Of a stretch of 44,032 bases of DNA, positions 1 to 44,032 are shown in pieces (within the stretch, counting starts at the first letter, position 1; each line of letters begins with the position of its first letter). This DNA is from Octopus bimaculoides (Eukaryota). The translations under genes were made by a program, and so were the position numbers. The notes under the pieces were generated by a model, which was not told the origin of the DNA, did not search any database, and saw only the letters and a program-made list of their open reading frames with translations. The stretch covers positions 53,141,303 to 53,185,334 of the forward strand of contig NC_068995.1 of assembly GCF_001194135.2 (NCBI RefSeq), given 5' to 3'.

Positions 1-70
<70 letters not shown>
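1..70. repeat. (GT)n microsatellite
   Basis: Directly visible perfect dinucleotide run. Confidence 0.99.
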
Positions 71-74
<4 letters not shown>

Positions 75-586
75 ACGTACGTATGCATGGATGCATGTAT
101 GTATTGTAGTATTGTATATATAATAACGCTTGGCAAGAAACCTCAATGTTAACAAACAGGTGAGACAGCAACGTGGCTTAGCAACCATGTTTAAGCCGTA
201 ACAACAACAGCAAGAACCACAACAACTGCAATAATAACAATAGTAATAACAATAATAACAATAATAATAATGATAGTAATAATAATAATGATAACAACAG
301 CAAACATGTCTGGTGTAGTCTTTGTGTTAGCAGAAGCTGTGTTACCATGACATAACACGACAGCGGTGGATGGAATTAACATTACGACATACACTCAATT
401 TTCTTTCGTTGTGTATTTCCTTCATCATTTGCTGGCTTCATTCTTTCTTTATCTTTTCTTCTTTCTTTCTCTTTCTCTTTTTCTTTCTTTCTCTTTTGCT
501 TCCTTGCTTGATTTCATTCTCTTTTTTTTATCGATCATTTTTTTTTTACATTTTTCAAAAAGATAAATAATAAGTACTCGTATAGC

Positions 587-624
587 TACTATCTATCTAT
601 CTATCTATCTATCTACCTATCTAC

Positions 625-671
<47 letters not shown>

Positions 672-722
672 CTTATTTATCTATCTCTCTATCTATCTAT
701 ATATACATATATATATATATAT

Positions 723-785
<63 letters not shown>

Positions 786-797
786 GAGAGAGAGATT
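587..797. repeat. Compound microsatellite (CTAT)n-(TA)n-(GA)n
   Basis: Directly visible. Confidence 0.97.
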
Positions 798-1150
798 GAC
801 ATATATGAGTGATTGTGTGCGCACGTATTCATGTGCTACAGGTAACGTGGAACTTAGTACAACCTGTTGCAGGATCGGGTATTCGGTAACGAAACCGGCT
901 ATCCTGGTGAGCAGGGCTGCTAGAAACCTGGCAGGACTTAAAACGAAACCTACCTAAAGGACGGCTGAAACCAGCGTTGGCTCAACGACTGTCTAGCAAT
1001 AGCACGGGCGCTCAGACATTCCTGGTTATGGTTTTGATATAAAACCGGACATGCAGTGAGAGCAGAAGCTTCTGCCTAAATTTAGAATTCGCGGTCAATA
1101 AGACTATACTTACATACCAACATAAACATAAATCTACATACATACATACA

Positions 1151-1184
<34 letters not shown>

Positions 1185-1447
1185 CGCACATGCTTAAACA
1201 AACACATATAGCAAGAGAGAATGAGAAGAGTGGTAGGGTAAGTTTGAAAGTTCATGGCAAAGTACCTCGAACTTTTACCCCGCTATATTATTTGCACGTG
1301 TTAACCGAGGTAGGTCAAAGGGATTGCTAGGAAAGCCTTAATTGGTTTTAATTATGTTAATATCGCTTAGTGACCGTTGGGCACCACTTATTCCTGTTCT
1401 GCCCTTTTCCCTATGTATACATGTATATATGTCTGTATATATGTACG

Positions 1448-1449
<2 letters not shown>

Positions 1450-1502
<53 letters not shown>

Positions 1503-2201
1503 NNNNNNNNNNNNNNNNNNNNNNNNNNNNNNNNNNNNNNNNNNNNNNNNNNNNNNNNNNNNNNNNNNNNNNNNNNNNNNNNNNNNNNNNNNNNNNNNNN
1601 NNNNNNNNNNNNNNNNNNNNNNNNNNNNNNNNNNNNNNNNNNNNNNNNNNNNNNNNNNNNNNNNNNNNNNNNNNNNNNNNNNNNNNNNNNNNNNNNNNNN
1701 NNNNNNNNNNNNNNNNNNNNNNNNNNNNNNNNNNNNNNNNNNNNNNNNNNNNNNNNNNNNNNNNNNNNNNNNNNNNNNNNNNNNNNNNNNNNNNNNNNNN
1801 NNNNNNNNNNNNNNNNNNNNNNNNNNNNNNNNNNNNNNNNNNNNNNNNNNNNNNNNNNNNNNNNNNNNNNNNNNNNNNNNNNNNNNNNNNNNNNNNNNNN
1901 NNNNNNNNNNNNNNNNNNNNNNNNNNNNNNNNNNNNNNNNNNNNNNNNNNNNNNNNNNNNNNNNNNNNNNNNNNNNNNNNNNNNNNNNNNNNNNNNNNNN
2001 NNNNNNNNNNNNNNNNNNNNNNNNNNNNNNNNNNNNNNNNNNNNNNNNNNNNNNNNNNNNNNNNNNNNNNNNNNNNNNNNNNNNNNNNNNNNNNNNNNNN
2101 NNNNNNNNNNNNNNNNNNNNNNNNNNNNNNNNNNNNNNNNNNNNNNNNNNNNNNNNNNNNNNNNNNNNNNNNNNNNNNNNNNNNNNNNNNNNNNNNNNNN
2201 N

Positions 2202-2233
<32 letters not shown>
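1450..2233. other. Assembly gap (N 1503-2201) flanked by (TA)n
   Basis: N run; the ORF-track entries spanning it are artefacts. Confidence 0.99.
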
Positions 2234-2237
<4 letters not shown>

Positions 2238-2769
2238 ATATATGTATATACATAGATATGCATGCAGAAATATATTCCTACATACATACAGGCATGCACG
2301 CACACACAAACACAAACACACGCACACAAACACATACGTATATATGTATGTATATATATTCATGCAAGTGTACATCTATAATTGTTTGTGCCCGTCAGTC
2401 GGAAGTTACTCAATAAATAAAAAAGAAAAGAAAAGAAAAACGTAATCTGAATTATTTATTTGCTGCTGCAATTATCCTTGCCATAATAATGATTGTCTGT
2501 CTATGGGTCGTGACCAAAATTGAATCGCATTAGAAATCTGAAAATGTCGCTAAGACGATACTGTTCAGTTTGAAAATATTTGATGATGTATATAATGTTC
2601 ATGAATTTGGTGGCAGAAGATAAGCGAAGGGAGCAAAGTTAAAAACAGAACAATTTTACTTTATACAAAATAAAATGTAAAATATTTTCTCGCGTCCTGG
2701 GGCTCATATTGATAGTTACTTGTGTTCTATGGCATATAAGTGGTCGACATAACAATAGTGAAAAGCCTG

Positions 2770-2930
2770 ACCATTGCAGGTTTAGAGTTACTCCTCTGTA
2801 GAGGAGTGGCCTGGACCAACACAAAAATGAAGCATTTTTCTGAAGGACGCAACACACTGCCATATCCGGGAATCGAAACTTTAATCGAGAGTGTAGATCT
2901 TTAAACAATGGCCTACGTGCAGTTGCTACT
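2770..2930 (-). mobile_element. Degenerate tRNA-derived SINE head/CORE fragment (family D)
   Basis: The stretch TGAAGCATTTTTCTGAAGGACGCAACACAC...CCGGGAATCGAAAC is the reverse complement of a B-box (GTTTCGATTCCCGG) followed by a CORE-like segment, as in the copies at 8345 and 21095. Confidence 0.6.
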
Positions 2931-2940
2931 TCACGCAAAA

Positions 2941-3275
2941 GCTCAAATTCCGCCGAGGGCGACTTTACTTTTCATCCTTTCGGAGTCGATAAATTAAGTA
3001 CCAGTTGCGTACTGGAGTCGCTCTAATCGACTGCCCCCTCCCCAAAAGTTTCGGGCCTTGTGCCTAGAGTAGAAAAGAATCGTAACAACGCCGGACGAAA
3101 TGCTTAGTTGTATTTCGTCCGCCTTCACTTTTGGAATTCTAATTCTACCGAGGTCGACTTTACCTTTCATCTAATTGGGGTTGATAAAACAAGTATCTAC
3201 TGAATACTGGCGTCGATGTAATCTACACCCCCCTTCCCAGAAACTGCTGGCCTTGTGCCAAAATTCGAAATCATT
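2941..3275 (+). mobile_element. Two tandem copies of SINE family A (first copy 5'-truncated, 2941-3080; second 3077-3275)
   Basis: Both match the family-A body GAGTTCAAATTCCGCCGAGGTCGACTTTGCCTTTCATCCTTTCGGGGTCGATAAATTAAGTACCAG, which recurs at least 12 times in the window. Confidence 0.9.
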
Positions 3276-3284
3276 TGCTGCTGG

Positions 3285-3570
3285 TGAAGGCACGTGACCT
3301 AGCATTTAGGATGCTGCATTGACGATCGTAAAATCGTCGTTTCGGTTCCCGCTCAGATCGATACGTTTTTTTACTTGATTAAATCAATTCATTTCACATT
3401 GTGTGCTTCAGTTCACGCAATTATAAATGAGTTTAAGCTATATCTGGGAAGTCAAGCCTGTAACATACTCGCGTCCCATTCAGCGGGAGGCGAGGAGTGA
3501 TGTTATCTCATTCACTTCTGCGCTATGAAAACCAGGTTGAGCTTCGGCATTATGTGTCCTAGGAATCTTC
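3285..3570 (+). mobile_element. Old tRNA-derived SINE (family D) with a V/Meta-type conserved central domain
   Basis: A head GAAGGCACGTGACCTAG...GTTTCGGTTCCC is followed by CCTGTAACATACTCGCGTCCCATTCAGCGGGAGG...CTATGAAAACCAGGTTGAGCTTCGGC, which resembles a widely shared invertebrate SINE central domain (recalled, not searched). Confidence 0.6.
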
Positions 3571-4199
3571 ACCGACCCTAAGTAAGTACTTGCCGGTCGA
3601 GCAACTACATCCATACTCCTTCTTTGGGACAAACGATCATTTGAGATGGACATATCTTTCCGAATATTATTCGTGAAACAAATAACCTTTTTTTCTCTTT
3701 TTTTTCTGTTCTTAAATAATTCCTTTCTCGTGGCTCTGTGTTCACCGAGAAAATTTAATACTTTACAACGGCACCCGCTATTTCTTAATAATGAGTTATA
3801 AAATTAAGTATGCATTACTGTAATTAAAGAGAAGCATGTGATATTTATGAGCCACGTGCTCTTTTGTAATTGTTTAATGATAACTACTAATTAGGACTCT
3901 CCTAAAATATAAGACTAGTTCAAAAGACCGATTTCATATCAAATATCCGGCAAAAACATATTCAAAGGGCAATGTTTTTTTTTTTTTCGCGATGTTTATA
4001 TCGTTCACCGATAAACGGTAAATGATAGAAACACACACACACACACACACACACACATGCACGCACACAAACACATGCATGCATACATAACTATACAGAC
4101 ATACTTCAACATGTGTCAGTAACTGTTTCCAAGAATTGCGACTAAACTCGGAAAACGATGTTATACGAAAAATTATTTTTAAAAATTCATTTGCTTTAA

Positions 4200-4448
4200 T
4201 ATCTGCTGTAAAAAAAAGTGATTTGCACATATTTTCACGTATTTTATTTGATTTTCCACTTCAGTATTGCATTTTCATGTGTTTTTTTAAAATTATCCTT
4301 TTAAATATGTTCGCTGAGGTCGACATAAAGTCGGATAAGCCGACTGAAGTATTTATTTTAATTTTTTTTTCGTTAATTTCTTTTAAAAGTACTACGTAAA
4401 ATCGAAAGAGACGTAACTCGAGACGTCGTAAGTTGAGATATGCCTGTA
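4200..4448 (-). mobile_element. pogo/Tigger-like non-autonomous DNA transposon end
   Basis: The reverse complement begins TA+CAGGCATATCTCAACTTACG, resembling a Tigger-type TIR with a TA target site; a second diverged copy lies at 20520-20750. Confidence 0.6.
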
Positions 4449-4627
4449 TATATAATATATGTATAAAATATATGTCTATCACTTATAACCCCGGGCCTTG
4501 TGAATGGATTTTGTAGATAAAAACCGAAAGAAGTCTATCCTATGTATGCATGTATGTACGTACGTACGTACGTGTGTGTACGACGTGCATCTGTATAGTT
4601 CTGTCTATCAAACTCTACTCACAAAAT

Positions 4628-5031
4628 AATCTTTTCTTCACTAGGCACAAGGCCCGAAATTTTTGGGGAGGGGGGGTCAGTCGATTAGATCGACCCTATT
4701 ACACAACTGGTACTTAATTTATCGAGCCCCGAAAGGATGAAAGGCAAAGTCGACCTCGGCGGAATTTGAACTCAGAACATAAAGACAGACAAAATACCTA
4801 TTTCGTTATTGCCCACAAGGGGCTAGACATAGAGGGAACAAACAAGAACAGACGAACGGATTAAGTCGATTACATCGACCCCAGTGCGTAACTGGTACTT
4901 AATTTATCGACCCCGAAAGGATGAAAGGCAAAGTCGACCTCGGCGGAATTTGAACTCAGAACGTAACGGCAGACAAAATACCGCTAAGCATTTCGCCCGG
5001 CGTGCTAACGTTTCTGCCAGCTCGCCCCGCC
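4628..5031 (-). mobile_element. Tandem dimer of SINE family A (near full-length 4800-5031 plus 5'-truncated 4628-4805) with two different 3' tails
   Basis: The head GGCG..GAGCTGGCAGAAACGTTAGCACGCCGGGCGAAATGCTTAGCGG and the B-box-like GAGTTCAAATTCC are on the - strand; the two bodies are nearly identical. Confidence 0.92.
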
Positions 5032-5094
5032 TTTCTACTCACAAAATATTGATCAACCGAATGATAAACTATAAAACATTTACCGAATGTAATA

Positions 5095-5158
5095 CGGATC
5101 GAACTCGGATATACATTGTCACGTACAGATCTTCTTAACCGCACAGCTAAGCCTGCGC
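5095..5158 (-). mobile_element. Degenerate SINE family C head fragment
   Basis: CTTCTTAACCGCACAGCTA..CCTGCGC matches the reverse-complemented family-C head. Confidence 0.45.
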
Positions 5159-5768
5159 TCTAGTAGCTCTAAATAGCTATTTTGTGCCAGTAACATTTCA
5201 CTCATAATCAATGCTATTACTGATAACCATCTAAGCTGACCATCCTACAATATGTATTACTTTTAAATGTTATCGTCAAAATGTGTGATAAAAAAAATAA
5301 CATTTCTTTGCTGTTTTTGTTTAGCCCTAGGCCTGCTGTTGAAAATGGCGGTTGTCGTTGTGTGGTGTTATTTTTTTTATTCATATTCAAATTCGGAACC
5401 ATATGATATTTTTACTCTTCTACTCCTACACTTCCTCTTTGTTCAGTATTCCTAGTCTCATCCTTCCACTTCTCTCAATTTCTCCTTCCACCTTACCTTC
5501 ACCAGCTTCTCTTCATTTCTCTTTTCTTTTCCCTTTCTCAGCCAGTTACTTTCTCCTTACTATTTTCTATCTACGCATCGTCTTGCGTTCCTCATCAGCT
5601 GCAGCCAGTCTCTCAAACAAAAAGAATGTAAAACTCTGTTGTGTTTCGTTTATTTTATTCCTCCTACCATCGTTATTCTTCACTACGGTTTCACTGTACT
5701 CTTTGTGTTGCTTTTTTTTTTGCAAGTAATACGAATTTGCCCGAACAGCCCGAGTGCCGGAGTCACCA

Positions 5769-5771
<3 letters not shown>

Positions 5772-5837
<66 letters not shown>

Positions 5838-6110
5838 ACATATATATGTATGTATATATGCATGCATGTATGTGTATAGATAAATAGATAGATAGCTATA
5901 TTTACATATTATATATCGGATGTATTATTATTTTATTATAACATATATATTATATCATGCATTATATATTATATTGTATTATTCNNNNNNNNNNNNNNNN
6001 NNNNNNNNNNNNNNNNNNNNNNNNNNNNNNNNNNNNNNNNNNNNNNNNNNNNNNNNNNNNNGTGTGTATGTATGTATGTATGTATGTATGTATGTATGTA
6101 TGTATGTGCT
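5772..6110. repeat. (TA)n/(TG)n/(TATG)n microsatellites around gap N 5985-6061
   Basis: Directly visible. Confidence 0.95.
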
Positions 6111-6746
6111 GTTAGTAGACTGTAGAACCACTTATTATGAAATATGTCAGAAATAGCAATTGGAGAAATTCCATGAAGACATTTATTTATCGTTAATTGA
6201 ATTTTAAATGATATTTATGCCTCGATCAATATTGAACCACTGGAGTTCAAAATCATAGATCATAGCATCGTCGCTATCTTCGCAACTTGCACATGTTGAA
6301 TGTAGGACATCAGAGAATGTCGTTCGCAACACGTTTTCATTTCATTGATGTTAAACTTATCATCGATACCATCAAAACGAACAATTTCTATACACGTCCA
6401 TTTTATATATGGACTCCATTTTGTACGATGTAAAGAATCTTGGATACAAAGCGATGGAGGCAGACGACACTAAGAATAAAATGTTGCTTCTACAATTGCT
6501 CTTTATTTTCGTTACTTTCCTTTTCGCTGCTATTTTTCTTCGTTCTTTTAATTTTTGTTTACTTGTTTTCTTAGTTAAACACGGGATAGACGTAGGAATC
6601 ACCGAGAAGCGGAATCCGGTGTAGTCCTGTAAGAATAGCAGGATAGATTCATAGGTTTTTAGGTCATTTGAGATTATAACAATCGATATTGACTCTTAGT
6701 TTAAACATTGATAGTTTATTATCCCTGCTGCTATCTCCCTCCATCC

Positions 6747-6747
<1 letters not shown>

Positions 6748-6793
<46 letters not shown>

Positions 6794-7000
6794 NNNNNNN
6801 NNNNNNNNNNNNNNNNNNNNNNNNNNNNNNNNNNNNNNNNNNNNNNNNNNNNNNNNNNNNNNNNNNNNNNNNNNNNNNNNNNNNNNNNNNNNNNNNNNNN
6901 NNNNNNNNNNNNNNNNNNNNNNNNNNNNNNNNNNNNNNNNNNNNNNNNNNNNNNNNNNNNNNNNNNNNNNNNNNNNNNNNNNNNNNNNNNNNNNNNNNNN

Positions 7001-7058
<58 letters not shown>
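6748..7058. repeat. (CT)n - gap N 6794-7000 - (GA)n
   Basis: Directly visible. Confidence 0.97.
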
Positions 7059-7062
<4 letters not shown>

Positions 7063-7804
7063 GGGACGGAGAGAAGTGGGTAGATTTCTAAACTGAAGCA
7101 TTATGGATACTTGCAACAACAACAACAACAAAAAAAAACACTGAAGAAGAGAAAAAAATTGAAGCAAGGAAGTAAGAAAGAAAGAAAAGGATGCAATAAT
7201 GAACACCAGTGACAACAACAACAACAACAACAACAACACCCAGTAGTATGTAAAAAGAAAATTACCAGCAAACAACAAATGCTAAAATATTTTAATGTCA
7301 CAACAAATTTCAAATACAAATAAGAAAAAGGAAAATGGAATAACTGTTAATGAATTTCTGCCAAGAGCCAAGTGGAAGCTATAAGCGAAGAATGTCTTAA
7401 TCTGTGTTAGTAACAGCTCATTAATTATGTTAAGCTTGAGTCTTCGAGGCCGGGGGTTTTCTACGTTGTTGATCGACGTCTTCGATATAGCATTTAACGT
7501 TTAACGTATACACACACCAACCACCACCACCACCACCACCACCACCACTACTACCACATTGTTTTGTATTGTGTCTCCTTTCTTAGAATCCCGTAGGACA
7601 TTCCTATACCTCTGTTTGGATTTCCCAGCTCGTTCACGTTCCCGAACCACCACCACCACCACTATAACCACTACCACCACCATTATCACCACCACCACCA
7701 ACAACAACAACGTTACTCCGATGTTATCCTAATGTCATTAATACCACTACCATCTTCACCACGAACACCACCACAGAACTACGGCTACTATATCAATAAT
7801 AATT

Positions 7805-7999
7805 ATTTCAAACTTTTGCCATACGGGCAGCTTGGGATGAGTCGATTACATCGACTCCAGTGTTCAACTGGTACTTAATTTATCAACCCCGAAAGGGTGA
7901 AAGGTAATGTCGGCCTCGGCGGAATTTGAACTCAGAACATAGCGACATACCGCTAAGCATTTCGTCCAGCGTGCTAACAATTCGACCAGCTCGCTGCCT
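7805..7999 (-). mobile_element. SINE family A copy
   Basis: Matches the family-A body and head on the - strand. Confidence 0.88.
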
Positions 8000-8094
8000 T
8001 AGTTATATCAATAATAACAACAACAACAACATTAGAATATAGTAGACCACAGTCTAGGCCAATGACGGCACAAATCTACGCCGAGTTGTATATA

Positions 8095-8160
8095 ATGCCT
8101 GGTACTTTATTAGTATCGTTTGCCGAACCACTATTTTCCGGGGGTACAAATAGCGGGGAA
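8095..8160 (-). mobile_element. SINE family B fragment
   Basis: CCTGGTACTTTATT..TATCGTTTGCCGAACC matches the reverse complement of the family-B copy at 32575-32762. Confidence 0.55.
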
Positions 8161-8238
8161 GGACAAACAGAAACACAAAGTACAAAGACCTGTACTCACT
8201 ATGGTACTGAGTATTCTTTGCAATACTCAGCACTAAAC

Positions 8239-8239
<1 letters not shown>

Positions 8240-8329
<90 letters not shown>

Positions 8330-8342
8330 TGTGTTTGTGTGT
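8240..8342. repeat. (TG)n microsatellite
   Basis: Directly visible. Confidence 0.99.
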
Positions 8343-8344
8343 AT

Positions 8345-8620
8345 GAAGGTACATTGTTTAGTGGTTAAGGTGTTGTACTAATGATTGCGAGATCGTAGGT
8401 TCGATTCTCAGACCGGATGTTGCGTTGTGTTCTTGAGCAAAGCACTTCATTTCACGTTGCTCTGCGATCATTTCGACATCTGACGTGTGGCATCCGTTGC
8501 ACCTGTACAGGTAATGTCGATTTGATGGAGGGAGTGAGCTTATGTTTACACAAACATTTGATCACTAGAAACAAATCATGTGTGTGGTTGTTCGGTAAGA
8601 AATTGTCAAACCCTCACACA
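8345..8620 (+). mobile_element. tRNA-derived CORE-type SINE (family D)
   Basis: A-box-like TAGTGGTTAAG and B-box GGTTCGATTC, followed by the CORE-like GCGTTGTGTTCTTGAGCAAAGCACTTCATTTCACGTTGCTC. Confidence 0.8.
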
Positions 8621-8689
8621 TCATCCAATGATGGGAGAGTCCTTCATACATATATATGTGTGTGTGTCTATAAATACGTGTTGGGCGGG

Positions 8690-8790
8690 GTAACTGGTCG
8701 ACCTGAGTCTATGGTAAAAGACACTTGCCCAAGGTGTCACGCGGTGAGATGGAACATAAAGCTACGTGGTTGCGAAGGGAACATCTTTAC
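8690..8790 (-). mobile_element. SINE family C partial copy
   Basis: AGACACTTGCCCAAGGTGTCACGC matches the family-C CORE segment on the - strand. Confidence 0.75.
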
Positions 8791-9317
8791 CAATCACCCA
8801 TTTTGCCATCATTTCCGAATTCTAATTTTTTTCTCTTCTTTTTAAACTTTTTACTTTTTCTTTTTTCCTTCTGCTTTCATAAATTTCTTCCAGTGCGAAA
8901 GACACCGCAAAACCAGAAAACAAAAGTCACTGCAAAATCGATTTCCTTTTTGACTGGGGCTCTAATTGCCAAGATTGAAAGCAGTAAACAAATGGCTCCA
9001 TCTTATTGGCTATTGATATATGATATATCGATATTTAAGTGCATTAAACTGTATCTTAGACAACACAAGTGAATCGGGATTTAAGTGTGAGAGAGTGAAT
9101 ACAAACAGTTCGTTGTTCTCCGAATAATACAAATAAACAGTTGGATTAATTAGAAGCAAAGAAATCTCTTAGATGTTAAGATTGTTTGACTACACTCGCG
9201 CACGCGCGCACACAACACGCACATACATATGTATGTACTTATAAACATATATATGATATATGCATATACGTATATACGTATACATGCATACATACATATA
9301 TATATAATATATGTATA

Positions 9318-9366
9318 AACCCGGAACCATAAGGTTGGGAAGCAAGCTTCTTAACACATGGCCACG
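9318..9366 (-). mobile_element. SINE family C head fragment
   Basis: CCCGGAACCATAAGGTTGGGAAGCAAGCTTCTTAACACATGGCCAC. Confidence 0.75.
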
Positions 9367-10993
9367 AGTGGGTCTATACTCGTATATATAACACAACACC
9401 GACTTTCCAGACACTGATGAGCCGGAATATCTTAAATTGCGCACGCATTTATATTTATGTACCTTAGTGCATTTCTTTTAATATTTGATATTTGCCTTAT
9501 CACGAGTGTGTTGACAAAAGTGATTCTCCCTTAGTTTGAAAAAATCAGAAATCCGGAAATGTTTTGGAACAAAGGTTCCAGAAAATCGATGTCGTATATC
9601 AAAAAAGGAAATGACAGATATGAAGAAAATCCCCACCGACACCAGTCCAACAAGAATGGGAGGATCTTGGAAGACCATGAAGACAACCTTTCCCTCCATA
9701 TCTAATTAATTAAGAAATTTAATTAAGCGATTTTAGCTGTTTGTTTATTTTGCGTTTTATTCTTCGTAGTCCACTTTATCTGCGTTGTTAGTAATATGAA
9801 TGAGTTTTCTTTAGCGAATAATTATTAATCACTTTAACATCTGTGACATGTTTGCAGTTTATGTAGATTAACTACAAACTATGTTCTTTTCTTTCATCGG
9901 TGTTCCAAAGATGGTTAGAAAATTTCATATGGCTTTTAACATCTTTGTTTTTTTTTTTGTTTTTTTTGCTTACTGGCTTTTATCTGGAAAAATGTACCCA
10001 TGGTTTTCCTCCAAGTAAGTCCTCCGAGTAAAAAGAAAAAAAAATGACCCAGTTAATGACTTTCTTGAACCTATGGGCAGAGGGAAAATTCCAAAATGTC
10101 ATCCATTCTAGGAAGGAAAACAATGGCGTAGCTAGAATGCGTATCGACCGGGGCAGCCATTTGTGTTTGCCCCCACCTCGCCCTGCATCGGCCCCTAAAT
10201 AGGTTTACAGAACAGATCAAAAAGTAACCCTCCTATATAAGCATCTTCAGGAGGCACCCCCACTAGGTAAGCTGAAGGATTTGACATAGTGATTATTGCA
10301 AGGTGTGAGGTTTCGACGATTACAACACGGGTGACGAAAAGATGAGATACTGGCGAACCGGGTTTGTCAGAATGGATATGTCACGCAACATTGTTGAATA
10401 GAATTAATATCTCTTCACGCTTGTTCACGAATGGTTTTAGCAGTCTGCACATTCTCTCAGTTATAATGTGTGAGATCTGTGATCAAGTTGAGCATACGAA
10501 TGTTATGTTGCCATGGTATTTCCTACACAGGTAGGAAAACTTAAACAATTATAGTTAAGTGTCTTTCCCAGGGAAACAAAGTAATATAATGCATTGCAAA
10601 ATTGCAACATCGCAACACAACGCAACACGAGTGAACGCCTGCGGTGGCATAATAAACGTTATAAAGACTACGATGCGTAAGAAATGAAGAGAAGATTATC
10701 TGTGTAGTTTGAGTGATTAGAAAATAAGGATAGATCCCTAATGGTGAGATTGAAAATATTGGAAGTCGAATGTAGTGAAAGCAGGCGTGTGTAATAAGGT
10801 GTAGATGTATCAGTGGGTGGAGAAGGAGAGGAAGGAAATACAAGACTGAAAGTGAAAGTGAAAGTGAGAACGAGAGTGAAGACAGTCAATGTGTCTGTAT
10901 AAGTTTGTGTTTCGTTGAGTATCTGAATGTGTTTTTGAGTGTAAGCGTGTAGAGGAGATACAGTGTAGGAATGCACGAAAGAGATCTGTGAGC

Positions 10994-11027
<34 letters not shown>

Positions 11028-11712
11028 AAGAGAGAGGTGAGAGTAAAAGGAAGGAGTTTAAACCCCAGGAAAAACTGCACTGAGAAGAAATGCGACTAAA
11101 GCAAGGATTACAGGAGAGCATAAAATCTTCCTTGTTATGAAACGTTATCTCTGCGCTGCACATTGTAACTGCTGCGAAAGAAAGAAATCAAAGAGCGCAG
11201 AGTGCTGTCAAATATTTAAGTTGTTGATTGGATTTAAATGAAAAAAATAAAAAGGTAAATGCCTTATTTAAAATAGCTACAACGGCAATAGCAACAACAA
11301 TGGCAGCAACTACAAAAGCAACAACTTGTCTGCAAACAAGAATGTTGATTACGAAAAGGATGGGGACTTCATCTTTTTCATTTAATTTTCTGTATCGGAA
11401 TGAAAGGAAGGAATTTAAAAGGAAAATAAAATAATGTATGAAATAAAAGTTTTTTAAAAAATTAAAAATCCCCATTTCTTTAATCAGACTAATTTATCAA
11501 GTGGGAAGACAGCAATCGGATTCCAGGAAGAATCAGTGCCTGATTTCTCAGCAATGGTTAGAAAGAAGATATCCGATCAGATTATAAGACAGAACATAAA
11601 TTAAGGTTTTTAATGGAATAAATAAATTCAGTAAAGGATTAAAGATGAGAAACGAGAGCGTGTTTCTATCCCAATTGAACATTCTGAAAAACGGGATTAT
11701 ACGAAGTCACTG

Positions 11713-11884
<172 letters not shown>

Positions 11885-12355
11885 TAAGACATATTTTAAT
11901 TATAATATGGCACACACAAAGCTTTCAATATCTATCTTTCTGGAGACGGTGGTTCGTCCAGTCACAAATCTTTCCGAAGCCAATGAGATCTAGGAAAACA
12001 TGCAGAAAATTAAATAAAAAAAAAAAGCTTGTTTTATTACTTAAAAGTTTTCGGATTTATTGAATATCAACCACATCGACCTATCCAGTTAAGGAAACTC
12101 GCAATGGAGCATGTTATCGGCTGCTACTTTTGATTATCTCCCCTACCACCCCTCTTCTTCCTTTATTCCCAATCCGTGTTTGTGTTATTCCTCATCGTAT
12201 TCCTCGTTCACTTTCTCCCACCTTCGTTCTAATCTTAATACATATAAAAGTGTATATATAGGTATGTTTGTATGTGTGTGTATGTGTATATGAATATATG
12301 TATGCTTGTCTACGTGATACATGCATACATATGTAGATATATGTGTGTGTGTGTG

Positions 12356-12398
<43 letters not shown>

Positions 12399-12435
12399 AT
12401 GTGTATGTATGCATATATTTGTATATGTATATATA

Positions 12436-12484
<49 letters not shown>

Positions 12485-12994
12485 GTATAAATATACACAT
12501 ACATACGTACACACTACACATAGATGTGTGTAAATGGAGGAGGGGTCTGCGTGGGTGTATGGCTGTGTGGTTATATGTGTGCGTGTGTGGTATCTGCAGA
12601 AATTTACCGCACCGGCTGAGTATTAACAGCTTTCAAATGCAATTGATCCAAAATCTAGTGTAATTGTGTTTATTTTAGGCGTAAATAAATAAATAACGAA
12701 AGAAAGAAAGAAAAGCAGAAAGGAAAAAAAGAAAGAAGAAAAGAAGAGAAGAAATAAAGAAAGACGGGAAGCAATCCAAGCATGGCCGGATTCTTCTGGT
12801 AGTAAATCATAATTTAAGGAATACAATAATTAAATACGATACGTTGCTATATATGAATACTTTAATTAATCTAGGGGTTTCACAGGCGACAGGGATCCTG
12901 TCTAAAAGCCTTAAAGTATTGACATTCAGGAGAGATGTCCCCATTGAGTTCGACTTAGCCTTTAATTTTTTTATCCTTTGCTGGTTTCGATCAT

Positions 12995-13150
12995 TGGAAT
13001 GCGGCCATGCTCTGGGGCAGCGCCTTTCACAGTTTACTCGAACGGTTCGGTCCCAGTCTGGTACTTATTCAAGCTGTCACTTTTGCCGAACTGCTAAGTT
13101 ACGGGAGTATATGCAAACTGACGTCGGTTGTCAAGCGTTGGAGAGGACAA
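12995..13150 (-). mobile_element. SINE family B copy
   Basis: GCGGCCATGCT..GGGGCAGCGCC and TTTTGCCGAACTGCTAAGTTACGGG match family B. Confidence 0.8.
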
Positions 13151-14234
13151 GCATAAACACAAATACAGACAAGTACGAGAGAGGGGGAGTGGTTCTGCAC
13201 AAAGCATGTCTACTATAATACTATTCGCCGTGCTGGCTATTCAGCAAAACGAAACATCAGCATCAGCATCGTAACACTTTCTTCATTAATCCAGTGTTGG
13301 GAGGGAAAGAGGTGACGGGGTTAAGTAGAAGATGTTACCGGAAGTCTTCAGCTTTGACCTTGCACACAGGAGACCATAGGGTGATCGTCGTTTCAGCTAT
13401 GTTGTGCTGAGCTTTCACTCATCGAAACGACGAGAGAGTTCACCATTTTCTCCATTACAAAAACACGGTCCATAAATTTGAGTATTTAAAGAGTTAAGAA
13501 ATATATAGATATTAAGAATACACGGTACCATCGCTACTATCAAAACGGTGGCTTATAAATTCCATTAAGATGTGAAGCAAGAAGAGACAGTTTTTTTCCT
13601 CATAAAGGTTACTAAAGTAAGTTATTAAGTTAGTACAAAATTCGTTTCTTTATACAAATCTTAATTACAATTATTAAAATATATTACTAATATAAGATAA
13701 GATTGACAGGTCTTGAACGTAGAGTGACAAACGTTACAAATTTTATAACTTGCAGCAAATCTTGTTTACTTTTTTCTTTCTTTCTTTTAATTTCGGCCAT
13801 TTTCATCATCCAGCTAGGAATTTGCTAAAATTATTTTCGGCAAGAATAAATATATTTCTCTTATCATCTGAAGAATTTCTGTCTGTTCTGTTTAGGAGGC
13901 AAACACAATCGATTTCTACAATCGTAAAACAACCCAAAACGCAGAATTCCGAAAGTCACAAAAGACTAATTGCAATGTCGCAATATATTTATGTCTAACG
14001 GCTGCGAAAACAATTATTCTTAGCTCTCTTCTTCTTCTCCTTCTTCTATCTTTATCATCCCCACAACTTACAACTTATCTCCGAAATATTCGTACTACTT
14101 TCACTTTCACTTTTACTTGTAGACTTGGTCGGTTTGGGGGGAAGGACAGAAATATTTGCCTTGTAACCTTTACCAATAAACGAACAGACAACATAAATAC
14201 ATTTCACAGAATTTTTATATTTATCACCTCCCGT

Positions 14235-14235
<1 letters not shown>

Positions 14236-14302
<67 letters not shown>
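14236..14302. repeat. (TAG)n microsatellite
   Basis: Directly visible. Confidence 0.99.
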
Positions 14303-14303
<1 letters not shown>

Positions 14304-14490
14304 AGTGGTTTGGAAAACTGCATACAACTTATGTTTGAATCTATGTGTATGTTTTGTGTGTGTGTGTGTATGCATATGTGTACTCGTGCATGCGTATGTG
14401 TGTGCGCTTGTGTTTGCATGTATAACAAACTACTGTTCTTCTGAAATCCTCTGCACTTTCTCAAATGTAATAACAACAACAATAATAATA

Positions 14491-14937
14491 ATTTCAAACT
14501 TTGGCCCAAAGAAAGTACTTTTAAGCGGAGGGAGTTACCATCGTTACCATCAATCCCAGTACTTGGATGGTACTTTATTTTATCGGCGCTAGGAAAACAA
14601 AAGGAAAACTTGACCCTAGCGGGATTTGAACTCAGAGCATGAAGAGCCAGAACAAGTACGTCAACGCATATTTCGCGATGCTCTAACGAATAGTAACAAC
14701 AGCAACAATAATTCTTTCTACGATAGGAACAAAGCTTGAAATTTTGGCGGAGTGAGGTTCGTCAATTACATCCACCTCGGCAATCAACTGGTACTTATTT
14801 CACTCGACCCCGAAAGAAATGAAAGGCAAAGTCGACTTCGGAAGGATTTAAACTCAGATCGTAAGGAACGTAAAGCCGTACGAAATGCCGGTAAGCATCT
14901 TATCCGGCCTGCCAACAATTCAGACAGTTCGCCGTCA
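14491..14937 (-). mobile_element. Two diverged SINE family A copies (14491-14690 and 14711-14937)
   Basis: Family-A body motifs CCCAGTAC..GGTACTT, GACCCCGAAAG, GAAAGGCAAAGTCGAC and AACTCAGA. Confidence 0.85.
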
Positions 14938-15211
14938 TTAACAGCAACAAGAGTAACAAGAAAACTTGCACCAAAGCTGCGTGAGAGCAGTGTCCGACGT
15001 AGAATGCAGACCATTATATAGCTTCTTTTATTCTCCTCTTCCGTTTTACTTTGACATGCGCATTGCGTTTTTATCCTGCGTGTGTGTGTGTGTGTGTGGA
15101 AATAACGAGCTGAAACAATGCATATGACCTCAGCTAATTTAAATCGGTTGGGTGAGATTTTCTCCGCTTGTTGATCCACTCGTGTGTGTCAGTGTACGTG
15201 AGATTGTGTAG

Positions 15212-15221
<10 letters not shown>

Positions 15222-15255
<34 letters not shown>

Positions 15256-15312
15256 GCATACATACATACACACAATCATACATACATACAGATACATGTG
15301 TGCATACAGGTG

Positions 15313-15386
<74 letters not shown>
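15222..15386. repeat. (TA)n/(CATA)n microsatellites
   Basis: Directly visible. Confidence 0.97.
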
Positions 15387-15390
<4 letters not shown>

Positions 15391-15821
15391 TGTGTTTGTG
15401 TTTGCGTGTGTGTATTTCACTGATGTAACATGGTTATTTGTAGACGGACATGAAGTTCATTTTTGCTACCCTTTCTTTCTTTCTCTATCTTTCTTTCTTT
15501 CTTTCTTTCTGCGTGTCTTTCTTTCTTTCTTTCATTTTTCTTTTCTGTCGTTGTTGTTGTGGATAGAGGTGAACATTTATTTTGTTGTTTCTGCAGCTTT
15601 GCTTTTGGATTTTATCGATATTAGTTATTGCTGCTGCTGCTGCTGTTGTTGTTGTTGTTAAGAGGACATTTTTCGACTTTGATGTTGTTTGGGCAGAGAA
15701 TTAATACTTTCATGTTTGTTGGGCAACAGCGGATGGCTTTGATCTCTTCATAGACAGATATGCGTTTAGATGTCACCCGAGCCATGGGTACAAATTATCT
15801 CATACAAATACACACACACAC

Positions 15822-15856
<35 letters not shown>

Positions 15857-16312
15857 TACACACACATATGTGTGTGCATATATCTGTGCAGTTATGTGTG
15901 AGAATGTCTGCCTTCCGTTTGTATATTTGTGAGTGTTATTAATAACAGTGGGCGAGTATTATCCGTTGCGGATTTTTTTTTCAAGTTACCACCAGACAAG
16001 AAGTGCATAATAATTTCCAAGCTATACTTATCCACATACACAAAAATGTATCCGTGCATGTTTGTGTATGTGTGTCTGTATGTATGTATGTATGTTTTTG
16101 TATGTGGCCCTTTTCTTTCTTCGGTTCTTTTTTCTCCTCGACTTCCTCTTCCATTTCAACTCTCCGCCGCTTTCATGCTTCTTGTTTTCCGTCTCTTGCA
16201 TCGTCTCCATTTTATATTATATAATATGTAATCTTGTGTATGGAATCTAAGTGTTCACAACTCCTACTGTTATTGCGTGATCTTTCGTGATTTCAAAGCA
16301 TTAGCGCCAGTT

Positions 16313-17189
16313 NNNNNNNNNNNNNNNNNNNNNNNNNNNNNNNNNNNNNNNNNNNNNNNNNNNNNNNNNNNNNNNNNNNNNNNNNNNNNNNNNNNNNNNN
16401 NNNNNNNNNNNNNNNNNNNNNNNNNNNNNNNNNNNNNNNNNNNNNNNNNNNNNNNNNNNNNNNNNNNNNNNNNNNNNNNNNNNNNNNNNNNNNNNNNNNN
16501 NNNNNNNNNNNNNNNNNNNNNNNNNNNNNNNNNNNNNNNNNNNNNNNNNNNNNNNNNNNNNNNNNNNNNNNNNNNNNNNNNNNNNNNNNNNNNNNNNNNN
16601 NNNNNNNNNNNNNNNNNNNNNNNNNNNNNNNNNNNNNNNNNNNNNNNNNNNNNNNNNNNNNNNNNNNNNNNNNNNNNNNNNNNNNNNNNNNNNNNNNNNN
16701 NNNNNNNNNNNNNNNNNNNNNNNNNNNNNNNNNNNNNNNNNNNNNNNNNNNNNNNNNNNNNNNNNNNNNNNNNNNNNNNNNNNNNNNNNNNNNNNNNNNN
16801 NNNNNNNNNNNNNNNNNNNNNNNNNNNNNNNNNNNNNNNNNNNNNNNNNNNNNNNNNNNNNNNNNNNNNNNNNNNNNNNNNNNNNNNNNNNNNNNNNNNN
16901 NNNNNNNNNNNNNNNNNNNNNNNNNNNNNNNNNNNNNNNNNNNNNNNNNNNNNNNNNNNNNNNNNNNNNNNNNNNNNNNNNNNNNNNNNNNNNNNNNNNN
17001 NNNNNNNNNNNNNNNNNNNNNNNNNNNNNNNNNNNNNNNNNNNNNNNNNNNNNNNNNNNNNNNNNNNNNNNNNNNNNNNNNNNNNNNNNNNNNNNNNNNN
17101 NNNNNNNNNNNNNNNNNNNNNNNNNNNNNNNNNNNNNNNNNNNNNNNNNNNNNNNNNNNNNNNNNNNNNNNNNNNNNNNNNNNNNNNNN
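16313..17189. other. Assembly gap
   Basis: N run. Confidence 0.99.
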
Positions 17190-17204
17190 ATATATATATA
17201 TATA

Positions 17205-17325
17205 TATATAGCAGACGAACTTCAAGAGTTTCAGTCTATTAAATTTGTCCATGATGCTGCGCAGTGGGATTGAACACGAAACCGCGTGATTACAAAGACA
17301 ATTTTCTTAACCCAACAGCCATATC
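17205..17325 (-). mobile_element. Internally deleted SINE family C copy
   Basis: Tail GACGAACTTC..AGTTTC.GTCTA plus head GCGCAGTGGGATTGAAC...CTTAACCCAACAGCCAT. Confidence 0.65.
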
Positions 17326-17359
17326 TTTACTATGATCAGAAGTTTTTCTTTCTCTCCCT

Positions 17360-17990
17360 GCCTTGTATTTTTTAAGTCCTGAAGTCCTATTTATGTATTC
17401 GTTTACAATTTTTTGTTTTAATCATTCGTAACGCACAAATAGCTATAGGGACTGTTTCTGTTTGCAATCCCTATATCCTGGTTATCTCTATTTCCAGATC
17501 TTCGTATTAGGATAATTTGTTCATTTCTTTAAACAAGATCCATGGTCGTCTGATGGGACTACAACTTCGATGAGAAGACGCATCCCTTCAAACCGGTCCT
17601 TCACAACAATATCTGGTCAATTATTTTTAATCCCATTGTATGCAGTGAACCAGCATATCACAGACTATGTTTGTTTTATAATCCTCTGAGCCCCTTGTTG
17701 CTGTATCTGTACACCATGTCCTTTCTGTTAGTATTTCATAATACTGAGATAATTTCCATTGTATGAATGAGTTAACGCTGTGATCGCTGTATAAGTGTTC
17801 TCTGGAGTAAGAGTGAGTGGCCAACGATAAAGTACATAATTATATTTTCCACCTCCTAAAATCACATATCTACAGTCACTCCAATACATCATTACATGCT
17901 TTAAGTGGTTTGCTATGACAAGGCTTTGATCTTGTGTACAATCAGAATTCTTTGTATCCAGCTTTGAATCCTGCGTTTCTCAAACAAAGT
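17360..17990 (-). pseudogene. Fossil 3' part of an RLE-type non-LTR retrotransposon ORF (zinc-knuckle region plus restriction-like endonuclease)
   Basis: Manual - strand translation across stops and frameshifts gives LRNAGFKA..QDQSL..KHVM..CR, then IQWKLSQYY..CDMLVH, N*PDIVVKD..LLIEVVVP, and KEMNKLS*YEDLEIEITRI*GLQTETVPI. These match the RLE pattern NRPDIVVKD..LID..P..KE.EKLSKY.DLEIE..RMW.L.T.T.PI of R4/NeSL/Utopia-type elements. ORF-track entry 17627-17824 is part of it. Confidence 0.85.
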
Positions 17991-18014
17991 TACGATTATT
18001 ATTATTATTATTAT

Positions 18015-18175
18015 TATTTTTGTTTGTAGATCTACTTTATCCATGGAAGAACCGATGGAACAAGTAACATATTTGAAAAAATAAGTATTAGGGTCGATTT
18101 GTTCCACTGAAACCTTTCAAGGCAGTGGCTCAGCATGGCTGCAGTCCAATGATTGAAGCAAGTGAAAGATAAAAA
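18015..18175 (+). mobile_element. Diverged SINE family B copy preceded by (ATT)n
   Basis: AATAAGTATTAGGGTCGATTTGTTCCACTGAAA..CAGCATGGCTGCAGTCCAATGATTGAAGCAAGT. Confidence 0.75.
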
Positions 18176-18555
18176 ATAATTATTGACTTCCATGAAAACA
18201 GAAAACTGTTTTTGTTTTACTCGTGTTTTGTAGTTAATTATATTAATTTTCCGTTCTTTTTTACCAGATGCTTTGTAGTCCTATGGCGGATATTTTACGA
18301 TTGTTTCCCAGATACACTTTTTTACCTCCCTGTATCCATGGCAATATAATCCATCTATTTCAGATGTTTTAGTAGTATATTCTAAATACAGCAATTAATT
18401 TTCTCATTTTTCTGTTTACTTTCGCTAATTAACTTAGCGTCTAATAAAGAATATTTCAACTATAATTTATAACAAGGACAACAAGAGCATCGACGCTTAT
18501 TAACTTCATTCTTGAATTTCGGTCTCTTTTAAGTATTGATTCCATCCATTTATAA

Positions 18556-18775
18556 TATCATATTTTCCGATATACAAATCGAGTTTTTTAGACCATAATT
18601 TACAGCAAAGAAGACAAAAGAAAAAAAAAAGAAGAAATAGGTCGACTTATACACCAAGACAACTTTAGACGAGCAAAAATTCCATATGAAATACAGCAGG
18701 ATTTGGAAAGATAGTGGCGATGTTTAAATGTTTTCACTATATACTATGTCGACTTGTATACCGAAAATAACGCTA
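18556..18775. mobile_element. ~216-bp Tc1/mariner-superfamily MITE (Tc2/pogo-like) with imperfect TIRs and TA flanks
   Basis: Left end TA-TCATATTTTCCGATATACAAATCGA versus reverse-complemented right end TA-GCGTTATTTTCGGTATACAAGTCGA; an internal repeat GTCGACTTATACAC lies at ~18641. Confidence 0.65.
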
Positions 18776-19329
18776 TTCTTTTCTAAACAGCTTTTTTTAA
18801 AAATTATTTATGTATATTTTGTACACTAGCAGGTTTATTGGTTTCTAATTATTTATAAGTCTGTGTTTGGATTAATTCTTTATCATGCTTGAAGCTGTTG
18901 TACTTGATTAATTTTTCTCTCTTCCATGTCGTTCAGCCTCTTCTTTAGAACCTAATCTCATATCAATTCTATTTAATCCGTGTAGTATTAAATAGTTATT
19001 TATCGTCTGCCACGTACAACTTTGTTGCGCATATTAAAAAAAAAGTCTTAACACCGCATTTGTATCCGAGTTCAATCTGCTCAAAGGTATTAATACTAGA
19101 CAGAAAAAAAAATGAGTGGAGTATTTTCGTGACATATTCTTCCTTTTAAGTTTTATAATTCGATATCTGATATTTTGTTGGTTAGCTTCGAGAATGTATC
19201 TTCTGAACTTTGTTGGAATCGAAAGTTACTTTAAGTTCAGGCATGAGAAACCAAACCATGACATAGCGTGACAAGGCTTTAATTCCAAATTATCGATATA
19301 ATCCATCTTAAGAACTTCCAAGCAAACAA

Positions 19330-19570
19330 TTTCCGTGAATCCAATTTCGTTCACAAGGTCGTACTGCACGACATTCGACGAAGACGCCGTACAGCCGAGT
19401 TCGAATCCGAAAAGACGTGACTCCGAAACAAACATTCGTTCACATTAAACGCATGCGCACTAAATGCATAACTAAATGTCCTGGTTAAAGTCAACACAGA
19501 ACCAAAAGAAAAACCAACAATACTAAAACAAATCTGTCTATAGGCTATCGACAAAATTTCAGCCAATGAT
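19330..19570 (-). promoter_or_regulatory. CpG-rich promoter-like segment (NRF1-type CGCATGCGCA 19450-19459; CCAAT 19563-19567)
   Basis: Motifs and the local CpG excess are visible; function is inferred only. Confidence 0.3.
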
Positions 19571-20074
19571 TATGAGAAAGAAGAAATAAACCCAACAAAT
19601 TCAAACAAAGCAGATGATGTTTTATTCTGACAAACATATTAACGTTTAATAGGATGCATTATCTGTTGTCGTTTATTTTATTCTTTTTGCCTTTATTTAT
19701 CTTTCATATTATCCCATATTATTTACATCGAAGATCAATACTGCTGAAGCAACCATTTCTCTTCAACTCTCTCTGACTGTATTTTTCTTTTCCTTCTCAT
19801 TTTCTTTTCTTTTTTCTTTTGTTTATCATTTGTTTGTTGTTACATTTTTGTTATTTTCTTTTTACAACCTAAAGTATTCCGAAAATGAAGAAGGGAAAAG
19901 AAAAAGGAAAAAGGATAAAATAGATTATATAAATTCGTCTTAACACTGTACAAACATTCTCAAATGTGTCCGAATGGAATTTAGCCAAAACAAATAGCAA
20001 AAGCTAACGAAAAGCAAAGCAAAATCTATCGAGGGCGAAAGCATAGGAGATCAGCAGGAACGGATTTAAAGCAC

Positions 20075-20087
20075 ATGTACGTGTGCA

Positions 20088-20149
<62 letters not shown>

Positions 20150-20295
20150 CACGGATGGATGGATGGATGGATGGATGGATGGACGGATGGATGCATATGT
20201 ATGAATGTGTATGTATATGTATATGCGTATGTACGCATGCATGTATGGATGTATGTATGTATGCATGCATGCATGTATGTATGTATGTATGTATG
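20075..20295. repeat. Compound (TA)n-(TG)n-(GGAT)n-(TATG)n microsatellite
   Basis: Directly visible. Confidence 0.97.
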
Positions 20296-20519
20296 CACTG
20301 TGTATAATTCATGTTTACTTTTCTCTTTTAATCTCTACAGCTTCTTTAGAGACTTCTATCAATTCTACAGCCCCAAAACTATGGAATATCCAATTCTCTG
20401 CGACACACACATAAACACATACACACACCTGCACGCCCATACACTGAAATAATTGTTAAGCCCTGGATAGACAGTGTATGCTTGATAACCGGTGCTAGTG
20501 TGTTTACGTCCCCATAATA

Positions 20520-20750
20520 TTCATAAATGATTTGTACGCTTTTTAATTTGCATTATATTTGATTTTCCACTTTTGTATTGAGTTTTAGGTTGTTTTTCTT
20601 AATTTTATGCTTTTAAATATAATTGTTGTGACCAACGTAAAGTTTGATAAATCGACTGAAACTGAGTCGGACTTTTCCATTAATTCCTTAAGAAAAAAAA
20701 ACTTAAAATCGAAAGAGATTTAACTCGAAACGACATAAGGTGAGATATAA
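20520..20750 (-). mobile_element. Second, more diverged copy of the Tigger-like end at 4200-4448
   Basis: Shares ATTTGATTTTCCACTT..GTATTG, CGACTGAA and AAAATCGAAAGAGA..TAACTCGA..CG..TAAG.TGAGATAT with the first copy. Confidence 0.6.
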
Positions 20751-21094
20751 CTTTGTTACTTTGAATTTATGTACCTGGAATTCACACTACACCAATAATA
20801 CATGTCCTATCAATTAATGACCAAGATGCTGGGATCATAATGTCTTCGATCAGAGTTATACACAGCCTTCGTGTATCTGTTTTGTGTCGACGCACCCAGG
20901 CGAAGAAGTAGGATCTCCCAAGACATACAAATAGAGATAGTCTGGCCGTGGTAGGTGTTGAGTAGCAGTCGAGTAGCAGTTGTGTAGCGGTTGAGTAGAG
21001 CTCATCCGAAGGTGCTAGATGGCAGTAGCGTTGAGACATAATAATCTGGAACAAGAACATACTACGATTGGAGTAATTTCTTTGAATATTGTTT

Positions 21095-21435
21095 TTGGTT
21101 TAAGGTTAAAGACCCCCATCGATCATGTATCACCATGGGATTGCACTTAGAAAGTTCCCCTCCGAGGCATAAATCTGAGCAAGGTTGTTTATGGAAGACC
21201 AGCAGTGACCCATGCATACCAGCCTCCCTTCTCCTCGCCACCGATTTTATCCAAGGGAAAAACAAAGGCTGATACAGCTTGGCACCAGTCACATCGCAAC
21301 TCATTTCTACGGTTGAGTGAATTGGACCAACGAGAAATAAAGTGTCATGTTCAAGGATACAACACACAGCCCGGTCCAGGAATCGAACTCACCATCTCAT
21401 TGTTGTGAGCCCGACGTTCTAACCACTTAGCCATG
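21095..21435 (-). mobile_element. Full-length tRNA-derived CORE-type SINE (family D) with long 3' tail
   Basis: The - strand carries head ATGGCTAAGTGGTTAGAAC, B-box GAGTTCGATTCC and CORE GTGTTGTATCCTTGAACATGACACTTTATTTC. Confidence 0.85.
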
Positions 21436-22192
21436 TAGTAAAACAGGATTTTTGTGTCGTCTGCATAACAAACCAATACAACAATACAGGAGTTGTTTAA
21501 AGCCTATTACTTTCTTTATAGTCGCCATCTTTACATCTTTATTTTCGACGATTTATAATTGGCGGCACAACGAATATCAACGACAGGCCTTTCATATCAC
21601 CCTTTTGCTCGTATTCATCAGTTTTTTTTCTTTCATGACGTTCATCAATTATTTGTGAAACTTCTGGATCCTTCTCTACATATTCTTCAGTTATATTCTG
21701 TGCAATCCTATTCTTTACTTACATGTTCAAAGTCATGAAACAGTAGCATCATACACGATGAAAATCCAACAAACTCATCCGATGATATTTTTCTCTCTTC
21801 TGTCAATCTCTTCCCCTTACACATTATCCTTTTCGTTAAGACAATATACACACACACACTATACTTTGTTGAACGTATATCCATAATATTATGGCATCTT
21901 CCAGTTATTGTACATTCTGCTATTTTCATGTCGAAGCCGCTTTATGATAAATTTAAAATTATTTCCACTCACGTTTTCATTAATGCCTCCTCCCCCGGCG
22001 TCTCCTCCTTTTCATCCTCTCCTCCTATTTTCTCCATTCACGAATAATTATTTCAATGTTAACGGTAGTCCATACTCTCACTCAGATGCCTGGTTACTAT
22101 GTTGTTTAGCATACTCAAACAACCTTCAGCTTGTAACGAATTGTGTAGGGTCTGTCTTCTCTGTTGTCATTGTGTAGTGTTCGCAAAGCGGT

Positions 22193-22310
22193 GTTGTCAG
22201 CTGAATAACTCAGCTGACAGCTAACAAATGCTGTCTTTAATTTCGATTGACGCCATCGTAGCTGTCAGTCTCCAAACTGGCTTGAAAAATATCATTATTT
22301 TCGATTGGCC
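22193..22310. promoter_or_regulatory. Candidate cis-regulatory cluster: inverted TGACAG/CAGCTG pair, third CTGTCA, ATTGG box
   Basis: TGTCAGCTGA-ATAAC-TCAGCTGACA at 22195-22219, CTGTCA at 22262-22267, ATTGG at 22304-22308. Confidence 0.3.
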
Positions 22311-22639
22311 GCCAACCAAATAAAATGAACGACGCTCTGTGTTGCCGGGGCTGATAAAACACATGTAAAATGCTTACCAGCTAGCATCAACAGATTTTTA
22401 AAAAAACTAATAAATATAATTAATTAATCATATGTAATATATTAATTAGTTGTATATAATTAAGTAACATAATCGGATATATGTATTTCATGTGATTTGT
22501 GAAAATAAGTTTACATTAAAATATTGAGGGTCTGCTGGCGCACACACATATACACACGTACGCACACACACACACACGTTCGCGCATATATGTATATATG
22601 TATGTATATATATAATAATAATATAAATAATATATAGGT

Positions 22640-22642
22640 AGT

Positions 22643-22692
<50 letters not shown>
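22640..22692. repeat. (AGAT)n microsatellite
   Basis: Directly visible. Confidence 0.98.
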
Positions 22693-23009
22693 TCTCTTCA
22701 TTCTCTTCCCTTACTGGTGTCTTATTCGTTTCCTTTCTCATATCTTTTCTGCTCTCAGTTACATTCTTTAAGTGCAAATACTTTGCACAAGGATTAAGAG
22801 GTTAATCCTTTCTAGTCAATCAGTTCGAAATCGAAATCAAAGGATTATTGTTCTGTATTTATTTTACATGCCAAATCCCCGCCATTCCCATAGTATTACT
22901 GCTACTACAACATCTACTGCAACATTCACCAACGCAACAACCCACCGCCGTTACTCTTCTCCCCAAATACACCCACTAACAACTTTACCAATCAAAACTG
23001 TACTATCAC

Positions 23010-23056
23010 CACTACCTCTTCTACTACAACTACTACTACTGATGCTGCTGCTGCTG

Positions 23057-23091
<35 letters not shown>

Positions 23092-23130
23092 GCTACTGCT
23101 ACTTTTACCACCACCACAACCACCACCACA

Positions 23131-23191
<61 letters not shown>

Positions 23192-23205
23192 TTGCTGCTG
23201 CTGCT
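23010..23205. repeat. Compound (CTA)n/(CTG)n/(CCA)n microsatellite
   Basis: Directly visible; explains the poly-L and poly-S ORFs. Confidence 0.97.
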
Positions 23206-23239
23206 CAACAACACAACCACTACGACACACAGAGTAACC

Positions 23240-23346
23240 TCGAATCGTTAGCACTCCGGGCAAAATGTTAGCGGTATTTCGTCAGTCTTTACGTTCTGAG
23301 TTTAAATTCCACCGAAGTCGACTTTGCCTTTTCATCCTTTCGGAGT
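23240..23346 (+). mobile_element. SINE family A, 3'-truncated
   Basis: GAATCGTTAGCACTCCGGGCAAAATG.TAGCGGTATTTCGTC...CATCCTTTCGGAGTC. Confidence 0.88.
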
Positions 23347-23354
23347 CTGGTTTC

Positions 23355-23552
23355 ATTTTGCAGAAGGCCAGCAATTTTGGGAGAGGAGTGCAAGCCGATG
23401 ATATCGATTCCAGTGCTTAACTGCTACTCATTTCATCGGCCCCGAAAGAATGAAAGGCAGAGTCGACCTCGATGGAATTTGAACTCAGAAATAAAAATGG
23501 AGGAAATACCGCTAAGCATTTTCTCTGGCATGTTAACGATTTTTTCACTCGC
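23355..23552 (-). mobile_element. SINE family A copy, inverted relative to 23240-23346
   Basis: Family-A body and head on the - strand. Confidence 0.85.
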
Positions 23553-23559
23553 CATTTTG

Positions 23560-24135
23560 AATCTTTCCAATATTTCAGGCAAAATGTGTCGCTTGTTGGC
23601 CACGTAGCAGCTAACAGGCTAAGTAGGAGTTTATGGTTGTGCTGTATCGCCATGCTATTTGTCACCATCTTATTGTTTTTGCGTTTAGCTTAGATTTTAG
23701 AAGTTCAATATCTAATTCCTTCAGAGACTATCGCTGGTGCACTAGTCATCGATTTTCTAACTATGTACCATTATAATCAATATGTTACATAGCAGCTGCT
23801 CTTGATGCACTGGAAAGACAACTGGCAGCGTAGGTAACTGTCGTTTGAAACTATTCCACTGACACCAATAACCACCATCTTTTCTTGGTATGTTCAGTTG
23901 CTGGGTGTCTGAATTAACTTGTAATTTAATTAACATAGAATTAATGATGCTAAGAGTGACGTTTTCTAGTGGTACTGTCAATAAACTAGTTACTGTGCTT
24001 CACTCCAATACTACAGAATCACATATTATAACTGGCTTTTGTAAATGTGTTAATTATATTTGTGCTACAGAGATGAGTTTTAAACCATCTTTTTTTATGA
24101 CTGTTAAAATATTAATTTCTCTTTGGCAATCGCCC
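23560..24135 (-). pseudogene. Fossil C-terminal reverse-transcriptase region of an RLE-type non-LTR retrotransposon
   Basis: The - strand translation across frameshifts gives KEK..KTHLCSTNIINTF..PVI..LE*STVT..NSDTQQLNIPRKDGG..EQLL..HG. This parallels KEK..KTELNAKNKI..INT..PV..INWT..SD..RLYIPRKDGG..LL..HGKY of the same clade as the 17.4-18.0 kb fragment. ORF-track entry 23757-23981 is part of it. Confidence 0.65.
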
Positions 24136-24204
24136 AACAAATAGTTTTATTATCGATCGCACATACACAACGTATGCATTTTGTTTATTCGCCGAATTTA
24201 CTGC

Positions 24205-24540
24205 GGGATAGCACTTAGGGAGACTTCCTAATAACGCTGGGATCGAGCCCAAAGGTAGTAGGTATCGGTATTTCACCGTTATTGTGGATTATCAACACCA
24301 AGCACTGGTATCGAAGCGATGACGCATCGCCGTGGCACATCATCAAATAGTTTCCACACTACTTGTATACAGTCATAAACTGGGGATTCAATTCATCTTC
24401 AGTTCGAGCCAGATGCGACAATAATGGTGAAATATCGATATCCACCACACTTAGGTTTGATCCGAGGCGAGTTGTCTCACCTGGTCTATGACTTTCAGAT
24501 GTTTTAATACCCAGCGTTATTAGGGAGCCTAATAGTTCCT
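24205..24540 (+). other. Unique long fold-back element; candidate structured ncRNA or foldback transposon
   Basis: Nested helices: 24224-24241/24510-24527 (18 bp), 24242-24249/24454-24461 (8 bp), 24261-24285/24418-24442 (25 bp) and 24302-24315/24403-24416 (13 bp), plus apical hairpins. Confidence 0.6.
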
Positions 24541-25164
24541 GGTTGTTGTGTTTTAATGAGACAACCCAACAGAAAATAAGGTAACAGTCAATTACTTACG
24601 TCGATGAATTAACTACTTCACCATTTTTAGTATTCTTGTTTGTGGATATTCTCATTTTAAAAATCATCTCTGGCTATTCGTTGAGAGGACATTGGTGTTG
24701 CCTTGGCAGAGGTTTGTGCTCTCTGAGTAATCGATTTAACGCGCCCACCTCGAAATTGCTGGCTTTGTGTCAAAATTTGAAACCAGTTATTATTTATAGT
24801 AGCAACAGCAACAGTAGCAGTAGTAGTAGTAGTAGTCGCAGCAACAGCAGCAGCTACAACACTTATGATGCTATTTTTGGTTTGGTAATTATTCTAGTTA
24901 TCATTACGCTGTCCTCATCATCATCATCATCACCATCGTCATCATCATCATCACCGTCATCACCATCGCCCTCACCTTCAGCATTGTTCGACTTCGTCAT
25001 TGTCACACTGAATATTCGACAGTAAATATTACTCTTTTATGTATAAGATGACATTTCGTTTTTGACATTTATCCTTCATAATTCATTTAGTTAAGGGGTT
25101 GACTTGTCACTAATGCCCTAGGATTGGTACCAGTGTAGATTTCGGTATATACTTACCACACACA

Positions 25165-25652
25165 NNNNNNNNNNNNNNNNNNNNNNNNNNNNNNNNNNNN
25201 NNNNNNNNNNNNNNNNNNNNNNNNNNNNNNNNNNNNNNNNNNNNNNNNNNNNNNNNNNNNNNNNNNNNNNNNNNNNNNNNNNNNNNNNNNNNNNNNNNNN
25301 NNNNNNNNNNNNNNNNNNNNNNNNNNNNNNNNNNNNNNNNNNNNNNNNNNNNNNNNNNNNNNNNNNNNNNNNNNNNNNNNNNNNNNNNNNNNNNNNNNNN
25401 NNNNNNNNNNNNNNNNNNNNNNNNNNNNNNNNNNNNNNNNNNNNNNNNNNNNNNNNNNNNNNNNNNNNNNNNNNNNNNNNNNNNNNNNNNNNNNNNNNNN
25501 NNNNNNNNNNNNNNNNNNNNNNNNNNNNNNNNNNNNNNNNNNNNNNNNNNNNNNNNNNNNNNNNNNNNNNNNNNNNNNNNNNNNNNNNNNNNNNNNNNNN
25601 NNNNNNNNNNNNNNNNNNNNNNNNNNNNNNNNNNNNNNNNNNNNNNNNNNNN
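25165..25652. other. Assembly gap
   Basis: N run. Confidence 0.99.
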
Positions 25653-25788
25653 TAGGAAGTCAGCCATACACCCGTGTATATTTAATATACACCCGTGTAT
25701 ATTAACGAAAGAATATTTAATTACGGTAATCTACGAAGTGCAAAGAGGCTTGTGGCTGATCTACGTCGATAATGAATAGTTGCTAGCT

Positions 25789-25863
<75 letters not shown>
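25789..25863. repeat. (TAG)n microsatellite
   Basis: Directly visible. Confidence 0.99.
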
Positions 25864-25864
<1 letters not shown>

Positions 25865-25872
25865 CGTTACTG

Positions 25873-26088
25873 TTGTTGGCGGAATCGTTGGCGGAACCGT
25901 TGGCACTCCGGACGAAATGCTTAGCGGTATTTCGTCTGTCTTTACGTTCTGAGTTCAAATTCCGCCGAGGTCGACTTTGCCTTTCCTCCTTTCGAGGTCG
26001 ATAAATTAAGTACCAGTTACGTAATGGAGTCGATCTAATCGACTGACCCCCTCCCCCAAAATTTCGGGCCTTGGCCTAGAGAAGAATA
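25873..26088 (+). mobile_element. Near full-length SINE family A
   Basis: Head, B-box-like GAGTTCAAATTCC, body, and tail TTTCGGGCCTTGGCCTAGAGAAGAAT. Confidence 0.93.
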
Positions 26089-26099
26089 TTTCCAGGCTT

Positions 26100-26330
26100 T
26101 GCACTGTCTCATAATACATTCTCCTATAATTTCCACGAAGGTGCTGGTATGTAGTTGCTCGTTCTGCTAGAAATAGAAGCCGATATCTATCAAATCACAG
26201 CATTCATTCTTAAACACCATAGGTCGTATTAGATAATGCAGCAATGGTCACATTTGGAACGTCTTATCTTTCGTCACAGCTCTGCTCAGTTCTGCTTCAA
26301 TCACAACGGAACTGGAGCCAAACAACAATA
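26100..26330 (+). mobile_element. Interspersed repeat family E (unclassified, probably a SINE/LINE tail)
   Basis: The motif CTGCTAGAAATAGAAGCC..ATCT.TCAAATCACA recurs at ~33810 and ~41385. Confidence 0.55.
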
Positions 26331-26754
26331 ACAATAGAACCAGCAACATCAACTACGCATGCCTATTGCGAATAAGGTAAACAAGTTCAATTCTATCGCT
26401 AATATTATATATTATAATGGGATCTGACTTATATGGTTTGAAAGAATTTCGACCTTTCAATTGAACTAGACTGCTATAGAATAACATAATTAAAGCAATC
26501 TAAAAAAACTGAAATTTATCCATCTGCTCCTTCCCAAACCCAAACGATTATAGATAATTAGCAGATAAAAACAATACCTCGTGTTTTGACATTTACTTTT
26601 GCCATGACGCATTTATTCAAATTTCTTTATTTCGTTTCTTTTTTTTCCTTTGTTTTGTTTTTGTTTTTGATTTCCAATTTCTGACAAGCAGACGACACAG
26701 GAAAAAACTATGCTGCTGGTTGAAAATTCAAATAGGAAGGAGGGGAAAAAAGGA

Positions 26755-26766
26755 CTACTACTACTA

Positions 26767-26813
<47 letters not shown>
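26755..26813. repeat. (CTA)n-(CTG)n microsatellite
   Basis: Directly visible. Confidence 0.98.
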
Positions 26814-26815
<2 letters not shown>

Positions 26816-27404
26816 AAATAAGAAAGAGCAGGTTATTGATAAAACAAAGATAATATACGATTATCATTAACCTTTATGTTGCTAGCTAGAACTTCTCGAA
26901 AGTCCTATAAATTAATTTAGATTAATTCTCTTGAATTAAAGATTAATAAATGAGAGTCTACTAAACAAAGAGAATACTTAATAATAGAATTCACTATTGT
27001 CCAATGACCATATTGCAAGACACATGTTATGAACATCAACTCACTGTTTTCTTTATATTTCACCAGAAGATAACAGAAACGGCTTTAGAATCCTGTTTCT
27101 TATGACGCCGCCACGTGGAAAAAATCTTTAAAACAAAATAAACCTGGTCCGCCACCAATACCAAAGCATTGTCTTAGAAATAAGAATGATATTTATATAT
27201 TTATCAACCTTACTTTTTTCAACCAGAATTAATAATTTTGAAAGGTGTGAGTGAAATAATTTACATAAACATCAGAGATGCTGGAGAAACCCTGCATGTC
27301 TGAAACTATATATATAGCTTTAATTCACAAATAAAGAAATTCTATCCACCAACGTTGTGTTGAGCTCTCATTTTCATCGTTCGACATTTACGTGTGGTCT
27401 TTTA

Positions 27405-27792
27405 CTATTTTACTTGTTTCAGTCATTTGGCTGCCGCCATTATGGAGCACCGCCTTCAGTCGAACAAATCCCCCCCCCCCCCAGTATTTATTCTTTGTAA
27501 GCCTAGTACTTATTCTATCGTTATCTTTTGCCGAACTGCTACATTACTGAGACGTAAATACACCAGCATTGGTTGTCAAGTGATGGTGGGGGAACGAACA
27601 CAGATAAACAAAATCATCCATATATATATATATGACGGGCTTAGAATTTCCGTCTACCAAATCCACTCACAAAGATTTGGTCGGCCCGAGGTTATATAGC
27701 AGAAGACAGTTGCCCAAGATACCACGCAATGGGACTATACCCGGAACCATGCGGTTGGGAAGCAAGCTACTTACCGCACAGCCACACCTGCT
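27405..27792 (-). mobile_element. Composite SINE: family C (27630-27792), (TA)n linker, family B (27405-27600)
   Basis: Both modules are on the - strand in the same order as at 32365-32762. Confidence 0.88.
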
Positions 27793-27793
27793 C

Positions 27794-27857
<64 letters not shown>

Positions 27858-28224
27858 TATGTATGTATGCACACATACATATATATAAGTATGTATATGC
27901 ATGTATGTGTGTATGTGTGTATGCATATCTGTATGCATATATATATACATATACATGCATGGGAGTAAATTAGGTGTTGCATGCAAAGATGCTTTTATGA
28001 AAGTACAGGTTTCCAAATTGGAGTAACAGCTTGCTTTCTCCTTCTCTTGCATTATCATTCTCAATATTTCGGCCATATTATGTATTCGAATTAGTCTTCG
28101 TGTTTTGTATTGGCAGTAATGTGGTATGTTACAGGAAGATGTGATGGTAATGTTCTCCAAACAGCGTACCATTTCACCTGTTGTCGGAGAGCTATGGGCT
28201 CAATTGCCGACTGTTAGCCTAAAG

Positions 28225-28380
28225 CATATCGTTGACACAGACCGATAATCGATCAAATTGACCCGGAAGAATAAAAGTCAAACTCAACCTCGATGGAATT
28301 TGAACTCAAAACATAAAGAGCAGCTAAAAATACTGCAACGAAATTTGCCCAACGGTCTAACGGATCTGCTAATCCACCAG
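28225..28380 (-). mobile_element. Degenerate SINE family A
   Basis: AACCTCGATGGAATTTGAACTCAAAACATAAAG...CTAACGGATCTGC. Confidence 0.7.
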
Positions 28381-28712
28381 TTTTCGTGCAACAAGAGCAG
28401 ATCAACTGATTTAAAAGCCACAACGCTTAAATCACTGATTTAATAACAATTTTGGTCTTTACGCTTTTCTGTCTTTTGTTTGTTTCATTTGATTCTTTAC
28501 CTTTGTTAGTTTTCTCATTTGCTAATGTACTTGAAAGCTAGATAAAATTTAACATGGTGAGGTACATTGACGTCACACGGAAGCTTAATGTGTTCAGAAG
28601 AAAAAAGAAAAGATCGAAGACAAAGGCTTCTAGCCTGGCGTCATAATTCCTATTCTGACATGTTCCTCTAACTATCCACTAATTCATTATTTCCCTTTAT
28701 GCATCTCATTCC

Positions 28713-28759
<47 letters not shown>

Positions 28760-28946
28760 ACATACACACATCTACATACACACGCATATTCCTTCATCTC
28801 TCTCGTTTTCTTCTTTTCTTTTTCTCTTTCTTCCATTACCTTTATAGAGTAAAAGAAGGTTTTACTCATTCTTAAATGGTCGTGTGCAAATAATCAACCA
28901 TACGATATATGGATTGTGAAAACATATACACCAATGGACCACCGCA

Positions 28947-28988
28947 TATACGTTTTTACGATCCATTAATGGATCGTAAAAACGTATA
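28947..28988. repeat. Perfect 42-bp palindrome without spacer
   Basis: TATACGTTTTTACGATCCATT|AATGGATCGTAAAAACGTATA. Confidence 0.97.
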
Positions 28989-29581
28989 CACCAACCAGAA
29001 TAAAATCTAATCATTGATTTGGCCATCGAGGCGCCTCTTCTTTGGGGGTAATTTGTATCATGCGCAAATCTGAACGACTACGTTTATCTATAACAACGGC
29101 TAATATTCATAGAAAGATTTACACAGAGAAAGCTAAAGAAATTTCAAATCGCTTCTGCTATCTACAGTGTGCAACTGTATAGCCACTGCTATTTATAACT
29201 ATTTCGTTTCTGGATGAGATTGAGAATGGAATATCGTTATTATGGTGTCAAACCCCGATCTAGGTTTGTCCAACAGGCTATCGACAAAGCAAGCAGTGAC
29301 TCGTGCAGTGGAATACAGACACGTGACTTACATAATCACTTGATATCATCACAATAGATATAGATTATCAACCGGTTTTCCCCCTCATCCTTTCACTCCC
29401 TCTTTCACTATGTATCTATCTCCCTTCATAGGCGTCCTCATTTTCTGCTCAGTGATACTGGAAGGTTTGGCTCCCCCACTCACCTAATCCATGCAGTTGC
29501 TTGACCAAACGACCAGTTTTACAGGGTCGCCACAGCTTCTTTCTTTCTTTCTTATTTCAATCCCAATCCATACGTGCAAAG

Positions 29582-29631
<50 letters not shown>

Positions 29632-29679
29632 CGTATACCACGTACATGCATCATACGACTCATTATTTAAACAATAGGT

Positions 29680-29800
29680 TGATAATGATGATGATGACGA
29701 TGACGATGACGATGATGATAATGATGATGATAATGATGATGACGATGATGATGGTGATGGTGATGAAAATGATGATGATGACGATGGTGATGATGATGAG
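29680..29800. repeat. (GAT)n microsatellite, imperfect
   Basis: Directly visible; explains the poly-M ORF. Confidence 0.97.
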
Positions 29801-30679
29801 CATAGCGGAGGGGTAAAGTGATGGCGAAAATTTCAGATAGATGAACGAAAAATAAAAAGGAACAAATGGAACAAAATACAAACAGAAGCGAAAAGAGATC
29901 ACATTATAAAACAAAATAATAGCAGGGAGTTAGACAAACATGGCGAACATCAAAAAAAAGAAAGATGTTAGGTATGACGAAGGAAAGGTAGGAGAAAAGA
30001 AAAGGAGACGTTAATTGAGTGAATCCGATGGTTTAAGAAAAAAAAAAAGCCTTGTTTCCTATTCAGTAATTGCACACAAAGGATCGGCTGATCACGTGTA
30101 AAAATCTCCTGTGATTAGCTGCGCCTGCGCATGTCCAACATCTTTTTTGTTTCCTGTTTGTTTCATTCTGTTCCTATACAGTTATGGCTGTCCGCGTTCC
30201 TCCTGTTGTTGCTGTTGCTTTTGTACGTTGTTGTTTTTTTGTTGTTGTTGTTACTTCAGTTGCTTCTCTGCTTTATTTTTATCTTATATTATTCTATTTT
30301 TGTTTTGTTTTGGACCTTTTAATGTTTTATTTTGCTTGATTTCTTTCTTCCTGCGTTTCTCTATTATTTTGTTAAAGAAGACGCTACGTCCATTACTCGT
30401 ACTGTCCACTCGTACTAATCTATGGCGAAGCTACTGATGTACGAGTGCTGCTTGAATGCCCATATAACACTTGAAATAAAATAAAATATGGTTTGATAGA
30501 ACCATATACTTTACAAGCAATGCAAACTCTCTGCATTCTCTGGCTATTTTTTCCATCATTCTGCAAGCTGGTAGATATTCGACATAAAAAATAAGATTAC
30601 ACAGGTTAGAAAAAAAAAAGAAAAAGTGGGGGAAACTTTATCGTCGAACTTCGTTTATTTCATAAGTGTTACCATGGCT

Positions 30680-30780
30680 TTGCGGTTATGAAGCTGGCTT
30701 TACAATCAAGTGGTTTCAGGTTCAGTCCTACTGCGATTCAGGCCACATTTCACGCTGCTCTCTTCTAACCGCATCAGCCA
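30680..30780 (+). mobile_element. Degenerate family-C-like SINE head
   Basis: GCGGTTATGAAGCTGGCTT..AATCA..TGGTTTCAGGTTCAGTCCTACTGCG. Confidence 0.5.
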
Positions 30781-30867
30781 TATTGTTCTTCATCTCAGAC
30801 TAGTTTCTATGCTGTGCAGGTGGTCGAGATCATAACATTCCTACAGAACCGGTCGCGGTTCCGTTGC

Positions 30868-31072
30868 AGAAGAATTCAAGGCCAGTAATTTTGAGGGGAG
30901 GGGATAAGTCGATTACATTGACCCCAGTATTTGACTGGTACTTTTATTTCATCGGCGCCGAAGGGATGAAAAGCAGGTAAAATTGACCTCAGCGTGATTT
31001 GATCTCAGAACGCAAAGAGCGAGATGAAGGTCGCAAAGCATTTTGTCCGACCCACAAACGATTCTACCAGCT
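30868..31072 (-). mobile_element. SINE family A copy
   Basis: Family-A body on the - strand. Confidence 0.82.
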
Positions 31073-31139
31073 TACAGAATACGGGAGGATAGAATTTCCA
31101 ATTTCTAATTGATTAGACATGGTTTAATGATGATTTTCA

Positions 31140-31480
31140 GAATTTAACTGAGTGAGGCTTTCTGGACAGCTTTGCTGTTTGTTTGTTCCTTCTCGAGCCA
31201 TGCCTGGCTCAAAAGGGCCGGTTTCCCGGTTTCATTGGCGTATAGGTTCCCCACCTGCACGGGACGTCGGTCCGCCGCAGGTGAGCTGCAAGATGCGGGA
31301 GGAAAGAGTGAGAGAAAGCTGTGGCGGAAGAGTCGGAAGAAGTTCGCCATTACTTTCTGCCGGAGCCGCGTGGAGCTTAGGTGTTTCGCTCATAAACACA
31401 CACACTGCCCGGTCTGAGATTCGAACCCGCGATCCCACGACTGCGAGTCAGCTGCTTTAATCACTAGGTCATGTGCCTCC
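31140..31480 (-). mobile_element. tRNA-derived SINE (family D head) with V/Meta-type central domain
   Basis: The - strand carries B-box GGTTCGAATCTC and the domain CCTGCGGCGGACCGACGTCCCGTGCAGGTGGGG...GAAACCGGGAAACCGGCCC. Confidence 0.8.
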
Positions 31481-31554
31481 ACAACTTTACGAACTAATAT
31501 TTGCTTTCTCTCTTTCTCTGGCTGTCTTTCTTACACACACGCACACACACACAC

Positions 31555-31660
31555 ACTTTCTCTCTCTCTCTCTCTCTCTTTATCTCTCTCTCTTTCTCTC
31601 CCTCTCTTTCTTTCTCTCTCTCTCTCTTTCTCTCTCTCTCCCCCTCTCTCTCTCTTTCTG
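31555..31660. repeat. (CT)n microsatellite
   Basis: Directly visible. Confidence 0.97.
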
Positions 31661-31958
31661 TGTGTGTGAGTATGTATGTGTATCTCCAATGGTAATTTGT
31701 TGTTTTCTTAAATAAAAAAAAGTTTTCCCAAGCTACAATGTCGGATTTATGCCAGGTTCTTCTTGCGCCGAGTCGATGAACGCAGCACGGATTTCCGTAT
31801 CGTGATCCCGAGTCATTGATGAACATATCTGATTACAAAGTTGTTGAGAAAAGTAATTGATTTTGTTTATCAGGTCTGCGTGTGAGAGATGGATATGATG
31901 AAGGATCGATTGATTGAATCACAATGTTGTCGAACAATGTTTGTTGATAAATGGATAT

Positions 31959-31993
<35 letters not shown>

Positions 31994-32364
31994 NNNNNNN
32001 NNNNNNNNNNNNNNNNNNNNNNNNNNNNNNNNNNNNNNNNNNNNNNNNNNNNNNNNNNNNNNNNNNNNNNNNNNNNNNNNNNNNNNNNNNNNNNNNNNNN
32101 NNNNNNNNNNNNNNNNNNNNNNNNNNNNNNNNNNNNNNNNNNNNNNNNNNNNNNNNNNNNNNNNNNNNNNNNNNNNNNNNNNNNNNNNNNNNNNNNNNNN
32201 NNNNNNNNNNNNNNNNNNNNNNNNNNNNNNNNNNNNNNNNNNNNNNNNNNNNNNNNNNNNNNNNNNNNNNNNNNNNNNNNNNNNNNNNNNNNNNNNNNNN
32301 NNNNNNNNNNNNNNNNNNNNNNNNNNNNNNNNNNNNNNNNNNNNNNNNNNNNNNNNNNNNNNNN
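31994..32364. other. Assembly gap
   Basis: N run. Confidence 0.99.
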
Positions 32365-32541
32365 GCTGCGTGGTGCTTCCCAACCACATGGCTCCGGGTT
32401 CAGTCTCATTGCGTGGCACCTTGGGCAACTGTCTTCTACTATGACTTCGGGCTGACCAAACCCTTGTGAGTGGATTTGATAGACGGAAACTGAAAAAAGC
32501 CTGTCGTATATATGTGTGTGTATGAGTGTGTGTGTGAGTGA

Positions 32542-32573
<32 letters not shown>

Positions 32574-32762
32574 CCTCCACCACCATCGCTTAATAACCGA
32601 TGTTGGTGTGTTTACGCCCCCGTAACTTAGCGGTTCGGCAAATGAGTCCGATAGAATAAGTACCAGATCTACAAAGAATAAGTCCTGGGGGCGATTTCTT
32701 CGACTAAAAGGCGTTGCACCAGCATGGCCGCAGTCAAAATTACTGAAACAAGTAAAAGAAAA
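32365..32762 (+). mobile_element. Composite SINE: family C (32365-32510), (TG)n linker, family B (32575-32762)
   Basis: B-box-like GGGTTCAGTCTC and CORE GTGGCACCTTGGGCAACTGTCTT, then family B GTGTTTACGCCCCCGTAACTTAGCGGTTCGGCAAA...CAGCATGGCCGCAGTCAAA. Confidence 0.9.
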
Positions 32763-33284
32763 ACGAATATACGTACATACATACATACATACATATATTG
32801 AAAGGGTTGGTTACTATTGTGCATGGGAGACTGATTAGAACACATACAATTATATACACACATACATACGCACAGATGCATACACACAAGTACATACACA
32901 CATACACGTACAGAGAGAGAGAGAGAGAGAGTGAGAAAGAGAGAGAGGGAGAGGGAGAGAGAGGTGGAGAGAGACTAGCAATTGAAGAGCGTTAGATGCA
33001 CAAACAATCTGACATGGAATTCATTAAGGACAACGTAAAAAGCGATATCAGTCTCTATCAAGAGAAACAGAACAACGATGGTGAAATAAGAAAACAGAAC
33101 AGATTCAAAGTTATATTTGTTTTCATCATAAGGAAGGTAAGAAGATGCAGGATACTAAATAGATTACGGTGACCTCAGCACATCTGAATCCATAAACAAA
33201 TAAACAAGTTAAACCTTTTATTTGAAGAATGAAAGAAAATATAGTCAACAGATACTGGGATTTTGATACAGTTATCATTATTAT

Positions 33285-33290
33285 TGTTTA

Positions 33291-33364
<74 letters not shown>

Positions 33365-33367
33365 ACA

Positions 33368-33435
<68 letters not shown>

Positions 33436-33444
33436 TGTGTGTGT
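33285..33444. repeat. (TTA)n-(TG)n microsatellites
   Basis: Directly visible. Confidence 0.98.
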
Positions 33445-33769
33445 ATAAATTTTTTAAGGGATTTTCAGTAAAGGATTTTCAAGAAATCCCTGAGAATGGC
33501 ATTGATTATCAATAGTCAGTAATGGAGAAATTCAAACGAATTCCTTACTAAAATCAAACTTATACAATATCACCAATGAATGCATTGTTAAGATGGCGAC
33601 ATTCTTTCATCTAATTCTTTCTTCGGTTCTGATTATTCGCTAGGTAGCATTGTGTTATTCGTAGACCATTTTTTGTTTGTTTTTGTTTTTGTTTTATTCA
33701 TTTCTAACCAAACATTAAAGGCGAGATATTATATAGTGATAAAAGCCAATGAGGGCCAACAAGTGAACT

Positions 33770-33960
33770 GCATAATTTCACTTCTAAAGAAGTGAGCTCT
33801 TCTGTGGTCGTTTGACCAGCAAGAAATAGGAGTTAAATCTCTCATAAATCGCACACTTACTTCACTACAGAAAAATAGAACTAATAATACAAGAAAGTTC
33901 AAACAAGTATGATGGGATGATCGTTGCTGGAACACGCTTGATCACAGGTCTGTTCGATCA
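33770..33960 (+). mobile_element. Repeat family E copy
   Basis: TGGTCGTTTGACCAGCAAGAAATAGGAGTTAAATCTCTCATAAATCGCACAC. Confidence 0.5.
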
Positions 33961-34149
33961 GGAATAATGTGGAGCTAAACAAGCACAACAAGAACAATAA
34001 ATGTAAAGAAGAATGAAAGTGTGATGTTTGGAATTGACGTCAGTGGATGGCAGCAGAGGATAAAAGTCATTGCAGTATTTAATGGCGTCCCATCTGTCTC
34101 TGAGTTCAAGTCGGGCTCATCTGAAGGCATGTCTCTTGGCCTTTGTATG

Positions 34150-34420
34150 CTTTCTGTGATTGGTGAGACTGATGTAAAGGTTCCGCTTGAGACTGCAAGA
34201 AAGACATGTGCAGGGAGAGATTTCCAGAGAACGGAGATTCTGACGCAGAAGATCTGAGTGTAGCGGATAGTTCGATGCTTGAGAAAGCAGACAGAACATT
34301 CGTAATGAGAGAGGGAAGACAGATGCCTGGTTGGTTGTGACACAAAGCCAGATAAAGCCGTGGAGCAAATAGCATTGTTAGAAAATGTAAAGAGATGAGA
34401 CAGCACGTGCGGATGGCGAA
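34150..34420 (-). pseudogene. Fossil 3' end of a CR1/L2-type LINE ORF2
   Basis: In ORF 33975-34406, QIFCVRISVLWKSLPAHVFLAVSSGTF resembles the conserved CR1/L2 C-terminal motif FFS.RV..LWNSLP..V..A.S...FK. Confidence 0.55.
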
Positions 34421-34713
34421 GAACGGGTCGAAGTATTTGTGAGTTTGTGATAATTAGTCGTGAAGCTTCTCACTAGATGCAGAATAGCAGCAGCACATGA
34501 AAAGCTAACTACGCCATTCCATAAACAGAGATCGATAAAATAAGTATCAGACTGATACAACTATTAGGGGTCGATATGATCGATTATAAAAACCATTGAA
34601 AGCTGTGTTTCCAACATTGCTGCACTTAAGTGACTGATATCAGAGAAAGAAATAAAATTGTATTCTGCTCTGTTCTGTAATCTTCAGAACTTTCTGGTAA
34701 ATGCAGTTTTATG

Positions 34714-35480
34714 TACAGATATACCACCGGTTTTCCGGCAGCTGGTGATCTGGTACCTCTTTAATCCAGATAAATTTGGAAGAGGGAACCTGAAATACAC
34801 GTGGCCACCAATCTAGTTCACTGCACGACCACAGATTGTGTTGTGTGTACTGTGTTTACATGTATTAATTACATTGCACTTGTTAATATCGATATCAAAC
34901 TTTTGAGAGATCGGTTGCTTTTTTAGCTCAAAGTTACCCTTAGTCATGGCTTCAAAAACACCTGATGGAGGGTATATCAGCCGAATCGTTGTGTTAACAA
35001 CAAACAAGATGAGGACAAATATCCGTCAAATGTAAATAATATAAATTGTAATTTGGACAGACAGCTGAGCCTGGGTTGATGTTGGTACTATTTCCAAATG
35101 GTTTTCCATCCATCCGAATCGAGCGACTTTCCCGCACCAATAAATCATATTGGTCTTTCACTAGCTGAAATATCTCACCTGTAAACACGACAACTACACA
35201 TGATAATAGTAGTTCGTTAAATGAACTGATTGATCCTGGTCGTTGACAGTTTGTAGTCTGTTCATCCACTCAGCAACGAGTGATATTCGCTGTTGATTCA
35301 AAACGTTTATCTGCTGAAATTGTTCATATCCGCTGCATTCCATGATCTCCATGTACCAGAGCTCAGTTGGTTGGATGCTATTTAACTCATAGCTGGGGCC
35401 CTCAGTTGATCTGGAAACAAAAGTGGCTAAGAGGTGGTTCCACGCACCACAAAACCACGGAACTTCCGAAACTGGCCCCC
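34714..35480 (+). mobile_element. Degenerate pogo/Tigger-like element: left TIR plus transposase N-terminal relics
   Basis: TA+CAGATATACCACCGGTTTTCCGGCA at 34714; ATG at 34946 reads MASK..RIVVLT; DVGTISKW at 35078-35101 resembles a CENP-B-type HTH; many stops and frameshifts. Confidence 0.4.
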
Positions 35481-36180
35481 TCGACCGGATGTAGTTTAAA
35501 GTTGTCCCCAGGATATATGTATGAGAAGTTTGTTATTAGTATGTAATGTAAGTTTTTACTTGAGCTTCATAGAACCCATCAAAGAAAAGGGATCGTTCAT
35601 CCTGAATCAGCATCACTACCAGAAATATAATTACTACTGCACTATTCAATCACGCAATAGACTTTAAAAAGATAATTAAATAATGATAATAAGCGTCTCG
35701 CATATGATAACATATGTAGCAGGTATGTACAGCAACCGTTTAATAAACAACAACCGTTTCCATAGAAGAATAAAATAAAGTAAAATGGAATGAAAAAAAA
35801 GTATTGGTTTGATCTTGTGCCAATGTAAGAAATCATTAAAACGAACTAAAGTTGACAATTCTGCTATTCAAGCGACCACCATTTTGAAAGGCAATATCGC
35901 AATGGTTTTATTTGTGTTGCAGTATTTATCCATCAATTAGTATTCAGCGCTGGTAATTGCTACATATTGGAATTTCTTAATGCCGAATCACGATACTATC
36001 AGAGAGTTTTTATGTCCAAGACAATCCAAACAGCAAACTCTTATTCAGTTTTATTCTATTTTTGTAGCGGGGCGTGGCTTCTTGTTAATCTTTATATATT
36101 TTTATCATTACTCTTGTTGTTTTTCATACTCGTTTTCCATATTTTTACATACTCATACACACAGATCTACAATGCTTGCA

Positions 36181-36230
<50 letters not shown>

Positions 36231-36326
36231 TGTTGTGTACAAACATACCATTTAGTAATTTGCCTTCATAAAATGTTCCCATCCATTGCCTTCGAGGCAA
36301 AGAATACATTACGACTCTGTGTGTAG

Positions 36327-36670
36327 NNNNNNNNNNNNNNNNNNNNNNNNNNNNNNNNNNNNNNNNNNNNNNNNNNNNNNNNNNNNNNNNNNNNNNNNNN
36401 NNNNNNNNNNNNNNNNNNNNNNNNNNNNNNNNNNNNNNNNNNNNNNNNNNNNNNNNNNNNNNNNNNNNNNNNNNNNNNNNNNNNNNNNNNNNNNNNNNNN
36501 NNNNNNNNNNNNNNNNNNNNNNNNNNNNNNNNNNNNNNNNNNNNNNNNNNNNNNNNNNNNNNNNNNNNNNNNNNNNNNNNNNNNNNNNNNNNNNNNNNNN
36601 NNNNNNNNNNNNNNNNNNNNNNNNNNNNNNNNNNNNNNNNNNNNNNNNNNNNNNNNNNNNNNNNNNNNNN
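36327..36670. other. Assembly gap
   Basis: N run. Confidence 0.99.
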
Positions 36671-36714
36671 ATATATATATATATATATGTATTATGTATA
36701 TATATATATATATA

Positions 36715-36876
36715 CAGACAGACCGACAAGCAGATAGATAGATTGATAGATAAGTAGGTAGGTAGATAGATAGACAGACAGATAAATAGATAGATAGAGA
36801 CATAGGTAGGTAAGGAAATAGATAGACAGACAGACAGACAGACAGGTAGCAGACAGTCAGATAGATAGATAGATAT

Positions 36877-36912
<36 letters not shown>
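36715..36912. repeat. (GATA)n/(GACA)n microsatellite
   Basis: Directly visible. Confidence 0.97.
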
Positions 36913-36914
<2 letters not shown>

Positions 36915-37347
36915 GTACACATACACAAGCATACATACATATACACGAGTAAACACAAAATCACATGATGCTTAAATTCAGCAACACAATCATACATCCT
37001 CACACGTTTTTACAAACATATTTATACACGAAGATACACACATAAGTGCACCAAACACACATAAACATATCCACACCCACAACCACAACCACAAGCAAAC
37101 ACACACACACACACACACACATACACACACAAATCAATACAATGAAAACATTAAATGTTTAGGAAATAATTAAAAATAAATGACATCGACCAGAATTCCA
37201 TAGAAGTCAGCTCTCCATTTTTCTTTCCTTTCTTTTTCTAAATAGATAATTAAACGAACACACACACACACACACACACACACATGCACATATACAAACA
37301 TACATACATACATACATACATACATACATACATACATACATACATAA

Positions 37348-37537
37348 TAGTTTCAAATTTGGGCACAGGGCCAGCAGTTTTCGGGGGGATGGGGGAACTG
37401 GTTACAGCGATTCCAGTGTTCATCTGGTGTTTATTCTATCGACCCCGAAAGGACGAAGGGCAAATTCGACCTCGGTAGAATTTGAACTCAGAACGCAAAA
37501 ACGGACGAAACGCCGCTAGGCATTTTGCCCAGCGTGC
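37348..37537 (-). mobile_element. SINE family A copy
   Basis: GACCCCGAAAGGACGAAGGGCAAATTCGACCTCGGTAGAATTTGAACTCAGAACG. Confidence 0.88.
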
Positions 37538-37671
37538 ATATATATATATAATATATATGTATATATATGAATGTGTGTGTATGTCCATGCGTGCGTGCGT
37601 GCGTGTGTGATAGAGGAGGATTATTAAAATTTTAAGTAGATATACAGCACTTTGTTTACTATATATACTAG

Positions 37672-37827
37672 GGAGTGGCTGTGTGGTAAGTAGCTTGCTT
37701 AACGATCACATGGTTCTGGGTTCAGTCCCACAGCTTGGCACCTTGGACGAGCATCTTTTTCTATAGTTTCGGGCCGACCAAAGCCTTGTGAGCAGATTTG
37801 GTAGATGGAAACTAAAAGAAGACCGTC

Positions 37828-37830
<3 letters not shown>
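37672..37830 (+). mobile_element. Full-length SINE family C ending in (TA)n/(TATG)n
   Basis: GGAGTGGCTGTGTGGTAAGTAGCTTGC...GGGTTCAGTCCC...GAAGACCGTCGTATATA. Confidence 0.9.
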
Positions 37831-37886
<56 letters not shown>

Positions 37887-40682
37887 TGTATGTATGTATG
37901 TATGTATGTGCGTGCGTGCGTGTATATGTGTCTTGCAAATGTCATGGATGAGTTAATGATCACTGAAGCCTCGGTGTCGTTCCTATGGATATACCTTTAC
38001 GTAATTTGGCGAACAGTGCATGCACGTTGGATATTTCCGTTACGACATAAACTGGTCCCGTTCGCTGATCTGTCGTCACTTGATCGCAATGGAGATGTGC
38101 CAGGGCCAGGGAAGCAGTTACTTTTTGTATTGACATCTTTATTTGTCAACTAACACAATAGCAAATACGCATCCGGTGTGGTGGTGGTGATGGTGGTGGT
38201 GGTGATGGTGGTGGTGGTGGGGAACTTCGATAAACTGTATTGAAAAAGAAAGAGAAAAAGAAAAGCAAAAAGATTGTTTATAGATGTTAATGGTGTCTTG
38301 TACTGCTCCGTATTCTTCCGATTTCTGTAAAGGAGGAAGTGCTAGCAACCAACCAGGAAAGATGGCTCTCTTTAGTGACAGCAACAACAACGTTGAGTCA
38401 TCTGCAGAATAACAACAACAATTATGATGTCACGCATACGTGCATATGTCCATACATGTGTGTGTGTGTGTGTGTGCGTATATATATATATATATATGTA
38501 TATGTATGTATGTATACGTATATATGAATGTATGCACACGCACACACATAGATATATATATATATATATATATTTCGAAACAGGTCTAGAGTTTGTGTAT
38601 CGTTGCTGCGACACATTGAACAGTATTGTGTCTGATTCGACCCCGCTTCAAACAAATGGAGAATGCGCATCAGTCGTTCTATCAGTTACTTCCGGTGTAC
38701 ATTCGTTGCGTCAAGCTCTGAAGTATGGTTTTGTCTTGTTTATTTCTTTCACACAATACGTCTATAAAGAGATGTTTTCTCTTACGAAAACTACATTTCA
38801 TTGGCTTATCATTGCCACACACACGTTATGTCAATAATAATAATATATATATGTACGTCTGAGTGTGTGTGTGTGTATTCATGTCTGTATATCTGAATAT
38901 GCTCCGTGCATACATGCATGTGGGTGCGTGTGCTTGCGATTTAGAAAGCCATTACAATGCGCGTTCGAAACAAAATTAAAAGATCGGAGTAAGTAAAATA
39001 CAAACGGTGGTTAACACTTTTAATTTATTTGCATTGTTGCAGCTAAAAAAACACTTTCATATAACCATGTAACATAAACTGTACTGAATTTTCTATTCCT
39101 CTGTCATCCTCTCCACATGTTTGTTCACCTCAAAGTCTTGACGAAGAAAGACGTTGTTCAAACGTCTCCTCTTCTTGACGTGACGTCACTTGCCCCTTGT
39201 CACTGGACATGATGTCTCCCTTCACTCTTAAAACTATTTGACTCAAGCTTCGCAGGTATGATAAATAACTTTGGATTTGTTACGTACAAAAACCGTTTCC
39301 AATACAAGCTTAACTCTATTGAGAACATGAAGAGAGAGAAAAAAGAAAGCATTTTCGCAAGTAAAACCAAAAATCTTTACGAAGCCATGTATAAACAACT
39401 TCTAGTTAAGAACGTCACCCAAAACTATGTGTCTCTCATATAAATAGATAATGCAACTGAAACTATTGCTTATGAACTTAGACTAAATAACAATTAGAAC
39501 GTTTAGCTAAACACCGAGTGTAAATCACACTAAAAAATCGTTAGAAGAATTTTTCCTGTAAACCAATAAGTAGATTAATCAACCCTGCGTAAAGTTCAAT
39601 CGGATTAATCAGCAAAAACGTTTTTAAATGTTAACGATAAAATTAGAAACATAACTTAATCCGGGAAACAGAACAATAGAAGTGCCATTATTGTCATTAA
39701 ACGTACTTTTAAATTTACTTCCGTAAAATCGTTATTCAACACTGTTTTAGAAATTGCCTCGCTTCGTAATACTATGGACGTTAGTGATATAGTTATACAT
39801 GCCAGGAAAAATTACTTTTGGACAAAAATTCTTCCTTAATCAAACAATTAAAAAAAAAAAGGACCAATTCTGTAGATGTTAGCGTGAGATCGTTTAAACG
39901 GCAGAGAGACAGGTGATCTCGTTGAGTCTCGTGTCAGAAACACGTTCGTACTTATAAATGAATTTATGTTCACCGATATAGGACTATATGGGGATAACGT
40001 GTTAGTCCTATCACAGTACGCCAATAGCCGCACAGTAGACAAATAAAGGAAAGATTCAACTGGCATCTTTCATACTTCCTGCATGAAAAACAATTATCTC
40101 TAAATTGTGTTTTCTAAATTTCTTAGATATCAATCTCAATCTTAACCCAGACAAATGGACGTGATATAGCAAATCTTACGAAATGCTTAGATATATTAAT
40201 ATAGATTCAAGCCACCCGCCTACCGTTTTAAACATTTAACCGAAAATATTAACAGGAAATTTTTAAAGTTGTCATCAAATATTCTACGCAGTTGTATCTT
40301 GTAATATTGCATACAGCATTATGCTAGTATGCTAGTGAGCATAAATAAATACTCTCTCTCTCGAATAAAAATGTTATCGAGGGTCACGAATCTTCAATCT
40401 TTTCGCGGAAAACACAAGGGATAGATTTCCAGTAGATATAAAATATTTTCAAAACAATTCAGATAACCTGCACAGCACAGTGCATGAGAATCTTTCATCA
40501 CGTTAGGAGATGCGGATGAGGAGAGTCCCCCCCCCCACTACCACCACCACATTGCAGCTGAGGAGTACATTTTCATTGCATATCTTATGTGGTATTCTCA
40601 CTACATAAATAAATGAAGTTTGTACGAAATGTAAGTACTGCTATAACCTAATACATTTTTGTTGCTTTTCTTCAAATATATA

Positions 40683-40728
40683 TGCATATGTATATATATA
40701 TATATATGAGTGTGTGTATGTATCTGCA

Positions 40729-40779
<51 letters not shown>

Positions 40780-40813
40780 NNNNNNNNNNNNNNNNNNNNN
40801 NNNNNNNNNNNNN

Positions 40814-40892
<79 letters not shown>

Positions 40893-41040
40893 ATATGGGT
40901 GAGTATGTATATATTAATATATGCATATATACGTACAAATCTATGTATAAAAAGACATGCATACATATATGCATATGCTTGCGTCGGTGCATGTATGTGT
41001 GTGTGCGTGTGTATGCGTGCGTACGTGTGTGTGTGTGTGT
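40683..41040. repeat. (TA)n/(TG)n microsatellite block including gap N 40780-40813
   Basis: Directly visible. Confidence 0.96.
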
Positions 41041-41289
41041 GTTTCTGTGTGTTCGTTTTACTATTTATCTATTTAACAAGTTCAATTTCCTGAAAAATGT
41101 TGAAGCTGTTTCATACTTCCACACACAATATGCAATTATCGCTCACAAATCACCTGCTTTTCTTTCTATTTTTAGGGAATCCCAACATTTGAAAAATGCT
41201 TTGGGGCATTTTGATCACGTGGCGAGTGTCTTCTGCTTATGAAAACTATGTCAATGGAGTGATCCCTACACATGCTATTGTAAGAAACT

Positions 41290-41430
41290 TCCCAATTTGG
41301 TATCTCTTTAAGCAGAGTGAGTTGTAATGCACCTTTAGCAAGTGAACTCAATGGCAGCCATTGGAGAACAACTTACGTGGTCATTTAACCTGATAGAAAC
41401 AGCAGCTAAATCACCCTGATGTTACTCTTA
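41290..41430 (+). mobile_element. Repeat family E copy
   Basis: TGGTCATTTAACCTGATAGAAACAGCAGCTAAATC. Confidence 0.5.
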
Positions 41431-41488
41431 ATAAAATGAACGTGTTAGTATGCATGTTTGTTTGCACACGCGCGCGCGCACATGTATA

Positions 41489-41556
41489 TACGTGGTCTGA
41501 TCAATAAGTATCCGGACTGTTGCCATAGTAACGAAGCTAAAGTATGCACAGTGAAG
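41489..41556 (+). mobile_element. Mariner-type left terminus fragment (TA + TIR)
   Basis: TA-CGTGGTCTGATCAATAAGTATCCGGACTGTTGCC resembles a mariner TIR recalled from octopus; the sequence is interrupted by a microsatellite. Confidence 0.55.
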
Positions 41557-41564
41557 CATATAAG

Positions 41565-41806
41565 CATACATACATACATGCATACATACATACTTGGTAT
41601 GCATGTATGGTACGTATGTATGCATGCATGCATGCATGTATGTATGTATGTATGTATGTATGTATGTATGCATGTATGTATGCATGTATGTGTATGTGGG
41701 TGTGTATATTATATATATGTACGCATGTATGTATGTGTTTGCGTGTATGTATGTATGTGTGTGTATTATATATGTGTGTGTGTGTGTGTTTATATATATA
41801 TACATA

Positions 41807-41870
<64 letters not shown>

Positions 41871-41880
41871 TGTGTCTTTG
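41565..41880. repeat. (CATA)n/(TATG)n/(TG)n microsatellite block
   Basis: Directly visible. Confidence 0.97.
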
Positions 41881-42464
41881 TGTGCGCGTTTGTCCCCCCC
41901 ACACACACACCATCGCTTGACAACAGATGTTGGCATTACTTTTTGACTCACCTTCGTATGTATGTGTATGTGTGTATATTTATATATATATTATAATTAT
42001 TATTATTGCTGTTGTTGTTGTTGTTGCACAGAATATTAGATAGGCAGGCAGACAGGCAGGCAGGCAGGCAAGCAGCCGACATCTTCATCCGTTTTGAAAA
42101 TACATTGAAGATACGCAAACTCTTATTGACTGGTATCAGTTATAATGTTAGCAATGGTTCACACATTCAAGATATTTATCATTATTTGACCTTATTAAAA
42201 GACCTGCAGTCCAAACTGATATGTAGTCACGAACTAGCTCGGTGTCTGTCTGTTCGTCGTATTTCCTTTCATTAACCTTTACTCATTAACCTTGATATAT
42301 TTAAATTGAATATAAAATCAAGTCCACCGCAAATATTCTCAGGACTTAAAGCAATTTTTGTTTCATCGTTATTTTCTTTCGATTCGATATCTCATTTCCA
42401 TTTAACGATATATTTCATTCCATATATAGAAAGAGAGAGAACTAGAGGGAAAGAGAAAAGAGAG

Positions 42465-42521
42465 AGAGATAGATAGACAGACATATAGACAGACAGACAG
42501 ACAGACAGATAGATAGGCAAT

Positions 42522-42577
<56 letters not shown>

Positions 42578-42582
42578 CAGAC

Positions 42583-42640
<58 letters not shown>
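42465..42640. repeat. (AGAT)n/(AGAC)n microsatellite
   Basis: Directly visible. Confidence 0.98.
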
Positions 42641-43908
42641 ATGCATAAATGCATTGGTTATGTCTATACATATTCATACACTCATGGACACATATGCACA
42701 TGCACTTGTGTATACATACAGTCATGTACATATGTGTGCACGTGCATACATATGCATACACACATACGTACGCATATGAACATTGATATACATAAATAGA
42801 CATACATATATGCATACATACATAAGGTAATGTACTTTGGCAGAAATGTATATTATTCATACAGTCTTTAACATATGGATATGTAACGAAAATATTTCAC
42901 GTTCTGTCCAGGAAAACACATTCGCGCACACATTCGCGCGCGCGCACACACACACACACATACATATATATGTTTGTGTGTATGTGTGTACGCTTGTGTG
43001 TGTGTATGTGTGTACGTTTTAAATATAATTCTTTGACCTAGTTTAACGCTAGATGCAGTCACTGAAACCACAGCAATGTTCAGGTTCTATTGTGAGTCTT
43101 AAAAGTTGTTTAAGAATGCTACAGAATCTCTGATGATTTTCTAATGTTATCTGCTTATAAGGTTTTCCTAATATAACAAACATTTCTATTATTGTTCACG
43201 AAATAAGTGTAAGATGCCGGAACTAAATTATTTTCGAATAAATTCTATTTTGATAGACTAACACAAATATACACCGCTCTCCCCACCTCTCTCTCTCTTT
43301 CTCTCTATCTCTCTATCTCTCTCTCTCTCTCTCTTTCTCTCTATCTCTCTCTCTCTTACTGTATTGTACCATTAAAAAGTGGCGAAAGAAAATATAGCGA
43401 AAGTGCAGGTTTGCAGTTTGCAGTTTGCAAATTTCGGAAAATTGCAAAGATTTGTATTGTTGTTGTTTTGTAGTTTCGTTTATATCTGTTGCCATCTTCG
43501 GCGCTCACGTCGATGTCGTTGATAATGTTGTTGCTATCATTATTATTGTTGTTGTAATATATATTTTGCATAAAGGCAAACTGTTCTATTAATATTACTG
43601 TGAATAGAATGTTAATTGCAAAAATAATGTTGAGAGTAAAAAAATTCTATAAATATAAACACTAAACCCTTTTAGAATGTTTCCCGATTACGCATATGTG
43701 TTTTTGTGTATGTACATTATATGCGTGTGTGTGTGTGTGTGTACTATGAATAGCTATATGTATGTAAATATATGTATATGCATGTATAAATACATGCACA
43801 CACACACACACACAAGCACATACACACACACATATATATTGCTATGTCCTTTTAACTCTCTCTCTTTCATTCTCTCTTTCTCTCTATTTAACAATTTATA
43901 TACATATG

Positions 43909-43944
<36 letters not shown>

Positions 43945-44032
43945 TAAACACACACACACAAAAGCACATACACACATATATATGTGCGTGAGTGTATGCA
44001 TGTATGTATATATTATATATATATATATATAT

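What the first reader, a model, noticed from the sequence alone, without database searches (positions are those of the whole stretch)
24205..24555. Unexplained ~335-nt fold-back with strand-asymmetric G-U pairing: candidate novel structured RNA
Seen: a nested rod of helices. These are S1 24224-24241/24510-24527 (18 bp, 1 G-U), S2 24242-24249/24454-24461 (8 bp, 2 G-U), S3 24261-24285/24418-24442 (25 contiguous bp, 3 G-U, no mismatch) and S4 24302-24315/24403-24416 (13 bp, 1 G-U). The rod is capped by a multibranch of three hairpins: GCGATG/CATCGC 24316-24330, GTGG/CCAC, and CTGGGGAT/ATCTTCAG 24380-24402. A two-hairpin side branch lies at 24464-24498, and weaker pairing extends to 24205/24539. 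About ten deviations from Watson-Crick pairing are G-U on the + strand and would be A-C mismatches on the - strand, which is what selection on RNA structure gives rather than random decay of a DNA TIR. It matches none of the SINE families here, and I see no 7SL, 7SK, RNase P/MRP, U3, telomerase-template or canonical hammerhead motif. T4 runs occur at 24502 and 24551, and each arm has a B-box-like word (GGTTTGATCC 24454 on +; GGGCTCGATCC on -). Inference, several alternatives: a new ncRNA or structured retro-element family; an ADAR/Dicer substrate; a retro-copied A-to-I-edited duplex (all five G-U pairs in S2 and S3 have G on the 5' arm, although the neighbouring bases are not ADAR-preferred); or a foldback MITE or head-to-head SINE fusion.
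Basis: partly seen in the sequence, partly recalled or inferred. Interest (0 to 1): 0.75.

Follow-up and report, generated by a model that had tools for sequence, protein, structure and literature searches.

The report
Decaying inverted pair of dispersed repeats
The long hairpin is real, but it is two copies of an ordinary dispersed repeat lying head-to-head and eroding, with no sign of being a selected or transcribed structured RNA.

Summary
The nested helices exist and fold far better than shuffled sequence (z about -7.7). The minus strand folds equally well, and the claimed excess of G-U pairs disappears on a fair count: the arm-to-arm alignment has 6 G-U-type and 5 A-C-type transitions.

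Both arms belong to a dispersed repeat family. Its best-kept segment has about 100-160 copies at 80% identity or more. The unit is at least 280 nt (24324..24530 followed by the reverse complement of 24220..24148), and paralogous contigs carry it as a solo unit, not as a fold-back. The "multibranch cap" is the 5' part of the right copy, which has no partner. The "side branch" is what a ~47-nt deletion in the left arm leaves unpaired; three sister species do not have that deletion.

Across the four related species there are no compensatory changes. Seven substitutions break predicted pairs, and the element diverges faster than its flank (about 8% against 3%). Rfam and ARAGORN find nothing. No RNA read at 90% identity or more lies on the stretch laid (23950-24640).

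Verdict: a neutral inverted repeat derived from a transposable element. Interest is low.

The parts
24324..24530 (+). 24418-24530 is the right arm of the inverted repeat. The copy is cut short at about 24530 in this species.
   Evidence: A single-copy-depth paralogous contig of the same species (515 nt) is collinear with 24324-24477 and then with the reverse complement of 24241-24151. Depth is 7-12x single copy at 24334-24405 and rises to about 160x at 24478-24501. Contigs of species B, D and E run on 176-389 nt past 24527-24530 without matching the window.
24148..24315 (-). Left copy of U in the opposite orientation. It is 5'-truncated relative to the right copy and carries a ~47-nt internal deletion at 24241/24242. 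Its outer part (24148-24220) corresponds to the stretch of U that the right copy has lost.
   Evidence: Inverted repeat pairs. Multi-copy depth of 14-25x at 24142-24213. The family's loose-end consensus behind 24527 (TCGTCCCCAAAGCGCTATACC...) resembles the reverse complement of 24222-24195. Orthologous contigs of B, D and E carry 40-52 extra nt at this junction. In B and E these were laid as the reverse complement of 24454-24524 and 24420-24494.
24221..24285 (.). Left arm of the inverted repeat (helices S1-S3, 5' side).
24418..24530 (.). Right arm of the inverted repeat (helices S1-S3, 3' side), including the unpaired insert 24467-24509.
   Evidence: Many contigs of five species match 24418-24527 alone at 80-91% identity, on either strand.
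24467..24509 (+). It is the part of the right arm left without a partner by the deletion in the left arm, and it is the best-kept, most abundant core of the family.
   Evidence: Microhomology CTGGG/CTCGG at the deletion junction. Depth about 100-160x single copy at 80% identity in species A and 18-92x at 90% identity in species B-E. The partner segment is present in the left arm of B, D and E.
24316..24402 (+). It is the 5' portion of the right copy that has no counterpart in the truncated left copy. Its hairpins are not conserved.
   Evidence: In species D and E, 24385 G>C and 24396 T>G break two of the pairs of hairpin 24380-24402. In B and D, 24316 G>C breaks the closing pair of GCGATG/CATCGC.

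Best explanation
The fold-back is a head-to-head inverted pair of two copies of one dispersed repeat family, specific to this locus. The family is presumably a non-autonomous transposable element with a unit of at least 280 nt. The right copy (+, 24324-24530) keeps its 5' part. The left copy (-, 24315-24148) is 5'-truncated. Wherever both copies cover the same part of the unit they are complementary on one strand, so any transcript or single strand folds into a long imperfect rod.

The pair predates the split of the five sampled species and has been eroding neutrally since. The erosion consists of transitions in both directions, a ~47-nt microhomology deletion in the left arm, and loss of at least 170 nt from the outer end of the right copy, both deletions being in this species. 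The G-U pairs, the 'side branch' and the 'cap' are by-products of that erosion and of the unequal length of the two copies. They are not features shaped by selection on an RNA.

Shown: the arms are multi-copy, the paralogues are solo units, there is no strand asymmetry and no covariation, the indels are lineage-specific, and no RNA reads lie on the stretch laid (23950-24640). Inferred: that the family is a mobile element, and that the pair arose by two nearby insertions or by one inverted duplication. These data cannot separate those two origins.
For: - Both strands fold equally well against shuffles (z -7.65 and -7.71).
- Transition mismatches between the arms split 6 G-U-type to 5 A-C-type. 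The energy difference between strands lies inside the null of simulated symmetric decay.
- Raw genomic reads at about 0.7x give depth 0-1.5 in the flanks, 12-16 at 24142-24213 and up to 97 at 24478-24501. Contig depth gives 14-25x and about 160x single copy for the same segments.
- A paralogous contig carries [24324-24477] + ~36 nt + reverse complement of [24241-24151] as one solo unit. Other paralogous contigs of 430-1279 nt hold a single arm-like piece with 150-360 nt of flank on both sides and no inverted partner.
- Orthologous contigs of species B, D and E keep 40-52 nt in the left arm that the window lacks, and continue past 24530 with sequence absent from the window.
- Of 22 variable orthologous sites, 9 are unpaired, 7 break a predicted pair, 3 are one-sided and 3 are Watson-Crick in the relatives where the window has G-U. 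None is compensatory.
- Divergence between species A and D is 24/291 in the element and 21/637 in the flank.
- There is no Rfam match at E<=10 locally or at gathering score window-wide, and no tRNA.
- No RNA read at 90% identity or more lies on 23950-24640 in three RNA-seq runs. None of 15 RNA-seq assemblies holds any of the 37 sampled words.
Against: - The family has only about 150 recognisable copies. Two independent insertions landing head-to-head, 8-130 nt apart, would therefore be improbable unless the family is much larger at lower identity, insertion is locally biased, or a single inverted duplication made the pair.
- The termini of the unit, target-site duplications and the class of the element could not be established, because no genome assembly or repeat library was available.
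- Short-read contigs break at near-identical inverted repeats, so younger fold-back copies of the family could have been missed.
- Only about 6% of each RNA run was sampled, and no small-RNA or tissue-diverse data could be examined. Low or tissue-specific transcription is not excluded.
- The element diverges faster than its flanks, and this is not explained.
Confidence: 0.8

Rival explanations
1. A foldback or MITE-type DNA transposon. In this reading the inverted repeat is intrinsic to one mobile element with long terminal inverted repeats, and the 'solo' paralogues are half-elements or artefacts of contig breaks.
For: Long inverted arms existed in the common ancestor: at least about 185 nt once the segments kept in species B, D and E are added. 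The low copy number makes chance adjacency of two insertions unlikely. Several arm-only contigs end exactly at the arm, as expected if assembly breaks there.
Against: A single-copy paralogous contig holds the complete unit in one orientation, with 75 nt before and 144 nt after it and no inverted partner. Several other contigs have a single arm with 150-360 nt on each side. The two copies are unequal: the right one has about 80 nt of 5' sequence that the left lacks. The family continues beyond the outer end of the left arm with a conserved consensus, so that end is not a terminus (loose ends before 24149, agreement 0.7-0.75). Most copies have a different conserved sequence upstream of 24418.
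Confidence: 0.1
2. A functional structured RNA. This could be a novel ncRNA or ribozyme-bearing retroelement, or a hairpin kept as a source of endo-siRNA or as an ADAR substrate.
For: The fold is very stable (z about -7.7). The fold-back is retained in at least four related species. Nearby inverted repeats are the usual dsRNA substrates of A-to-I editing in metazoans, octopus included in the survey (PMC9989829). Paralogues of the family do appear in RNA-seq at under 90-95% identity.
Against: There is no strand preference. There are no compensatory changes and 7 pair-breaking substitutions. Indels of 47 nt and at least 170 nt separate sister species. Divergence is higher than in the flank. There is no Rfam hit, hammerhead families included. 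No RNA read at 90% identity or more lies on the stretch laid, and none of the sampled words occurs in 15 RNA assemblies. Retention in species only about 3% diverged needs no selection.
Confidence: 0.04
3. A retro-copied duplex that had been A-to-I edited. The G residues of the 5' arm would record inosines fixed by reverse transcription.
For: All five G-U pairs of S2 and S3 have the G on the 5' arm. At three of them (24247, 24262, 24268) no family variant is listed at the partner position, so the family appears to agree with the right arm's T and the left arm appears to carry the A-to-G difference.
Against: 24278 is A in species B, C and D, so that G arose in the genome after the species split. 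At 24458 the family and species B have C, so that G-U pair comes from C>T at a CpG on the other arm. The same left arm has three G-to-A-type differences (24253, 24257, 24260) and one at 24250, which balance the A-to-G ones.
Confidence: 0.01

Closest known systems
Inverted pairs of SINEs or other repeats that form intramolecular dsRNA (for example primate IRAlus; repeat-derived dsRNA as the main A-to-I editing substrate across metazoans, PMC9989829)
   Same: Two copies of one dispersed repeat lie in opposite orientation within a few hundred nucleotides. They would give a ~100-bp imperfect duplex in any transcript that spans them. Mismatches are mainly transitions from independent decay of the two copies.
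   Different: This locus shows no transcription in the sampled RNA-seq, so no editing could be assessed. The family is low-copy (about 150 recognisable copies), not a dominant SINE. The copies abut head-to-head rather than lying in separate positions of an intron or UTR.
MITEs and Foldback (FB) DNA transposons
   Same: A non-coding repeat of a few hundred nt that folds into a long hairpin through inverted arms.
   Different: Other members of the family are found as single-orientation units. The arms are unequal in extent. The outer end of the left arm is not a family terminus. No target-site duplication could be identified.
5'-inverted insertions of non-LTR retrotransposons by twin priming, and head-to-head arrays of Penelope-like elements (from my own knowledge, not tested against a library)
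   Same: A junction between two oppositely oriented, 5'-truncated pieces of one retroelement family.
   Different: In twin priming the inverted piece covers the part of the element upstream of the direct piece, with little overlap. Here both pieces cover the same 3'-ward part of the unit. No hammerhead motif of the Penelope type was found, and no reverse-transcriptase or other coding signal.

Membership tests
Structured non-coding RNA gene (any Rfam family or a new one) | Match to a curated covariance model | tested here: not met
   cmscan of 23500-25300 at E<=10 gave only weak, unrelated snoRNA and miRNA hits outside the rod. The whole window at gathering score gave 0 hits.
Structured non-coding RNA gene (any Rfam family or a new one) | Base pairs kept by compensatory changes among orthologues | tested here: not met
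   There are 22 variable sites in four related species. None is a double compensatory change and 7 break pairs. Large indels fall in one arm. The substitution lists were incomplete in the multi-copy segment.
Structured non-coding RNA gene (any Rfam family or a new one) | One strand favoured (G-U against A-C, folding energy) | tested here: not met
   Transitions split 6 to 5. z is -7.65 on + and -7.71 on -. The energy difference lies within the simulated null.
Structured non-coding RNA gene (any Rfam family or a new one) | Transcribed as a discrete RNA | tested here: not met
   No reads at 90% identity or more lie on 23950-24640 in 3 RNA-seq runs (about 6% of each sampled). The share of sampled words is 0.00 in 15 RNA assemblies. 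No small-RNA libraries were available.
MITE / Foldback DNA transposon | Terminal inverted repeats | tested here: inconclusive
   Long inverted arms are present. However, the family continues beyond the left arm's outer end, so the arms are not shown to be terminal.
MITE / Foldback DNA transposon | Other family members carry both arms | tested here: not met
   Paralogous contigs carry a single-orientation unit or a single arm with long flanks. Caveat: short-read contigs can break at young inverted repeats.
MITE / Foldback DNA transposon | Target-site duplication flanking the element | not testable with these tools
   The right outer end is deleted in this species, and the sequences of the orthologous contigs are not returned by the tools.
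tRNA-derived SINE | tRNA-like head with A and B boxes | tested here: inconclusive
   ARAGORN finds no tRNA and Rfam finds no tRNA hit at E<=10. About half of the family contigs read GGTTCGATCC at 24454-24463, which is B-box-like. No convincing A box is seen, and more diverged copies read GGATTG or GGAATTG at that place.
tRNA-derived SINE | Defined 5' end and a simple-repeat or A-rich 3' tail | tested here: inconclusive
   Loose ends before 24418 and before 24149 show conserved consensus sequences rather than random flanks, so neither point is a terminus. The true ends were not reached.
Inverted repeat pair of dispersed elements (IRAlu-like) | Two copies of one family, in opposite orientation, close together | tested here: met
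   both arms belong to one multi-copy family, and the unit is defined by a solo paralogue.
Inverted repeat pair of dispersed elements (IRAlu-like) | Embedded in a transcript and A-to-I edited | tested here: not met
   No locus-specific RNA reads were found, so editing cannot be assessed.
Hammerhead-bearing retroelement (Penelope-like element or retrozyme) | Hammerhead ribozyme motif | tested here: not met
   No hammerhead family of Rfam matches at E<=10 on either strand.

The most novel reading that the evidence does not exclude
The most novel reading still open concerns the repeat family rather than the hairpin. The family may be an undescribed octopod non-autonomous retroelement whose ~65-nt core (24461-24527) is kept at 90% identity or more in 18-92 copies per species (B-E) while the rest of the unit drifts, like the conserved central domains of some SINE superfamilies. 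In that case this ancient head-to-head pair could act as a dsRNA source (ADAR or siRNA substrate) in a tissue not sampled here.
Probability: 0.1. Interest if true: 0.3.

Novelty: new member of a known kind. Interest (0 to 1): 0.1.

Why it matters
It matters mainly as a caution. In repeat-rich genomes such as those of cephalopods, long and very stable hairpins arise routinely from inverted repeat copies. Counting G-U pairs only inside the helices one has drawn hides the A-C mismatches, which get labelled as loops, and so creates a false impression of selection at the RNA level. The locus adds nothing new mechanistically. If it were transcribed it would simply be one more repeat-derived dsRNA of the kind ADAR enzymes act on.

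Tried and rejected
- **Rfam.** Local permissive and whole-window gathering scans found nothing relevant.
- **ARAGORN.** No tRNA or tmRNA in the window.
- **Second copy in the window.** blastn with word size 7 found none.
- **Metagenome scan.** A 19-mer from the family core gave 13 loci, but only the seed itself matched, which is about the number expected by chance. This was a dead end.
- **Small-RNA libraries.** None could be listed.
- **RNA reads over 21600-27400 for gene context.** The wider transcriptional context is therefore unknown.
- **Coding potential.** Open frames of 42-58 codons run through both arms (shared peptide VKYRY..LG.I), but Pfam finds nothing. A frequent 1-nt deletion at 24483 in family members argues against coding constraint. 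I ran no further search on it.
- **Window-wide inverted-repeat census.** It was swamped by microsatellites and N gaps and was uninformative.
- **Outer concentric inverted repeats.** 24068-24084/24656-24672 and 24098-24126/24565-24590 have E = 0.017 and 0.87. The first has its right arm inside an unrelated abundant SINE. I treat both as chance.

Full report
**1. The observation.**
They are 24237-24285/24418-24466 (49 nt, 78% complementary) and 24221-24241/24510-24530 (21 nt, 90%). Folding 24205-24555 as RNA gives -133.8 kcal/mol, against -88.3 +/- 6.0 for dinucleotide shuffles (z = -7.65). The MFE reproduces S1-S4, the three cap hairpins and the side branch. The structure is therefore real and far beyond chance. 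No other copy lies in the 44-kb window.

**2. The strand asymmetry is not real.**
- The reverse strand folds at -123.5 kcal/mol with z = -7.71.
- I aligned the left arm to the reverse complement of the right arm without gaps. The long block has 38 Watson-Crick positions, 5 that are G-U on +, 4 that are A-C on + (G-U on -) and 2 transversions. The outer block adds one of each transition type. The total is 6 against 5.
- The four A-C sites (24250, 24253, 24257, 24260) cluster between S2 and S3. In the minus-strand MFE they are G-U pairs.
- Over the whole MFE there are 18 G-U of 126 pairs on + and 13 of 120 on -.
- I simulated strand-symmetric decay: a perfect version of the arms, 11 random transitions and 2 transversions, 400 replicates. 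The null for the energy difference between strands has mean -0.8 and sd 10.4 kcal/mol. The observed -10.3 is reached or exceeded in 19.5% of replicates.

**3. The arms are copies of a dispersed repeat.**
Raw genomic reads of the same species (about 0.7x sampled, 80% identity or more) give these depths:
- 0-1.5 in the flanks;
- 12-16 at 24142-24213;
- 1-4 at 24238-24405;
- a rise from 10 to 97 across 24406-24501.

Contig depths in four runs of the same species agree, relative to single copy:
- about 14-25x at 24142-24213;
- 7-12x at 24334-24405;
- about 160x at 24478-24501.

Four related species show the same profile. Many contigs match 24418-24527 alone at 80-91% identity, in either orientation.

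One contig of the same species is decisive. It is 515 nt long, at single-copy depth, and was recovered in all four runs. It is collinear with 24324-24477, then about 36 diverged nt, then the reverse complement of 24241-24151. So the family unit runs 24324..24530 and continues as the reverse complement of 24220..24148. It is at least 280 nt long, and in that paralogue it stands alone, not as a fold-back.

The loose-end consensus behind 24527 (TCGTCCCCAAAGCGCTATACC...) resembles the reverse complement of the window's 24222-24195, which confirms the continuity. The family also continues beyond 24149 with a conserved consensus. Most copies have a different conserved sequence upstream of 24418. The true ends were therefore not reached, and the family is mosaic.

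**4. Re-reading the anatomy.**
- The right copy (+) is 24324-24530.
- The left copy (-) is 24315-24148 and is 5'-truncated.
- The "multibranch cap" (24316-24402) is the 5' part of the right copy, which has no partner in the shorter left copy.
- The "two-hairpin side branch" (24464-24498, within 24467-24509) has no partner because the left arm carries a deletion at 24241/24242, between the short direct repeats CTGGG and CTCGG.

**5. Orthologues.**
Contigs at single-copy depth from species B, D and E span the left flank and the element.
- In B, 71 nt laid as the reverse complement of 24454-24524 sit between 24226 and 24248.
- In E, 75 nt laid as the reverse complement of 24420-24494 sit between 24241 and 24293.
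- In D, 47 unaligned nt sit exactly at 24240/24241.

The left-arm deletion is therefore specific to the species of the window. The contigs of B, D and E also continue 176-389 nt past 24527-24530 without matching the window. In E, 211 nt replace 24529-24567. So the window has also lost the outer part of the right copy. The ancestral fold-back was longer and more regular, with arms of at least about 185 nt, and it has been eroding.

Of 22 variable orthologous sites that could be read:
- 9 are unpaired in the MFE;
- 7 break a pair (24316, 24385, 24396, 24412, 24428, 24448, 24466);
- 3 are one-sided changes that keep pairing;
- 3 are sites where the relatives have a Watson-Crick pair and the window has G-U (24278, 24408, 24458);
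- none is compensatory.

Divergence between species A and D is 24/291 (8.2%) in 24240-24530, against 21/637 (3.3%) in the left flank. Nothing here suggests purifying selection on a structure.

**6. The edited-duplex idea.**
- 24278 is A in species B, C and D, so that G arose in the genome after the species split.
- 24458 is C in species B and in about half of the family contigs, so that G-U pair comes from CpG decay on the right arm.
- The remaining left-arm A-to-G-type differences (24247, 24262, 24268) are balanced by G-to-A-type differences (24253, 24257, 24260).

**7. Expression and known families.**
- No RNA-seq read at 90% identity or more lies on 23950-24640 in three runs. The 31 reads laid are at lower identity, share variants, and come from paralogues.
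- Fifteen RNA-seq assemblies of the species hold none of the 37 sampled words.
- No small-RNA library could be listed.
- Rfam gives no relevant match, locally at E<=10 or window-wide at gathering score, and ARAGORN finds no tRNA.
- Translated fragments of the arms hit nothing in Pfam.
- The window has no convincing coding ORF. It is full of microsatellites and assembly gaps.

**8. Interpretation.**
The best explanation, at about 0.8, is a neutral, decaying, head-to-head pair of two copies of a dispersed and probably mobile repeat. These data do not say whether two insertions or one inverted duplication produced it. The modest copy number makes chance adjacency somewhat surprising.

The main rival is an intrinsic foldback or MITE element, at about 0.1. 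The solo paralogues, the unequal copies and the non-terminal arm ends disfavour it, but only a whole-genome census would settle it. A selected structured RNA is unlikely, at about 0.04.

Functionally, the closest analogue is an inverted repeat pair of the IRAlu kind. Nearby inverted repeats are the usual dsRNA substrates of A-to-I editing across metazoans (PMC9989829). This locus shows no transcription, so that remains a potential property, not a demonstrated one.

**9. Verdict.**
The structure is real and its origin is ordinary. The interesting claim, strand-specific G-U selection, came from counting only inside the drawn helices. Interest is about 0.1.

Noticed in passing
window 24645-24785: An extremely abundant SINE-like repeat lies just right of the element. 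Summed contig word depth is 2e5-1e6, against 10-55 for single-copy sequence, in all four related species. Copies share break points at 24728/24748/24785 and a conserved upstream consensus (...GGGGTCGATGTAATCGACTTACCCCCTC). It is unrelated in sequence to the fold-back.
   Followed up: partly
window 24461-24527: A ~65-nt core of the repeat family is kept at 90% identity or more in 18-92 copies per species, while the adjacent parts of the unit have only 3-9 copies at that identity. This is reminiscent of conserved central domains of SINE superfamilies. A 1-nt deletion at 24483 is common among copies.
   Followed up: partly
window 24100-24241 versus 24240-24530: Divergence between species is uneven. 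There are 0-2 differences in 142 nt just left of and inside the outer left arm. There are 5-8% in the rest of the element, including its low-copy interior (12/132 for species D), against about 3% in the wider flanks. Several species D/E states equal the states seen in paralogues, so part of the excess is G>A change in the lineage of the window. Gene conversion with paralogues or chimeric contigs could also contribute. This is unexplained.
   Followed up: partly
window 24166-24213 and 24406-24501 (paralogues): RNA-seq reads at under 90% identity, all sharing the same variant set (for example in run X25), show that at least one paralogous copy of the family is transcribed somewhere in the genome, mostly from one strand.
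   Followed up: no
window 24788-24983, 23021-23191 and many others: The window is dense in di-, tri- and tetranucleotide microsatellites (103 TRF rows) and holds 3,097 N in several assembly gaps, for example within about 1430-2275, 6750-7050, 16310-17210, 25125-25650, 31990-32380 and 36330-36660.
   Followed up: no
window 24068-24084 / 24656-24672: A 17-nt, 94% complementary inverted pair lies roughly concentric with the fold-back (E = 0.017 in the local search). Its right arm lies inside the unrelated abundant SINE, so it is probably chance.
   Followed up: partly
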